A stretch of 64,000 nucleotides of DNA from an uncultured Clostridia bacterium (GTDB taxonomy: Bacteria > Bacillota > Clostridia > Christensenellales > CAMQZB01): contig CAZIPL010000002.1 in assembly GCA_964541255.1 (NCBI GenBank), positions 589 to 64,588 on the forward strand, read 5' to 3'. Within the stretch, counting starts at the first letter, position 1. The number at the start of each line of letters is the position of its first letter. Below the pieces are notes generated by a model. That model did not search any database. It had not been told where the DNA came from and saw only the letters and a program-made list of their open reading frames with translations. Positions 1-64,000 of this stretch are shown here, piece after piece. Made by a program: the position numbers and the translations under genes.

Positions 1-258
1 GTCGAAGTCATTACGGATAACATCTTGGACGGTAACACCGTCGTTATCGACCACGGGAACGACCTCAAGAGCTATTATAAGTCGCTTGCCGCCGACGTTG
101 CGGTCAAAGAGGGAGACGTCGTAACCAAAGGTCAGGTCATCGGCAAGACCTCTACGAGCGGATATTCCGAGTTCAAGACGGGCGACCACGTTCATTTTGA
201 GATAACCTTGAAAGGGGAATACGTCGATCCCAACGGATATTTCGGAAGCGAAAAGTAA
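1..258 (+). CDS. M23/LytM-family metallopeptidase, C-terminal fragment (5' end outside window)
   Basis: Frame 1 is open from base 1. The translation ...VVIDHGNDLKSYYKSLA...GDHVHFEI...YVDP carries LytM-domain HxxxD and HxH-type motifs. Confidence 0.8.
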   Translation, partial: VEVITDNILDGNTVVIDHGNDLKSYYKSLAADVAVKEGDVVTKGQVIGKTSTSGYSEFKTGDHVHFEITLKGEYVDPNGYFGSEK

Positions 259-347
259 GTCATATATAAATTCATTTCTTCCCCCTTATTAAAAAGCACG
301 CATCGATTTGAAGATTTCGGTGCGTGGCTTTTTTTTGTATTGAAATT

Positions 348-1340
348 CTATTTGGTTTTATACATATCGCGGAACTTTTTCGGGGTCATACCGTGCTTTT
401 CTCTGAAACGCCTATGGAAATAGCTTTTGTTTTCATAACCTATCGCGATAATGATTTCCGAAACGTCCGAGTCCGTCGAAAGGAGCATTTTTTCTGCTTT
501 TTCAAGTCTTCGATTTACGAGAAGCTCTTTGAAAGGCACGCCGAAAAGCTCTTTGACTTTTCTGCTGGTATATTCTTCCGAAAGGTTGAGGCTTTCCGCA
601 AGCTTTTTCAGCGAGCAGTCGTTGTAGTGCGAGGAAATATATTTTTCCGTTTCTGTCTTTATTCTGTTGCTTTTGCTCCGCTTTTCGTCGTGGCTCATAA
701 GGCAATCGGTGTATTTTGAAAGATATGAAAACAGCAATAGCAAGCATTGCGATATAATGCCGTAATCGGGAGCTTCGAAAGCAAGAGAATATATGAGATT
801 GTCGAGAAGATTTCTTATCGGGAATTTATCGGCTATCGAAAAATGCAGATAATCCGGCTCACCGACTTCTTTAGCGTTTTCGGCGAAAAAGTCCGAAAAG
901 AGGGAATTGCCGACTAAATTGCTCCTTAGGTAATTCAAAAAGGCGTCGGACAAAATGAAGTTTATTCCTATGTCCGTTTTTTCGGCTTTTTTGATTGCGT
1001 GGCGCATATGTCTGTTCATTAGGAGAATATCTCCCTCGTGAAGAGTGATTTCTTCTCCGTCGATGACGTGCGTTATTTCCCCGGAATAGACATACATCAT
1101 TTCGGTGTAATCGTGCCCGTGCTCGGGGAAATTCCCGAAACGCGTGTGTGTTCTTATGTATACGGGGTTGTCGCTCATTTTATTGCCGAAAACGACGAAG
1201 TCCCGCCCCGTCGTATAGATGGCTTTATCGACGTTTCCGCCCGAAAGAAGTGCCCGTTCTTCTTTCGTTATTTGCGACAGTTTTTCAAGTATTTCTTCTC
1301 TCATATCGGAAATTATATCGCAATTATCGAAAAATGTCAA
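348..1340 (-). CDS. AraC-family transcriptional regulator (cupin sensor + C-terminal HTH)
   Basis: The 330-aa ORF has an N-terminal cupin-like region (HTRFGNFPEHGHDYTEMMYVYSGE) and a C-terminal AraC HTH (IAIGYENKSYFHRRFREKHGMTPKKFR). The start is uncertain: TTG at 1340 or ATG at 1304. Confidence 0.85.
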   Translation of the reverse strand: MTFFDNCDIISDMREEILEKLSQITKEERALLSGGNVDKAIYTTGRDFVVFGNKMSDNPVYIRTHTRFGNFPEHGHDYTEMMYVYSGEITHVIDGEEITLHEGDILLMNRHMRHAIKKAEKTDIGINFILSDAFLNYLRSNLVGNSLFSDFFAENAKEVGEPDYLHFSIADKFPIRNLLDNLIYSLAFEAPDYGIISQCLLLLFSYLSKYTDCLMSHDEKRSKSNRIKTETEKYISSHYNDCSLKKLAESLNLSEEYTSRKVKELFGVPFKELLVNRRLEKAEKMLLSTDSDVSEIIIAIGYENKSYFHRRFREKHGMTPKKFRDMYKTK

Positions 1341-1429
1341 TATCAGATACTAATTATGTCAAATTGCAACCTTGTTTAACGTCAATTTTGTGGTAAAATG
1401 ATATTAAGAACAATGAATGAGGTTTAATT

Positions 1430-4039
1430 ATGAAAATTTGTAACTTAAGAGTAAACGGCAAACGCGGTAACCTTTATGTTGATGAAAACCCTACCGTTTC
1501 GTTTTATATCGAAAGCGATAATCTCGGCGCGATGTTAAAGTCCTATTTCGTCACTCTTTTTGACGAAAGCGGAAAAACGCTTTGGGAAAGCGGCACGATA
1601 GAAAGTGCGGAAAGCTTCGGAATAAAGCTTCAAGGAACGCTTGAAAATTATTCGAAATACAGCGTCAAAGTCGAAGCGGAAGACAGTTTCGAAGAAAAGG
1701 ACGAAGCTTCGATCGAATTTTCTACCGCAAAGGTAAACTGCGGCTTTTCGGGGAAGTGGATAACCGACGGCGAATATACTTTTGAAAGCGGTTCGCCCGT
1801 TCCTTTTGTTTTCAAAAAGGAATTTTTGGCAGAAAAGAAGCTCAAAAAAGCGGAGATTTATGCTACGGCATACGGAATTTATACTCTCGTTCTTAACGAC
1901 GAAAGAGTTGGAAACGAATACTTGACTCCGTATTTTACTTCGATGAACAAGGTTTTGCAATATCAGGTGTATGACGTTACGGAATCTTTGAAAGAGAACA
2001 ACGTGCTTTTTGCCGAGGTTTCGGGCGGCTGGGCTTGCGGAAGATACGGTCTTTCGAATTCCAATAAAAACTTCACCGACAAGCAATATTTCCTTGCCGA
2101 CATCGTTCTTACTTACGAAGACGGTGAAAGAGAGGTTGTCGGCACGGACTCGAGCTGGGGAATTGCAAGAGGCGGAAGATATTCTTTTGCCGATATTTAC
2201 GACGGCGTTGTTTTCGACGCGAACGTTGACCTTAATACGCTTTCCTATAAAAACGCAGATGAGGTCCCGTCGCCTAAAAACGCGGAACTTAAAGCTACGT
2301 TCGGCGAAAAGGTTTTGCTTCACGAGGTTTTTAAGCCTATTTCCATTAAAAAATCCGAGAAAGGATATATATACGACTTCGGTCAGAATTTGGCGGGACT
2401 TGTCAGATTCACGGTCAATGCGAAAAACGGACAGAAGATTACCGTTCGTCACGGCGAGATTTTGTCAAATAAAGGTGAGATATGCTACGGACCTCTCCGC
2501 ACGGCAAAAGCTACGGTAGAATATACCGCAAAAGACGGTAAGCAGACATTTATTGCAGATCATACCTATATGGGTTATCGCTACGTCGAAGTTATGGGCT
2601 GCGATAAAGACGATATCGAGGTCGAAAGTGTTGCGCTTTATTCCGATTTCGACGTCATCGGAGGCTTCGAATGCTCCGATCCGACGCTCACAAGACTTCA
2701 GAAAAACATCGAGTGGGGCGGCAAATCGAACTTTGTCGACATTCCTACCGACTGCCCGCAAAGAGACGAAAGACTCGGCTGGACCGGTGATATCGCGGTG
2801 TTCTCGAGAACGGCTGCGTTCAACTTCGATATGACGCGTTTTTTCGATAAGTGGCTCAACGACGTCAGACTCGATCAAACGGAAAACGGCGGACTTGCCG
2901 CTGTTATTCCGAAGGTTTCTTTGGGCGGACAGGGACAAAGAAAAGACGGCAACGATAACGCAAGCTGCGGTTGGGGCGAGTGTTGCATAATGGTTCCTTA
3001 TGCGGAATTTATGGCTCGCGGCGACAAGGCGTTACTTTCCCGTCAATACGATTCGATGAAGAAGTTTATTGAGTGCGTACTTAACGAAGGTATTCTTTCG
3101 AAACACGGGTATAAAAAATATATTTGGGTAAAGCCCATGCTGTACGGCGATTGGTGCGCTCCCGAAGAAGCGATGTTGCAGTGGTTCGGCAAACGCAAAT
3201 GGCTGTATACGATATATCTTTTCAATTCGTTGAAGATGCTCGAATACTTTGCTAAAAACTTGGGGAAAACCGACGACGAAAAATATTACGGCGACTTGGC
3301 TGAAAAGGTCAGAGAAGCGTTTATCAAAAAACTTACCGACGGCAAGGGCAAGATGACAAAGGAATTCCAGTCGGGCTATACTTGCGCGTTGACGTTCGGA
3401 ATTTATCCCGATGAGGAAACGAGAAAGGCATTTGCCGAAAACTTGGCAAGACTTGTCAAAGAAAAGAACTATCATTTGGCAACGGGATTCTTGGGAACGC
3501 CGTATCTACTCTTCGCACTTTGCGATAACGGATATAAAGACGTTGCTTACAAGGTTCTTATGCAAGATACTTTCCCGAGCTGGCTTTATGAGATAAAGCA
3601 AGGCGGTACTACCGTTTGGGAGCGTTGGGACGGAATTTTGGAAGACGGCGCTATCAACGACGCACCGTTGCAGCCGTTCAAGTATAAAAAGCCTACTAAT
3701 ACGGGCGGCGATGGAACAAAGGGTATGCTTTCATTCAACCATTACGCATACGGCGCGGTCGGCGACTTCTTGTATAGAAGAGTTGCGGGTATCGAGGCAA
3801 ATGCGCCTATGTATAAAAAGTTCACGGTAAAACCCGAAATCGGCGGCGGACTTACATACGCAAACGCACATACCGAATGCCCTTACGGAAAGATTTCTTC
3901 CGGTTGGAAAATTGAAAACGGCAATGTCGTCATTAACGTCGAAGTTCCTTGCGGAACGAGCGCTGACGTAGTTATGCCGTCGGGTAAGATTAACACCGTA
4001 TCAAGCGGTAAATATACCTTCAGCGAGGAATTGAGATGA
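1430..4039 (+). CDS. alpha-L-rhamnosidase (glycoside hydrolase family 78)
   Basis: The 869-aa ORF contains the GH78 hallmark DIPTDCPQRDERLGWTGD and a six-hairpin catalytic region. It is translationally coupled to rhaB. Confidence 0.9.
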   Translation: MKICNLRVNGKRGNLYVDENPTVSFYIESDNLGAMLKSYFVTLFDESGKTLWESGTIESAESFGIKLQGTLENYSKYSVKVEAEDSFEEKDEASIEFSTAKVNCGFSGKWITDGEYTFESGSPVPFVFKKEFLAEKKLKKAEIYATAYGIYTLVLNDERVGNEYLTPYFTSMNKVLQYQVYDVTESLKENNVLFAEVSGGWACGRYGLSNSNKNFTDKQYFLADIVLTYEDGEREVVGTDSSWGIARGGRYSFADIYDGVVFDANVDLNTLSYKNADEVPSPKNAELKATFGEKVLLHEVFKPISIKKSEKGYIYDFGQNLAGLVRFTVNAKNGQKITVRHGEILSNKGEICYGPLRTAKATVEYTAKDGKQTFIADHTYMGYRYVEVMGCDKDDIEVESVALYSDFDVIGGFECSDPTLTRLQKNIEWGGKSNFVDIPTDCPQRDERLGWTGDIAVFSRTAAFNFDMTRFFDKWLNDVRLDQTENGGLAAVIPKVSLGGQGQRKDGNDNASCGWGECCIMVPYAEFMARGDKALLSRQYDSMKKFIECVLNEGILSKHGYKKYIWVKPMLYGDWCAPEEAMLQWFGKRKWLYTIYLFNSLKMLEYFAKNLGKTDDEKYYGDLAEKVREAFIKKLTDGKGKMTKEFQSGYTCALTFGIYPDEETRKAFAENLARLVKEKNYHLATGFLGTPYLLFALCDNGYKDVAYKVLMQDTFPSWLYEIKQGGTTVWERWDGILEDGAINDAPLQPFKYKKPTNTGGDGTKGMLSFNHYAYGAVGDFLYRRVAGIEANAPMYKKFTVKPEIGGGLTYANAHTECPYGKISSGWKIENGNVVINVEVPCGTSADVVMPSGKINTVSSGKYTFSEELR

Positions 4040-5331
4040 CAAGATATCATTTGGCAATCGACATCGGCGCTTCAAGCGGACGTCATATCGTCGGCTGGCG
4101 CGAAAACGGCGAGCTTAAAACGCAAGAGGTTTATCGTTTTTCAAACAATGTCACGGAAGAAAACGGACATCTTGTTTGGGACATCGAGCACCTTTTCGAC
4201 GAAGTCGTAAACGGCATAGGAGTTGCTTTGAAAAGCTATTCGATAGCAACTGCTGCAATCGATACTTGGGGCGTTGATTATATGCTCTTAGACGAGAACG
4301 ACAAAGAGATTATGCCTATGTACGCATACCGCGACGGCAGAACGGAAGAGGCGGCGAAAGAAGTTCATTCGATAATCCCCTTCGAAAAGCTCTACGAAAA
4401 AACCGGTACTCAATATCAGGCGTTCAATACGATCTATCAGCTTTATGCGGATAAGCTCGCGGGAAGACTTGAAAAGGCGGCGGACTTTTTGCTAACTCCC
4501 GAATATTTGAGCTTTAAGCTTACTGGAATCAAAAAGCGCGAATATACCATTGCTTCGACGACCGGACTTATCAATGCGAAAACGGGGCAATACGACCTTG
4601 AAATCGCAAAAACGTTGGGACTAAGCGAAAGCCTTTTCAAGGAAGTATCGCAGCCTGCTACAATAGTCGGCAAGCTTTCTCCCGAAATCGAAAGAAGAGT
4701 CGGAGGAAATCTCACCGTTGTTTTGGCGCCCTCTCACGACACTGCGAGTGCGGTTGAGGCTATCGACGGCGACGTTGCGTATATTTCGAGCGGCACGTGG
4801 AGCCTTATCGGGGTCAAAGCGGAAAAAGCCGTAACTACGGAAACGGCGTATAAATACAACTTCGCAAACGAAGGCGGAGTGGGGTATATAAGACTTCTCA
4901 AAAACGTAACGGGGCTTTGGCTTATACAGAATGTTTATAGAGAGCATAATCAAAAATATTCCTACGCCGAGCTTGCGGATATGGCAAGAACGTCTCTATC
5001 AGAGGACGTAATCGATGTTAACGACGATCGTTTCACGGCTCCCGAAAATATGACTAGGGAGATCGAAAAGGCGGTCGGAAGAGAGCTTGAAATCAAGGAT
5101 GTAGCGAAGATTATTTTCAAGTCTCTCGCAATCAAGTATGACAGCGTTATCAAGGAGCTCGAAGAGCTTACCGAAAAGCGCGTAGAAAGTATAACGATAG
5201 TCGGCGGCGGAGCTAAGAATAAATATCTTAACGAGCTGACGGAAAAATATACGGGCAAAAAAGTTGTCGCTCTTCCTATCGAAGCGACGGCTATCGGAAA
5301 TCTAAAGAATCAGGAGAAAGTTGAGTTATGA
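4036..5331 (+). CDS. rhaB: rhamnulokinase (FGGY kinase family)
   Basis: N-terminal motif LAIDIGASSGRHIVGW, followed by DTWGVDY and HDTASAV. ATGA overlaps occur at both ends, with GH78 upstream and rhaA downstream. Confidence 0.85.
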   Translation: MTRYHLAIDIGASSGRHIVGWRENGELKTQEVYRFSNNVTEENGHLVWDIEHLFDEVVNGIGVALKSYSIATAAIDTWGVDYMLLDENDKEIMPMYAYRDGRTEEAAKEVHSIIPFEKLYEKTGTQYQAFNTIYQLYADKLAGRLEKAADFLLTPEYLSFKLTGIKKREYTIASTTGLINAKTGQYDLEIAKTLGLSESLFKEVSQPATIVGKLSPEIERRVGGNLTVVLAPSHDTASAVEAIDGDVAYISSGTWSLIGVKAEKAVTTETAYKYNFANEGGVGYIRLLKNVTGLWLIQNVYREHNQKYSYAELADMARTSLSEDVIDVNDDRFTAPENMTREIEKAVGRELEIKDVAKIIFKSLAIKYDSVIKELEELTEKRVESITIVGGGAKNKYLNELTEKYTGKKVVALPIEATAIGNLKNQEKVEL

Positions 5332-6566
5332 CAAGATTTGAGAATGCAAAAAAATATTACGAGAATTTGGGCGTAGACGTAGAAAACGCTATTGAAAAAG
5401 TATTGACAACCCCCGTTGCGGTTCATTGCTGGCAGGGAGACGACGTTGTCGGCTTCGATTCGAGATCCGCTCTTTCCGGCGGTATCCAGACTACGGGCAA
5501 TTATCCCGGTAAAGCAACGACCCCCGAAGAACTTATGGCGGATATCGACAAGGCGTTGTCTTTGATCCCCGGCAAAAAGAAACTTAATCTTCACGCAAGC
5601 TATGCTATTTTTGAGGACGGCGAAGAGATTGGAAGAGACAAGATTGCTCCCAAGCATTTCGAAAAATGGGTTAAGTTCGCAAAAGAGCGTGATATGGGAA
5701 TAGACTTCAACCCCACGTTCTTCTCTCATCCTATGGTTAAGGACAATTTGACACTTTCTTCTCCCGACGAAGAGGTAAGAAACTATTGGATCGAGCACGG
5801 CAAACGTTGCGTTGAGATTTCGGAGTATTTTGCAAACGAGACGGGCGTTCCTTGCGTTATGAATATTTGGATCCCCGACGGATATAAAGACGTTCCCGCA
5901 GACAGACTTTCGCCGAGAGCGCGCTTCAAAGACTCTCTCGACAAGATTCTTTCCGTTCCTTACGATAAGAGCAAGGTTTTCGTAACGCTCGAATCCAAGG
6001 TTTTCGGCATAGGACTCGAAAGCTACACCGTAGGATCCGCGGAGTTCTGCCTTTCTTATTCCGATTATAAGGGAATCACTCCTCTTATGGATAACGGACA
6101 CTATCACCCCACAGAGGTCGTATCGGATAAGATTTCGTCCCTTCTTCTTTTCAACGACTATATCGCTCTTCACGTAACGCGCGGCGTTCGTTGGGACTCC
6201 GACCACGTTGTTTTGTTTGACGACGAGACGAAAGAGATCGCAAAAGAGATCGTAAGAAACGACGCACTCGACAGAGTATTTATCGCGACGGACTATTTCG
6301 ACGCTTCGATAAACAGAATTTCCGCGTGGGTAACGGGTGTCAGAAACGTCAAAAAAGCATTGCTCTTCGCACTTTTGCAGCCGAGCGATTATATGAAAAA
6401 GCTTCAGGACGAAAACAGACTCACCGAACTTATGGTTCTTTCCGAGGAGCTCAAAACGGCAGATATGGGAGCTGTTTGGCAGGAGCTTTTAAGACGTGAA
6501 AACGTCGTTGAAAACTACTTCCCCGAAGTAGAAAACTACGAAAAAGAAGTTCTTTTGAAAAGATAG
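5328..6566 (+). CDS. rhaA: L-rhamnose isomerase
   Basis: The 412-aa ORF contains HCWQGDDVVGFD, NLHASYA and HVTRGVRWDSDHVV, motifs typical of RhaA. Confidence 0.9.
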   Translation: MTRFENAKKYYENLGVDVENAIEKVLTTPVAVHCWQGDDVVGFDSRSALSGGIQTTGNYPGKATTPEELMADIDKALSLIPGKKKLNLHASYAIFEDGEEIGRDKIAPKHFEKWVKFAKERDMGIDFNPTFFSHPMVKDNLTLSSPDEEVRNYWIEHGKRCVEISEYFANETGVPCVMNIWIPDGYKDVPADRLSPRARFKDSLDKILSVPYDKSKVFVTLESKVFGIGLESYTVGSAEFCLSYSDYKGITPLMDNGHYHPTEVVSDKISSLLLFNDYIALHVTRGVRWDSDHVVLFDDETKEIAKEIVRNDALDRVFIATDYFDASINRISAWVTGVRNVKKALLFALLQPSDYMKKLQDENRLTELMVLSEELKTADMGAVWQELLRRENVVENYFPEVENYEKEVLLKR

Positions 6567-6589
6567 TTATTGGCAATAGATATAAAAAA

Positions 6590-6625
6590 AGAGAGTAAAC
6601 CTTTAACGGTTTGCTCTTTTTCTTG
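6590..6625 (+). terminator. Rho-independent terminator after rhaA
   Basis: Imperfect hairpin agagagtaaacc/ggtttgctct followed by a TTTTCTT tract. Confidence 0.6.
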
Positions 6626-6793
6626 TCTTTAATGTTAAGATGTTGATTTTCCTATGTATTTGCGTTAACGCCTGTTTTGAAAAGCGTAAGTAACACGCCG
6701 ATAATCCGAGAATATGCAAGAAAAAATTATCGATTGTTTTTCTCTTTATGAATGGAATAATCGATTGCTTTGATAAAAGGTAAATGCTTTTTA

Positions 6794-7525
6794 TCAATTT
6801 TTCGAAACGAATTGCTTCGGAGTTTCTCCGTATGTCTTTTTGAAAAGTGCTATGAACGCGCTTTGCGAGCAAAAGGACAGGGTATAAACGATTTTCGAAA
6901 CGCTATATCCCGCGGTAAGAAGAATTTTGCTCTCCTCGAGCTTTCTTCCGAGTATATATTGCTTCGGGGTTTTGCCGAGATACTTCGAAAACAGCCTCGT
7001 GAAGTGGTTTTCGGAATAACCCGAAAGCTTGGCAAGGTCTTTTACGGGGATGTTTTCGTGCAAATGCTTTTCGATATGATCGAGGGCTATTCTTATGCTT
7101 TTCGGGCAGTTTTTGCCACGCGATTCCCCTACGGCTTTTGTAAGCGAAACGACCTTTTCGCTTATGAACGTAATAATTTCTTCCGTCGAATTCATTTCGT
7201 CTATCGCTCGAATATATTCGTCGGAGAGGTTAAACGCTTCCATTTCGTCCAATCCACCCGAAATTGCCGCTCTTGTGGCGAGCGTTATCGACGCGACCGC
7301 AAAATATTTAGACTGTCTCAACGGGTCTTTCGAAAGCTTTCCCGCGACAACTCCTTTTTCGAGCATAGAATCCCGAGCGGCTTCGATATGGTCGATGTTG
7401 CCGTCTGCGATGAAAGAATAGAACGCGTTTTCCTCCGCAACGGTGGTGTGCGATATGGGACTTTCCCTCTGGTCGAATTTGTTTGTTTCGGGCGCTATGA
7501 TAAGCCCCTTTTGATGTTTCTTCAT
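6794..7525 (-). CDS. AraC-family transcriptional regulator
   Basis: The 243-aa ORF has a C-terminal AraC HTH (VKDLAKLSGYSENHFTRLFSKYLGKTPKQY...SFCSQSAFIALFKKTYGETPKQF). A GAGGGG RBS lies upstream of the ATG. Confidence 0.85.
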   Translation of the reverse strand: MKKHQKGLIIAPETNKFDQRESPISHTTVAEENAFYSFIADGNIDHIEAARDSMLEKGVVAGKLSKDPLRQSKYFAVASITLATRAAISGGLDEMEAFNLSDEYIRAIDEMNSTEEIITFISEKVVSLTKAVGESRGKNCPKSIRIALDHIEKHLHENIPVKDLAKLSGYSENHFTRLFSKYLGKTPKQYILGRKLEESKILLTAGYSVSKIVYTLSFCSQSAFIALFKKTYGETPKQFVSKN

Positions 7526-7898
7526 TTTCCCCTCTAATAAGTTTTTTCTTGATTTCGTATTTTGATGTTCGCATTAAAAGCGATATGATTATTTTCAAAG
7601 ATATCCGTTGAATGTTCCTAAATGAGGCTGCAAGACATCTTTTTTGTATGTTCTTAAAATCTTTAATTGTCTATTCGTCGAAATCTATACCGATTAAGTT
7701 TGAAAAACTTTTTAGTTCGTCTCGCAAACGGATAGCTGATAAAGACTAATGCTTCTTCATTCATTATATATATAAAACGATAGCATATTTTCTTTAAATT
7801 TGCAATGATTTTTTGATATTTGTTTGGATTTTGTGATATAAAATTTGGTGTGTATGGTATAAAATGATTATAATGATAATTATAGGGAGAAACGAAAA

Positions 7899-8912
7899 AT
7901 GGAAAGTAAAAGCAAGTATCAGGCTACAAGCGAAGAAATCAACAACGCTTTTTTGGCTGCAAACTTAGGAACCGTAAAAAAATATGAACCTTTGGGCGAG
8001 GGAATGTTCAACGCCGCATACAAGGTCGAAACGGAAAAGGGCGTTTATGCAATCAAGATTGCGCCCGAGAACCAAGATACCGTTATGACGTATGAGCAGA
8101 ATATGCTCGAGATGGAGGTTTTCTGGTATAGAGAGATGGCGGCAAAATGCACGCTTGTTCCCGTGCCGGAGATTTTCTTCGAGGATCATACGAAAAAGAT
8201 TATGCGTGCGCCTTACTTCATTATGGAGTTTGTTGACGGGACGCAGCTTGACAAACTCAAAAGAAGCGACGATGAAAAAGCACTATGTGCGAAAAAGCTT
8301 TGCGCGCAAGTTGCCGATTTACATAACATCAAGGGAAACGGCTACGGCTACGTTCAGAACGGACTTCACGAAAAATGGAGCGACGCCGTTCGCGCGATGT
8401 ATGAAAACTGCGTGAAAGACCTTGCTAAATATAACAAAAAATCCACAAAAATCCCCGAACTTATAAGATATTGCGATTTGTTTAAGGACGTTCTCGATAA
8501 AGCTCCTTGCACGCTTACCAACTACGATTTTTGGGATTCCAATATTATGGGCAAAAAGCTCGATAACGGTGACATCAAGATGACGTGGATCGATCCCGAA
8601 AGAGGCTTCTACGGTGACTTTTTGTGGGATTTCATCTGCATCGATTTGATGAAGATGACTCTCGAGGGCAAGAAAGAATCTATCGACGAGTATAACAAGA
8701 CCGCGACCGTCAAAGCAGAAATCAACGACGAGGCGGAAATCCGTTATGCGTTCGCTCTCGGATATATGGGCGCTATTCAGGAAACGGAAAAATACTTCCG
8801 ATTCAAACCTTTGTCGGAGGGGTGGATGTTCGATATAACAAGCTCGGCTATTTATTATAAAGCCGCGTTGAAGACGCTTAAGAAATATGAAAAACAATAC
8901 TTCGGTAAGTAA
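7899..8912 (+). CDS. phosphotransferase (APH / choline-kinase-like) family protein
   Basis: The 337-aa ORF has a kinase-like N-lobe Lys (YAIKIAP), a catalytic-loop-like NYDFWDSNIMG and a WIDPERGFYGD motif. Confidence 0.7.
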   Translation: MESKSKYQATSEEINNAFLAANLGTVKKYEPLGEGMFNAAYKVETEKGVYAIKIAPENQDTVMTYEQNMLEMEVFWYREMAAKCTLVPVPEIFFEDHTKKIMRAPYFIMEFVDGTQLDKLKRSDDEKALCAKKLCAQVADLHNIKGNGYGYVQNGLHEKWSDAVRAMYENCVKDLAKYNKKSTKIPELIRYCDLFKDVLDKAPCTLTNYDFWDSNIMGKKLDNGDIKMTWIDPERGFYGDFLWDFICIDLMKMTLEGKKESIDEYNKTATVKAEINDEAEIRYAFALGYMGAIQETEKYFRFKPLSEGWMFDITSSAIYYKAALKTLKKYEKQYFGK

Positions 8913-10215
8913 GCAAGATAGGTTGGAAAACGAGAATATCTTCAAGCTTTTGCTTAGTTTCTCGTTGACAACTTTAGCATCGCTTGTTTTTAACACGCTA
9001 TATAGTCTCACCGACGCGCTTTTCGTTTCGCACGCGGTCGGCGATAACGCATTCGGAGGAGTTTCGATTATTTTTCCGTTCACAATCTTCCAAAGTGCGG
9101 TTGCAACCGCGGTAGGAGGAGGCGCGGGCTCTATAGTTTCGAGGAAGCTCGGCGAAAAAGACCCGAAAGGAGCCGGCGAAGCAACGCTCAATGCGATGTT
9201 TACGTTCTACGTAACGGCAATTCTGACGACGATTCTCGGCTTTGTTTTTATGGACGAGATGTTGCAGCTTTTCGGCGTGACGGAAGAATTGCTTCCCTTT
9301 GCCAAAACGTACTTTTCCGTAATTTTGGCGGGCAATATATTTTCAACGGGTTTTTCGTCGATAATAAGGGCCGAAGGTAAGATGAAATACTCGCTCCTTA
9401 TTTGGGTTATTCCGATTGCGGTCAATATAATCTTAGACGCGCTTTTCATTCTTGTTTTCGACTGGGGTGTTTTGGGTTCTGCCGCGGCGACGGTCGCTTG
9501 CCAATTCGTATCGTTTTCGATGTCGATGCTGTTCTTTTCGAAGTTTACGACGCAAGAAATCAAGGGTGCGAAGATATCGTTGAAGAAAATCGGTGAGGTA
9601 ATCGTCATAGGACTTCCCGCGCTTATTCAAACGATGTCGTTGTCCGTTATGGCGATTATAATAAACCGTGTGATAAAGTCCGTTTCGGGAACGCCGGGAA
9701 TAAACGCTTATTCTTATGCAAATAAAGTTATAACGTATATAGTCATGCCTATAACGGCATTCTCGCAAGCGCTTTCGCCTATTGCGGGATATAACTACGG
9801 TGCGAAAAACTACGGAAGAGTCAAAGAATCGGTTCGCTCGGCAATTGTGTTGTCCCTTGCTTATGCGGCAATAGCATTTGCTTTGGTTGAAATATTCCCC
9901 GAAGCGCTTTTGAAGATCTTTACCACAAGCGAAGATACGGTTGCGTTGGCTTCGAGCTGCTTGACCGTTCTTGCGATTGGTGTTTTCGTTCAGCCCGTTT
10001 CAAACGTTTTGGGCGTTACGCTGCAAACGCTGGGGAAGAAATATTCCGCTACGATAGTCTTTGTCGCAACGATTGCGTTTGTCATTCCGCTTTCGCTTAT
10101 TTTGTCGAACTTCTTCGGACTTTCGGGAGTTTGGTATTCGACCGTTATCGCAAATCTCCTTTCCGCGATTTTGGCAGTCTTCGTCTGGCTTTATGTCAGA
10201 AGAAAACTGGTATAA
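8887..10215 (+). CDS. MATE-family efflux transporter
   Basis: The 442-aa polytopic membrane protein has a MATE-like duplicated six-TM architecture. Its start overlaps the kinase gene by 26 nt, and the start is not supported by an RBS. Confidence 0.8.
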   Translation: MKNNTSVSKQDRLENENIFKLLLSFSLTTLASLVFNTLYSLTDALFVSHAVGDNAFGGVSIIFPFTIFQSAVATAVGGGAGSIVSRKLGEKDPKGAGEATLNAMFTFYVTAILTTILGFVFMDEMLQLFGVTEELLPFAKTYFSVILAGNIFSTGFSSIIRAEGKMKYSLLIWVIPIAVNIILDALFILVFDWGVLGSAAATVACQFVSFSMSMLFFSKFTTQEIKGAKISLKKIGEVIVIGLPALIQTMSLSVMAIIINRVIKSVSGTPGINAYSYANKVITYIVMPITAFSQALSPIAGYNYGAKNYGRVKESVRSAIVLSLAYAAIAFALVEIFPEALLKIFTTSEDTVALASSCLTVLAIGVFVQPVSNVLGVTLQTLGKKYSATIVFVATIAFVIPLSLILSNFFGLSGVWYSTVIANLLSAILAVFVWLYVRRKLV

Positions 10216-10258
10216 ATTTTTGTATAATTTGATGCCAAACTAATTGTTCATCTTTTTT

Positions 10259-10293
10259 GGCGCTAAAGCGATGCTTTAGCGCCTTCCCTTTTT
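10259..10293 (+). terminator. Rho-independent terminator after MATE gene
   Basis: Perfect 11-bp stem ggcgctaaagc/gctttagcgcc with a 3-nt loop, followed by ttcccttttt. Confidence 0.75.
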
Positions 10294-10495
10294 ATAAGAA
10301 TTTCACAAAACAAGCAATGTGTGAATTGGTGGAATGACAATATTGCAAAAAATATAAATATTTTGCAATACAAAATTGAGTTTTAGGGTGATAATAAAAA
10401 TATAAAAAAGACTGCGGAATAAAGATAAATCCATGTGGTCAATCTGTTGTTTATGTGTTTTGACAAAATAACTAAACGACAAAAAGGAGAGAAAG

Positions 10496-12310
10496 ATGAA
10501 GAAAAAATTAGCGATTGTTCTTGCGGTAGCATTATTGCTGACGATGCTTGGCGGACTTACCGCTTGTAGCTCCGACGACGGAACGTTTACTTGGCTCCTT
10601 TCGAAAGGCGCTGACGAATCGTTTATTTCAAGCTATAACGAAAATCCGTCGATTAAGTATTTGCTCTCGAAAGAGTATAACGGAAACAAGCTTGACATCG
10701 ATTTCAAAACCATGGTTGCAGGTTCTGAAAGCGATCAATTCCAGACTATGATTTCGACGGGCGAATATTATGATATTCTCGACGTTGTGTATTCGGGATA
10801 TTCCGTCGAAACGCTATATGAAATGGGCATTGCTCTCGATTTGACTGAGCTTATCGAAGAGTATATGCCTAACTACGTCAAGTTTGTTAATTCTAACGAA
10901 GAGCTAAAGATGTATGCATATACCGAAGTTGACGGCGAAAAGAAAATGCTTCAAATAGTAGGCGGCGGAGATTCTCCGACGTTGGCATTTGAAGGATATA
11001 TGTATAGAAGAGATTGGATTGTTAAGTACGGAACAAATCCTTCTACGGGCGAACCTTTTACGGGCGGATATTCGGCGAAAAATGCCGACGGAACAAACGA
11101 CGTCAACTCTTGGAGCGATAATATCGTGTTCCCGTCTTGGTACTTAGATAATAAATATGTTACGGAATATAAAGCAAATCACCCCGAATGGGACGGAACC
11201 GATCCAGTGTTTATTTCCGACTGGGAATGGATGTTCGGAGTTTTCGAAAAAGCGTTTGAAGATTTAGGTGTGACGGACAGCTATATGATGTCGATGTATT
11301 ATCTTGGCTATCTTGAAACGGGTGACTTCTATTCTTCTTTCGGTGGTGGATCTCCGCTTTGGTCGAAAGACGAAAACGGGAACGTAACTTTCAATGCTTC
11401 ATCGGATTCCATGAAAGCGTATTTGGAATGCCTCAACGCTTGGTATGAAAAGGGGTGGCTCGACCAAGAATTTAACGAACGTTCGTCTGCGGGAATGTTC
11501 TGGACGATAGACGTTGCCGCTTCGTCGCAAGGAAAAGTTCCTATGTTCTGTGGCGGTCTCGGTAAAATCGGAAATAGTCTTGAGACGGAAGAATATCCTT
11601 TGACTAAAGATATGATGTTGGCGCCTGCGAGACTTCCCATTAACGATGTTTACGGAACCGAAAACGAAAAAGGCATTGAGCCCGATGGCCTTTACGAGGG
11701 TACTTATTATAAAGGTTCCGTTATAATCACTTCTAACGCCGCGAACAAAGACTTGGAAACGCTCTTGACTTTTATTGATAGTTTATATACCGACGACGCA
11801 ATGATGGTTATGTCACTGGGGCTTAATGCTGAGCAGTACGAAGAGATAAAAGATAGCTTGGAGAAAAATAAAGACGGTCTTGACATTATGGAAAGATATA
11901 ATATGCAAAGCGGTGCGTATTATTATGAAGATGGCAAGCTATTTCGTGCGGATGCTATTAGTGATGTAAACTATTTGCAACAAGCAGCTTGTGCGGACAG
12001 GGTTTGTATAGGTAAAAAGCTTATTGGCGGAATATCTCTGAAAAACAGCGTTATGACTAAGGCTTATGAAGAGTGGATGATATATACGTCTTCTTCAAAC
12101 GTAAGTAATTATTCAAGCTTCTTCAACGAAGAGGATTCTACGACTTATAGCAGAGTTCGCAATTCTATAAATACAAAGATGTCTGTCGAGATTCCTAAAT
12201 TTATTATGGGAGAATATAATCTCGATTCCGATTTCGAAACTTTTGCTAAGACCATAAACAAAATGGGACACGCTAAAGTTACCGCCATTTTCGAAAACTA
12301 CACTAAATAA
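10496..12310 (+). CDS. large extracellular solute-binding lipoprotein (ABC-type sugar SBP, LipO-like), copy 1
   Basis: The 604-aa ORF has a lipoprotein signal peptide with an LTAC lipobox and an AAGGAG RBS. It is a paralog of 12873..14699. Confidence 0.8.
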   Translation: MKKKLAIVLAVALLLTMLGGLTACSSDDGTFTWLLSKGADESFISSYNENPSIKYLLSKEYNGNKLDIDFKTMVAGSESDQFQTMISTGEYYDILDVVYSGYSVETLYEMGIALDLTELIEEYMPNYVKFVNSNEELKMYAYTEVDGEKKMLQIVGGGDSPTLAFEGYMYRRDWIVKYGTNPSTGEPFTGGYSAKNADGTNDVNSWSDNIVFPSWYLDNKYVTEYKANHPEWDGTDPVFISDWEWMFGVFEKAFEDLGVTDSYMMSMYYLGYLETGDFYSSFGGGSPLWSKDENGNVTFNASSDSMKAYLECLNAWYEKGWLDQEFNERSSAGMFWTIDVAASSQGKVPMFCGGLGKIGNSLETEEYPLTKDMMLAPARLPINDVYGTENEKGIEPDGLYEGTYYKGSVIITSNAANKDLETLLTFIDSLYTDDAMMVMSLGLNAEQYEEIKDSLEKNKDGLDIMERYNMQSGAYYYEDGKLFRADAISDVNYLQQAACADRVCIGKKLIGGISLKNSVMTKAYEEWMIYTSSSNVSNYSSFFNEEDSTTYSRVRNSINTKMSVEIPKFIMGEYNLDSDFETFAKTINKMGHAKVTAIFENYTK

Positions 12311-12339
12311 AGCTATCGACTATATTTGCCAATAATTAA

Positions 12340-12375
12340 GAGAAACGGCCTCAATTATGGGGTCGTTTCTCTTTT
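12340..12375 (+). terminator. Rho-independent terminator after SBP copy 1
   Basis: Stem gagaaacggcc/ggtcgtttctc (one G-U pair), followed by TTTT. Confidence 0.7.
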
Positions 12376-12872
12376 GCCTAAATAGAAATCGGGATTCCTC
12401 GATTGACTGAGTATGCCATAAAAAGTTTTTGCTTTCGGTATGGCGATAGAGCCGTATTTGAGATTTAGTATGAATAATGGCTTTGTTTTATTGATAAAAC
12501 AAATAATCGGAAATGTCTACGTAAAAGACATAGTATCTATTACATAGACAATTTTTCGATTCTGTTTATTGAAATATTAAAAACATATCCTTAGAATATT
12601 ATTTGTAATTATCTATAAATAAGACAAATAGCTTAATATGTATTTATGTTGATTAAAAGTTTGTTGTATTAAATTGCTCGATTATTTTATGTCTATTGCT
12701 GCGATTGATTGCTTTTGTTATAAACGAACGGCTTTGAAATATGCTTTTGATAACGTGAAATGGCTATTATGTTTATTAAGCTTTTTAAGAAAAATACGTC
12801 ATAATAGTCGGTTGAAAAAGGAAAGTGGATTATATAGAGTGAAAACTCTTTTAAGATTATAAGGAGAAAAAG

Positions 12873-14699
12873 ATGAAGAAAAAATTAGCTGTTGTTTTAG
12901 CGGTAGTATTACTTATCGCTTCGTGTTTTGGTTTTTCGTCGTGTTCTAAAGAAGGGGACGGAACTTTCACTTGGCTTCTTTCTAAGGGCGTAGGCGAAGA
13001 GTATATGTCAAGCTACAATGAAAACCCCGTAGTCAAGTATTTGCTTTCTAAAGAGTATAACGGAAACAAGCTTGACATCGATTTCAAAACCATGGTTTCG
13101 GGTTCTGAAACCGACCAGTTCCAGACTATGATTTCGACGGGCGATTATTATGACGTTATGGATATAGCGTATTCTTCATATTCAATCGAGGCGCTTTATG
13201 AGCTTGGCGTAGCACTCGATTTGACGGAATACGTAGAAAAATATATGCCCAATTACCTTGCTTTCATCAATTCTCACGATGAGCTTAAGATGAATGCATA
13301 TACCATTATTGACGGCGAGAAGAAAATGATTCAGCTTGTTGCCGGCGGAGACGAAAAGTCCGTTACTTTCTGCGGATATATGTATCGAAGAGATTGGATC
13401 GTTAAGTACGGAACGAATCCTCAAACGAGTGAGCCTTTCACGGGCGGATACTCGGCTAAAAACGCCGACGGAACAAACGACGTCAACTCTTGGAGCGATA
13501 ATATCGTTTTCCCGTCTTGGTACTTAGACAATGAGTATGTTACGGAATATAAAGCGAACCACCCCGATTGGGACGGAACGGACCCCGTGTTTATTTCCGA
13601 CTGGGAATGGATGTTCGAAATTTTCGAAAAAGCATTCGCCGATTTAGGGGTTACGGATAGCTATATGATGTCGGTATATTACCCCGGATTCCTTGGAACG
13701 GGTGATTTATTCTCCTCGTTCGGCGGCGGTGCTCCGGGATTTTCGTTGGGCGAAGACGGAGTATATTTCAGCGCAACCTCCGACACAATGCTTTCATATC
13801 TTGAATGTATGCGCAATTGGTATGAAAAAGGCTGGCTCGATAACGCTTTCTATGAGCGTTCTTCCGATATGTTCTATAAAATAGATTCCGCAGCTGTGGC
13901 ACAAGGCGAAGTCCCTATGATTTTGTCGGGACAAGGCAATATCGGAAATTCTATTGAAACGGAACAGTATCCTTTGACGGAAGGCGTTATGTTTATGCCG
14001 ACAAGACTTCCCATCAATGATGTATACGGAAAAGACAGCACAAAAGGGCAGGAACCTGATTGTTTATATCAAAGTACATATAAAAACGGATCTGTTATCG
14101 TTACTTCTAACGTTTCCGAAAAAGATTTGCCGACGCTCTTGACTTTCATCGACAGCCTTTATACGGACGAAGGAATGCTCCTTACTTCGCTCGGACTTAA
14201 CAAAGAGCAGTACGAAGAAATAAAAGACAGCTTGGAGAAAGACAAAGAGGGCTTAGATATCTATGCAAAATACGGTCTTACGGAAGGCGCGTATAGCGTA
14301 GAAAACGGCGTCTATTATGCGGCAGATGTCGTAGAAAACGGCGGATATTTGAAGCAAGCGGTCACGAACGGCAGAATTTCTGTCGGCAAAATACTAAATA
14401 ACGTTGCGGTAAGAAATGACGTTATAAATAAAGCCAACAAAGAATGGATGATATATACTTCGACGAAAGACATTATAAACTATCTTGAATTTTTCGATGA
14501 TGAACAATCAAAGACTTACAATCGTTATTCGAATAAGATAAACGACAAAATGTACGTTGAAATTCCGAAATTCATTAAAGGTGAATATAACCTCGATTCC
14601 GATTTCGAAACGTTTGCTAAGACAATGAACAAAATGTCGCCCGACAAGGTTTCGGAAGTCTTTAACGAGGTCTTGAAAAATTACGGGATAATCGAATAA
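12873..14699 (+). CDS. large extracellular solute-binding lipoprotein (ABC-type sugar SBP), copy 2
   Basis: The 608-aa ORF has a signal peptide with an SSC lipobox and an AAGGAG RBS. It is collinear with copy 1 over its full length. Confidence 0.8.
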   Translation: MKKKLAVVLAVVLLIASCFGFSSCSKEGDGTFTWLLSKGVGEEYMSSYNENPVVKYLLSKEYNGNKLDIDFKTMVSGSETDQFQTMISTGDYYDVMDIAYSSYSIEALYELGVALDLTEYVEKYMPNYLAFINSHDELKMNAYTIIDGEKKMIQLVAGGDEKSVTFCGYMYRRDWIVKYGTNPQTSEPFTGGYSAKNADGTNDVNSWSDNIVFPSWYLDNEYVTEYKANHPDWDGTDPVFISDWEWMFEIFEKAFADLGVTDSYMMSVYYPGFLGTGDLFSSFGGGAPGFSLGEDGVYFSATSDTMLSYLECMRNWYEKGWLDNAFYERSSDMFYKIDSAAVAQGEVPMILSGQGNIGNSIETEQYPLTEGVMFMPTRLPINDVYGKDSTKGQEPDCLYQSTYKNGSVIVTSNVSEKDLPTLLTFIDSLYTDEGMLLTSLGLNKEQYEEIKDSLEKDKEGLDIYAKYGLTEGAYSVENGVYYAADVVENGGYLKQAVTNGRISVGKILNNVAVRNDVINKANKEWMIYTSTKDIINYLEFFDDEQSKTYNRYSNKINDKMYVEIPKFIKGEYNLDSDFETFAKTMNKMSPDKVSEVFNEVLKNYGIIE

Positions 14700-14742
14700 C
14701 AATTCGTTATGAAAAGGCGATTATAGTAGCAAAATATGAAAT

Positions 14743-14782
14743 AAGGTATAGCTAAGTTGCGGCTATACCTTTTGCTTTTTTG
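14743..14782 (+). terminator. Rho-independent terminator after SBP copy 2
   Basis: Stem aaggtatagc/gctatacctt, followed by ttgctttttt. Confidence 0.7.
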
Positions 14783-14864
14783 GGTTGATTATGCAAGCTG
14801 TTTACTCATTGCTTGCAAGGTACGATATTGTATTGAGTCGTCAAAATGCTTTATGGACTATTTT

Positions 14865-15434
14865 TCAGAAAAAGTATTCCGTCAAAATCGAGGGGCAAAG
14901 CGCTTTGGTGACTTCGATGTCTGTCATCGACGGACTTCGAGGAGTCGTAACGACGGCGGAGTCGTATTTATATCCCGTCAGCCAAATGTATGCAAGTCTT
15001 GTCAACGAATGCGAAAATACGCAGCAGGCGGTGGCGCATAGGTTTCTTTTCTCTTCGTCGGCGGTTATGTTTTTGTCGTCGAGCATTTGGAAGAATGTGT
15101 TTTGCAAAAGTTCTGCATAAGAATTTTCTAAGCTGTTTTGCCCGAGATAATAAATCGTGTTTGTCAAAAAAAGTCTATGGGTATCAATGAAGCCTTCGCT
15201 TTTTTTAAGGCAAGCGGCCAAGTTTTTGTGATGATAGCCGATCTCGTTTTCGTATAGATCTTTAATGATTTCATCCGCAGCGTCGAATTTGTCTTTGAAG
15301 TTCGAATAAAAAGTACGCCTCGAAACGTTCGCGGCATCCGATATGTCGGATACGTTAATGTCTTCTATGCGCTTTGTTTGTAAAAGCTCATAGAGTGCAT
15401 TTTTAATTTTGGTTTTCGAAGTATCGTTTTTCAT
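14865..15434 (-). CDS. TetR/AcrR-family transcriptional regulator
   Basis: The 189-aa ORF has an N-terminal TetR HTH (INVSDISDAANVSRRTFYSNFKDKFD). Confidence 0.85.
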   Translation of the reverse strand: MKNDTSKTKIKNALYELLQTKRIEDINVSDISDAANVSRRTFYSNFKDKFDAADEIIKDLYENEIGYHHKNLAACLKKSEGFIDTHRLFLTNTIYYLGQNSLENSYAELLQNTFFQMLDDKNITADEEKRNLCATACCVFSHSLTRLAYIWLTGYKYDSAVVTTPRSPSMTDIEVTKALCPSILTEYFF

Positions 15435-15514
15435 AAATATATTATATTTTAATGTTTTTCGAAAGTCAATATGTAAATAAAAATATCGATAACGTGTGAA
15501 GCAAAGGAAATAGG

Positions 15515-16291
15515 CTATTTTGTTTTCTTTTTCGTATTTGCCTTTTTCGGGCTTTTGCCTTTTATGGCAAGATAGTTTCTGTTGAATGATCTTAGCGAAT
15601 TATAGCCGCATTGAATCGATATTTCAGTAACCGAAAGGTCGGTCGATTCCAAAAGAATATCGGCTTTTGCGATTCTGTATTCGTTGACAAGCTGCAAAAA
15701 GCTCGTGCCGAAGGTCGAATTGAAAAGGTTCGAGGTGTAATTATAATTATATCCGAGCTTTTCCGAAAGGCTTGCCAGCGAAATGTTCGAGGCGTAGTTG
15801 TCTTCGATATATTGAATGATTTCGGCAACGGTGTCGTAGAACTTCAAATCGCGCTTATGGAAGGTCGAGCGATATTCGAAAACGGCACAAATTGCGTATA
15901 GCATTGCTTTTGTCTGAAAGACACTGGTTGTTCTTTGCAGAATATCGTTATAATCCTTTTCCACTTCGTCGAAAGTGAAAACGGGGGTATCTGCTTCGTA
16001 AAGCTTATATTTTTCGAAAAAGTCGGGTGTGTAGTCTGTCGAAAAGACGCATAGATAGCTTTCGCTTTCTTTTTGGGTTTTATATGAATGAGCTTGGTTT
16101 GGCAATATCAAAGCTGCGTCGCCTTTTTTCATGGTGAAGCTTTTCCCCTCTACGGACAGAATCATTTCGCCGTCGAGAAGATAGATGTATTCCGCACTCG
16201 AATGAATGTGAGTGCCGAAATTCAGATTATGATCGGTCTGGTGATAGATGTAACCGCTTTTGTTTGAACGCTCTTTTTCGTAGGTAATCAT
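15515..16291 (-). CDS. AraC-family transcriptional regulator (cupin + HTH), divergent from xylA
   Basis: The 258-aa ORF has a cupin region (HIHSSAEYIYLLDGEM) and an AraC HTH (ISIQCGYNSLRSFNRNYLAIKGKSP). Confidence 0.85.
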   Translation of the reverse strand: MITYEKERSNKSGYIYHQTDHNLNFGTHIHSSAEYIYLLDGEMILSVEGKSFTMKKGDAALILPNQAHSYKTQKESESYLCVFSTDYTPDFFEKYKLYEADTPVFTFDEVEKDYNDILQRTTSVFQTKAMLYAICAVFEYRSTFHKRDLKFYDTVAEIIQYIEDNYASNISLASLSEKLGYNYNYTSNLFNSTFGTSFLQLVNEYRIAKADILLESTDLSVTEISIQCGYNSLRSFNRNYLAIKGKSPKKANTKKKTK

Positions 16292-16333
16292 ATAAACACC
16301 TTAACTTTTGTCTTATATTATAGTATTTTTGGC

Positions 16334-16362
16334 TTGAAAAAGCAATAGTTTTAGGATATAAT
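16334..16362 (+). promoter_or_regulatory. sigma-A type promoter for xylAB
   Basis: TTGAAA, a 17-nt spacer, then TATAAT. It lies about 33 nt upstream of the xylA ATG. Confidence 0.6.
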
Positions 16363-16394
16363 GAAAGAAAACGGTCTTAAAGGAGGCTTTTTTG

Positions 16395-17699
16395 ATGAAA
16401 AATTATAACGATGTACAAAAGGTTGTTTACGCAAAAGGCTCGAAAGATCCTTTTACATTCAAGTACTATAACCCCGAAGAAGTTATTATGGGAAAGACGA
16501 TGAGAGAACATTTGCGTTTCGCTCTCAGCTATTGGCACACGATCGATTATTGCGGAACGGATATGTTTGGCGGCAATACGATGGACAAGTCTTTCGGTCT
16601 TTCGGGAATGGATATGTGGAAAAAGAAAGCCGATTTCACCTTCGAACTTTTGGATAAGCTCGACATCGACTATTATTGCTTCCACGACGTAGACATCGCT
16701 CCCGAGGGCGCAACGCTTGCGGAAAGCGAAAAGAACTACTTCGAAATGGTAGATTATCTCGAGAAGAAGCAGAAAGAACATAACAAAAAGCTTCTTTGGA
16801 ACACCGCAAACAACTTCGGCGACAAGAAGTTTATGGCAGGTGCCGCAACTTCTCCCGTTGCAGACGTATTCGCAACTGCTGCTGCAAAGGTCAAAATGGG
16901 ACTTGACGCAGCTAAAAAGCTCGGCGCAAACGGCTATGTATTCTGGGGCGGAAGAGAGGGCTATGATACACTTCTCAACACCGACATGGGTTTGGAACTT
17001 GACAACCTTGCAAGATTTATGCACATGTGCGTAGATTACGCTAAGGAAATCGGATTCGCGGGACAGTTCTATATCGAACCCAAGCCGAAGGAGCCTACCA
17101 AACATCAATACGATTTCGACTCTGCAACTTGCATGAACTTCTTGAGAACTTACGGACTTGAGAAATACTTCAAGCTCAACATCGAAGCCAACCATGCAAC
17201 ACTTGCGGGACATACTTTCCAGCACGAGCTTAGAACGGCTGCTATAAACGGTGCGTTCGGTTCTATCGACGCAAACCAAGGCGATTTGTTCCTCGGATGG
17301 GATACCGACCAGTTCCCCACGAACATTTACGAAACTGCTATGTGTATGTATGAAGTTTTGAAAGTCGGCGGATTCGTTACGGGCGGTCTTAACTTCGACG
17401 CGAAGACACGCCGTCAGTCCAATACTTTCGAAGATATTCTTCTTGCTTACATCGCAGGTATGGACGGCTTTGCTTTGGGACTTAGAGTTGCCGCTAAGGT
17501 TATCGAGGACGGCAGAATCGACGAGTTCGTCAAAGAACGTTATGCTTCTTATAACGACGGTATCGGCAAAAAGATCGTCGAGGGCAATACCTCTTTGAAA
17601 GAGCTTCACGACTACGCTCTTACCCTTAACGAAATCGAGGTTCCGTCCGGAAGACAGGAATATCTCGAGGCTGTTCTTAACGAAGTAATGTTCGGCTAA
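16395..17699 (+). CDS. xylA: xylose isomerase
   Basis: [24 protein letters not shown] and [15 protein letters not shown] are classic XylA motifs. The ATG at 16395 lies 8 nt after AGGAGG; the ORF track starts one codon earlier at a TTG. Confidence 0.95.
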
Positions 17700-17703
17700 A
17701 AAT

Positions 17704-19158
17704 ATGTTTTATCTCGGAATAGACTTAGGCACGAGCAGCGTCAAAACCGTTCTTGCCGACGACAATAAAATTATCGATTCCGCTTCGAGAAAGTATAAGC
17801 TTTTGATACCCAAAGAGGGCTGGACGGAGCAAAACCCCGAAGACTGGTGGAACGGAACAAAGGAATGCGTCAAAGAGCTTTCCGAAAAGTATGACTTAAA
17901 AAATTCTTTGGCGGCGGTTTCTTTCTGCGGACAGATGCACGGACTTGTGCTTTTGGACGAAAACGATAACGTAATTCGCCCCGCGCTTTTGTGGAACGAC
18001 CAGCGTACCGTCAAGGAGTGCGAATATCTTAACACCGTTATCGGCAAGCAAAAGCTTATCGAGCTTACGGGCAACATCGCTTTCACGGGTTTCACGGCAC
18101 CTAAGGTTTTGTGGGTAAAGAACAACGAACCCGAAAACTTTTCGAAAATTGCAAAAATAATGCTTCCGAAAGATTATGTTTCCTATATGCTTTCGGGCGT
18201 ATTCGCAAGCGATGTTTCGGACGATTCGGGAACGCTTTATTTCGACGTAAAGAACAGACGTTTCTCCGACGAAATGTGCGAAATTCTTTCGATAAAGAAA
18301 GAATGGCTCCCTAAGGTTTTCGAGTCGTTCGAGGCTGTCGGAACGGTAAATCCGAAAGTTGCAAGCGAGCTTAACATAAACGAAAATGCGCTTGTGGTTA
18401 TCGGCGGAGGCGACCAAGCCGTAGGCGCTATCGGAACGGGTACGGTAGAAAACAACGCAGTTTCCATTTCCTTGGGAACGAGCGGAGTTGTCTTTGCGGC
18501 AAGCGATAGATTTGTCGAAAGCAAAGAGGGGACTATGCACTCTTTCCGCCATTCTAACGGTAAGTATCATTCGATGGGATGTATGCTTTCTTGCGCGGGT
18601 GCGCTCGATCATTTCGTAAATGTACTCGAAAAAAGCGGCGACTTCGATATGCTTACTTCGGAAGCGGCGACAAGACCTGTTTCGGACGTAATCTTCTTGC
18701 CATATTTCTCGGGCGAGCGTTCTCCGATAAACGACCCCGCGGCAAAAGCCTCTTTCTTCGGCATGAGCCTTTCTACGGAAAGGGGAGACTTGACGAGAGC
18801 CGTTTTAGAGGGTGCGTCGTTCGGACTTTACGATTGTTTGAAATCCTTGAACGAAATGGGAATTTATCCCGAAAAGGCAAGGGTTATCGGCGGCGGAACG
18901 AAATCCGAACTTTGGATGCAGATTCTTGCCGACGTTTTGGGAATAAAACTTTCGACGATAAACACCGCCGATGGCGGTTCGCTCGGCGCGATTATTCTCG
19001 CAATGACGGCAAGCGGAAGATTCTCCTCCGTCGAAGATGGCTGCAAATATCTCATTAAAGACGAAAAGAGTTTCGAACCGAATATGGAAATGCACGAGGT
19101 TTACGATAAAAAGTTCGCGCGATTCAAAAAGCTTTACGAAGCGACAAAGAATATTTAA
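17704..19158 (+). CDS. xylB: xylulokinase (FGGY family)
   Basis: The 484-aa ORF contains LGIDLGTSSVKTVL, GQMHGLVLLD and GGGTKSELWMQILADV. Confidence 0.9.
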   Translation: MFYLGIDLGTSSVKTVLADDNKIIDSASRKYKLLIPKEGWTEQNPEDWWNGTKECVKELSEKYDLKNSLAAVSFCGQMHGLVLLDENDNVIRPALLWNDQRTVKECEYLNTVIGKQKLIELTGNIAFTGFTAPKVLWVKNNEPENFSKIAKIMLPKDYVSYMLSGVFASDVSDDSGTLYFDVKNRRFSDEMCEILSIKKEWLPKVFESFEAVGTVNPKVASELNINENALVVIGGGDQAVGAIGTGTVENNAVSISLGTSGVVFAASDRFVESKEGTMHSFRHSNGKYHSMGCMLSCAGALDHFVNVLEKSGDFDMLTSEAATRPVSDVIFLPYFSGERSPINDPAAKASFFGMSLSTERGDLTRAVLEGASFGLYDCLKSLNEMGIYPEKARVIGGGTKSELWMQILADVLGIKLSTINTADGGSLGAIILAMTASGRFSSVEDGCKYLIKDEKSFEPNMEMHEVYDKKFARFKKLYEATKNI

Positions 19159-19173
19159 GAAAACCAAGTATGT

Positions 19174-19205
19174 AAAATCCGACGTCAATCGGCGTCGGAT
19201 TTTTT
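19174..19205 (+). terminator. Rho-independent terminator after xylB
   Basis: Stem aaaatccgacg/cgtcggatttt with an 8-nt loop and a T-run. Confidence 0.8.
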
Positions 19206-19400
19206 AATGCGAATATATTCGTATCGAATGAGTTTAATCGTAAAAAACGGTCGTGATTTGCGAAAAAAACGGGGGGGAAAAAAACAGTATAAAAAAAGTA
19301 ATAGAAATATATTAAAAACGGGATATTATTTTGCGGTATTGACTTATCGAAATTCTGTGATAAAATATAATAAAAAAGAAAAAGTATCTTGGAGGAAAAC

Positions 19401-21734
19401 ATGGTTATTGATTTTAATAGAGGTTGGACGTTTTGTAAAAAAGACTCTGCAAACGAGCCTAAAGTAGTTAATCTTCCGCACGATGCGATGATAATCGAAG
19501 AGCGCGGTGATTGCGTAAACAGCAGAAACACGGGTTATTTCCCTGGCGGAAACTATACCTACGAAAAAACTTTCGAAGTAACTGAGGATATGCTCGGCAA
19601 ATACGTCGCACTCTTTTTCGAGGGCGTATACCGTTTGGCTACGGTATACCTAAACGGCGAAAAGGTTGCGTTCCACGCATACGGATATACGGAATTCACG
19701 GTTGATATTTCGGATAAAATGGTTTTAGGCGAAAACACCGTTTTGGTTGACGTGTGGAACAACTTGGAACCGAGTTCCCGTTGGTATTGCGGTTCGGGTA
19801 TTTACCGTCCCGTTTCGCTCATCGTCAAAGATAAACATCATTTGACGGACGTTGTAATTAAAACCAAGCAGATTAACCCCGCTATAATCAACGTTAGCGC
19901 TTCGGAAGAAGCCGACATAGAGATTTATGACGGCGAAACGCTTGTCGCAAGCGGTAAAACGGGGGATATCGAAATTCCGAACGCAAAGCTATGGGACGAT
20001 ATTGAACCAAATCTTTATAGAGCGGTAATAAAGATACCCACCGACACGGTCGAAGAAACATTCGGAATAAGAACCGTTACATATTCTGCAAAAACGGGCG
20101 TTCTTATCAACGGAAGAGAAGTTAAGTTCCGTGGCGCGTGCATACACCACGACAACGGCGTTTTGGGTGCGTGCGACTTCGTCGACGCTTCCGACAGACG
20201 TATAAGAATTTTGAAAGAGGGCGGATATAACGCAATAAGGTCTGCGCACAATCCTTGCTCGAGAGAGATTCTCAGAGCGTGCGATAAATACGGCGTATAC
20301 GTTATGGACGAGTCGTTCGATATGTGGTATACCCCCAAGACGCATCACGACTATTCGAGAGATTTCTGGGATAACTATAAGAGCGACATTACGGCTATGG
20401 TCAAGAAAGACATCAACCATCCGTCGGTCGTTATGTATTCTATCGGAAACGAGAACTCCGAGTTCCATGATCAAAAGGGTATGGATCTTGCAAAAGAGCA
20501 GGCCGATTTGATAAGAAGCATCGATTCGACGAGAATCGTTACGATAGGTGCAAACCTTATGCTTGCGCTCAGCAATAGAATATATAAAGATACGGCTGGC
20601 GAATATAAGAGAGAGCCTATCACGGAGGTTGACGGCATAACGAAGAAGATCGAGCAAAGCACGGGTTCGGCGGGCTTTAATATGATGATGAGTATGCTCC
20701 CCAAGCTTATGAACAATGCAAGCAAGAACAAGGGATGCGGAGAGCTTGTCGATAAGCTTAACGAGTTCATCGACATAGTCGGTCTTAACTACGGCGACGT
20801 AAGATATGAAATGGACTTCGCAAAAGATCCTAACCGTATGTATGTCGGAAGCGAAACCTTTGTAACTTCTATATATAACAACTGGAACTTGGTGGAGAAA
20901 TATCATCAGCTTATCGGCGATTTCGTTTGGACGGGCTGGGATTATATAGGCGAAGCAGGCTCTTGCGGAGCATGGGATTACTTCGAGTGGGGTAAATATC
21001 CCCTTCTCGACGGTGCAGGCGCGATCGATATTTGCGGTAACAGAACGGTAGCTAACTACTACATGCAGATTTGCAACGGGACGTATACGAATGCTTATAT
21101 CGGAGTTGCTCCCGTAAATTACGTCGGAAAGAAGTATCAGCTCGGCGCGTGGAGGTTTAATAACTACATTCATTCTTGGTCGTGGCAGGGCTTTGAGGGC
21201 GTTAAGACGACGGTCGAAGTATACGGCAAGGGCGTTAAGGCAGAGCTTTTCCTCGACGGGAAGTCGCTCGGCAAGAAAAAGATGCAGAAAAACATCGCTA
21301 AGTTTGCCGTTAAGTATACCGCAGGAACTTTGACCGCAAAAGTATATGATGCTAAGGGCAACGTCTGGGGCGAGGATAAACTCGTAACGTCGGGTGCTGA
21401 AACGGTTTTGAACGTTTCCGTAGACAAGAAAGTTCTTTCTCCTAACGGACAGGATCTTTCGTATGTATTTATCGAAATGCAGGACAAGAACGGAACGTAT
21501 AAGCCCGTTGACGACAAGTCCGTATCGGTTACTATCGACGGCGACGCGGTTACTCTCCAAGGCTTTGGTTCTGCAAGAACGAGAACGGACGAAGTATTCG
21601 ATAAGGACACTCACTTGACTCATTTCGGACAGGCACTTGCGGTTTTGAGGGCAGGATATAGTGCGGGCGTTTCGAAAATAACGGTTTCGGCTGAGGGCTT
21701 GGAACCCGTTACGTTCGAAGTAGAGGTTAAGTAA
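19401..21734 (+). CDS. glycoside hydrolase family 2 (beta-galactosidase/beta-glucuronidase-like)
   Basis: GH2 sugar-binding, Ig-like and TIM-barrel order (NAIRSAHNPCS, YSIGNEN). The ATG at 19401 follows GGAGG at 19391-19395; the ORF track begins at an upstream TTG. Confidence 0.85.
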   Translation: MVIDFNRGWTFCKKDSANEPKVVNLPHDAMIIEERGDCVNSRNTGYFPGGNYTYEKTFEVTEDMLGKYVALFFEGVYRLATVYLNGEKVAFHAYGYTEFTVDISDKMVLGENTVLVDVWNNLEPSSRWYCGSGIYRPVSLIVKDKHHLTDVVIKTKQINPAIINVSASEEADIEIYDGETLVASGKTGDIEIPNAKLWDDIEPNLYRAVIKIPTDTVEETFGIRTVTYSAKTGVLINGREVKFRGACIHHDNGVLGACDFVDASDRRIRILKEGGYNAIRSAHNPCSREILRACDKYGVYVMDESFDMWYTPKTHHDYSRDFWDNYKSDITAMVKKDINHPSVVMYSIGNENSEFHDQKGMDLAKEQADLIRSIDSTRIVTIGANLMLALSNRIYKDTAGEYKREPITEVDGITKKIEQSTGSAGFNMMMSMLPKLMNNASKNKGCGELVDKLNEFIDIVGLNYGDVRYEMDFAKDPNRMYVGSETFVTSIYNNWNLVEKYHQLIGDFVWTGWDYIGEAGSCGAWDYFEWGKYPLLDGAGAIDICGNRTVANYYMQICNGTYTNAYIGVAPVNYVGKKYQLGAWRFNNYIHSWSWQGFEGVKTTVEVYGKGVKAELFLDGKSLGKKKMQKNIAKFAVKYTAGTLTAKVYDAKGNVWGEDKLVTSGAETVLNVSVDKKVLSPNGQDLSYVFIEMQDKNGTYKPVDDKSVSVTIDGDAVTLQGFGSARTRTDEVFDKDTHLTHFGQALAVLRAGYSAGVSKITVSAEGLEPVTFEVEVK

Positions 21735-22026
21735 TCATATCAAAAAACGGAAATATATGATGTAAACCCAAAAGATTAGATATACTTTTGGAAGTAAATA
21801 TCAATATTTAGTCGCAATAAGATTTTATTTATAATCTGTTGCTTGGCGCTTAAGTTAAGCTTTGAAAACAAGATGGCAAAGTTTTGAAGGCTTAAGTGAA
21901 AAGATATACGGTTTTTGTATATCGAAAACAAAGGAATAATATAAATTACTACGGGCATGGCATAAGGACTTTATTAGGGGTTAATTCCATGCTCGTTATA
22001 ATTTATAAAAGTATAAGGAGAAAAGT

Positions 22027-23409
22027 ATGAAAAATCTGCAAAAACAGTACGCTAAAGAGCAAAAAGAGCTATTAAGGCGTAGAAAAATGGCTGCTCGCCA
22101 CGAGAGTAAATATGCAATGGTCATTGCGTTTATCCTCGTTGTATGCATTCACGTAGTTGACGAATTGGCGACGAACCTCCCGGGATACTTGCAGACCTCG
22201 TTGGTAAACGAGTTCTTTGTTATCGGAGAGGGCCTTACTTACACCGAAGGCTTGGCTAAGATGTCGGCAAGGGGCATGATTGTTACGGTTCTCGTATTCT
22301 TCGCACCGTTCTATAAAACCCTTGCAGACCGCTTCGGCAGAAAGCCATTCCTTGTAATCAACACCGCTTGCTTTGGCTTGGGAATGTTGGTTTGCTTCTT
22401 GGCTAAAAACTATTGGGTATATCTTTTAGGTTCTGCGATTATGAGCTTCTTCGTAGCACACGATATGCAGGTTACCTACATTTTGGAAGTTGCTCCCGCA
22501 GACAAGCGTACGACGTTCTACGGCGTAACGAAGTGTCTCGGTACTATCGGTCTCGTTCTCGTTCCGTTGTTCAGAGATATCTTCATGGGTAACGACGGTA
22601 CGCAGTGGAGAATGGTATTCTTCGTTCCTATCTTTATCGCTTTCGCGGTTGCGATTATGGCGTTCTTTATGGGACACGAGACAAAGGTATTCTTGAATCA
22701 AAGAATCGAATATCTCGAAAAGCCTATCGAGCAGAGAGAAAGAGAAAAAGCAGAAGCGAAAGCTGAAGCTGCGAAAAAGCCCGGAATTTTCCAGGCTATC
22801 AAATATATTTTCAAAGAGACGAAAGACCTTAGATGGTTGGTTGTAGCAATGCTTGTTTATTATGCAGGTATGATGGGATTCTCTTCTTATTATGAATCTA
22901 TCATGTCTACGAGCGGCATGGAGACTGCTGAAGTTACGCAAGCGCTTTACGTATATCCTTTCGTATTCGCCGCAATAGTTCTCCTTTGCGGATTCTTGGG
23001 CGACAAGATGGGAAGAAAGACTACTATCGTTGTCATGGGCGGTGTTTCTATCGTCGGATTCATTCTCTTCTGCGTTGGTTGTGCGAACGGATGGCATCCT
23101 TACATCGTCGGATTCCTTTACGGTATTTACCTCGGTTGCTACTGGCAGGCGGGCGATTACATGCAAGTAATGGTTTCTGAAAAGGCACCTACGGAAATAA
23201 GAGCTTCCGTAACGGGCGCAATCGGACTTTTGCAGTTCTTCTGCGTATTCGTCGGAATGGGAATTATCCTCGTTCTTCTTAACAACAACGTTCCTTTGAA
23301 TCTTACGTGTCTTCTCGTTGCAACGCCGTTCATCATCGCGGGGGTTCTTCTCGTTGCGTTCAAGGTAAAAGAAACCAAGGGCGTAGACCTTTCCGAAGCG
23401 GGAGAATAA
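22027..23409 (+). CDS. MFS transporter, copy 1
   Basis: The 460-aa ORF is a 12-TM-type protein with an LADRFGRKP MFS loop signature and a central charged EQREREKAEAKAEAAKKP linker. Confidence 0.85.
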   Translation: MKNLQKQYAKEQKELLRRRKMAARHESKYAMVIAFILVVCIHVVDELATNLPGYLQTSLVNEFFVIGEGLTYTEGLAKMSARGMIVTVLVFFAPFYKTLADRFGRKPFLVINTACFGLGMLVCFLAKNYWVYLLGSAIMSFFVAHDMQVTYILEVAPADKRTTFYGVTKCLGTIGLVLVPLFRDIFMGNDGTQWRMVFFVPIFIAFAVAIMAFFMGHETKVFLNQRIEYLEKPIEQREREKAEAKAEAAKKPGIFQAIKYIFKETKDLRWLVVAMLVYYAGMMGFSSYYESIMSTSGMETAEVTQALYVYPFVFAAIVLLCGFLGDKMGRKTTIVVMGGVSIVGFILFCVGCANGWHPYIVGFLYGIYLGCYWQAGDYMQVMVSEKAPTEIRASVTGAIGLLQFFCVFVGMGIILVLLNNNVPLNLTCLLVATPFIIAGVLLVAFKVKETKGVDLSEAGE

Positions 23410-23469
23410 AAACATTGCGGTTTAAAGCAATTTAATTAAAATTCTTAATATATTTTGAGTTAATCACTC

Positions 23470-23498
23470 TTGAAATGATAAGAATTAAGTAGTATAAT
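23470..23498 (+). promoter_or_regulatory. sigma-A type promoter upstream of MFS copy 2
   Basis: TTGAAA, a 17-nt spacer, then TATAAT. Confidence 0.55.
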
Positions 23499-23499
23499 T

Positions 23500-23540
23500 A
23501 GGTATATCCAAGCTATTTTGCAAGGATATACCTATTTTTT
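23500..23540 (+). terminator. terminator-like hairpin between the two MFS genes
   Basis: 10-bp stem aggtatatcc/ggatatacct followed by ATTTTTT. It sits immediately after the predicted -10 box and 24 nt before the MFS-2 ATG. Confidence 0.6.
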
Positions 23541-23564
23541 ATAAAACAAGGTAAGGGAAAAATT

Positions 23565-24950
23565 ATGAAAAATCCTCAAAAGCAATACTTGAAAGAGCAA
23601 AAAGAGCTTGCAAGGCGCAGAAAAATGGCTTCGCGCCACGAAAGTAAGTATGCGCTTGCTATAGCGTTCGTCTTGGTAGTTCTTATCCATATCGTAGATG
23701 AGCTTGCAACAAACCTCCCGGGGTATCTTCAAACCTCGATAGTAACGGAGTTTTTCGTTATGGGGAAGGGACTCGATTATAACGAAGGCTTGTCGCAGAT
23801 GTCGGGATATAGTATGATAATCTCCGTGCTTGTCGCCTTTGCGCCGTTCTATAAAGCACTTGCCGACAAATTCGGAAGAAAGCCGTTCTTGGTTATGAAT
23901 ACGGCGTTTTTCGGACTCGGAATGCTTATTTGCTTCCTTGCGCCGCAATATAATTATCCTATGTATTTGGTCGGTGCGGCTATCATGAGCTTCTTCACCG
24001 CGCACGATATGCAAGTTACGTATATTCTCGAGGTTGCTCCTGCCGAAAAGCGCACTACTTTTTACGGCATAACAAAATGTATCGGAACACTCGGACTTGT
24101 TTTGGTTCCGCTTTTCAGAGATGTGTTTATGGGTGACGACGGCACAAAGTGGAGATGGGTGTTCTTTGTTCCTATCTTTATTGCATTCGCGGTTGCACTG
24201 CTCGCGCTTTTATTCGGTCACGAAACGAGAGTATTTGTCGATAGGAGAATCGAATATCTCGAAAAACCTGTCGAGCAAAGAGAAAGGGAAAGAGCTGAAG
24301 CAAAGGCGGAGGCTGCGAGAAAGCCGGGCGTTTTCCAAGCGATTAAATATATCTTCAAGGATACCAAGGATCTTCGAATTCTTGTTATAGGACTTCTTGT
24401 TTATATTACGGGCATGATGGGATTTTCGAACTATTACGAGTCCATTATGTCAACGAGCGGAATGGGAACGGCTGAAGTTACTCAAGCGCTTTACGTATAT
24501 CCCTTCGTATTTGCCGCGATAATTCTTCTTTGCGGACTTTTGGGGGATAGCGTCGGAAGAAAGACGACGGTAGGAATAATGGGCGGACTTTCGATAATCG
24601 GGTTCATACTTTTCTGTATAGGCTGCGGTCGCGGTTGGGATCCGTACTTTATCGGTTTCCTTTACGGTATTTATTTGGGTTGCTATTGGGAAGCGGGCGA
24701 TTATATGCAGTTGATGGTTTCGGAAAAAGCTCCTACGGAAATAAGAGCCTCCGTCATGGGCGCCGTAACGCTTATGCAGTTCTTCTGCGTGTTCATCGGT
24801 ATGTTTGCGATTATGTTCCTTATGACAAAGCTTTCTCTTGCACTCACTTGCCTTATCGTTGCAACGCCGTTCATTATCGCGGGCGTGTTGATTGTTCTTT
24901 TCAACGTTAAGGAAACAAAAGGCGCGGATCTTTCTACTGCGGGGGAATAA
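23565..24950 (+). CDS. MFS transporter, copy 2 (paralog of 22027..23409)
   Basis: The 461-aa ORF is collinear with copy 1, including the EQRERERAEAKAEAARKP linker. Confidence 0.85.
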   Translation: MKNPQKQYLKEQKELARRRKMASRHESKYALAIAFVLVVLIHIVDELATNLPGYLQTSIVTEFFVMGKGLDYNEGLSQMSGYSMIISVLVAFAPFYKALADKFGRKPFLVMNTAFFGLGMLICFLAPQYNYPMYLVGAAIMSFFTAHDMQVTYILEVAPAEKRTTFYGITKCIGTLGLVLVPLFRDVFMGDDGTKWRWVFFVPIFIAFAVALLALLFGHETRVFVDRRIEYLEKPVEQRERERAEAKAEAARKPGVFQAIKYIFKDTKDLRILVIGLLVYITGMMGFSNYYESIMSTSGMGTAEVTQALYVYPFVFAAIILLCGLLGDSVGRKTTVGIMGGLSIIGFILFCIGCGRGWDPYFIGFLYGIYLGCYWEAGDYMQLMVSEKAPTEIRASVMGAVTLMQFFCVFIGMFAIMFLMTKLSLALTCLIVATPFIIAGVLIVLFNVKETKGADLSTAGE

Positions 24951-25137
24951 GCGTGATTACCTATAAACCTTTGATTATTCTTTGATGGTTTGTTTGTAAA
25001 GGCTGTCTATGGATTGTGAGGAGTGTTTCGAAAAGATGTATGTTTTCTTTTGAAAGAGTAAGTTTTGAAAGTGAAATCGCAGAATAAAAACTAAATCGAA
25101 AATAATGAAAAAAGTTGCGAAAACGACTGTTAAACGG

Positions 25138-25166
25138 TTGACTTTGCGGCTTTTTTTATGTATATT
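25138..25166 (+). promoter_or_regulatory. strong sigma-A type promoter of the S10 operon
   Basis: TTGACT, a 17-nt spacer, then TATATT. It lies about 325 nt upstream of rpsJ. Confidence 0.65.
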
Positions 25167-25491
25167 GTAATGGTCTGCGGATAAAGCGGACTTAATTTGC
25201 TTGTCATAACGACTAACTCTTTATTCCAAGCGGGGTTTTGTACGACCCTTAATTTTATGGGAAACGTCGCAACACGCACGGCAAAGTTTTCAATATCTGT
25301 CGCACGGCACAACATTGTGTGTCGAGAGGGCAAAAACCGTACCTATATATAGATAAAGGTTTGCCGCGAAGAATATAAAGCTTTGAGGGCGATTGGGCGA
25401 GGAACGGATTTTAAGGAGACGCAAAGCGCCACGACCAATACGGAAACCGCATGTCGGAGGAGATAAAGGCACGAGTCGTTAAGGAGGATAT

Positions 25492-25791
25492 ATGGCAACA
25501 CAGAAAATCAGAATCAAATTGAGAGCGTACGACCACAACCTGGTTGACGATGCGGCTAACCGTATCGTAGAGGCAATGGAAAAAGCCGGCGCTAAGGTTT
25601 CAGGACCTTTGCCGCTCCCCACAGAGAAGGAGATAATCACAATCCTTCGTTCGCCTCACGTCAACAAAGACTCCCGTGAGCAATTCGAAAGAAGAACTCA
25701 CAAGCGTTTGATCGACATCTACAGCCCCAATGCAAAAGTTTTGGAAGACATTCACCTTCCTGCAGGCGTAGACATCAAGATCAAGCTTTAA
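25492..25791 (+). CDS. rpsJ: 30S ribosomal protein S10
   Basis: [12 protein letters not shown]...[13 protein letters not shown], with an AAGGAGG RBS. Confidence 0.97.
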
Positions 25792-25812
25792 TTTCCGAGG
25801 AGGTAGACAGAT

Positions 25813-26445
25813 ATGAAGAAAGCTATAATCGGAAAGAAAGTCGGAATGACGCAGGTTTTCCTCGAGAACGGCGACTGCTTGCCGGTAACTGTTATTTTGG
25901 CAGGACCGTGCCCCGTAGTTTCCAAGAAGACCGTTGAAAAAGACGGTTACTCCAGCGCAGTTCTCGGATTCGACACAGTAACAGAAAAGAAGCTTAACAA
26001 AGCTCAGCTCGGTCAGTTCAAGAAGGCTAATTTGCAGCCCATGAGAACGCTCAAAGAATTCAAACTCGACAACGCCGAAGCCCTTGAAATCGGCGCGGTA
26101 CTCGATGTAACGCAGTTTGCAAGCGGCGACAAGGTAGACGTTTGCGGCACGACTCGCGGACGTGGATACACAGGCGTTATCCAGAGATGGAATCAGCACA
26201 AGCTTAGAGCATCACATGGTACCGGACCTGTCCACAGAGAGGTCGGTTCTATGGGTGCGAACTCCGATCCTTCGAGAGTTTTGAAGCTTAAACACATGCC
26301 CGGTCGTTACGGTCACGAAAGAGTAACGATCCAGAACTTGCAGGTAGTAAAAGTCGACCTTGACAAGAACGTAATTTTGGTAAAAGGTGCCGTACCCGGA
26401 CCTAAGGGTTCTTTGGTAACTGTTATCAATTCCGTAAAAGGCTAA
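25813..26445 (+). CDS. rplC: 50S ribosomal protein L3
   Basis: [11 protein letters not shown]...[16 protein letters not shown]. Confidence 0.97.
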
Positions 26446-26463
26446 TTTAAGGAGTAACTAACA

Positions 26464-27090
26464 ATGCCAGACATTAAAGTATTAAATATGGAAGGAAAGG
26501 AAGTTAGCACATTAACGCTTTCCGAAGAAGTATTCGGCCAGCCCCTTAACGAAGCCCTCATTCATCAGGTTGTCGTTGCACAGGCTGCAAACAAGAGACA
26601 GGGAACGAAATCCGCACTTACGCGTTCTGAAGTTCGCGGCGGCGGAATCAAGCCTTGGAGACAGAAAGGTACGGGTAGAGCTCGTCAGGGTTCTATCAGA
26701 AGCCCGCAGTGGACGGGCGGCGGAGTTGTTTTCGCACCTAAGCCGAGAGATTTTTCTAAAGACATCAATGTCAAGATGAGAAGAAACGCTTTGAAGAGTG
26801 CGCTTTCCGCTAAGGTTGCCGATGGTGAGTTCGTAGTTCTCGACAACATCGAGCTTGCTGAGGCAAAGACGAAACTCGTTGCTGCTATGCTCAAAAACCT
26901 CAACATGGAAAAGAGCGTTCTCGTTATTCTTCCCGAAAGAGACGAAATGTTCTTGAGAGCAGGAGCAAACATTGAAAAGCTTTCCGTAACGTATGCAGAG
27001 CTTTTGAACGTAACGGAAGTAGTTAAGAACATCAACATCGTCACGACCGTTGACGGCGTTAAGAAAATCGAGGAGGTATGTTCGTTATGA
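26464..27090 (+). CDS. rplD: 50S ribosomal protein L4
   Basis: [33 protein letters not shown]. Confidence 0.97.
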
Positions 27091-27377
27091 CATCAAGAGA
27101 TATCATCAAAAAGCCCTTACTTTCCGAGAAGAGCTATGACGGTATTGCAACGAAGAAATATACCTTCGAAGTAGCTAAAGACGCTACCAAGACGCAGATT
27201 AAAGCTGCTGTCGAAGAGATTTTCGGCGTAAAGGTAGAAAAGGTCAATACGGTCAATTATGAAGGAAAGCTCAAGAGAATGGGCAGAAACGAAGGCAGAC
27301 GTCCTTCTTACAAGAAAGCCATCGTTCAGCTTACTTCTGACAGCAAGACTATCGAGTTCTTCGATAGCATGAACTAA
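27087..27377 (+). CDS. rplW: 50S ribosomal protein L23
   Basis: [12 protein letters not shown]...KVNTVNY. The ATG at 27087 lies 10 nt after AGGAGG; the track start at 27078 is too close to the RBS. Confidence 0.93.
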
Positions 27378-27390
27378 GGAGGGAAACACT

Positions 27391-28218
27391 ATGGGTATCA
27401 AGAGATATAAACCGACGTCTCCCGCAAGAAGATTTATGACGGTCTCCGATTTCTCCGAGATCACCGCGAAAAAGCCCGAACGTTCTTTGGTTGAATCCAT
27501 CAACAGAACAGGCGGACGTAACGCTCAAGGTAAGATCACGGTAAGACACATCGGCGGCGGCGGAAGAATCAAATACAGAATCATCGATTTCAAGAGAAAC
27601 AAAGACGGAATCCCCGCTACGGTTTCTACGATCGAATACGATCCTAACAGATCCGCAAACATCGCTCTTTTGACCTATGCAGACGGCGAGAAGAGATATA
27701 TCCTCGCTCCTTTGGGTCTCTCGGTAGGAGACAAGCTCCTTTCGGGTAAGGGCGCTGACATCAAGGTAGGAAACGCACTTCCTCTTTCCGACATTCCCGT
27801 CGGTACGTTCGTTCACAACATCGAGTTCAAAGTCGGTAAGGGCGGACAGATTGCAAGAGCGGCCGGAATTTCCGCTCAGCTTATGGCAAAAGACGAAAAG
27901 TACGCAAACCTCCGTATGCCTTCGGGTGAGATGAGATTGGTTCCTATCGGCTGCAAAGCAACGATCGGACAGGTCGGAAACATCGAGCACGAAATCATCA
28001 GAGTCGGTAAAGCCGGTAAAACGCGTCATATGAACGTTCGTCCGACCGTTAGAGGTTCTGTAATGAACCCGTGCGATCACCCGCACGGCGGCGGCGAGGG
28101 CAAGAGCCCTGTAGGACGTCCGGGACCTGTTACTCCTTGGGGTAAACCTGCTCTCGGATATAAGACGAGAAAGAAGAAGAACCGCTCCGATAAGCTTATT
28201 ATCAAGCGTGTTAACTAA
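27391..28218 (+). CDS. rplB: 50S ribosomal protein L2
   Basis: [16 protein letters not shown]...[11 protein letters not shown]. Confidence 0.97.
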
Positions 28219-28236
28219 TTGAGGAGGTCGTAAAAA

Positions 28237-28518
28237 ATGAGTAGAAGTGTTAAAAAAGGACCTTACGTTCAACCCCAGCTCCTCAAGAGGATAGAGGCAA
28301 TGAACGCCGCTAACGAGAAGCAGGTCATCAAGACTTGGTCGAGATCTTCGACGATCTTCCCTCAGATGGTAGGACACACCATCGCTGTTCATGACGGAAG
28401 AAAGCACGTTCCCGTTTATGTTACCGAGGATATGGTCGGCTGCAAGCTCGGTGAGTTTGCTCCTACGAGAACATTCCACGGACATACCTCTGGCGACAAG
28501 AAAGCTTCGGGTAAATAA
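28237..28518 (+). CDS. rpsS: 30S ribosomal protein S19
   Basis: [10 protein letters not shown]...[23 protein letters not shown]. Confidence 0.97.
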
Positions 28519-28529
28519 GGAGAACAATT

Positions 28530-28922
28530 ATGGCTAAAAGACAAAGAGAAAAAGCTGCTGCAATAAGAGAAAATTGCGATAAGCGTCCTTACGCGGTAGC
28601 AAGACATATCAGAATATCTCCGACAAAGGTTAGAGCGGTGCTCGACCTTATCAGAGGCAAGAGTTACAGAGAGGCTTTGGGAATCCTTAACAACTTGCAG
28701 AAGGCTTCCGCAGAACCTGTCAAGAAAGTTCTCAATTCCGCTGCTGCAAACGCAGAGCACAACCTCGGAATGAACAAAGACAGCCTTTACGTAGCAGAGT
28801 GCTATGCAGACGGCGGCCCCGTTCTTAAGAGAGTTATGCCTAGAGCTCAGGGTAGAGCGTTCAGAATTCTTAAACGCACCAGCCACATCACGGTAATCCT
28901 TGATGCGGTTAAAGAAAACTAA
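28530..28922 (+). CDS. rplV: 50S ribosomal protein L22 (N-terminal extension of about 17 aa)
   Basis: [21 protein letters not shown]...[10 protein letters not shown]. Confidence 0.95.
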
Positions 28923-28937
28923 GGAGGTTGGCGATTT

Positions 28938-29600
28938 ATGGGTCAGAAAGTTAATCCTCACGGATTGAGAGTAGGCGTCATAAAGGGCTGGGATTCCCAG
29001 TGGTACGCTGACAAGAAAGAATTCGGCGTTTTCCTCAAAGAGGACTACGACGTAAGAGAATACATCAATAAGAACTATGCAGACTGCAAGATCAGCAAAA
29101 TCGCTATCGAGCGTGCTGCAAACAAACTTATCGTTGCAATAAGCGCCGGCAGCCCCGGAATGCTTATCGGTAAGGGCGGCGACGGCATTGTTAAAATTAA
29201 AGCCGGCGTTGAAAAGGTTCTTAAGAATAAGTACAACGTTTCCATCAACGTTCTCGAAGTTGCAAAGGTAGATGCAGACGCTCAGCTTATCGCTGAAAAC
29301 GTTGCTAAGCAGCTCGAAGACAGAGTCGGATTCCGTCGCGCTATGAAGCAGAGCATCGGCAGAGCAATGAGACTCGGCTGCAAGGGTGTTAAGCTCATGG
29401 TAAGCGGAAGATTGGACGGTGCGGAAATCGCGCGTTGCGAGCAGTATCACGAGGGTTCTATTCCTCTTCAGACTCTCCGTGCGGACATAGACTACGGCTT
29501 TGCCGAGGCACACACGACTTTCGGTGTTATCGGAGTTAAGTGCTGGGTCTATAAGGGCGAGGTTATCGCCAAAGCTGAAAAGAAAGGAGGCGAAGCGTAA
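28938..29600 (+). CDS. rpsC: 30S ribosomal protein S3
   Basis: [13 protein letters not shown]...KH domain...[10 protein letters not shown]. Confidence 0.97.
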
Positions 29601-29603
29601 ACT

Positions 29604-30059
29604 ATGTTAATGCCTAAGAGAGTAAAAAGACGTCGTGTTCATAGAGGAACAATGGCGCACAAATGCACCAAAGGCAACAAGATTGCTTACGGTGAGTACG
29701 GTTTGGTATCGTTGGAGCCCTGCTGGATCACATCTAACCAGATTGAGGCTGCCAGAATTGCTATAACCCGTTATTTGAAGCGTGGCGGACAGGTTTGGAT
29801 CGATATATTCCCTCATAAGCCTGTTACGAAAAAACCTGCCGAGACACGTATGGGTTCCGGTAAAGGTTCTCCCGAGTATTGGGTAGCTGTAGTTAAACCG
29901 GGCAGAGTACTTTTCGAGGTTGGCGGAGTTCCCGAAGCCGAAGCAAGAGAGGCACTTAGACTTGGTATGCACAAGCTTCCCGTTAAGTGCAAATTCATCA
30001 AGAAAGAAGATGCCGTTGAAGTAAATACGACAGAGGGTGGTGAAGGCAATGAAGGCTAA
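29604..30059 (+). CDS. rplP: 50S ribosomal protein L16 (acidic C-terminal tail)
   Basis: [15 protein letters not shown]...[14 protein letters not shown]. Confidence 0.96.
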
Positions 30060-30258
30060 GAAGTTAAACGAAATGACGACGGAAGAATTGAACAACAAGT
30101 TGAAAGATCTCAAAGAAGAGCTTTTCAACCTTCGTTTCCGTCACGCTACAAACCAGTTGACTAACCCCATGGCTCTTGCAGAATGCAAGAAAGATATCGC
30201 AAGAGTAAAGACGATCCTTCGTCAGCGCGAGATCGCATCAGAAGGAATAGGAGGCTAA
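30049..30258 (+). CDS. rpmC: 50S ribosomal protein L29
   Basis: [30 protein letters not shown]. The ATG at 30049 lies 8 nt after GAGGGTGG and overlaps the end of rplP. Confidence 0.93.
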
Positions 30259-30259
30259 C

Positions 30260-30514
30260 ATGGAGAGAAATTTAAGAAAATCCAGAGTCGGAATCGTAGT
30301 ATCCGACAAGATGGATAAGACGGTTGTCGTTGCCGTACAGGAAAGATATAAACATCCTCTTTACAAGAAAACGGTAACTCAGACCAAGAAGTTCAAAGCT
30401 CACGACGAAAACAATGAATGCGGCGTAGGCGATACCGTTGAGATTTACGAGACGAGAAAGCTTTCCGCAGACAAGAACTGGAGAGTTTCCAGAATAGTCG
30501 AGAAGGCTAAATAA
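30260..30514 (+). CDS. rpsQ: 30S ribosomal protein S17
   Basis: [14 protein letters not shown]...YKHPLYKK...HDENNEC. Confidence 0.97.
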
Positions 30515-30525
30515 GGAGACAGAGT

Positions 30526-30894
30526 ATGATACAACCACAAACAAGATTGAAAGTTGCCGACAATACCGGCGCGAAAGAGATACAGTGTATCAAAGTATTG
30601 GGTGGCTCCTTCAGAAAGACCGGCAATATCGGAGACGTTATCATTGCAAGCGTTAAGACGGCAACTCCCGGCGGCGTAGTTAAGAAAGGCGACGTTGTCA
30701 GAGCGGTTATCGTAAGAACGAGCAAGGGTATCCAGAGAAAGGACGGAACCTACATCAGATTCGACGACAACGCAGCTGTTATCATCGATACTCAGAAACA
30801 GCCTCGCGGAACCCGTATCTTTGGGCCTATCGCGAGAGAATTGCGTGATAAGGATTATATGAGAATTATATCCTTGGCGCCCGAAGTTATTTAA
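30526..30894 (+). CDS. rplN: 50S ribosomal protein L14
   Basis: [18 protein letters not shown]...FGPIARELR. Confidence 0.97.
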
Positions 30895-30905
30895 GGAGGA
30901 ACGAA

Positions 30906-31316
30906 ATGAATACGCTTAAAATTAAAAAAGGCGACCAGGTTGTCGTTCTTACCGGAAAAGACAAGGGCAAGACAGGTCCTATCCTTGCATGTGATCCTAA
31001 GAGCAACAGAGTTATCGTCAAAGAAGTAAACATGCAGAAGAAGCACCTCAAAGCAAGAAACGCTCAGCAGGCAGGCGGAATCGTTGATATGGAAGGTCCT
31101 ATCGACGCATCCAACGTTATGATCGTTTGCCCCAAGTGCGGAAAGGCTACGAGAGTAGCTGCTGGCACGAACGATAAGGGCAAGAAGATCAGAGTTTGCA
31201 AGAAGTGCGGTGCAGAGCTTACGTTTGCAGACACGAAGAAGGATTCTAAGAAGACGGCTAAGGCTGCTAAGAAGACTTCCAAAAAAGCTGCAAAAGCAGA
31301 AACAGAGAACAACTAA
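30906..31316 (+). CDS. rplX: 50S ribosomal protein L24 with CxxC...CxxC insert and Lys/Ala-rich tail
   Basis: KOW motif KIKKGDQVVVLTGKDKGKTG. Cysteines at C75/C78/C98/C101. The 136-aa length exceeds the roughly 103 aa typical of L24. Confidence 0.95.
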   Translation: MNTLKIKKGDQVVVLTGKDKGKTGPILACDPKSNRVIVKEVNMQKKHLKARNAQQAGGIVDMEGPIDASNVMIVCPKCGKATRVAAGTNDKGKKIRVCKKCGAELTFADTKKDSKKTAKAAKKTSKKAAKAETENN

Positions 31317-31330
31317 GGAGGTAAACTGCA

Positions 31331-31921
31331 ATGGCTGAAAATAAAGTAAAGGCAGCTGACTCCGAAGCAGCTGTTTCGAAAAACAGAGTATTGGTCAGAT
31401 ACGAAGAAGAAGTTAAAGACCAGCTCGTTAAAAAGTTCGGATATAAGAACGTTATGGAAATCCCCAAGATCGTAAAGATTGTTGTCAATACCGGTCTTGG
31501 TGATGTCAAAGATAATCCTAAGGCTGTTCAGACTGCGGTTAACGAATTGCAGGCTATCACCGGACAGAAAGCCGTTCTCACGAAGGCTAAAAAGTCCGTT
31601 GCTAACTTCAAAGTCAGAAAGGATATGGTTATCGGCGCTAAGGTTGACCTTCGCGGACAGAGAATGTACGAGTTCTTCGATAAGCTCGTTTCTATCGCTC
31701 TTCCCCGTGTAAGAGACTTCAAGGGCGTTTCCGATAAGTCTTTCGACGGCAGAGGAAACTATTCTCTCGGAGTTAAGGAACAGTTGATTTTCCCTGAAAT
31801 TCAGTATGATCAGGTAGAAGTCGTAAGAGGTTTCGATATTTGCATCGTAACCACAGCAAAGACCGACGATGAGGCAAGAGAGCTTATTAAGCTTCTCGGA
31901 ATGCCCTTTGTTCGCGCATAA
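31331..31921 (+). CDS. rplE: 50S ribosomal protein L5 (N-terminal extension of about 17 aa)
   Basis: [18 protein letters not shown]...[16 protein letters not shown], with an AGGAGG RBS before the ATG at 31331. Confidence 0.95.
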
Positions 31922-31935
31922 CGGAGGATTATTTT

Positions 31936-32121
31936 ATGGCTAAAAAAGCAATGATTAATAAACAGCAGAAAGCTCCCAAGTTTTCAACTCGTGCTTACAC
32001 GAGATGCTCCATTTGCGGAAGACCTCATGCGGTTTTGAAAGAATACGGCATTTGCAGAATTTGCTTCAGAGAATTGGCTTATAAGGGTCAGATTCCCGGA
32101 GTTAAGAAAGCGAGCTGGTAA
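31936..32121 (+). CDS. rpsN: 30S ribosomal protein S14, type Z (zinc form)
   Basis: 61 aa; [20 protein letters not shown]. Confidence 0.96.
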
Positions 32122-32138
32122 AAAGGAGGAAATAGACA

Positions 32139-32537
32139 ATGTTAGTAACAGATCCTATTGCCGATATGCTTACCAGAATCAGAAACGCTCAAACTGCAAA
32201 GCACGAACAGGTAGATATTCCTTGCTCCAAGGTTAAAAAGAGCATCGCGGATATTTTGCTTGAAGAAGGCTACGTAGCAAACGTTGAGTATCTCGATGAA
32301 GGTATAAACGGAATAATCAGAATTACGCTCAAATACGGAGCAAAGAGAGAGCCTGTCATCACGGGTATCAAGAGAATCTCCAAGCCCGGCTTAAGAGTAT
32401 ATGCCAAGTATGAAAACTTGCCTAAGGTCCTCGGAGGACTCGGAATCGCTATCATATCCACGTCTAAGGGAATTATGACGGATAAGAAAGCAAGAGAACT
32501 CGGACACGGCGGAGAAGTTCTGGCTTACATCTGGTAA
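32139..32537 (+). CDS. rpsH: 30S ribosomal protein S8
   Basis: [13 protein letters not shown]...[14 protein letters not shown]. Confidence 0.97.
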
Positions 32538-32555
32538 CGCAGGAGGTATAGAAGA

Positions 32556-33101
32556 ATGTCAAGAATAGGCAAAAAAGTAATAGCTATACCTGCCGGTGTA
32601 ACGGTTTCGTTCGAAAACGGAGTCGTTACGGTTAAGGGCCCTAAGGGAACCTTGACGCAGGACATCGTAGAAGAAAAGATTCACGTTAATATCGACGCTA
32701 ACGAGGTTAACCTCACGCGCGATAACGACGACAAAGAAGTCAGAGCAAAGCACGGACTTTACAGAGCCCTTATCGCTAATATGGTTAAAGGCGTAACCGA
32801 AGGCTACACCAAGAACCTTCTTATCAACGGTATCGGTTATAAGGTTACGGCAACGCCTACAAAGCTCACTCTCAACATCGGATATTCTCATCCTATCGAG
32901 GTTGAAGCTCCCGAGGGAATTACTTTCTCTACACCCGCAGCAACGGAAATTGCCGTAAGCGGTATCGACAAAGTTCTCGTCGGACAGGTAGCAGCTTCCA
33001 TTCGTTCTTTGAGAAAGCCCGAGCCTTATCACGGCTACGGCGTTCAGTATAAGGACGAAGTTGTTGAAAGAAAGGAAGGAAAAGCAGCGGGCAAGAAGTA
33101 A
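32556..33101 (+). CDS. rplF: 50S ribosomal protein L6
   Basis: SRIGKKVIAIPAGVTV...PEPYHGYGVQY. Confidence 0.97.
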   Translation: MSRIGKKVIAIPAGVTVSFENGVVTVKGPKGTLTQDIVEEKIHVNIDANEVNLTRDNDDKEVRAKHGLYRALIANMVKGVTEGYTKNLLINGIGYKVTATPTKLTLNIGYSHPIEVEAPEGITFSTPAATEIAVSGIDKVLVGQVAASIRSLRKPEPYHGYGVQYKDEVVERKEGKAAGKK

Positions 33102-33222
33102 GAATAACTTACTTCTTCCCCTCAATTTGCTTAAATGCGCTTAAAAAGTGCAGAGCGTATATCTCGAAACGGTTTGTGCTTTGTGAAAGCGTGTGAAAGT
33201 ATATTAAGGAGAGATAATTAAA

Positions 33223-33591
33223 ATGATCGGAAAAATCGACAAAAACGCTTCCAGAATCAAACGTAGAAAAAGAGTTCGCGGACGTGTTAGCGGAACGGCT
33301 GACAGACCCAGAATCAGCGTTTACAGAAGCGTAGAAAACATCTATGCACAGCTTATCGACGACGTTAAGGGCGTAACAATTTGCGCTTCTTCCACGCTTG
33401 ATAAGAATTTGAAAGCCGAGCTTAACGGCAAGACGAAGGTTGAACAGGCTACTATGGTAGGCGAAGACCTCGCTAAAAAGGCTTTGGCAAAAGGCGTAAC
33501 GGCTGCTGTTTTCGACAGAGGCGGTTACCTTTACACAGGAAGAGTAGAAGCTCTTGCTGAAGGCGCTCGTAAGGGCGGACTTAAATTCTAA
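33223..33591 (+). CDS. rplR: 50S ribosomal protein L18
   Basis: [20 protein letters not shown]...[26 protein letters not shown]. Confidence 0.97.
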
Positions 33592-33608
33592 GAAGGAGGA
33601 CTGCTTTT

Positions 33609-34178
33609 ATGGAACGCAAAGAAAATGCATTAAGACCTGAAAAAGACAATTCCAGAAGAAAGAGAGATAGCCGTCCCAGAAGACAACAGCAAGAGGAAAA
33701 AGACGATCTCATCAAAAAGACCATCTGTATCAACCGTGTAACGAAGGTTGTTAAGGGCGGTCGTAACATGAGATTCGCTGCTTGCGTAGTTGTAGGCGAC
33801 GGAAAGGGCAATGTAGGCGTCGGTATGGGTAAGGCAATCGAAGTTCCTGCCGCTATCGATAAGGCTACTGCTGCCGCTAAGAAGAATATGTCTAAGATTT
33901 CTCTCGTAGGAACGACGATTCCTCACGAGGTTAACGGAAGATTCGGAAGAGGAAACGTATTGATGCTCCCTGCTGAGCAAGGTACCGGAGTTATCGCGGG
34001 CGGCCCCGTTCGTGCGGTACTCGAAGCTGTAGGCGTTAAGGACATCAGAACGAAATCTTACGGAACGAACAATCCTATCAACTGCGTAAAGGCAACGATC
34101 GAAGGTTTGAAATCTTTGTCTACGCTCGAAGAGGTTGCTGCTAAGCGTGGCAAAAACCCCTCTGAAATTCTCGGTTAA
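33609..34178 (+). CDS. rpsE: 30S ribosomal protein S5 (charged N-terminal extension)
   Basis: [36 protein letters not shown]. Confidence 0.96.
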
Positions 34179-34192
34179 GGAGGTAACTTAAA

Positions 34193-34381
34193 ATGGCTAA
34201 CGAAAAACAGGTTAAGGTTACCCTCATAAAGTCCACGAACTCCTGCACGAAAGTACAGAAGGCAACCGTTGAGGCTTTGGGACTCAAGAAAATCAGAAGC
34301 GAAAAGGTTCATACACTTAATCCCAGCATCGAGGGAATGATCTTCAGAGTCAAACACCTCGTTAAGGTTGAAGAAGTTTAA
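34193..34381 (+). CDS. rpmD: 50S ribosomal protein L30
   Basis: VKVTLIKSTNSCTKVQKATVEALGLKKI. Confidence 0.95.
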   Translation: MANEKQVKVTLIKSTNSCTKVQKATVEALGLKKIRSEKVHTLNPSIEGMIFRVKHLVKVEEV

Positions 34382-34403
34382 GGCTTTAGGAGGAACGTAG
34401 ATT

Positions 34404-34850
34404 ATGAGAATTCATGAATTGACACCTGCTCCCAACTCCACAAAGAGCTCTAAGAGACTCGGTCGCGGAATCGGTTCGGGAAAGGGTAAAACATCAGGTA
34501 AAGGACATAAAGGACAGTGGGCAAGATCCGGTGGCGGAGTTCGTCCAGGTTTTGAAGGCGGTCAGATGCCCTTGTACAGACGTATTCCTAAGCGCGGCTT
34601 CAACAACCGTTTCAGAAAGGAATATGTTGTAGCAAACATTTCCAGCCTCGAAGCTTTTGAGGCTAACACGGAGATTACTCTCGAGCTCTTGCTCGAAAAA
34701 GGCATTGTAAGCGATGTCAAAGGCAACGCGGGCCTCAAGGTTCTCGGAGACGGCGTTCTTACGAAACCCATGACGGTTAAAGCTGCTAAGTTCTCTGAGA
34801 CTGCAAAGTCGAAGATCGAAGCAGTCGGCGGCGTTTGCGAAATAATCTGA
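34404..34850 (+). CDS. rplO: 50S ribosomal protein L15
   Basis: [21 protein letters not shown]...[17 protein letters not shown]. Confidence 0.97.
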
Positions 34851-34890
34851 CTTAAAGCGTCCGAGAGTCTCGGACGTATCGGAGGTAACA

Positions 34891-36195
34891 ATGTTTGAGA
34901 CATTAAAAAATGCCTTTAAGGTTAAAGAGATCAGAAGAAAGATCTTTATAACCATCGGCTTCATTTTGCTCTACAGAGTGGGCTGCTTCGTTCCGGTTCC
35001 CGGAATTGCCGCAGATACATTCCAGAGCACGATAGAGGGTAATGACTTCCTCGGTATTATGAGCGCTGTTTCGGGCGGATCGTTGAGCCAAGGTACTTTG
35101 TTCGCAATGGGTATCGGACCTTACATCAACGCTTCCATTATCATTCAGCTTCTCTGTATCGGTATTCCTGCTCTTGAAAGACTTTCTAAGAGCGGTGAAG
35201 AAGGAAGAAAGAAAATTTCCCAGATTACCAGATACGTAACGCTTGGACTTGCCATTATTCAGTCTGTCGCGATCCTCATTTCCGTAGGATCGAGCGGCAT
35301 CGATTCGACGTTATTCGGCGAGAACCTCAAATGGTTGACGTATACTTGTATAGTAATTATTTTCTGCGCAGGATCCGCTCTTACGATGTGGATCGGCGAA
35401 AGAATCACCGAATTCGGTATCGGTAACGGAATCACGCTTTTGATCTTCGTAGGTATCCTTGCAACGGCAGGACAGTCTATTTTGACTCAGTTCAGCCAGA
35501 TTTTTGCAGGCGACCTCGGAGCTTTGATTGCGCTTATCGTATTCCTTATCGCGGTTCTCGTTATCTTCGGTTGCATCGTAACCGTCGATATGGCGCAGAG
35601 AAAGATCCCCGTTCAGTATGCAAAACAGGTTAAAGGCAGAAAGATGTACGGCGGACAGTCCACGTTTATTCCTATCAAGGTAAACGGTTCGGGAGTTCTT
35701 CCCCTTATTTTTGCTTACGCAATCTTGTCTTTCCCGCAGCTCATTATGGGACTTTTCTGGCCCAATAAGGAGTTCCCTGTATATACGAATTGGTTCTCCG
35801 CAAACGGATATCTTTATCCGCTATTCCTCGCGGTACTCATCGTATTCTTCGCATACTTCTATGCGTCCGTTCAGTTTAATCCTGATGACGTCGCTAAGAA
35901 CATTCAGCAGTACGGCGGATTTATCCCCGGTATCAGACCCGGTCGTCCGACAGCAGATTATCTTAGAAAGATCAGCAACAGAATTACGCTTTTCGGCGCT
36001 ATCTATCTCGCTCTCGTAGCTTTGATTCCTACCTACATTTTCCGTTTGATAGCTATTGTCAACAACAGCAGCTACGGACTTATGGGTGCGTTCAGTGCAA
36101 CAGGACTTATGATCGTCGTTTCTGCGGCGCTCGAGTTCAACACGACGCTCGAATCTCAGCTTATGATGAGACATTATAAGGGCTTCCTTAAATAA
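34891..36195 (+). CDS. secY: preprotein translocase subunit SecY
   Basis: The 434-aa ORF is a 10-TM protein (GIGPYINASIIIQLL, ITEFGIGNGITLLIF). Confidence 0.97.
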   Translation: MFETLKNAFKVKEIRRKIFITIGFILLYRVGCFVPVPGIAADTFQSTIEGNDFLGIMSAVSGGSLSQGTLFAMGIGPYINASIIIQLLCIGIPALERLSKSGEEGRKKISQITRYVTLGLAIIQSVAILISVGSSGIDSTLFGENLKWLTYTCIVIIFCAGSALTMWIGERITEFGIGNGITLLIFVGILATAGQSILTQFSQIFAGDLGALIALIVFLIAVLVIFGCIVTVDMAQRKIPVQYAKQVKGRKMYGGQSTFIPIKVNGSGVLPLIFAYAILSFPQLIMGLFWPNKEFPVYTNWFSANGYLYPLFLAVLIVFFAYFYASVQFNPDDVAKNIQQYGGFIPGIRPGRPTADYLRKISNRITLFGAIYLALVALIPTYIFRLIAIVNNSSYGLMGAFSATGLMIVVSAALEFNTTLESQLMMRHYKGFLK

Positions 36196-36273
36196 AAAAT
36201 CATTTGGCAGTTTCGGGTATCCGCAAAAATCGCTTTGCGGATGCTCGGGCTGTTAACTTGTCTTAAAAAGAAT

Positions 36274-36897
36274 ATGAAAATTATATTGATCGGCGCACCT
36301 GGCGCAGGAAAAGGTACACAGGCTTTCAAAATCACCGATAAATTCGCCATACCTCACATCTCGACGGGAGATATTTTCAGAAGCAACATCAAGGGCGGTA
36401 CGCCGCTCGGAATAGAGGCTAAGTCTTATATCGATAAGGGCATGCTCGTTCCCGATGAGCTCACCATCAAAATCGTCGAAGACAGACTTTCGAAGGAGGA
36501 CTGCAAAGAGAGCTTTATGCTCGACGGCTTCCCGAGAACTTTGGAACAGGCAGAGGCACTCGACAAAATGTGCGATATAGATCTTGTTATCGATATCAGC
36601 GTTCCCCTCGAGCTTTTGCTTCACAGAATAGTCGGCAGAAGGGTCTGCAAAACTTGCGGCGAAAGCTATCATATCGACTTCATGAAAGAAGGGCAAAACA
36701 CTTGCGATCGTTGCGGCGGACCTTTGATCCAAAGAGCCGACGATAACGAAGAATCGGTCAAAACAAGACTTGACGTATACGTAAAACAAACGCAGCCTTT
36801 GATCGATTATTATAAAAACAAAGGCGTTTTGAGATCGGTAGACGGCTCGAAACCGATGGAAGAAGTATTCGCTCAAATCGAAGAATTGTTGAAATGA
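36274..36897 (+). CDS. adk: adenylate kinase (zinc-lid form)
   Basis: MKIILIGAPGAGKGTQ P-loop, with lid cysteines CKTCGESYH...CDRCGG. The track ORF begins 13 codons upstream at an unsupported start. Confidence 0.95.
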   Translation: MKIILIGAPGAGKGTQAFKITDKFAIPHISTGDIFRSNIKGGTPLGIEAKSYIDKGMLVPDELTIKIVEDRLSKEDCKESFMLDGFPRTLEQAEALDKMCDIDLVIDISVPLELLLHRIVGRRVCKTCGESYHIDFMKEGQNTCDRCGGPLIQRADDNEESVKTRLDVYVKQTQPLIDYYKNKGVLRSVDGSKPMEEVFAQIEELLK

Positions 36898-37640
36898 TTA
36901 TACTTAAAGCTTCAAGCGAGATTGAAAAAATGAAAAAAGCCGGTAAGATTACCGGCGACACCCTCAAGCTTTTGCAAGAGAAGGTAAAGCCCGGTATGAG
37001 TACCTTGGAGCTTAACAATATTGCTGAAAGGTATATAAGAAGTCAAGGCGCGGTTCCGTCCTTTTTGGGACTATATGACTATCCAGCTTCCGCTTGCATT
37101 TCAATCGACGAAGAAGTCGTGCACGGCATTCCGTCTAAGCACAGAATAATCGAAGAGGGGCAAATCGTCAGCTTCGACGTAGGTGCTTACATCGACGGGT
37201 TCCATGGAGATGCGGCGAGAACGGTTATGATAGGTCAAGTCTCGGAAGAAAAGAGACAACTTGTCAAGGTAACGGAGGAGTGCTTTTTCAAAGGAATCGA
37301 ACAGTTCAAGCTCGGCAACAGACTCGGCGATATCGGTCACGCGATTCAGCAACATGCCGAAAGCTTTGGCTACGGCGTAGTAGAAGAGCTTGTAGGACAC
37401 GGTATCGGCAGAGAAATGCACGAAGACCCCAACGTGCCGAATTACGGCAAAGCGGGAAGAGGCGTGAGGTTATCGAACGGTTTGGCTCTTGCGATTGAAC
37501 CGATGATTTCCGCAGGGACATACGAAGTCGTTCAGTTATCAGACGGATGGACGTATGTAACCAAGGACAGAAGTCCTGCGGCGCATTACGAAAACACGAC
37601 GGTTCTTATCGACGGAGAGGTTCATATTCTCACTTTATGA
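36894..37640 (+). CDS. map: type I methionine aminopeptidase
   Basis: FDVGAYIDGFHGDAART...GHGIGREMHEDP...AHYENT. ATGA overlap with adk. Confidence 0.95.
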   Translation: MIILKASSEIEKMKKAGKITGDTLKLLQEKVKPGMSTLELNNIAERYIRSQGAVPSFLGLYDYPASACISIDEEVVHGIPSKHRIIEEGQIVSFDVGAYIDGFHGDAARTVMIGQVSEEKRQLVKVTEECFFKGIEQFKLGNRLGDIGHAIQQHAESFGYGVVEELVGHGIGREMHEDPNVPNYGKAGRGVRLSNGLALAIEPMISAGTYEVVQLSDGWTYVTKDRSPAAHYENTTVLIDGEVHILTL

Positions 37641-37945
37641 TCACGGAGGGACAATTGAAACAAAGCGAAGCTTTGGCAGGGCAAGTAGTCCTGTCGAAAC
37701 AGGGCAGGGACAGCGGTAAATACGCGGTCGTCGTCAAGATAAAAAACGACTCGTTTGTTTATATCGCAGACGGCGTTGCGAGAAAAATCGCGAATCCCAA
37801 GCTCAAAAATATAAAACACTTAAAACTCACACCTTATGTTTTGCAGAAGGTCGCTGATAAGCTCAATGCAAACGAACAGGTGCTCGACGCTGAAATAGCG
37901 AAGGGACTTAAAGTATTCGATAAAAAAGAAGGAGAAATCGGATAG
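37637..37945 (+). CDS. KOW domain-containing small RNA-binding protein (map-infA spacer gene)
   Basis: [23 protein letters not shown] is KOW-like. The start is either the ATG at 37637, which overlaps the map stop, or the TTG at 37655, which lies 5 nt after GGAGGG. Confidence 0.75.
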
Positions 37946-38166
37946 TGGCAAAAGACGATGTTATAGAAGCGCAAGGCGTTGTTCTCGAAGCGCTTCCGAA
38001 TGCGAACTTCAAGGTGAAGCTTTCAAACGGAATTGTAATCACGGCATATATATCGGGCAAGCTCCGTATGAACTACATCAAAATCATTCCCGGAGACACG
38101 GTTTCCGTTGAAATGAGCCCTTACGATCTGACAAAAGGCAGAATCGTATGGCGTTCTAAAAACTAA
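37945..38166 (+). CDS. infA: translation initiation factor IF-1
   Basis: GTG start; [25 protein letters not shown]...[14 protein letters not shown]. Confidence 0.96.
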
Positions 38167-38188
38167 TAGTAATAACCGTTAAAAACAT

Positions 38189-38217
38189 TTGCAAAATCAA
38201 TGCAAATGTGATATAAT
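38189..38217 (+). promoter_or_regulatory. internal sigma-A type promoter before rpmJ
   Basis: TTGCAA, a 17-nt spacer, then TATAAT. Confidence 0.55.
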
Positions 38218-38246
38218 TTCATTTAGTCTGCAATGGAGGAATAGTT

Positions 38247-38363
38247 ATGAAAGTCAGACCGTCTGTTAAGCCTATGTGCGAGAAGTGCAAGGTAATCAAA
38301 AGAAACGGCAAGGTTATGGTTATTTGTTCCAAGAACAAGAGCCACAAACAGCGTCAGGGCTAA
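38247..38363 (+). CDS. rpmJ: 50S ribosomal protein L36 (zinc form)
   Basis: Not in the ORF track because it is only 38 aa: [47 protein letters not shown] lies 8 nt upstream. Confidence 0.95.
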
Positions 38364-38573
38364 TTTTAGATAATTAGTCCGTTTTCCCTTTTCAAAAAGG
38401 GGGTATCAACAAGCCGAAAGGCAAAAAACTAATAAGGCCAAAACGGAAGATAGATTTAACTCACTTTGCAAGGTAGAAATGCAGTGTGCTTTTTCCACCG
38501 CGCGCGCGAGCGTTTACTTGCATCACGAGCGATTGTCTTGTCTTACCGAAAAATAAGCGGAGGTAAACATAAT

Positions 38574-38942
38574 ATGGCACGTATTTCCGGCGTAGATTTG
38601 CCGAGAGAAAAACGCGTTGAGATCGGTTTAACCTATATCTACGGTATAGGTCTTCCTACGTCTCAGAAGATCCTCGCTGACACAGGCGTCAATCCCGACA
38701 CGAGAGTTAAGGATTTGACGGAGGATGATATCACGAAACTCAGAGAGTATATCGAACATCATCTTGTTGTCGAAGGCGAGAGAAAAGCACAGGTATCACT
38801 TGATATCAAGCGTCTGATCGAGATCGGATGCTATCGTGGTGTTCGTCACAGAAAGGGCTTGCCCGTAAGAGGACAGAGCTCCAAGACGAATGCTCGTACA
38901 AGAAAGGGCCCCAGACACACGGTCGCTAAGAAGAAAGGTTAA
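38574..38942 (+). CDS. rpsM: 30S ribosomal protein S13
   Basis: [26 protein letters not shown], with a GGAGG RBS. The track ORF begins 36 codons upstream in the spacer. Confidence 0.96.
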
Positions 38943-38956
38943 GGAGGGGCAATAAA

Positions 38957-39349
38957 ATGGCAGATAAAAAGAAAGTCATCAGAAGAAGACGTGAACTTAA
39001 GAACATTGACAAAGGTCAAGTTCATATTCAGACTTCTTTCAACAATACTATCGTTACCATCACAGATATGCAAGGTAACACGATTTCTTGGTGCAGCGCA
39101 GGCTCCTTGGGCTTCCGCGGCTCGAGAAAGAGCACTCCGTACGCAGCTCAGCAGGCTTCCGAAAAGGCAGCTATGGCAGCTAAAGAGCACGGACTTCGCA
39201 GCGTAGAAGTATTTGTAAAAGGTCCCGGACAGGGTCGTGAATCGGCAATCAGAGCTTTGCAGGTATGCGAAATCGAAGTTACCATGATTCAGGACGTTTC
39301 GCCCATTCCTCACAACGGATGCCGTCCGCCGAAGAGAAGAAGAGTATAA
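38957..39349 (+). CDS. rpsK: 30S ribosomal protein S11
   Basis: [15 protein letters not shown]...[11 protein letters not shown]...[13 protein letters not shown]. Confidence 0.97.
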
Positions 39350-39364
39350 CGGAGGTAAGAAAAT

Positions 39365-39991
39365 ATGGCAAGATATACAGAAGCGGACTGCCGTCAGTGC
39401 AGACGTGAAGGTTGCAAGCTCTTCCTTAAGGGAGACAGATGCTATACGAAGAAATGCGCTCTCGAGAGATATCCTTCCGTTCCCGGAAAAGATCCTCACG
39501 CTCCGAGAAAAAAACAGAGCGGCTACGCATTGCAGCTTCGTGAAAAACAGAAAACAAAGAGAATTTACGGCGTTCAGGAAGGTCAGTTCAGAAGTTATTA
39601 TGAGAAAGCAGACCGTATGAAAGGCGTTACCGGTGAGAACATGTTGTCTCTCCTCGAAAGACGTCTCGACAACGTTTGCTACCGTATGGCTATCGGAACG
39701 TCCCGTTCGCAGGCAAGACAGCTCGTTACACACGGTCATATCACCGTTAACGGCAAGACGGTCAGCATTCCGTCTTATCTCGTTTCTACCGGCGACGTAA
39801 TTTCCATCAAAGAAAGCAAACGCAACAACGGTGTCTTTAAAGATATGAAGACAGCTAAGAAGCCTACCTGCCCCAAGTGGTTGGATTTCGATCCCGAGAA
39901 GCTCGAAGGAAAGATTTTGGCTATGCCGCAGCGTGACGACATTGACGCAACGATTGCTGAACACATGATCGTCGAGTTGTATTCTAAATAA
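39365..39991 (+). CDS. rpsD: 30S ribosomal protein S4 (N-terminal zinc-finger form)
   Basis: [31 protein letters not shown]...S4 domain [12 protein letters not shown]. Confidence 0.97.
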
Positions 39992-40053
39992 TAAGTAAGC
40001 CCCACCCTTAAAAAAGGGTTACAAAAACAAAATCAGGAGGATAACTTAGAATT

Positions 40054-41007
40054 ATGATGGAAATGAAAATGCCAAACATCACGGTTGATGAGTCACAAGA
40101 TAAATCCTCGGCGAAGATCGTTGTCGAACCTTTGGAAAGAGGCTTCGGCACGACCTTAGGCAATGCTTTAAGAAGAATTTTGTTGTCGTCGCTTCCCGGC
40201 TCCGCACCCGTCGGAATCATGATTGAAAACGTTAAACATGAGTTCTCGACAATCCCCGGAGTAACCGAAGACGTTGCAGATATTATTCTCAACCTCAAAG
40301 GTTTAGCGGTTAAAACGACGTCGACCAATCCTACGTTCGGAAAATCGGTATTCATTCACAAGAAAGGTCCTTGCGTAGTAAGGGCTGAGGATATCGAGAC
40401 TGATGCAGAAGTTGAAATACTTAACAAAGACGCATTGATCTGCACGATCGACGAAGGCGGCGCTCTCAATATGGAGATCGTCATCGGTCGCGGCAGAGGT
40501 TATTGCAATGCAAACTTCAATAAGAGCGATAAGAATCCCATTGATTTTATCGCGATCGATTCTATCTTCACTCCCGTTAAGCACGTCAACTATAAGGTTG
40601 AAAACACGAGAGTCGAGAACAGCATCGATTATGATAAACTTACTCTTGAAGTAAAGACAAACGGTACGTTCGCAGCTAAGGACATCGTAAGCCTTGCGGC
40701 AAAGATTATGGAAGAGCATTTGAAACTTTTCGTAAATCTTTCGGAAGAGCTTAAAGATTCGACAATCCTTATTGCACCCGAAGCAGATCAGCAGATCGAA
40801 AGATTGAAAATGAGCATCGAAGAGATGGATCTTTCCGTTCGTTCTTTCAACTGCTTGAAACGTGCGGGTATTCATACCGTAGAAGATTTAACAAAGAAAA
40901 CCGAAGACGACATGCTCAAAGTCAGAAACCTTGGAAGAAAGTCTCTTGACGAGGTAATTCATAAGCTTGAAAGTTACGGTTTAAATTTAAAGAATAACGA
41001 AGAATAG
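40054..41007 (+). CDS. rpoA: DNA-directed RNA polymerase subunit alpha
   Basis: VVEPLERGFGTTLGNALRRILLSSLPG...C-terminal domain LSVRSFNCLKRAGIHTVEDL. Confidence 0.97.
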   Translation: MMEMKMPNITVDESQDKSSAKIVVEPLERGFGTTLGNALRRILLSSLPGSAPVGIMIENVKHEFSTIPGVTEDVADIILNLKGLAVKTTSTNPTFGKSVFIHKKGPCVVRAEDIETDAEVEILNKDALICTIDEGGALNMEIVIGRGRGYCNANFNKSDKNPIDFIAIDSIFTPVKHVNYKVENTRVENSIDYDKLTLEVKTNGTFAAKDIVSLAAKIMEEHLKLFVNLSEELKDSTILIAPEADQQIERLKMSIEEMDLSVRSFNCLKRAGIHTVEDLTKKTEDDMLKVRNLGRKSLDEVIHKLESYGLNLKNNEE

Positions 41008-41019
41008 GAGGATACAACC

Positions 41020-41523
41020 GTGAGAAAGTTGGGAAAAACAACGACACAGCGCATGAGCATGATCAAAAACCAAGCGTCTGAACTCCTTTGGTACGGCAGA
41101 ATCGAAACCACCTATTTCCGTGCAAAAGAAGTCGCAAAATATGCTGAAAAGCTTATTACCCTTGCGATGAATACCTATGAGGACAAGCTCGAGGTAACCA
41201 AGAAGGGCAAAGACAAAGACGGAAAGGAAATCGAAATCAAAACGATTAACGACGGTGCAAAGAGACTTGCTGCAAGAAGAACGCTTATGGCAAAACTCGT
41301 TGACCTTAAAGAGCCTAAAAAAGAAGGCGAATCTAAGTCTGAATATGCTGCAAGAACGAAGGATATTAACCATCCTTTGATCGAGAAGATGTTCGGCGAA
41401 ATCGCTCCCAAGTACGCTAAGAGAAAAGAAGAGCTCGGTCAGGGTGGCGGATATACGAGAGTATATAAGCTTTCCGACAGAAAGGGCGACGGCGCTACTA
41501 AGGCTATCGTAGAATTGATTTAA
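41020..41523 (+). CDS. rplQ: 50S ribosomal protein L17 (with an internal insertion of about 45 aa)
   Basis: GTG start 8 nt after AGGAGG; RIETTYFRAKEVAKYAEKLITLA...GGGYTRVYKL. The 167-aa length exceeds the roughly 115-130 aa typical of L17. Confidence 0.93.
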   Translation: MRKLGKTTTQRMSMIKNQASELLWYGRIETTYFRAKEVAKYAEKLITLAMNTYEDKLEVTKKGKDKDGKEIEIKTINDGAKRLAARRTLMAKLVDLKEPKKEGESKSEYAARTKDINHPLIEKMFGEIAPKYAKRKEELGQGGGYTRVYKLSDRKGDGATKAIVELI

Positions 41524-41582
41524 TTTCAAATCAAAAGCTTGCAAAAGAAACTCTTTTGACTAAGCAATTCAAAGTAAATGGA

Positions 41583-41611
41583 AAAGGACACTTGCTTAAG
41601 TGTCCTTTTTT
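41583..41611 (+). terminator. Rho-independent terminator ending the r-protein/rpoA/rplQ transcription unit
   Basis: Perfect 11-bp stem aaaggacactt/aagtgtccttt with a GCTT loop and a T-run. Confidence 0.9.
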
Positions 41612-41623
41612 GATTGGAAAGTA

Positions 41624-41808
41624 TTACTTTTTGATAGGGATTTGAATTTCGGTAAGGTAATTATCTTCGTTTTCGTCGTCACAGCAACCGTGGATATAAA
41701 TTTCTCTAATTGCTCCGTCGATTTGATACCCTTTTTCTTTATCCATTGAAAGTCGTGCGCAATTGAGTTTTAGCGGCAATCGATTTGCAAAATCTTAAAC
41801 TCACTCAT
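41624..41808 (-). pseudogene. relic of a GyrI-like/effector-binding-domain gene (frameshifted, truncated)
   Basis: On the minus strand, MSEFKILQIDCR* (ATG at 41808) is followed out of frame by ...MDKEKGYQIDGAIREIYIHGCCDDENEDNYLTEIQIPIKK* (41746-41624). The ...EIY...TEIQIPI end is typical of GyrI-like domain C-termini, and the region is too short for an intact domain. Confidence 0.3.
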
Positions 41809-41937
41809 AATACGTTTTGGTATTATTTCGTTCGTTTGCCTTGATTTTTGTAAAAGTTGTCGTAGCGTGTATTGTTAATGTGCGATTGAATCATTTATCA
41901 ATCTGCAAGTTCTTTTTTACAGGATAATCAGAAAGAT

Positions 41938-41971
41938 AAATCGGTTTATAATGTATATTATAAACCGATTT
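41938..41971. terminator. perfect 15-bp inverted repeat downstream of fhs
   Basis: aaatcggtttataat-gtat-attataaaccgattt lies 37 nt beyond the fhs stop. On the minus strand it ends in UUU. Confidence 0.55.
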
Positions 41972-42008
41972 GCAATTGAAAATGCAATTTAGATTATAAC
42001 AGACTAAA

Positions 42009-43667
42009 TCAAAACAACCCGTTTACTTCGGCGGTTTCGTCGTCGATAGTCATTCCGACCGCAGCGGGGGTTTTGCTAAGTCCCGGCATAAGCATCATAT
42101 TGCCTGCAATGCCGACAACGAACTCCGCACCGCTTCGCAAAACGACTTCGGATATAGTGATTTCAAAGTTTTCGGGGCGACCGGGCTTTGTCTGGTCGTC
42201 GGACAGCGAATATTGCGTTTTTGCGATAACAACGGGAAGATCGCCGTAGCCCATTTCTTCGAGCTTTTTAAGCTCTTTTTCCGCACTTGTCGAAAAGGTT
42301 ACGCCGTTTGCTCCGTAAATCTTTGTCGCGACGGCGATAAATTTATCTTTAAGAGGAATATCGTCGGGGTAGGAGAGAGTAAAGCCGTTCTCTTTTTCGC
42401 AAAGCTCGACGACTTTTTTTGCAAGCTCCGTCGTGCCGTTGCTTCCTTTTGCCCATTCTTCGGTGAGAATTGCCTCGACGCCATAGCTTTCTACGCCGTT
42501 TTTGAGCGTTTCAACCTCTTTTTCGGTGTCGGACGTAAACTTGTTAATGGCAACTACAACGGGCAAATTATATACGTTTTTGATGTTCTCGATGTGCTTA
42601 TATATGTTGCCTAAACCCTTTTCGAGCGCCTCGACGTTTTCTTCGTTAAGCTCTGTTTTCTTGACTCCGCCGTGCATTTTGAGCGCTCGTATAGTTGCTA
42701 CCAAAACGACAAGATCGGGTGTGAGGTTTGCCTTTCTGCATTTTACGTCGAGGAATTTTTCCGCACCTAAGTCGGCACCAAAGCCCGCTTCGGTAACGGT
42801 ATAATCGGAAAGTCCCATTGCCATACGCGTTGCGATGATACTATTGCAGCCGTGCGCGATATTGGCGAAAGGCCCGCCGTGGACGATTGCAGGAGTACCC
42901 TCTAAGGTCTGAACGAGATTGGGCTTAATCGCCTCTTTCAAAAGAATAGCCATAGCGTTTTCGGCTTTCAAGTCTTTTGCATAAACGGGTTGCTTACTTC
43001 TGTTATAGCCGATAAGAATATTTCCAAGTCTTCTCTTTAAGTCCTTGAGATTCTCGGACAAGCACAAAATCGCCATAATTTCGCTTGCCGCCGTAATAGT
43101 GAAACCGTCCTCACGGGGTGTCCCATTGGTGGCTCCGCCAAGTCCGACGACGATTTTACGCAAGCTTCTGTCGTTAAGGTCAACACAGCGTTTGAAAATA
43201 ACGCGGGTGGGGTCTATGTCAAGCTCGTTCCCTTGGAAGATGTGGTTGTCTATCATCGCGGAAAGAAGATTGTTCGCAGATGTAATCGCGTGGAGATCTC
43301 CCGTGAAATGCAGGTTAATTTCCTCCATTGGGACAATCTGAGCGTACCCTCCGCCCGTTGCTCCGCCTTTAACTCCGAAGACGGGGCCTAAGGACGGCTC
43401 TCTAAGAGCAAGGCATACGTTCTTTCCGATTCGCTTAAGTCCGTCGGCAAGCCCGATCGATACCGTCGTTTTTCCTTCGCCGGCGGGGGTGGGGTTTATT
43501 GCGGTAACCAAAATGAGCTTTGATTTCGGGCTTTTCGGCGAGCCTTCGAGCTTTGCCATATATTTGCCGTAAGGCAAAACGTCGTTCTTATCTATGCCGA
43601 GCTTTTCCGCTACGTCGAAGATATTTTCGGGTGTATATTCTCTTGCGATTTCGATGTCTGTTTTCAT
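42009..43667 (-). CDS. fhs: formate--tetrahydrofolate ligase
   Basis: PTPAGEGKTTVSIGL, EPSLGPVFGVKGGATGGGY. The ATG at 43667 lies 5 nt after GGAGG; the track start (TTG at 43679) overlaps the RBS. Confidence 0.95.
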   Translation of the reverse strand: MKTDIEIAREYTPENIFDVAEKLGIDKNDVLPYGKYMAKLEGSPKSPKSKLILVTAINPTPAGEGKTTVSIGLADGLKRIGKNVCLALREPSLGPVFGVKGGATGGGYAQIVPMEEINLHFTGDLHAITSANNLLSAMIDNHIFQGNELDIDPTRVIFKRCVDLNDRSLRKIVVGLGGATNGTPREDGFTITAASEIMAILCLSENLKDLKRRLGNILIGYNRSKQPVYAKDLKAENAMAILLKEAIKPNLVQTLEGTPAIVHGGPFANIAHGCNSIIATRMAMGLSDYTVTEAGFGADLGAEKFLDVKCRKANLTPDLVVLVATIRALKMHGGVKKTELNEENVEALEKGLGNIYKHIENIKNVYNLPVVVAINKFTSDTEKEVETLKNGVESYGVEAILTEEWAKGSNGTTELAKKVVELCEKENGFTLSYPDDIPLKDKFIAVATKIYGANGVTFSTSAEKELKKLEEMGYGDLPVVIAKTQYSLSDDQTKPGRPENFEITISEVVLRSGAEFVVGIAGNMMLMPGLSKTPAAVGMTIDDETAEVNGLF

Positions 43668-43963
43668 AGTTGCCTCCAAGTGAGATTAAAAGCAAAAAAA
43701 CTTTTTTCTATTGTATCATAAAAAGTATCGTTTGAAAACCCTTTTTTAAAATATTTTTCGTGGGATTTATTGGCATATATATTGAATAAAACCAAGTTGA
43801 CTAAGCTAAAATAAGTTTTGCCTAAAATATCGAAATATGCCGTTACGTTTTTTGCGATTATCTTTATTGTATTTTGAGAAGTTACTTTCAGGTTTTGCAA
43901 TTTGATTGCAATAAATGTTCGATTTATAGTATCAATGGATAGCCGATACGCAAAGTAGTTCCA

Positions 43964-44001
43964 AAATAAAAAACTGCGTAAGCTTTTTTTGCTTACGCAG
44001 T
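43964..44001 (-). terminator. Rho-independent terminator of the small-peptide triplet
   Basis: 11-bp stem actgcgtaagc/gcttacgcagt. On the minus strand it is followed by UUUUUUAUUUU. Confidence 0.8.
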
Positions 44002-44016
44002 TAGTCTTTTTTGTTA

Positions 44017-44115
44017 TTACATTCTCGAATTAGTCGTCATAAAAAGTCTTCCGTATAAATCTACCGTTTTTTCCATGCTCTTGACGAATTTTCTGACCTT
44101 TCTTTTAAGTTTCAT
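44017..44115 (-). CDS. 32-aa basic amphipathic small protein, copy C (most diverged)
   Basis: MKLKRKVRKFVKSMEKTVDLYGRLFMTTNSRM. GGAGG lies 7 nt upstream. Below the ORF-track size cutoff. Confidence 0.7.
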   Translation of the reverse strand: MKLKRKVRKFVKSMEKTVDLYGRLFMTTNSRM

Positions 44116-44155
44116 AATAATACCTCCTGTTTTCTTAACATTTTTCGTTTTCTAA

Positions 44156-44254
44156 TTATATGGCAAAGTTGTTGACGATAAAGAATCTTCCGCGAAGTTC
44201 CGTGTTTTTCTCCATATTTTTAATAAATTCTCTGATTCTTCTTTTAAGCTTCAT
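44156..44254 (-). CDS. 32-aa basic amphipathic small protein, copy B
   Basis: MKLKRRIREFIKNMEKNTELRGRFFIVNNFAI. GGAGGG lies 8 nt upstream. Confidence 0.75.
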   Translation of the reverse strand: MKLKRRIREFIKNMEKNTELRGRFFIVNNFAI

Positions 44255-44290
44255 AATAAATACCCTCCTATTTTCTTTGCGTTTTTCTAA

Positions 44291-44389
44291 TTACATAGCA
44301 ATATTGTTTGTGATGAAAAGTCTTCCGCGAAGTTCTGTGCTTTTCTCCATGTTCTTGATAAACTCTCTAATTCTTCTTTTAAGTTCCAT
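44291..44389 (-). CDS. 32-aa basic amphipathic small protein, copy A (promoter-proximal)
   Basis: MELKRRIREFIKNMEKSTELRGRLFITNNIAM. GGAGG lies 9 nt upstream. Confidence 0.75.
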   Translation of the reverse strand: MELKRRIREFIKNMEKSTELRGRLFITNNIAM

Positions 44390-44418
44390 TTTAAATTACC
44401 TCCGAATCTTTATTTCTG

Positions 44419-44502
44419 GTTATAGTATGCGCTTTGTCAATAAATAAATGTGAACTTAAACGTAAACTTTTCGTAAAATGACGTTAAATAAACGTAAACT
44501 TT
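44419..44502 (-). promoter_or_regulatory. activator-type promoter region: -10 TATAAC plus four phased TT(T/A)ACG hexamers
   Basis: The minus strand reads GTTTACGTTTATTTAACGTCATTTTACGAAAAGTTTACGTTTAAG. The hexamers start 11, 10 and 11 nt apart. The outer 13-mer AAAGTTTACGTTT (plus-strand AAACGTAAACTTT, 44458-44470 and 44490-44502) is repeated exactly 32 nt apart. Confidence 0.5.
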
Positions 44503-44719
44503 CTGGTTTTATTAATTTTATTGAAAATATTAATCCGATTTTTGAAATGAGTTATAAATTGGTTTATATACTATGTTGTGCAAAATCGACAGGGAATAAT
44601 CGTTTTTGTCATAGGCGTTATTTGTCGGGGAAACGGAAGATAACGAACTTAAAGTAATCTCGAGATTTTTGGCATTTTTTATATATTACGGAAACGAAAG
44701 AAGAATAAATGCAAATATG

Positions 44720-44748
44720 TTGAAATATGCCGAAAAAAGTGTTAAAAT
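44720..44748 (+). promoter_or_regulatory. sigma-A type promoter of mscL
   Basis: TTGAAA, a 17-nt spacer, then TAAAAT with TGT immediately upstream (extended -10). Confidence 0.6.
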
Positions 44749-44778
44749 GTCGGCGGAGTATATAAAGGAGCGAAAGAT

Positions 44779-45372
44779 ATGAAAAAGTTTTTTTCGGAAT
44801 TTAAGAAATTCATTCAGCGCGGAAACGTTGTAGATCTCGCCGTCGGCGTTATCATCGGCGGAGCGTTCAGCAAAATTACGTCAAGCCTTGTCAACGACGT
44901 TATCATGCCGCTTATTACGGCGATATTCGGTTTGTTCGGCGTCAAGGGCGGCGTAGAAGGTATGAGTATCGTTTTGAACGGCGTACCTAAATACGTACTC
45001 GACACTTCCACAAATACGCAAGTTTTGAACTCCGAAGCGATTTTGTGGAACTACGGCAATTTTATCCAGACCGTTATCGACTTTTTGCTTATCGCGTTCG
45101 TATTGTTTGTTATTATTAAAGCACTTAATTTTGCTAACGACGAATTGAAAAAAGTTACGGAGAAATCCCCTTTCACGAAAGCAGAGCTTAAAGCGTTGAG
45201 AAAAGAGGGAAAGAGCTATCTCGAAATCAAAAAGCTCGAGGACGAAAAGAGAGCGGAGCTCATTGCCGAGGCAAAGAGAAAGGAAGAAGAGGCAAAAGCA
45301 AACGCGCCCAAGACGGAAGCTCAGCTTTTGCAAGAAATTATCGACCTTTTGAAAGAGCAAAAAGCCGAATAA
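44779..45372 (+). CDS. mscL: large-conductance mechanosensitive channel MscL (long form)
   Basis: FKKFIQRGNVVDLAVGVIIGGAFSKITSSLVNDVIMPLI, ending in a LLQEIIDLLKEQ helix. The 197-aa length reflects a charged linker insertion. Confidence 0.92.
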   Translation: MKKFFSEFKKFIQRGNVVDLAVGVIIGGAFSKITSSLVNDVIMPLITAIFGLFGVKGGVEGMSIVLNGVPKYVLDTSTNTQVLNSEAILWNYGNFIQTVIDFLLIAFVLFVIIKALNFANDELKKVTEKSPFTKAELKALRKEGKSYLEIKKLEDEKRAELIAEAKRKEEEAKANAPKTEAQLLQEIIDLLKEQKAE

Positions 45373-45436
45373 TCTTGACATAAATAAATCTATAAAACAC
45401 GATTGCGTTTATAAAAAATCGTATTTATACCTAAAC

Positions 45437-45468
45437 AAAAAAGTGCTTTTAACAAGCACTTTTTCTTT
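45437..45468. terminator. bidirectional terminator between mscL and the convergent gene
   Basis: Stem aaaagtgctt/aagcactttt with loop ttaac, an A-run on the left and a T-run on the right. Confidence 0.7.
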
Positions 45469-45707
45469 ATATGAGATTGTTTTTTTGACTGTGGAATAAG
45501 TGAATTATTATTTTGATAATTCGTTTTATAAAATGACGGTTTAGACAAATAATTCTTTTGATTATTAGATTGAAACAATCGTGATTTTAGATAAAAACAG
45601 CATCGCCGTTTGATTGTGACTTTGGGGTTTAGATATTATAAAAAATTATTAGTAGATTTTTCGAATCAATTTAGATTAATCTCGATTGCTTCGGCATTTC
45701 AATGGTA

Positions 45708-46523
45708 TTAAAGCAAGTTTTCGTTTTGCTTATCTTTTATCAAGGCGATGTATTTGTCGATAGCGGACAGCCAAGAAGACATATCGAGCTTTTCGCTCAA
45801 AACAACCGACTCGCCGTTTTTGATTGTGGCTAAAAAATCTTTTTGAATTCTTCGAAATTGCTCTGCTAATTCTTTTTGATCGATTAGCTCCAACATCGTG
45901 ATGCCGTCAAGAAGTGTTGTTCGGAACAAAGTGTTCATTTCTAAAACAAGCTCGTCTTTCGTTTTTATCGCTTGGCAAAAGTTTTGAATGTCGAGTTTAT
46001 ATTGCTCCAATACTAATAAAGAGCGAAGAAATAAATCTTCGAAATTCGGAGTGGAAATAGGGGATTTTTCTATTGTGGCAACAATTACAATGTCGTCTAA
46101 CCGTTCTATCAACTCTTTTTCCGTTAAAAGCAATCTTTCGGGTTCACTACTATTTTCATGTTTGTTGTTGATAAAAACAAAACGGTCACCTTCGATTTCG
46201 GAATAGACGACGGCGTGTTTTTCCGTTTGGGTTATTTTTAGACCTATCATGGCGGTGCTACATTTACGAAGATAATCGAGTAAGTCGCGGCTTTTTACGG
46301 CGGTTTCCGTCATGGAAAAGCCCAATGTGTTCAAATATAGGTTGAAATGATTTGCGGTTTGCAGCATTGAGCCCGATGAGTAGATACCGTCGTTATATTC
46401 AAATAAGTATGGCAAATTCATTCCTAATGCAATTTGCCTATCTTCCGCGTCTAAGCCGTGACGTAGCAACATATTTGCAACTCCCGCAAAGGCACAAGAC
46501 GAGTTAAAGGTCATATATTTCAT
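45708..46523 (-). CDS. hypothetical protein with N-terminal papain-like (C39-like/BtrH-N-like) cysteine peptidase fold
   Basis: 271 aa. NSSCAFAGVANMLLRHGL (C10), then KHAVVYSEIEGDRFVFINN (H103, D113/N119), match the order and spacing of a Cys-His-Asp/Asn triad. The C-terminal half is helical. No SD precedes either candidate ATG. Confidence 0.45.
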   Translation of the reverse strand: MKYMTFNSSCAFAGVANMLLRHGLDAEDRQIALGMNLPYLFEYNDGIYSSGSMLQTANHFNLYLNTLGFSMTETAVKSRDLLDYLRKCSTAMIGLKITQTEKHAVVYSEIEGDRFVFINNKHENSSEPERLLLTEKELIERLDDIVIVATIEKSPISTPNFEDLFLRSLLVLEQYKLDIQNFCQAIKTKDELVLEMNTLFRTTLLDGITMLELIDQKELAEQFRRIQKDFLATIKNGESVVLSEKLDMSSWLSAIDKYIALIKDKQNENLL

Positions 46524-46537
46524 AAAATAGTTCGGTT

Positions 46538-46572
46538 TTCAAAAATAACGAAGCCGCCGCGTTATTTTTTGT
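46538..46572 (-). terminator. terminator after AraC gene (symmetric A-run/T-run hairpin)
   Basis: aaaaataacg-aagccgccg-cgttattttt. Confidence 0.7.
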
Positions 46573-46598
46573 GCGACGGCGTAGTGACAATATTTGAA

Positions 46599-47546
46599 TT
46601 ATAGATTTTCGAGCAAGCCCTCGTCCGCTTCGTAATTTTTTATGAGCTCCAAGTTTTTGCTTGGGGAATAGGTATATTCGAAAGCGTGCTTCGAAAGCAT
46701 TCTTTCTTCTGCGTCCTCGGGGTTTTCGGCATACTTTGCTTTGAATTTTTTTGGCGAAAGACCGTATTCCGTTTCAAACGCTTTATATAAATATCTCATA
46801 TCGGAAAAGCCCGACTCGGTGCAAATATCGCCGAGTTTTTTCTTTTCCGAAAGAAGAAGCGTTATGGCGTTATTGAGCCTTATCGACGTAACGTAATCTT
46901 GGAACGTTACGTGCAAAGAGTCCTTAACGAAATGCGACGCATAGAAAAGCGAGAGATTTTCTTTGTCGGCAAAGTCTTGCAAGAGAAGTTTTTCGGCAAA
47001 ACCGTTGTCTACGAATTCGATTAGGCGATTGAGTCTTGCGATTTTTTCGTTTTGAACTTTACCGTCCTTTGTCGTAGTATGCTTCGCGCTCGTCAAAAGA
47101 AGATATATAAAGTCGTTGAAAAGCGCGGCGCAATGGAAGTTGCGATATTTTTCGTTCGAATAGTAAGCTTTTGCTAACGATAAGAAAAGGTATCTCAAAT
47201 CCTCGTAAAAGTCGTTGGCGTCGCTTATTACGGTCTTATTGAAAAGCACTTTTTCGCCGTCTTTCAACGTACCGTCAAACAGCGATTTATTTAGCTCGAT
47301 CGAAAGAAGCGTAACGCCTTTCCCGTCGGTTTTGATCTCGTGGGGGAGATCGTGATTAAAAATCGCGAAGTCGCCTTTTCTTACCGAGAACTCGCCTTTA
47401 GCGGTGATTGCGGTCATTTCGCCGTCGAGAACGAAGTTTATTTCGAGCTGTTCGTGCGCGTGCAAAGTGTTATAGAACACTTTTTTGAGCGTCGGCTTTG
47501 GTATGTTAAGTTGCACGTTGTCTTTTGTTTCTAATACTTTTTCCAT
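46599..47546 (-). CDS. AraC-family transcriptional regulator (cupin + HTH)
   Basis: 315 aa. Cupin region (HAHEQLEINFVLDGEM) and AraC HTH (ICTESGFSDMRYLYKAFETEYGLSPKKF). Confidence 0.85.
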   Translation of the reverse strand: MEKVLETKDNVQLNIPKPTLKKVFYNTLHAHEQLEINFVLDGEMTAITAKGEFSVRKGDFAIFNHDLPHEIKTDGKGVTLLSIELNKSLFDGTLKDGEKVLFNKTVISDANDFYEDLRYLFLSLAKAYYSNEKYRNFHCAALFNDFIYLLLTSAKHTTTKDGKVQNEKIARLNRLIEFVDNGFAEKLLLQDFADKENLSLFYASHFVKDSLHVTFQDYVTSIRLNNAITLLLSEKKKLGDICTESGFSDMRYLYKAFETEYGLSPKKFKAKYAENPEDAEERMLSKHAFEYTYSPSKNLELIKNYEADEGLLENL

Positions 47547-47617
47547 TCTTTTTATTTCCTATTTTTTCTTTTTGTTTTTTGATTTTTATGCATTTGCAAA
47601 AACTGACTTTTGCTTTT

Positions 47618-48439
47618 TTATTCGAGAGGCATATCCATTCTGCTGAATCTATCGAGTAAATCGTCTTCTTCGCTTTGGATATTTGCCATACGCTCGATTT
47701 CGTTTCGGATATTCAGCATTTCGAAATCCGTTTCGTTGATTACTTCCGCGCAAGCTTTAAGTCTTGAGATGACGTCGCTTTGCTTGGGAAGAGCTTGCTT
47801 ATATTTGAGCTGATGCTCCAAGCTTGCCCAAAAATCCATTGCGATTGTACGTATTTGCACTTCGACTTTCACTTTCTTTTTATATTCTGCAAAAAAGACG
47901 GGCACCTCGACGATAAGGTGTAAGCTTCTATAACCGCTCTCTTTCGGGCTTTGAATATAGTCCTTTTTGGTAATCAAGGTGATGTCGTCTTGCTTGAGCA
48001 GTGCGTCGGCAAGTGTATATATGTCATCGACGTACGAGCAAATGATTCTTACTCCCGCAACGTCGCGAATGTTTTCTTCGATTGCTTCCATCGAAAAAGG
48101 AAGTCCCATACGAGAGAGTTTCTCCGCGATACTCGAAGTACGCTTCAAGCGCGTCTGAATTCCCGTGATGGGATTTCTTTTATAGCGAATTTTGAATTCG
48201 GTATTCAAAACTTCGAATTTCGTGCGGATTTCCTTTATCGCACAGTTATATCTCATCATCAGCTCTTTATATTCGACTAACGTCCCCATTGCGTGCTTTG
48301 TGTGATTCATCAGTCTATTGAAAGACGCTTCCGTAACGGCGGGAACGCCTATCGAACGTGAAGACGGGTCGTTTGTCGAGTCTTTGATCCATTGGTCAAT
48401 GTCGTTAAAATCGAGTGAATCCGTCCTATCGTCTTGCAT
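47618..48439 (-). CDS. small alarmone synthetase, RelP/RelQ (YwaC/YjbM) type GTP pyrophosphokinase
   Basis: DVAGVRIICSYVDDIY...DYIQSPKESGYRSLHLIVEVP...EVQIRTIAMDFWASLEHQLKYK is collinear with B. subtilis YwaC. GGAGG RBS. Confidence 0.88.
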   Translation of the reverse strand: MQDDRTDSLDFNDIDQWIKDSTNDPSSRSIGVPAVTEASFNRLMNHTKHAMGTLVEYKELMMRYNCAIKEIRTKFEVLNTEFKIRYKRNPITGIQTRLKRTSSIAEKLSRMGLPFSMEAIEENIRDVAGVRIICSYVDDIYTLADALLKQDDITLITKKDYIQSPKESGYRSLHLIVEVPVFFAEYKKKVKVEVQIRTIAMDFWASLEHQLKYKQALPKQSDVISRLKACAEVINETDFEMLNIRNEIERMANIQSEEDDLLDRFSRMDMPLE

Positions 48440-48891
48440 TTATCGTTCCTCCTATCATTTTTTGTCTTTGGCAAATGCATAACTTTTTTTCAAAGTATTA
48501 AAAAGCTATATCAAGTATCAAAAGTATAGCAAAAAAATGCACTTCAAACAAGCGAAAGAGGAGGTTTTTGAGATAATCACATAACTTTACAGCAAATTAG
48601 TCAAAGAATCCGTAAAGCGGATTTGTTATGTGGCGCAAAAAGCGTTTTGATTTAGCTTGTTTTATATAAACGCTTGAAAAAGTTTTATCGACAGTAAAAA
48701 ACTTGACTTTTATGGAGAGCGGCGAACGTGTTTTTAGGAGCGTTGCAACTAAAAGTTGTGCATAAAAAAAGTAGTTTGTTTTATTGCTTAACTTGGGATT
48801 ATGTAAATATATATTGACGATGTTTGATATAAACATCATAAAGGGTTTAAGCTTTTAAGTTTATTTCCGTTCGGAAGTTTTTGTTGCGGAG

Positions 48892-48962
48892 TGATACCTT
48901 TTTTCGAATATGTTTCATTTGCTTTGTCGCATATTGATTTTCCGATTTTTCGGATTTATAAT
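48892..48962 (+). promoter_or_regulatory. promoter module copy 1 (ABC exporter operon)
   Basis: TGATAC-N9-AATATGTTTCA-N14-TATTGATT, a 17-nt spacer, then TATAAT. Confidence 0.6.
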
Positions 48963-49134
48963 ATACATATTTGGATGCTTATCCATTGAAATTACACCCG
49001 ATTGAGCCTAAAAGCCGTCTTTTTGCGGATTTTCAAATCTTTACTTTAAAGACCTAAAAAAGATTTTAAGGCACTCTCATTTCAACGGATATGTGTCGTG
49101 TTATTTGAAACAAAAATACATAAAGGAGAAAAAT

Positions 49135-50895
49135 ATGGCAACAAAAGTCAAAAAGAAAAAAGCTAAAAAGCTTCCGAAAAACGACTTTTTGAAAATGACG
49201 CACTTCATCAAGTTCCCATGGTTTTTGATTATTCTTGCGTCGATCTCGGCTGTTGTGGGAAGCGTCGTTACGGGTAAAGTTCCGGATGTAACGAGTACGC
49301 TTTTCGACGGCAATTTCGAAGTATCGAAGCTTTGGTCGGTTTTGGGGACGCTTCTTCTTTCCGTCGCGATAAGCCTTATCGCATACACTTTCAGAGTATA
49401 TGCGGAGTCTAAATCGACCCTCATTACGAGGAATCGCATTTGGGAAAGAATCATGAATTCGAAAACGTCTTATTTCGAATTTACCGATCCTACTTCTACG
49501 CTTAACTTCGTAACGGTAGACGCGCAGACGGTCGGTGCGGGTATGACGGAGCTTTTCATATATATTCCGCAAATGGCGACCCTTTTGATAGTCGCTATCG
49601 CGCAGGTGTTTTCTTATAGCACAAAGTTCATTCCCGCGATACTTTTGATGCTCCCGATGCACGTTGTATATTTCTTCATTATGGCGAAATGGCAGACGAG
49701 AGTTTCGAAAGAAATCGAAATCGAGACGGGACTTTTGACGGCATATTTAGCGGAAAGAATTAAAAATCTTCCTCTTATCAAGGCGTTCTGCACTCAACCC
49801 GTCGAGTCCGTAAACGGCAAAATCGCCGCAGAAAAGCTTTATAAGCTCAATATTCAATACTATGAATTGACGGTTGTTAATGCCGTTTATCAGGTTATGA
49901 CGCCGATAGTCGGCACGGTCATCGCGGTTATTTACGGCGGAAGCTTGCTTAAAGCGGGAGAAATCACCGTTCCGAATTTCGTCGCGCTAATAACCTACAT
50001 GGCGTCGATAAATTCCGTAATCATGGTCGTTGCGATAGTATACGTATTCGTCAAGGCTTTCCATGGAACGACTTATCGTCTTGCGAGATTGTTCGAGTCG
50101 GAGCCCGAAGAAATCGATGAAAAGGTAGGCGAAACAAACGTTCAAAACGGCGATATAGCGTTTAAGGACATAACGTTCGGATATGGAAAGAAAGAGAATG
50201 TTATCGAAAACGTATCGTTCAGCGTTCCGCAAGGAAAAATCACAGCTCTCGTAGGACCGTCGGGAAGCGGCAAAACGACTTTAATCAAACTACTCGAAAG
50301 ATTGTACGCTCCGAAATCGGGAGAAATCACGATTGGCGGCAGAAACATCGACGAATATAACGTTCAAAGCTTCAGAAGAAAAATCGCGTACGTAATTCAG
50401 GACGCGGGAATATTCAGCGGAAAAATCAGAGAAAGCTTCTGCTACGGCGTAGAAAGAGTTGTGTCTGACGAGGAATTGAGAAATGTTGCCGAAAAGGTCG
50501 GATTGTTGGAATACATTGACTCGTTACCCAACGGCTTCGACACCGAGCTTGCTTATTGGGGATCGTCCCTTTCGGGCGGACAGAGACAGCGTATCGTTAT
50601 AGCAAGAGCGCTTTTGAGAACGGATTCCGACGTATTCATTTTCGACGAACCTACAAGCGCACTCGATCCCGAAACCGCAAACGACATCACGAAGCTTATT
50701 TTCGAAGACTTCGAGAATAAGACGATAATCATAATTTCTCACGAGCTTAGATTTATCGCTAAATCCGACAATATCGTCGTCATCAAAAAGGGCGAGCTTC
50801 TCGGAGAGGGCGAGCACGAAAAGCTTATGGCAACATGCGACGTATATTGCGACCTTGTCGAAGAACAAAGCTACAAGGAGGTATTCGGCAAATGA
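49135..50895 (+). CDS. ABC transporter ATP-binding/permease protein (exporter half-transporter 1)
   Basis: Six-TM domain plus an NBD (GPSGSGKTT, LSGGQRQR, IFIFDEPTSALD). The ATG at 49135 follows AAGGAG. Confidence 0.9.
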   Translation: MATKVKKKKAKKLPKNDFLKMTHFIKFPWFLIILASISAVVGSVVTGKVPDVTSTLFDGNFEVSKLWSVLGTLLLSVAISLIAYTFRVYAESKSTLITRNRIWERIMNSKTSYFEFTDPTSTLNFVTVDAQTVGAGMTELFIYIPQMATLLIVAIAQVFSYSTKFIPAILLMLPMHVVYFFIMAKWQTRVSKEIEIETGLLTAYLAERIKNLPLIKAFCTQPVESVNGKIAAEKLYKLNIQYYELTVVNAVYQVMTPIVGTVIAVIYGGSLLKAGEITVPNFVALITYMASINSVIMVVAIVYVFVKAFHGTTYRLARLFESEPEEIDEKVGETNVQNGDIAFKDITFGYGKKENVIENVSFSVPQGKITALVGPSGSGKTTLIKLLERLYAPKSGEITIGGRNIDEYNVQSFRRKIAYVIQDAGIFSGKIRESFCYGVERVVSDEELRNVAEKVGLLEYIDSLPNGFDTELAYWGSSLSGGQRQRIVIARALLRTDSDVFIFDEPTSALDPETANDITKLIFEDFENKTIIIISHELRFIAKSDNIVVIKKGELLGEGEHEKLMATCDVYCDLVEEQSYKEVFGK

Positions 50896-52679
50896 AAAAC
50901 AGAAAGAACGATAAAAAGTCAAACGGCAATACTGTTTTCGAAACAAAGCCGAGAATCACGGTAGACGTCGATAAAGTAGGTTTTTTCCAGCTTTTCGATA
51001 TATATAAAGGGGTAAAAATCCCTTGGTTATTGCTTGTTATAGGCTTGATTATTTATATCACGGTGGCGGTTTTGAACCTTAACGTCGCGACTTTTTCGGG
51101 CGATATGATCGATGCGTCGGGCGCTGTTCCGACCGACCAGCTTGTCAAATATATCGTATCCGCAGTTGTTATCTGCATTTTGACGGGCGTATATATGATG
51201 CTTACGGGTATTGCGTATTCGAAGATTATTCTCGGGGTCAGAACAAAGCTTTGGGATAAGGTCATGAAGATAAAGCAAAAGACTTATGACGCAGACGGAG
51301 GCGAATCGCTCGTTTCCCGTGTCGTTCAGGACTGCGAATATGCGTGCAAATACTTCGAAATCACGCTCTCTATCATTGCAACGCTTGTATCTACCGTGAT
51401 ATACGTCGTAGGAATGTATAAGCTTAGTGCTAAGCTTTCCAATTACGTTTTGATTTTCATCCCCGTAAGTATACTTCTCGGATGGGGTTACTCGGTGCTT
51501 AAGTTCATTATGGCGGCAAAATATCAAGGACTTATCGCAAAATCGACGGCTTATCTTGTCGAAAGAACGAAAGACCTTACTCTTATCAAAACTTGCAACG
51601 CGCAAAACAGAGAAATTGCCGAAGGTCAGAGATACTTCGTCGAGCAATACGACGTTCAGTTCAAGATCGGAATGGTGCAAAACCTTTCCACAATGATAAA
51701 CGAACTTCTCAACCTTATCTCTATTATAATCCCGTTCGTTGTCGGTGCGGCACTGTTTTCGGCGGGCGAAGTTACGCTCGGCGCGATAGTTTCGCTTAGC
51801 GGACTTTTCGGCAACGTCAAGACGTCGTTCAACAACCTTATCACCAATGTAGGTTTATATAAAGAAGCAAACGGCGCGCTTGCAAGAGTTAAAAAGGTTC
51901 TCGAATACGAAGAAGAAGCTCTCGATGAGGGAGAATCGTTAGGCGGAGCGGTTTCGGATATCGAATTCAATAATGTCGATTTCAGATACACCGCGGATAA
52001 GAATATTTTGAATCAGCTTTCTTTCCATATTCCTAAGAATAAAGTTACGGCGATTGTCGGAACGAACGGCTCGGGCAAAACTACGACGATTAAGCTTATT
52101 GACAGACTTTATGAACCTAACGATGGCGTGATTTATTACGGCGGCGTCGATGCGAGAAAATATTCGCTCAAGTCTTGGCGTGATAAATTCTGTCTTATCG
52201 CGCAAGGCTCTCCCATGATGGCGGGAACCATTCGCGAGAATATTTGCTACGGAAAAGAAAACGTCTCGGAAGAAAGACTTATGGAAGTTGCGAAGCTTTC
52301 GCACGTATGGGATTTCGTCAAGGATCTCCCCGACGGCTTCGATTCTTATGTGGCGCCCGGCGGAAATAACTTCTCGGGCGGACAAAAACAGTGCATCGCG
52401 ATCGCAAGAGCGATGATGAGCGATAAGGAATATTTGGTTCTCGACGAGGCGACGAGCAATCTCGATATAAGAAGAGAACACGATGTTTTGGCGGCGGTCA
52501 ATACTTTTGCCAAAGACAGAACGACCGTTATCATTGCACATTCTCTTGCCGCAGTTAAGAACGCAGATCACGTTATAGTAATCAAAAACGGCGTTTTAGA
52601 AAGCGAGGGCGAACCGTCGATTATTCTCAATCAAACGGATAATTACCTTGCCAAGATGATGAATAGAGCTAACGTATAA
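50892..52679 (+). CDS. ABC transporter ATP-binding/permease protein (exporter half-transporter 2)
   Basis: GTNGSGKTT, FSGGQKQC, LVLDEATSNLD. ATGA overlap with the upstream gene implies a heterodimeric pair. Confidence 0.9.
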   Translation: MKNRKNDKKSNGNTVFETKPRITVDVDKVGFFQLFDIYKGVKIPWLLLVIGLIIYITVAVLNLNVATFSGDMIDASGAVPTDQLVKYIVSAVVICILTGVYMMLTGIAYSKIILGVRTKLWDKVMKIKQKTYDADGGESLVSRVVQDCEYACKYFEITLSIIATLVSTVIYVVGMYKLSAKLSNYVLIFIPVSILLGWGYSVLKFIMAAKYQGLIAKSTAYLVERTKDLTLIKTCNAQNREIAEGQRYFVEQYDVQFKIGMVQNLSTMINELLNLISIIIPFVVGAALFSAGEVTLGAIVSLSGLFGNVKTSFNNLITNVGLYKEANGALARVKKVLEYEEEALDEGESLGGAVSDIEFNNVDFRYTADKNILNQLSFHIPKNKVTAIVGTNGSGKTTTIKLIDRLYEPNDGVIYYGGVDARKYSLKSWRDKFCLIAQGSPMMAGTIRENICYGKENVSEERLMEVAKLSHVWDFVKDLPDGFDSYVAPGGNNFSGGQKQCIAIARAMMSDKEYLVLDEATSNLDIRREHDVLAAVNTFAKDRTTVIIAHSLAAVKNADHVIVIKNGVLESEGEPSIILNQTDNYLAKMMNRANV

Positions 52680-52807
52680 TGCGTGCGGCTATATTTGATT
52701 TAGGGATTTGCAAGTCATAATTCCTAAGGACTCATTTTAGGGGGTTGTTTGGATTTAAATATTTAAAACTGCAATAAAATCTCATTATAGATTTTTTCTC
52801 CTTGAGT

Positions 52808-52845
52808 AAAAGAAGCTTCCTTAAAAAGGGAGCTTTCTTTTTTGT
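52808..52845 (+). terminator. probable terminator after ABC pair
   Basis: Imperfect hairpin aaagaagcttcc/ggagctttcttt followed by TTTTTTG. Confidence 0.45.
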
Positions 52846-53040
52846 CAAAAAAAAGGAAAAACAAAAAGCTCGTAATTTAATAAAGCGTAATTATACTATT
52901 AAAGCATAAGATGCATATTTTTGAACGAAAAACATAATTGTTTTGAAAATTTGGCGGCAAATATGTCGCTTTTTCGATACTTTTTATTTATATTTATCAA
53001 ATACGTTGAAAAAATAGTTTCGATGTGATAAAATTATCAT

Positions 53041-54207
53041 ATGCAAAAAGTGAGTGCTGTTTTATCTTTAATATTGGTTCTTGTTCTTTTGTCTGCTTGC
53101 GGAAAGTCGGACAATTTCCGCTATAAAAGAGACGTCGAAACGTTCAATACATCGTCGCTTTTATATCTATACGGCGATTTCGAAAATCGTGAAACGGAAT
53201 CCGATCTTGAAAATTGCTGGGCGAAAATCGAGGAAGAACTTGAAAAAATAGAAAATGCCGTGTCGGTTGAAATCGAATCCTCTGACGTATATAGATTTAA
53301 TAACGCATCTTGCGGCGAAAAGGTTCTTGTTTCGGAAACGACTGCGAAAATATTTGAAATTGCTAAAAAAATATACGAGAAAAGCGGCGGGAAGTACGAT
53401 CCGACGGTTTTCCCTTTGGTAGATTTATGGGGATTTTCGCCAAGATTCTTCGAAAACTATGAAATGTCTGAGCCTTATGACAGAAAGAAAAGCTCGAACG
53501 GAGCTATCGAGCTTCCCGATTCGAAGTATGTCGAAGCGTTCAAAAGCCTTGTAGGGTTCGATAAAATCGTTTTGACGAAAGAAAACGGCGAGTATTATTT
53601 GACGAAAAACATAAAATCCGTCGTCGTTGACGGAGTGGAGTATCAAGCCAAAATCGATTTCGGCGGAATAGCGAAAGGCTATGCGACGGACGTTGCGCTT
53701 GAAATAATGAAAGAATACGGCTTTTACGAGGGGTATTTTTCGTGCGGAACGAGTAGTATTGCCTTTTTGGAAAACGGAGGGAACAGCGCGAAAGACAAAT
53801 GCTTCGAGCTGTCGATAAGAAAACCTCGAACGACAAGCGAAAACGGTAGCGCGTATGCGTCCGTTGCGGTCAAAAACGTTTGCGTTTCGACAAGCGGCGA
53901 TTATGAAAGATATTACGAAATCGACGGAGTCAGATATTGCCACATAATCGATCCCGAAACGTGCTGTCCGATTGACGGCGAAAAAGAATCGTATATTATG
54001 AGCGTAACGCTTATCGGCGAAAGCGCGGCGGAGCTTGACGGCCTTTCGACGGCTGTCATGACTATGACTCTTAACGAGGCGAAAAGCTTTTTGAAAAAGA
54101 ACGGAATAGACGGCGTAATCGCATATTGCGAAAATGGCGAATACTTGGTATATTCGACAATTTCAAATAAAACGGAAATCAAAGACGGAAATTATATACT
54201 TAGATAG
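53041..54207 (+). CDS. apbE: FAD:protein FMN transferase (ApbE-family lipoprotein)
   Basis: Signal peptide with an LSAC lipobox; FDPTVFPLVDLWGF, DFGGIAKGYA, STSGDYERYY and HIIDPET motifs. Confidence 0.85.
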   Translation: MQKVSAVLSLILVLVLLSACGKSDNFRYKRDVETFNTSSLLYLYGDFENRETESDLENCWAKIEEELEKIENAVSVEIESSDVYRFNNASCGEKVLVSETTAKIFEIAKKIYEKSGGKYDPTVFPLVDLWGFSPRFFENYEMSEPYDRKKSSNGAIELPDSKYVEAFKSLVGFDKIVLTKENGEYYLTKNIKSVVVDGVEYQAKIDFGGIAKGYATDVALEIMKEYGFYEGYFSCGTSSIAFLENGGNSAKDKCFELSIRKPRTTSENGSAYASVAVKNVCVSTSGDYERYYEIDGVRYCHIIDPETCCPIDGEKESYIMSVTLIGESAAELDGLSTAVMTMTLNEAKSFLKKNGIDGVIAYCENGEYLVYSTISNKTEIKDGNYILR

Positions 54208-54212
54208 TTTTT

Positions 54213-54671
54213 ATGAAAAAAAGCGACGGAGACAAAAATAGTTTATTTTTTAAGAAAGGCGATATAATAATTTACGCCCTTGTTTTCGTTGCTATTATTC
54301 TTTCGTTTTTGCCTATTGTTATGTCAAAAAGCGGCGAGATAGATGTCGTTGTCGTCACGGATTTAGAGAAAAACTCGGAAATTTTTTCTTACTCTGTTGC
54401 AAGCGGCGAATATACTTATGACGAAAGGCTTGTTATGGTTGAAAAAACCGACGGCGCTCTTGTTGTTACGATAGAAAAAGGTGATAAAAAAAACGTTCTT
54501 GTCGTAGAAAAAAACGGCGAGACGTATATGAAAGAAGCCAACTGCTCGATAAACGCGGATTGCGTGCATAGCGACAAAATAACGAAGTCAAACGATGCGA
54601 TAATATGTCTTCCGCATAAGCTCGAAGTGGTCGGGAAAGGAAGCGAAGAGGGGGAAATCATAATCGGATGA
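54213..54671 (+). CDS. NusG domain II-containing membrane-anchored protein
   Basis: 152 aa with an N-terminal TM helix and a beta-rich domain ending in CLPHKLEV. Typical partner of ApbE and Gx transporter genes. Confidence 0.6.
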   Translation: MKKSDGDKNSLFFKKGDIIIYALVFVAIILSFLPIVMSKSGEIDVVVVTDLEKNSEIFSYSVASGEYTYDERLVMVEKTDGALVVTIEKGDKKNVLVVEKNGETYMKEANCSINADCVHSDKITKSNDAIICLPHKLEVVGKGSEEGEIIIG

Positions 54672-55171
54672 AAAAGCTCTCGTCAAAAAAAATCGCATTG
54701 CTTGGAATTTTGACTGCGCTTGCGCTTATTTCATATCTTTTAGAAGGACTTTTGCCGCCGCTTTTTATTCCCGGAGCCAAAATAGGCATATCGAACGTAT
54801 TCACTTTGCTTTGCATCTGCCTTGTGTCGCCTTTTAGCGGTGTAGTACTAATAATCGTTCGAACGGTGCTTGCAAGCTTAATCGCAGGCTCGATTTCTTC
54901 GCTTATATATAGCTTTTTGGCAGGACTTACGGCGACAATATTTATGGCTGTTGTGTTCAAGCTTTTTAGAGAAAAGCTTTCGCTTATTTCGATATCTATA
55001 GGCGGCGCGGTTATTCATAACGCCGTGCAGCTTCTGATATACTTTTGGCTGACGGGATCTGAATTTGTGATTTCGTATTTGCCTTATCTTGTGTTAATCG
55101 GTATATTTTCGGGTGCAATTGTCGGTTTTTTAACGGCGATTATCTATAAATACAAAGAAAAAATCATTTAG
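54668..55171 (+). CDS. Gx transporter family protein (heptaprenyl-diphosphate-synthase-component-I-like membrane protein)
   Basis: 167 aa, five-TM type; KIGISNVFTL, GGAVIHNAVQL. ATGA overlap with the upstream gene. Confidence 0.65.
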   Translation: MKKLSSKKIALLGILTALALISYLLEGLLPPLFIPGAKIGISNVFTLLCICLVSPFSGVVLIIVRTVLASLIAGSISSLIYSFLAGLTATIFMAVVFKLFREKLSLISISIGGAVIHNAVQLLIYFWLTGSEFVISYLPYLVLIGIFSGAIVGFLTAIIYKYKEKII

Positions 55172-55180
55172 GAGAAGACT

Positions 55181-56155
55181 ATGGAAAAGTTCGGTTGGTG
55201 TTTTATCGGAACGGGTAGACTTGCAAATCAGGTTGCAGATCAAATCATTAAAAGCGGTAGGCACGAGATTGTTTCTTGCTATACGAGAAACTTCGAAAAC
55301 GCAAAAGCGTTTGGTGAAAAGTTCGGTGCAAAGGCTTATGAAAACGCAGAAGACGCAATGAGTGCCGAGTGTGTTGATTGCGTATATATCGTAACAACGC
55401 ACAACGTACATTATCGCTTTGCAAAAATGGCGATAGAGCTTAGTAAACCCGTACTTTGCGAAAAAGCGTTTACGGTTACGGCGAAAGAGGCGGACGAATT
55501 GATTGCGTTGGCGAAAGAGAAAAAGGTCTATCTTGCCGAAGCTATGTGGACGTGGTTTTCGCCCGTTGCGAACAAGGTCAAGGAATGGGTGGACTGCGAA
55601 TTGGGTGAAATACTCGATGCGAAGTTTTTTTATCATATGAAATCGATAAATTACGCGCCGAGAGTTTCCGATCCGAAGCGTGCCGGCGGAGCGTTGCTTG
55701 ACATTACCGTCTATCCGATTACATACGCATACAGACTTTGGGGTATGCCCGAAAAAATCGAGGCGGTAGGAAAAATCGAAAACGGCATAGACGTGGGCGA
55801 AGACGTTACGCTTTATTTTGAAAACGGCAAAAAGGCGTTTATTACGGCTTCCATTGTCGATATGAAAGGCAAGGAAAAGTTGACGATTGTCGGAGAAAAC
55901 GGAAAGATAATCGCGCCATACTTCCATTGCTTAAACAGCGTAAGCATGAAGCTTAAAGGAAAAAGAAAGACGAAATTCAAAGGTAACGGCGGATTTGTTA
56001 TCTCATATCTTGAAGAGTTCGACAAGGTTTCCGAAGAAATCAGACAAGGCTTGACGGAAAGTAGGTTCGTTCCTCTTCAAGCTACGTCCGACGTTATGCA
56101 CATTATGGACGAGGTGAGAAATCAAATAGGATTGAATTATTCGGAGCTTGAATAA
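55181..56155 (+). CDS. Gfo/Idh/MocA-family NAD(P)-dependent oxidoreductase
   Basis: FGWCFIGTGRLANQ Rossmann motif and an EKAF motif. Confidence 0.85.
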   Translation: MEKFGWCFIGTGRLANQVADQIIKSGRHEIVSCYTRNFENAKAFGEKFGAKAYENAEDAMSAECVDCVYIVTTHNVHYRFAKMAIELSKPVLCEKAFTVTAKEADELIALAKEKKVYLAEAMWTWFSPVANKVKEWVDCELGEILDAKFFYHMKSINYAPRVSDPKRAGGALLDITVYPITYAYRLWGMPEKIEAVGKIENGIDVGEDVTLYFENGKKAFITASIVDMKGKEKLTIVGENGKIIAPYFHCLNSVSMKLKGKRKTKFKGNGGFVISYLEEFDKVSEEIRQGLTESRFVPLQATSDVMHIMDEVRNQIGLNYSELE

Positions 56156-56302
56156 GTAATTGATTTCAAGAGTTGGTTCATATAATTCCAAAAGGTTTTT
56201 GCATGGATTATTTATCTTCGTAACAGAATATGGATTATCTGTTTGTGTATAATCTTTTGGATTGTATCTCAAACAATAAAAAAGTTTAATATAACAAGTT
56301 TA

Positions 56303-56334
56303 GACGAGTTCGATTTTGTCGAGCTCGTTTTTTA
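56303..56334 (+). terminator. Rho-independent terminator after oxidoreductase gene
   Basis: gacgagttcga/tcgagctcgt stem (one mismatch) followed by TTTTT. Confidence 0.7.
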
Positions 56335-56527
56335 TGTAAAAAAGAATCGATAGGCTATCCGTTGACGATCTCGCAATTGAGCGATAACTTCTTATGGGGT
56401 GTAATACGCAAAGTATTATTTCGTTTGTTTGCCTTGTTTTTCTTTAATCTCGGGTTAAAACGCGAGATACCTCAAAGTGGTCTTTCTTGTGATTTTCAAA
56501 TTTTTTTTGTAGTTATACTGTCGTTAA

Positions 56528-56622
56528 TGATACTATTTTACGAATATGTTTCAAAAGGGCGGACGGGTATTGACAACGGTGTTTTGTTGGCTTAAAATAG
56601 CTTTATTCGATACTGTAGTATC
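56528..56622 (+). promoter_or_regulatory. promoter module copy 2 plus operator palindrome (MBL hydrolase gene)
   Basis: TGATAC-N9-AATATGTTTCA-N14-TATTGACA, a 17-nt spacer, then TAAAAT. This is followed by GATACTGTAGTATC at 56609-56622. Confidence 0.6.
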
Positions 56623-56638
56623 ATTTTTAGGGGGATTT

Positions 56639-57481
56639 ATGCCTAAAATCAAAAGAGCGGTCGATTATATCGTCAAAGAAGTGATGCCGAATGTTTGGGA
56701 GATTTGCGCGTCCGCCGTGCAAATGCATTTGGTGGTAGGATGCACTCATGCGCTTTTGATAGACACGGGATACGGATTAGACGATCCGACGCCTATAATA
56801 AAGTCAATAACAGATCTTCCGCTTTATGTCCTCAATTCGCACGGTCATATAGACCATGCCGGCGGCAACGGATTTTTCGAAAAGGCATATATGCACCCCG
56901 ACGACATCGAACCGTATACGAGGCAAAACGGCGAGGAAATGCGAAGAGGGGTTGTCGAAACTCTGAAGTTTTTCCAAAAGATATTGTTTTTCAGGCGTAT
57001 CGTTCCGAAAAACTTAGACGTCGAAAAATATGCGAAAGTCGAGTTCGATAATTTTATCGATATACGCGAGGGCTTCGAGTTCGATTTAGGCGGACTCACG
57101 GCAAAAATCATCGAGCTTCCCGGACACACGAAAGGCTCTGTCGGCATTTTAATCGAGGAACTTAGGCTTTTATATACGACCGACGCGATTTGCCCTGCGA
57201 CTTGGCTTTTTCTTCCCGAATCGACTAAGCTTTCGGAATACGTCAAATCGATAGAAAAAGCGCTGTCGATCGATTTTGATTATTTCATCACGGGACATTC
57301 GCCGAAGCTTTTTCCGAAAAAGGATATGTATGACTATTTAGCTGTTGCGAAAGACCCCGATTTCGAGCACGGCAAAAAGAAAAAGGCAACCGCGTTTAGC
57401 GGAGGGCGTGTCGAAGTCGTTTGCTACGGCAAAGAAAAACGGAAGGGCATTTCGCTTCATATTTCAGAAGATAAGCTATAG
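56639..57481 (+). CDS. MBL-fold metallo-hydrolase
   Basis: The NSHGHIDHAGGN (HxHxDH) motif. The ATG at 56639 follows GGGGGA; the track ORF extends upstream through the promoter. Confidence 0.85.
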   Translation: MPKIKRAVDYIVKEVMPNVWEICASAVQMHLVVGCTHALLIDTGYGLDDPTPIIKSITDLPLYVLNSHGHIDHAGGNGFFEKAYMHPDDIEPYTRQNGEEMRRGVVETLKFFQKILFFRRIVPKNLDVEKYAKVEFDNFIDIREGFEFDLGGLTAKIIELPGHTKGSVGILIEELRLLYTTDAICPATWLFLPESTKLSEYVKSIEKALSIDFDYFITGHSPKLFPKKDMYDYLAVAKDPDFEHGKKKKATAFSGGRVEVVCYGKEKRKGISLHISEDKL

Positions 57482-57753
57482 TAATTCGATTTTATAAATA
57501 ATAGGAATAATGCGGCTTGTTGTTTCGAGCTTAGAAATCTTTAAGACAAAATAGAGAAGAATTATTAAAAAGAACAAAAGAATTGCGTTCTAAATTTGAT
57601 GTGAACCCCAAAGGTTAGACATGAAAGTGACAAACTTTAGGAGGTGCATTTCAATTTACTACGGTTTATTGAAAAACAAAATATGGTTTTAATCCGAAAG
57701 CCTCTAATAAAGCTTTCGGGGCAGATAAATAACATAATATCAGGAGGAAAATT

Positions 57754-59229
57754 ATGGCAAAACAAAAGGTAAACAAGCATCCCGATTGGCAGATGACGAG
57801 TGCCGAAAGAAAGTGGTATTACATAGGCGATACCGGAAGACTTTTCGGCTCGACGCTTATTACAAGCTATATGACGTTGTTTTTGATGTTTCAAGGAATA
57901 TCGACTGCGGCAGTTGCCACGGCAATTATGATCGTCAAGATCATCGACGCTGCGGACGACGTTATTTTCGGTTTTATTGTAGACAAATTAAAATTGACGG
58001 AATGGAAAGCGTTTAAAAAAATTACGGGAAGCGGTAAATATATGCCGTGGTATAGGTTGACGTTCTGGATGTTCCCCGTCGCAACCATTCTTTTCTTCCT
58101 TATGCCTAAGTCTTTCCCCGAAGCAGCTAAGGTTGCGTGGTTCTTCGTAACGTATTTGCTATATGACTTGACCTGCACGCTTTCGGAAGTCCCGATGCAG
58201 TCGATGGTAATGACCCTCACCGAAAGCCCGTCTGAGAGAAATAACATCTTGACGGTCAAGGGCGTTATCACGGTAGTTGCGGCGGTTCTTCTTGCGATTA
58301 TCGTATCGTTCCTTATTAGCGAAAGTGTCGGTATGTCAATCTCTACAGTCGGCGTAGGATTCTCCGTATTGTTCCTTTTGATGATGCTTCCTATGGCATT
58401 CAAGGTCAACGAGCACAACACCGAGCTTAAGAACGTCGTAGAGGAGGGCTCGCAAGAAAAATATACCTTTAAGGATATGATTAAGTGCGTATTTACCAAT
58501 AAGTACATCTTCGTATTCTTCCTTGCAACTATTGTCTTCACGGTTCTTTTGACGAGAATGGCTGTCGAAACGTTTATCGCGTTCTATATTTTCAACGATT
58601 CGATGATATTTACATACGTAATGCTCATAGGCTTTGTCCCCGGAATTATCATAAGCGGGCTTTGCGGAAAGATCGCGGACAAAATGGGCAAAAAGAATTT
58701 GCTTTCGTTGATATTCGTTCTTTTGGCGGCGGCATCACTCATTATTTATTTCTTTGGCAGAGGTAATAAGGTATTTTTTATCGTAATCGGAGGACTTTGT
58801 GCAATCCCCAATGCTCTCGTAGAGGTTGTCAGAACATATATCGCACCTGACACAATCGAATATACGAGATATAAAACGGGTAAAGATTGCTCCGGTATCT
58901 TCTATTCGTTGCAGTCTTTCATAAAGAAAGCTACGAACGGTATCGCAAGCTCTTTAGCACTCTTCATTTTGGCGTTCAACGGCTGGCAAGAAGTTACCGC
59001 AGACAGCTTTGCGGATCTTTTGGCGCAGGGCGTAACGCAGACCCCTCAGGCTCTTGACGCACTTTGGAACGTAGGATATCTTATTCCCGCGTTCGGTTGC
59101 ATTATCGCGGCTGTTCTTATGCTCGTTCTTTATAACTTAAAAGATAAAGACGCTGCTTTGATGGCGCAGTGTAACGCGGGTACCATAACGAGAGAAGAGT
59201 GCGAAGCTCAGCTTTCGAGAAAGTATTGA
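57754..59229 (+). CDS. glycoside-pentoside-hexuronide (GPH):cation symporter family transporter
   Basis: 491 aa, 12-TM type. GPH-like N-terminus (YYIGDTGRLFGSTLITSYMTLFL...IIDAADDVIFG). AGGAGG RBS. Confidence 0.85.
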   Translation: MAKQKVNKHPDWQMTSAERKWYYIGDTGRLFGSTLITSYMTLFLMFQGISTAAVATAIMIVKIIDAADDVIFGFIVDKLKLTEWKAFKKITGSGKYMPWYRLTFWMFPVATILFFLMPKSFPEAAKVAWFFVTYLLYDLTCTLSEVPMQSMVMTLTESPSERNNILTVKGVITVVAAVLLAIIVSFLISESVGMSISTVGVGFSVLFLLMMLPMAFKVNEHNTELKNVVEEGSQEKYTFKDMIKCVFTNKYIFVFFLATIVFTVLLTRMAVETFIAFYIFNDSMIFTYVMLIGFVPGIIISGLCGKIADKMGKKNLLSLIFVLLAAASLIIYFFGRGNKVFFIVIGGLCAIPNALVEVVRTYIAPDTIEYTRYKTGKDCSGIFYSLQSFIKKATNGIASSLALFILAFNGWQEVTADSFADLLAQGVTQTPQALDALWNVGYLIPAFGCIIAAVLMLVLYNLKDKDAALMAQCNAGTITREECEAQLSRKY

Positions 59230-59248
59230 TTATATTGTAAATGCGGCG

Positions 59249-59286
59249 AGGCTTCCGCTTTCCTAAACAAAAGCGGAAACCTTTTC
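59249..59286 (+). terminator. Rho-independent terminator after GPH transporter
   Basis: 13-bp stem aggcttccgcttt/aaagcggaaacct followed by TTTT. Confidence 0.75.
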
Positions 59287-59304
59287 CATAATATATACGA
59301 AATT

Positions 59305-59450
59305 ACTTACTTGTAAGGGCTTGGAGTTTAGCGGTATTGCTAAAATATAACAATCCTTCAGTCTGCTACGCAGACAGCTCCCTTACTAAAGGAGCCTTTG
59401 GTTTTGTGGCAAAACAAAAATTGTTGTGCATAGATTTTATCACGAGATAA
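59305..59450. repeat. diverged repeat copy A (homologous to 60026..60135) carrying a hairpin-rich insert of about 40 nt
   Basis: cttgtaagggcttggagttt aligns with cttgcaagggtttggaattt, and gtggcaaaacaaaaattgttgtgcatagatttta aligns with gtggcaaaacacacttgttttgcaaagattttta. The distance between these anchors is 96 nt in copy A and 59 nt in copy B. Confidence 0.6.
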
Positions 59451-59868
59451 GAGACTTACGTGAAAGGCAATATAAAAAGCAAAAGCAAAAATACACCTAT
59501 TTGGGGCAGTCCTGCCCATTCGGTTTTTTCTCAATATACTTTTTAACTTTGGAAAAGGCTTTGCGATTATGCAAGGTCTTTTCTATTTTTCGTTAAAGCT
59601 ATAAAGAATATCGATTGTATTTTGGAATATATGGCGTAAATTATTTATAGTGTGCTTTTTCTTCGGAATAGACTATCGTATAACGTCTTAGTAATTTTTA
59701 GTGTTATCTATACGTCGATTTGTAAAAAAACGAATTTATAAAGTCTTAAAATTGCGTAGTGTCGTAACTAATCTATGGGTTTTACTATTAGATATATAAA
59801 TGTTGCGCTTGTGCTGTGGGACGGTCTTCTTTGTTTTGTTACAGAAATCGGATTATTTTTTTGGTCGA

Positions 59869-59905
59869 TATTGACAAATTTATGATAAAATGATACTATA
59901 GTATC
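59869..59905 (+). promoter_or_regulatory. promoter with perfect 14-bp palindrome over the -10 box
   Basis: TATTGACA, a 17-nt spacer, then TACTAT. GATACTATAGTATC at 59892-59905 is a perfect palindrome. Confidence 0.55.
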
Positions 59906-60025
59906 GAAAACGAATCGTTTCAATGGATATGCGTTATTAAAACAAAAAGTTTTAATAAAAAAGTTGCGGTAATGATTGTGCGTTTGCGAAAAAGCGTACG
60001 GCTTAAATAATAATAGAGATTACAA

Positions 60026-60135
60026 ACTTGCTTGCAAGGGTTTGGAATTTCGCAATATTTCAAGCTTAGAAGCACAAAACTATCGTTTTGTGGCAAAACA
60101 CACTTGTTTTGCAAAGATTTTTACGCAAGACAAAT
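60026..60135. repeat. diverged repeat copy B, immediately upstream of the TetR gene
   Basis: See copy A. It contains the inverted repeat GCAAAACA-cact-TGTTTTGC (60092-60111). Confidence 0.6.
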
Positions 60136-60159
60136 ATCTATATAAAGAGGGGGAAATCG

Positions 60160-60675
60160 ATGTCAAAGGATATTAACAAAGTTTCGTTCATAAAAGACTG
60201 TATGGCGGACGCACTCGAAACGCTTATGAAAGACCGTGCGATAAAGGATATTTCTATCGACGAAATAACCAATTTGGCGGGAGTAGGGCGAGCTACTTAT
60301 TTTCGCAATTTCGATTCGAAGTACGAGGTGCTTGCCTATAAGCAAATAAAGGAGTGGAAAGCTTGGCGCGACAAGCATAATCTGGGTCCGACCGAAGAAT
60401 TTGATTTCAATAATGCGTTATCGACTTTCCAGTTCCAATATAACATAAGAGAGCGTACCCGCCGCCGTTTCACGCACCCGGAGGAGTATAAGCTCGTCAA
60501 TTCGATAGTTATCAAAGAGGTTATTATCCCGGACTCCAATAACGAATATACGGATATGTATAAAATCGCATTCTTTTCTTACGGGCTTGTAGGGCTTCTT
60601 CAAAAGTGGGCGGAGAACGATTTCAAAGAATCCCCCGAAGAGATGGTTACTATGGTCGGCAAGTGGCTAAAATAA
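60160..60675 (+). CDS. TetR/AcrR-family transcriptional regulator
   Basis: MSKDINKVSFIKDCMADALETLM...ISIDEITNLAGVGRATYFRNFDSKYEV HTH. The ATG at 60160 follows AGAGGGGG. Confidence 0.85.
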   Translation: MSKDINKVSFIKDCMADALETLMKDRAIKDISIDEITNLAGVGRATYFRNFDSKYEVLAYKQIKEWKAWRDKHNLGPTEEFDFNNALSTFQFQYNIRERTRRRFTHPEEYKLVNSIVIKEVIIPDSNNEYTDMYKIAFFSYGLVGLLQKWAENDFKESPEEMVTMVGKWLK

Positions 60676-60803
60676 ATATAACAATCTGCTTACTGTCGTA
60701 GAATTTGTAATCAAGAAATAGATTTTTTTAAGGGCGAAAAGGTATACTCTTAGCCGAAAATGAAGATGGTGACATCTTTTGCTTGCAACTTAAAATTGGT
60801 TTT

Positions 60804-60844
60804 ATATGCACTTCAAATTGCTATTGAGGTGCATATCGTTTTTT
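60804..60844 (+). terminator. Rho-independent terminator after TetR gene
   Basis: 13-bp stem atatgcacttcaa/ttgaggtgcatat (one G-U pair) followed by cgTTTTTT. Confidence 0.75.
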
Positions 60845-60874
60845 ACGCATTTTTTATTATCAAAGCAATGTGAT

Positions 60875-60967
60875 TGATACTTTTAAGTCAATATGTTTCA
60901 AAACGGCGGGGCGGTATTGACTTGCCGATTCTTATGGGGTAAACTTAATATATGATACTTTGGTATC
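60875..60967 (+). promoter_or_regulatory. promoter module copy 3 plus operator palindrome (esterase/GH78 operon)
   Basis: TGATAC-N9-AATATGTTTCA-N14-TATTGACT, a 17-nt spacer, then TAAACT. This is followed by TGATACTTTGGTATCA at 60953-60968. Confidence 0.6.
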
Positions 60968-61034
60968 ACGTAATATGTGTGTATAAAACATAAATAGAAG
61001 CGAAAACAAAAAGAGTTTTTGAAAGGAGAGAAAA

Positions 61035-62048
61035 ATGGAATTTAAGAAAGTGGTTTTCAACGAAGAAAAGAACGTTTATATGAAGTGCTACATTCAAGAA
61101 TGCGGAGGTGAGTTTACTAATCTCAAATCTCGTCCCGCGATGATCGTTCTACCCGGCGGAGCATATGCTATGTGTAGTGAAAAAGAAGCCGATTCCGTTG
61201 CGCTTTCTTATGCCAAGCACGGTTTCCAGACATTTATTTTATATTATTCTCTTGCAGGCGTCGGAATGAAATGGCCTGACCCTTTGAACGATTACGACAA
61301 TGCGGTGGAATACATAAAAGAGCATGCCGAGGAGCTTGGCGTCGATACGGAAAGAATTTGCTGCGTAGGCTTTTCCGCAGGCGGACACTTGGCTTCGATG
61401 GCGGCAACGAGCGCGAAGCACAAGCCGCAAGCGGCCGTTTTGGTATATCCGGGGCTTAAATGTATGTCGTACGTTCCCAACGCTTGCGAATTTGTCAATG
61501 AAGATACTTCGCCGTGCTTTATCGTCGGAACGCGCGACGATATGATTTCTCCCAAAGAGACGTTGGAATTTGCCGATAAATTGACGGATTTCGATATAAG
61601 GTATGAATATCATATATATTCATTCGGCCCTCACGGCTGTTCGACGGGCGCACATTTCGTTGTTCCCGTTGAAACGCATATTACCGAAAGATTCTCTCAC
61701 TGGGTAGAGGATTCGATAGGCTTCATCAAAGAGCTTATCGGGGATTTCGGTGTAAACGGAATGACTGAGCCTAAAACCACTCGATATATCAACGGCAATC
61801 ACGAAAATAAGTACTCAATTGATTGCACGTTCAATTATCTTGTGAAAAACGAAGCGACGTTGTTTGCCGTCGAGCCTCTTCTTGCGGCAGTTCGCGCAAT
61901 GTTCCCGCCGAAAGAGGGAGAGGAATCGAATGGCGACGTTCTCGGAATTTTGGGGAACATGACGGCAAGAGAGCTTTATCGAACAATCAAATATCCCGAA
62001 GAAGCTATTATTGCGTTAGACGAAAAGCTCAAGGAAATAGAAAAATAA
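61035..62048 (+). CDS. alpha/beta hydrolase (esterase/lipase-like)
   Basis: LPGGAY oxyanion-region motif and a GFSAGGH nucleophile elbow. AAGGAG RBS. Confidence 0.85.
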   Translation: MEFKKVVFNEEKNVYMKCYIQECGGEFTNLKSRPAMIVLPGGAYAMCSEKEADSVALSYAKHGFQTFILYYSLAGVGMKWPDPLNDYDNAVEYIKEHAEELGVDTERICCVGFSAGGHLASMAATSAKHKPQAAVLVYPGLKCMSYVPNACEFVNEDTSPCFIVGTRDDMISPKETLEFADKLTDFDIRYEYHIYSFGPHGCSTGAHFVVPVETHITERFSHWVEDSIGFIKELIGDFGVNGMTEPKTTRYINGNHENKYSIDCTFNYLVKNEATLFAVEPLLAAVRAMFPPKEGEESNGDVLGILGNMTARELYRTIKYPEEAIIALDEKLKEIEK

Positions 62049-62052
62049 TCGA

Positions 62053-64000
62053 ATGAATATATTTGACTTAAAAACAGAACATCTAAAATGCCCAAATGCG
62101 GTGGATAGGCTAAATCCTCGTTTTTCGTGGAAAATAGAAAGCGAAAAGCGTGGGGTTAGGCAAATAAGCTATCGCATAGTCGCAAAAAGCGGAAATAGCG
62201 TTTTGTGGGATAGCGGCGTTGTTGAAAGCGACAGCAACCTTGTTTTCTACGACGGCGTTCCTCTTGAAAGCAGAATGCATGTTATTTGGAACGTAACGGT
62301 TGAAACGGTTGACGAGATCGGCGAAAAAGAAGCTTCGACAAGCGATTGCGCGGAGTTTTTTATGGGACTTTTGAAAAAGTCCGATTGGGTCGCAAAATGG
62401 ATCGATCCCGAAGAGGAAGTTGATCCGGAAAAAAGAAAACCGTCGCCCTATTTGAGAAAAAGCTTTGTCGTGAAAAAGCCGCTCAAAAGCGCTGTTATCT
62501 ATCAATCGGCGCACGGACTTTACGAGTCTTTTATTAACGGCGTTAGATGTACGGACGATATGTTTAAGCCGGGGTTTACGAGCTATTATTATCGCATTCA
62601 ATATCAACGTTATGACGTAACGAATGTTCTTAAAGTCGGCAAAAACGTCTTGTCGGTAATCTTGGCTGACGGTTGGTGGAGAGGGTTCCCGGGTAAAAAT
62701 AACTTCGGAACGCGTTTGGCGTATATCGGACAGTTGGAGTTAACGTACGAAGACGGCGAAAGTGAGATTATCGGAAGTGACGAAAGCTTCAAGTACTCAA
62801 ACGGCGGATTACGTGCGGCTGACTTCATGATGGGAGATGTTTTCGACAGAAACCTCGAAGAAGAGTCTTGGAAAGAGGTAGGCTTTGACGATTCGGCTTG
62901 GAGAAACGCGTCTATATCAAACGAATACGTTTCCGGCGAGCTTATCGCAAGCCGCGGTTATCCCGTGAGAAAAAAAGAAAGTTTCGTCGGAAACGAGATT
63001 AAAGACAAAAACGGCGACAGAGTGCTCGATTTTTCGCAAAACATTGCGGGAACGCTTAAAGCTACTTTCAGAAATACGACAAAAGGTCAAAAAATCGTTC
63101 TTACTTTTGGCGAAGACTTAAAAAACGGCGAATTCAGCATAGATAATTGCTGTCATACGACCGTACCTTTGCCCGCCTTTCAGGAAATAACATATATATG
63201 CAAGGGTGAAGACGTCGAAGGATACGAAAACGAGTTTTCTTTCTTCGGGTTCAGATACGTAAAGGTTGACGGTTATGACGGAAAAATCGAAAAAGGCGAC
63301 TTTGTTTCTTATGCGGTCTATTCCGATATACCGTTCGAAAGCGATTTTAAGTGCTCGGATAAGCTTATAGAAAAGCTTGTTTCAAATTCTAAGTGGAGCC
63401 AAAAGGGAAATTTTCTCGACGTCGCGACGGACTGCCCGACGAGGGAGAAAAACGCTTGGACGGGCGACGCGCAGATTTTTGCTCCGACGGCGTGCTATTT
63501 TTCCGACGTGTATCCGTTCTATGAAAAATGGCTTATCGATCAAAAGATAGAACAATATGAAAGCGGAAAACTTTGCATGACTTTCCCTTCGACAAGCTCG
63601 GTACATAATCCCGAAACGCTCAAAGAATTGTTGAAAACAAGCAGCCTTGCCGCGCTTGCGGGCCCGTCGGGTAATGGAAATATCGGCGACGACAGCGTCG
63701 GTTGGGGCGATTCGGCGGTTTGGATCCCGTATATAGCATATATGTTCTCGGGAGACAAGACGATTTTACTCAATCAATACGAGACGGCGAAACGCTATGT
63801 CGATTACGAGCTATCGTGCGCCAAAGAGCAAAATCCTTTGTATCTTGATAAAGATTACAACAAGAACTCGACTTTCGGAGACAAAGATTCCGATTATATA
63901 TACGACACGCATTTTCATTACGGAGAATGGAACGAGTGGAAAGGTGAGCCGAAAGAGAGTCAAAGCGAAGCGCTTCCTCCTAATGCCGTAGAAATGTTCG
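62053..64000 (+). CDS. alpha-L-rhamnosidase (GH78), second copy, 3' end outside window
   Basis: Frame 1 is open from the ATG at 62053 to the window end, so it is absent from the ORF track (no stop). MNIFDLKTEHLKCPNAVDRLNPRFSW... and LDVATDCPTREKNAWTGDAQIF are GH78 hallmarks. Confidence 0.88.
   Translation, partial: MNIFDLKTEHLKCPNAVDRLNPRFSWKIESEKRGVRQISYRIVAKSGNSVLWDSGVVESDSNLVFYDGVPLESRMHVIWNVTVETVDEIGEKEASTSDCAEFFMGLLKKSDWVAKWIDPEEEVDPEKRKPSPYLRKSFVVKKPLKSAVIYQSAHGLYESFINGVRCTDDMFKPGFTSYYYRIQYQRYDVTNVLKVGKNVLSVILADGWWRGFPGKNNFGTRLAYIGQLELTYEDGESEIIGSDESFKYSNGGLRAADFMMGDVFDRNLEEESWKEVGFDDSAWRNASISNEYVSGELIASRGYPVRKKESFVGNEIKDKNGDRVLDFSQNIAGTLKATFRNTTKGQKIVLTFGEDLKNGEFSIDNCCHTTVPLPAFQEITYICKGEDVEGYENEFSFFGFRYVKVDGYDGKIEKGDFVSYAVYSDIPFESDFKCSDKLIEKLVSNSKWSQKGNFLDVATDCPTREKNAWTGDAQIFAPTACYFSDVYPFYEKWLIDQKIEQYESGKLCMTFPSTSSVHNPETLKELLKTSSLAALAGPSGNGNIGDDSVGWGDSAVWIPYIAYMFSGDKTILLNQYETAKRYVDYELSCAKEQNPLYLDKDYNKNSTFGDKDSDYIYDTHFHYGEWNEWKGEPKESQSEALPPNAVEMF

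Follow-up and report, generated by a model that had tools for sequence, protein, structure and literature searches.

Tandem genes for 32-residue basic helical mini-proteins in Clostridia, preceded by five conserved repeats resembling response-regulator sites

The stretch of DNA that was analysed (the window, 64 kb) contained three tandem open reading frames (ORFs) on the minus strand, each with 33 codons and a product of 32 aa. ORF A (44291-44389, 99 nt, MELKRRIREFIKNMEKSTELRGRLFITNNIAM) and ORF B (44156-44254, MKLKRRIREFIKNMEKNTELRGRFFIVNNFAI) were of paralog type 1, B being a recent duplicate of A, and ORF C (44017-44115, MKLKRKVRKFVKSMEKTVDLYGRLFMTTNSRM) was of type 2, which was found in every lineage. 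A GGAGG ribosome-binding site (RBS) preceded each ATG by 9, 9 and 7 nt at 44399-44403, 44264-44268 and 44123-44127 for ORFs A, B and C, respectively. The ORF starts were 135 and 139 nt apart, and TRF reported a 135-nt period with 80% match. An earlier note on this DNA had described the same tandem ORFs, with units of 135-139 bp and GGAGG 7-9 nt before each ATG; the coordinates re-derived here gave the same values, and the translations matched its peptides letter for letter. A degenerate codon pattern of the peptide core matched three times in the window against 0.00 expected (100 shuffles), and the triplet is beyond chance. The description of the genes as unannotated needs one qualification: the three peptides already occur, nameless, among the predicted proteins of one NCBI record in a collection of 15 billion proteins.

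A short, conserved 5' leader (44390-44418, minus strand, CAGAAATAAAGATTCGGAGGTAATTTAAA) contained the RBS of ORF A. Its segment CAGAAATAAAGATTYGGAGGTAA was identical across all four lineages (the window and the related loci L001, L011 and L015), and the base after it was T in the window, L001 and L011 and C in L015. Downstream of ORF C, an intrinsic terminator (43964-44002, minus strand) with a 12-bp stem (6 GC pairs), a 7-nt loop and a T-run is predicted to end the tricistronic transcript. The strong terminator reported earlier was thus present, although its placement differed slightly (43964-44001, against 43972-44002 in the hairpin call). L001, L011 and L015 each had their own unrelated hairpin and T-run directly after the last ORF.

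All distinct peptides in the four lineages (9/9) were exactly 32 aa long, and each had an RBS. The number of copies per locus was 2-3 (three in the window, two elsewhere), and the inter-ORF spacers varied (36-40 nt in the window, 38 in L001, 37 in L011 and 49 in L015). The 33-codon frame, RBS and variable copy number, which the earlier note had proposed to check, were therefore kept in three further lineages. A recount of ORFs A and B gave the same 9 synonymous and 6 non-synonymous codons as before, with pS 0.69, pN 0.09 and differences of 4/2/13 by codon position (p=0.004). ORF C and its ortholog, L001 copy 2, differed at 7/0/16 positions (p=0.0002) with zero second-position changes, and L001 copy 2 and L011 copy 1 at 9/3/17 (p=0.006). 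Between L011 and L015, copy 1 showed pN 0.03 and pS 0.14 with flanks 10% diverged, while copy 2 showed pN 0.20 above pS 0.06, with 13 of its 32 residues changed. Synonymous sites in the ORFs were saturated between lineages, and the mRNA folding z-score (+0.64) showed no surplus structure.

These patterns indicate that the three ORFs are real protein-coding genes under purifying selection as proteins, and the coding proof, with its fixed length, codon-position bias and kept RBS, is unusually clear. Selection on the protein, and not on a DNA or RNA repeat, had been suggested earlier and was borne out by the third-position excess and the absence of surplus mRNA structure. Substitutions piled up at third codon positions and were not spread evenly over the codon, the pattern that the earlier note had said would speak against it.

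It is hardly credible that the locus does not encode these genes and is instead a repeat of non-coding DNA or RNA, an array of sRNAs, the 95-aa mirror ORF on the plus strand, or a type I toxin with its antisense RNA. The mirror ORF was present (44160-44447), as noted before, and long stop-free antisense stretches, which might favour such a reading, occurred in every lineage; their frame and length differed between lineages, and they are open because the sense codons are A/G-rich. The 95-aa ORF was therefore rejected as a real gene and taken as a by-product. A search of the locus on Rfam gave no family at threshold, so that the repeat did not prove to be part of a known non-coding element. A lone match to the trpB motif, which covered ORF C and the terminator, scored 31 bits where the gathering score is 59. 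This sub-threshold match could be read in favour of an RNA, but it was driven by the terminator and a trpB-motif RNA was rejected. The sense-frame third-position excess, the zero second-position changes between ORF C and its ortholog, the 33 codons kept in 9/9 peptides while spacers changed length, and the folding z-score all argue against a non-coding repeat. As for a toxin, the hydrophobic stretch of the peptides was too short for a membrane toxin, and neither a transmembrane helix nor a conserved antisense RNA was found; a weak promoter-like site in antisense orientation close to the terminator was not conserved in L001.

The earlier note had not recognised the family, and no known protein or RNA family matched it here. 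Pfam and NCBIfam gave no family even at E<=10, the best PHROG match had an E of 0.06 with one member only, and PADLOC gave none. The best PDB match had an E of 0.48, with no similarity to any PDB chain in a set that presumably includes the solved leaderless bacteriocins and phenol-soluble modulins (PSMs). A hidden Markov model run against 1.84 billion representative proteins retrieved only this peptide family and one spurious repeat protein, and scanning 185,579 species genomes for the DNA pattern yielded one MAG, GCA_964406735.1. A concatenated 64-aa alignment had no match in a protein homolog search, in which very short proteins are probably poorly indexed. The pattern search of genome contigs matched 343 stretches, none of which passed tblastn, and peptide B was not found when the contig index was queried for its exact sequence, though the peptide is present in the protein collection. 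The degenerate DNA pattern gave only chance matches in JGI metagenomes (L013 without an RBS, L014 with an internal stop) and none in viral contigs; tblastn and blastn against plasmids and phages gave nothing relevant, and a full-text literature search for peptide substrings gave no paper. The module was absent from a relative with a 90%-identical MscL. The distribution was rare and patchy, with presence and absence differing among close relatives and the family missing from nearly all Clostridia. Taken together, the searches point to a previously undescribed, very rare Clostridia family of 32-residue basic helical mini-proteins.

The peptides were very basic (net +4 to +8, pI 10-11.5) and contained no Cys, Trp or Pro. 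Charged residues made up 34-47% of each peptide, with 2-5 acidic residues, one of them an invariant Glu. GRAVY ranged from -0.35 to -0.90, and the best 9-residue Kyte-Doolittle mean was <=1.8. The hydrophobic moment compared with shuffles was significant for type 2 (p<=0.001) and marginal for type 1 (p 0.06-0.1), and the Eisenberg plot placed the family only at the surface boundary. AlphaFold predicted one continuous amphipathic helix over residues 2-30 (mean pLDDT 81, about 90 over the first 20), in keeping with the basic amphipathic helices proposed earlier. In the family alignment E15-K16 and F25 were invariant and F10 nearly invariant, which suggests a specific interface. Every locus carried at least two different peptide types. 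Mean hydrophobicity <H> was -0.19 to -0.36 against +0.20 for PSM-alpha3, and hydrophobicity was far below that of PSMs, delta-toxin and melittin, whereas composition, charge and hydrophobicity were close to LL-37-type cationic peptides; these comparisons are indicative only.

A scan of the peptide sequences found no signal peptide, Gly-Gly leader, transmembrane stretch or 18-20-residue hydrophobic run, in agreement with the earlier observation that signal peptide, Cys and Gly-Gly motif are lacking, and no Ser/Thr-rich core, Gly-rich segment or acidic tail. These features bear on the idea that the peptides are precursors of secreted signals or RiPPs, in which the basic N-terminal ~23 residues would be a leader and the variable C-terminal ~9 the mature pheromone or core. 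Between paralog types, residues 1-16 were the most conserved and 26-32 the most variable, and several paralogs occur per locus, both as such precursors would have. However, the C-terminal tail was conserved among orthologs and belongs to the same helix in the AlphaFold model, the Cys, Ser/Thr-rich core, Gly-Gly site and signal peptide were all missing, and no NCBIfam RiPP-precursor model matched. Neither context of the module had a radical-SAM enzyme, cyclase, peptidase, AgrB-like protein, dedicated exporter or RRNPP/Rgg receptor beside it. The co-located modification, protease and export genes and the precursor family that mark RiPPs were thus not found, nor were the receptor or AgrB neighbour, secretion signal, hydrophobic SHP-type body, Cys or acidic tail that mark RRNPP, Rgg and Agr pheromones. 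Since genes for modifying enzymes, peptidases, exporters and receptors are not conserved beside the module in either context, the pheromone or RiPP-precursor role put forward in the earlier note is disfavoured and we consider it very unlikely.

The gene order in L011 was ABC exporter, repeats, module, tRNA-Leu and polA, which differs from the window; the two genomic contexts had only the promoter, ORFs and terminator in common. Gene tables of L001 and L011 and Pfam searches of the window neighbours gave no common transporter, immunity, peptidase, modification or receptor gene. An ABC exporter pair lay within 1-5 kb of the module in each context; these pairs are not orthologs, since they were 25-27% identical, and a functional link to them was rejected on that ground. 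Links to the neighbouring AraC regulator, mscL or fhs were also rejected, all being absent from the L011/L015 context and the terminator standing between the ORFs and fhs, as was a link to the 271-aa ORF at 45708-46523, which had no Pfam match and was absent from L001. An attenuation or leader-peptide role was rejected because the L011 module has no downstream gene, its neighbour being a convergent tRNA-Leu.

Upstream of the leader, five direct 7-mer repeats (44449-44499, minus strand) form candidate OmpR/PhoB-type response-regulator sites: R1 (44493-44499, GTTTACG), R2 (44482-44488, TTTAACG), R3 (44472-44478, TTTTACG), R4 (44461-44467, GTTTACG) and R5 (44449-44455, GTTCACA), with start-to-start spacings of 11, 10, 11 and 12 nt. 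The repeats were detected in all four lineages, with equal order and spacing in L001, L011 and L015; the 7-mers were conserved and the spacers between them varied. The motif was found nowhere else in the 64-kb window and nowhere outside the module in the fetched related loci, which leaves no further array from which a regulon could be defined. A putative core promoter (44424-44455, minus strand) consisted of a TTCACA -35, a 19-nt spacer and a -10-like hexamer, CATACT in the window (44424-44429) and CATAAT in the other lineages. TTCACA lies inside R5 and matches the -35 hexamer at 5/6 positions, GCGCATAMTA was invariant in the lineage alignment, and CATAMT lies 21 nt, about two helical turns, downstream of the end of the xGTTCA hexamer. 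A simple sigma-70 scan did not call this promoter, which is consistent with a non-canonical, activator-dependent one; activator dependence is suggested because the 19-nt spacing between -35 and -10 is non-optimal, and the transcription start position is likewise deduced from sequence. A transcript of roughly 430 nt, beginning about 7 nt past CATACT, is predicted. Repeats, spacer, -10 and leader were 78-96% identical between lineages (promoter-leader block 88/113 for the window and L011, 108/113 for L011 and L015), and the DNA immediately upstream of R1 was unalignable. The promoter region is under tighter constraint than synonymous positions in the ORFs, and the block was kept in all lineages, even with different flanking genes.

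An OmpR-family regulator binds direct repeats of the (T/G)GTTTA hexamer 5 nt apart in head-to-tail fashion, and its site is active at integral helical turns, 12, 23 and 33 nt from the -10 (PMC3335776). The Salmonella PhoP box is (T/G)GTTTA-N5-(T/G)GTTTA (PMC3335776), and the PHO boxes of PhoP can consist of 2-5 direct-repeat units, each 11 nt long (PMC7866108). By analogy, the block looks like an OmpR/PhoB-type promoter: it has at least two direct half-sites with an 11-bp period on one DNA face, and a proximal site at integral turns from the -10 with a defective -35 (start predicted). The common features are the 11-bp-period direct repeats, the xGTTTA core, 2-5 units, the poor -35 spacing and a proximal unit pair about two turns (21 nt) upstream of the -10. 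The module differs in its Clostridia host, in having candidate sites only and no two-component regulator gene in the 64-kb window, and in its five units, an odd number where dimers are expected. No response-regulator, kinase or other two-component gene was found in the 64-kb window, and a DNA-binding protein of a different type might use the repeats.

The -10 region read CATACTA or CATAATA in all lineages, and this CATAnTA element also seems to resemble sporulation-sigma -10 elements, with their forespore and mother-cell consensus. Small spore or stationary-phase structural proteins, transcribed from a sigma-G/K/E-type -10 with the repeats binding an accessory regulator, would fit this element. 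They would also fit a Clostridia genome that carries tiny genes in tandem, at high dosage and each with a strong RBS. Such proteins are nevertheless very unlikely: no matching -35 stood at the spacing expected for sporulation sigma factors, the five phased repeats were the dominant conserved feature, the family is missing from nearly all Clostridia, and Pfam and NCBIfam showed no similarity to SASP families.

The explanation that we favour, tentatively and with less than even confidence, is that the peptides are signal-induced leaderless mini-proteins binding an intracellular anionic or protein target. The module would be a self-contained, signal-inducible small-protein operon, its three (elsewhere two) genes co-transcribed into an unstructured mRNA with a strong RBS each and one terminator. 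The promoter would be off by default because TTCACA and CATAMT are 19 nt apart. A phosphorylated OmpR/PhoB-family response regulator may switch it on by binding the five GTTTACG half-sites head-to-tail on one DNA face, the half-sites recurring every 11 bp and the proximal pair lying roughly two turns of the helix away from the -10. The operon would therefore serve as output of a two-component system whose genes lie elsewhere in the genome. In the weakest step, the peptides would act unprocessed and in bulk inside the cell. They may form hetero-oligomers of the universal type 2 and a lineage-specific partner, whose conserved basic and hydrophobic helix face would bind the target, candidates being RNA or the ribosome, DNA, or a specific enzyme or sensor. 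In this they would resemble other stress-induced small basic proteins and not exported or modified precursors. Bacillus subtilis FbpA/B/C (Fur-regulated basic proteins) and the PhoP/TnrA-controlled ykzB-ykoL are likewise very small and basic without export signals, stand alone behind a strongly regulated promoter as their main feature, and are thought to bind RNA or protein partners; they show no sequence similarity to the module and are single-copy, in contrast to the tandem paralogs here. Intracellular action is supported by the lack of an export signal, the low hydrophobicity, the invariant residues, the absence of a common export gene and the single helix. Against it, tandem amplification, patchy presence, the lack of the module in the relative with the 90%-identical MscL and a fast-evolving paralog would be expected of secreted toxins or signals more than of housekeeping regulators, composition and charge are like LL-37, and export genes need not adjoin.

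The last points lead to a close rival, possible though doubtful, in which the peptides are leaderless multi-peptide cationic antimicrobial or cytolytic peptides. They would be made with formyl-Met, leave the cell through an ABC exporter that is either generic or encoded at a distance, and attack competitors at the membrane or at a surface receptor. The conserved N-terminal helix would anchor them in the membrane, the variable C-terminal tail would determine specificity, and a two-component system responding to quorum or stress would induce them. Leaderless bacteriocins (aureocin A70, garvicin KS and the LsbB/EntK1/EJ97 group) are cationic helices of 30-35 aa whose genes follow one another head-to-tail and have separate RBSs, and the LsbB group combines an N-terminal helix with a variable C-terminal tail. 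The module has the same tandem arrangement of leaderless cationic peptide genes in the 30-50-aa range (2-3 paralogs of 32 aa with their own RBS), but the peptides have no detectable sequence similarity to these bacteriocins, are much more charged and less hydrophobic, lack Trp, and have no conserved counterpart of the linked export and immunity genes, which encode ABC transporters and PH-domain or small membrane proteins. The PSM-alpha operon of Staphylococcus also encodes tandem tiny leaderless amphipathic helices, is switched on directly by a response regulator and has its exporter elsewhere. PSMs are 20-25 aa long, however, with <H> above 0 where the module peptides lie below (an indicative comparison), and their LytTR regulator AgrA binds 9-bp repeats with a 12-bp spacer, in contrast to the five 7-mers with a 10-12-bp period found here.

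An antimicrobial role is further in line with the basic amphipathic helix and the type 2 hydrophobic moment (p<=0.001), charge and hydrophobicity near those of LL-37 (an indicative comparison), at least two peptide types at every locus, the presence/absence pattern among close relatives, one fast-evolving paralog, the apparently regulator-dependent promoter and the ABC exporter pair 1-5 kb away in each context. It is opposed by the low identity (25-27%) of those non-orthologous pairs, the lack of an immunity gene conserved in either context, the absence of similarity to PDB chains or Pfam/NCBIfam bacteriocin families, the missing Trp and Gly-rich segments, the 2-5 acidic residues with one invariant Glu, a mean hydrophobicity well under that of bacterial cytolytic peptides (also indicative) and the marginal amphipathicity of type 1. 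Of the roles listed in the earlier note, the small regulatory protein and the membrane-active peptide both remain candidates.

A wider proposal, put forward with some reserve, is that the module is a mobile two-component output made of 32-residue hetero-oligomeric helices (universal type 2 plus a fast partner), acting as exporter- and immunity-free antimicrobials or as intracellular effectors. If so, the peptides would represent a new class of leaderless two- or three-peptide antimicrobials from gut or rumen-type Clostridia, or a new sort of small-protein effector by which a conserved machine inside the cell is reprogrammed. Proteins of <50 aa systematically escape notice, clean comparative-genomic proof of coding exists for few of them, and the sharply defined cis-regulatory switch makes the module directly testable. 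Secreted peptides would be a new leaderless antimicrobial family from anaerobic Clostridia, intracellular ones a new effector of a two-component system. In both cases the five-repeat promoter offers a handle on a regulon that is still uncharacterised, in Clostridia that are uncultured or little studied. This promoter array sits outside the coordinates of the earlier note, which had missed the most informative feature of the locus.

The minus strand between 43800 and 44700 was read and ORFs of 20 aa or more were tabulated, showing three ORFs of exactly 33 codons between fhs and mscL, namely A (44291-44389), B (44156-44254) and C (44017-44115), all on the minus strand, and their translations were the peptides of the earlier note. 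Start-to-start distances were 135 and 139 nt, and Tandem Repeats Finder gave a period of 135 nt with 80% match across the array. The GGAGG that the earlier note had placed before each ATG was found 9, 9 and 7 nt ahead of A, B and C, respectively, and the strong terminator that it had put behind the triplet was located after ORF C at 43972-44002 (12-bp stem and T-run). A recount of the codon differences between A and B gave the same 9 synonymous and 6 non-synonymous changes, and the window contained three matches to a degenerate codon pattern built on the conserved core, where shuffles gave an expectation of 0.00. The tandem triplet was confirmed. A pattern scan scored the terminator as bidirectional (A-run before the stem, T-run after), and some 75 nt of RNA ending at it could be transcribed from a weak promoter-like site on the plus strand (43902-43930); this site is probably due to chance, as it was not conserved in L001, a locus of a congener. 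The module (44017-44403) had a G+C content of 31% against 43% for the whole window, explained at least in part by its A-rich Lys, Arg and Glu codons.

A three-peptide profile run against 1.84 billion representative proteins added no more than two clusters, each with peptides of exactly 32 residues; the contigs of both were fetched, and one more variant was added from the cluster table. Four lineages share the family, with nine distinct peptides in all: three copies in the window, two in the congener (L001-L010, represented by 24 Logan metagenome contigs; neighbouring ABC protein 83% identical to the window's), two in the MAG GCA_964406735.1 labelled "uncultured Clostridia bacterium" (L011/L012) and two in a relative of this MAG (L015). 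The earlier note had proposed such a homolog search, and every copy kept the 33 codons and a GGAGG-type RBS, with copy number at two to three and inter-ORF spacers varying from 36 to 49 nt. When 185,579 species-representative genomes were scanned with the degenerate codon pattern, only the L011 MAG contained the family; JGI metagenome contigs gave two chance matches and no family member, viral contigs gave no member, and the family was not found in plasmid and phage collections. The earlier note did not recognise the family, and indeed the peptides had no match in Pfam and NCBIfam at E<=10, none of meaning in PHROGs and PADLOC, and a best PDB match of only E 0.48. Since every sequence-based membership test failed, the module is, by sequence, outside every described protein family, and it was rated as a small-protein orphan family that carries a clearly defined regulatory switch. 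The family is real and accessory, with a rare and patchy occurrence; being an orphan among billions of proteins adds to its interest, and the very narrow distribution limits that of the module.

Nei-Gojobori counts showed the signature of purifying selection on the protein that the earlier note had claimed. A and B differed at pS 0.69 and pN 0.09 (4/2/13 by codon position), ORF C and its L001 ortholog at 7/0/16 (p = 0.0002), and L001 copy 2 and L011 copy 1 at 9/3/17, while copy 1 of L011 and L015 had pS 0.14 and pN 0.03 with neighbouring non-coding DNA 10% diverged. Terminator aside, the transcript of about 450 nt had no excess secondary structure (z = +0.64), and the single Rfam match, to the trpB motif, stayed below threshold (31 bits, gathering score 59) and rides on the terminator. 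The fixed 33 codons with RBS, the purifying selection and the lack of excess RNA structure therefore make A, B and C almost certainly genuine protein-coding genes of a real operon, and a non-coding repeat, a mirror ORF or a type I toxin is hardly credible. The coding evidence is unusually clean for small genes. Long stop-free antisense stretches occurred in all lineages with differing frames and lengths; the 95-aa plus-strand mirror ORF of the earlier note exists but was rejected as a gene, antisense openness being a by-product of A/G-rich sense codons.

Alignments of window, L001 and L011, and of L011 with L015, showed that the block of about 113 nt directly 5' of the first ORF was the best-conserved DNA of the locus (L011 and L015, 108/113; window and L001, 98/113; window and L011, 88/113), with ORF synonymous sites saturated between window and L011. 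The block opens with five direct 7-mers on the minus strand, of consensus GTTTACG (44493-44499, 44482-44488, 44472-44478, 44461-44467 and 44449-44455; the last reads GTTCACA), spaced 11, 10, 11 and 12 nt start to start in every lineage; the 7-mers were conserved and the intervening 3-5-nt spacers varied. After 16 nt follows an invariant GCGCATAMTA holding a -10-like CATAAT (CATACT in the window), then a near-invariant leader, CAGAAATAAAGATTYGGAGGTAAT, whose last T is replaced by C in L015. The repeat motif was found nowhere else in the window or the fetched loci. DNA just 5' of repeat 1 could not be aligned even between L011 and L015, so the conserved module starts exactly at the first GTTTACG. 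At the other end each lineage has its own, unrelated hairpin and T-run; the conserved unit is thus repeat array, promoter, leader and two to three ORFs, then a terminator. In this compact, polycistronic operon, the small protein genes are conserved and have strong translation signals, and the cis-regulatory block is strongly constrained.

Codons 1-5 of the first ORF (ATGGAACTTAAAAGA, MELKR) accompanied the leader in every lineage, whatever the paralog type (window 44375-44418; L001 7973-8015; L011 7973-8015; L015 402-444), with AGA for AAA at codon 4 in L001 giving MELRK; downstream copies mostly begin MK[LI]K. This suggests a translation-initiation constraint or recombination at that point. 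In L011, the module is separated from an ABC exporter pair by about 1 kb of non-coding DNA (7000-7850). This stretch carries a direct repeat of two units, each about 250 bp long with tandem CACTATT motifs and a GTGGCGTTTACGCCAC hairpin, along with other hairpin elements, and looks like REP/MITE-type elements; L015 has other DNA in this position.

The last repeat includes a near-consensus -35, TTCACA, whose distance of 19 nt to the -10 is not optimal, and a simple sigma-70 scan did not call the promoter. A tiny spore protein driven by a sporulation sigma would agree with the CATAnTA form of the -10, but a fitting -35 is missing and this reading is quite improbable. Direct hexamer or heptamer repeats of 11-bp period on one DNA face are an architecture documented for OmpR/PhoB-family promoters, to which the response regulators bind head-to-tail. 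The module hexamers all fit, at 5-6 of 6 positions, the Bacillus subtilis PhoP half-site, TT[ATC]ACA; phosphate limitation is on this ground one concrete candidate signal, a lead. The window units read xGTTTA or xGTTCA, and 21 nt lie between the end of the proximal pair and the -10. The Salmonella PhoP box, (T/G)GTTTA-N5-(T/G)GTTTA, is functional at distances of 12, 23 or 33 nt to the -10 (PMC3335776), and Gram-positive PHO boxes are two to five direct-repeat units of 11 nt (PMC7866108). One-face repeats, the position of the proximal pair and the defective -35/-10 spacing argue for an activator-dependent output of a two-component system, which would be encoded elsewhere, the 64-kb window holding no two-component genes. 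The promoter is probably activator-dependent, and a regulator specifically of OmpR/PhoB type is somewhat favoured by the analogy. The promoter offers an immediate experimental handle.

All peptides were strongly basic (net +4 to +8, pI 10.1-11.5, charged residues 34-47%) and hydrophilic (GRAVY -0.35 to -0.90), with no Cys, Trp, Pro or His and no signal peptide, Gly-Gly site or hydrophobic run of membrane-spanning length, which extends to all of them what the earlier note had reported on signal peptide, Cys and Gly-Gly motif. M1, E15, K16 and F25 were invariant, and F10, [LI]3, [KR]4-6, [KR]8 and [KR]23 nearly so. As to the amphipathic helix proposed earlier, AlphaFold2 (five-sequence alignment) predicted one helix spanning residues 2-30, with pLDDT averaging 81, about 90 in the first 20 residues and dropping towards the C-terminus. 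The helix is amphipathic, a property that, tested against shuffles, was significant for type 2 (p<=0.001) and marginal for type 1 (p 0.06-0.10). The C-terminal third separated three paralog types: type 1, ...RLF[IM]T[NA]N[IF]AM (window A and B, L001-1); type 2, ...Y[GA]R[LF]F.TTN[ST]R[ML] (window C, L001-2, L011-1, L015-1); and type 3, ...YEKFFLSG..RR (L011-2, L015-2). Type 2 occurs in all lineages and is well conserved, and its partner varies between them. Between L011 and L015, type 3 changed at 13/32 residues and by these counts evolves fast (pN 0.20 against pS 0.06 and flanking DNA 0.10, the contrast of pN with flank being only marginally significant, p = 0.047).

Window and L001 have the unit flanked by divergent mscL and by same-direction fhs (behind the terminator), beside the rpoA-rplQ end of the ribosomal cluster; in L011 one flank is formed by the ABC exporter pair and 1 kb of repeat elements, the other by convergent tRNA-Leu and polA. 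Being only 25-27% identical, the ABC pairs of the two contexts were ruled out as orthologs. No gene was common to both contexts, and no export, processing, immunity or sensing genes travelled with the module. The pheromone or RiPP precursor among the roles first proposed lacks its partner genes and is highly improbable. A leaderless multi-peptide antimicrobial or cytolytic system would account for tandem leaderless cationic helices of at least two types per locus, the patchy distribution, one fast-evolving paralog and the regulated promoter, but no exporter or immunity gene is conserved with the module, the peptides lack Trp and sequence similarity to such systems, one Glu is invariant and hydrophobicity is low; it is a close rival, at odds below even. 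The best 11-residue stretch fell on the Eisenberg "surface" boundary, similar to LL-37 and much more polar than PSM-alpha3, delta-toxin or melittin in what is an indicative comparison. The missing travelling genes, high polarity and invariant charged and aromatic positions favour unprocessed action inside the cell by direct binding, the weakest step, in which a basic and hydrophobic helix face would contact RNA or ribosome, DNA or a specific protein; type 2 and its partner may form hetero-oligomers. Functionally the module is comparable both to leaderless multi-peptide operons (aureocin A70, garvicin KS, PSM-alpha) and to stress-induced small basic proteins (Fbp, ykzB-ykoL). The full chain, an activator-dependent two-component output through intracellular peptide action, is put forward tentatively, at rather less than even odds.

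A junction survey walked outwards through MscL homologs. A relative with 90%-identical MscL (L016 1181-3594; L017) had fhs inverted against the window and placed 161 nt upstream of mscL, with no module, suggesting that this junction is polymorphic among close relatives by inversion or indel. Relatives with MscL at 86%, 79%, 78% and 76% had no module near mscL either. Between mscL and an AraC-family gene, the window carries a 271-aa ORF (45708-46523, minus) with no Pfam match even at E<=10; it is absent from L001, where the AraC gene directly adjoins mscL. The AraC gene and the ABC exporter pair enclose a 273-aa ORF (47618-48439, minus) of small alarmone synthetase type, its only domain being a RelA_SpoT synthetase; L001 lacks it at the corresponding place. 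Two tandem paralog pairs with near-identical N-termini were also seen in the window, one of 604/608-aa lipoprotein-like proteins (10496-12310 and 12873-14699) and one of 460/461-aa proteins (22027-23409 and 23565-24950).
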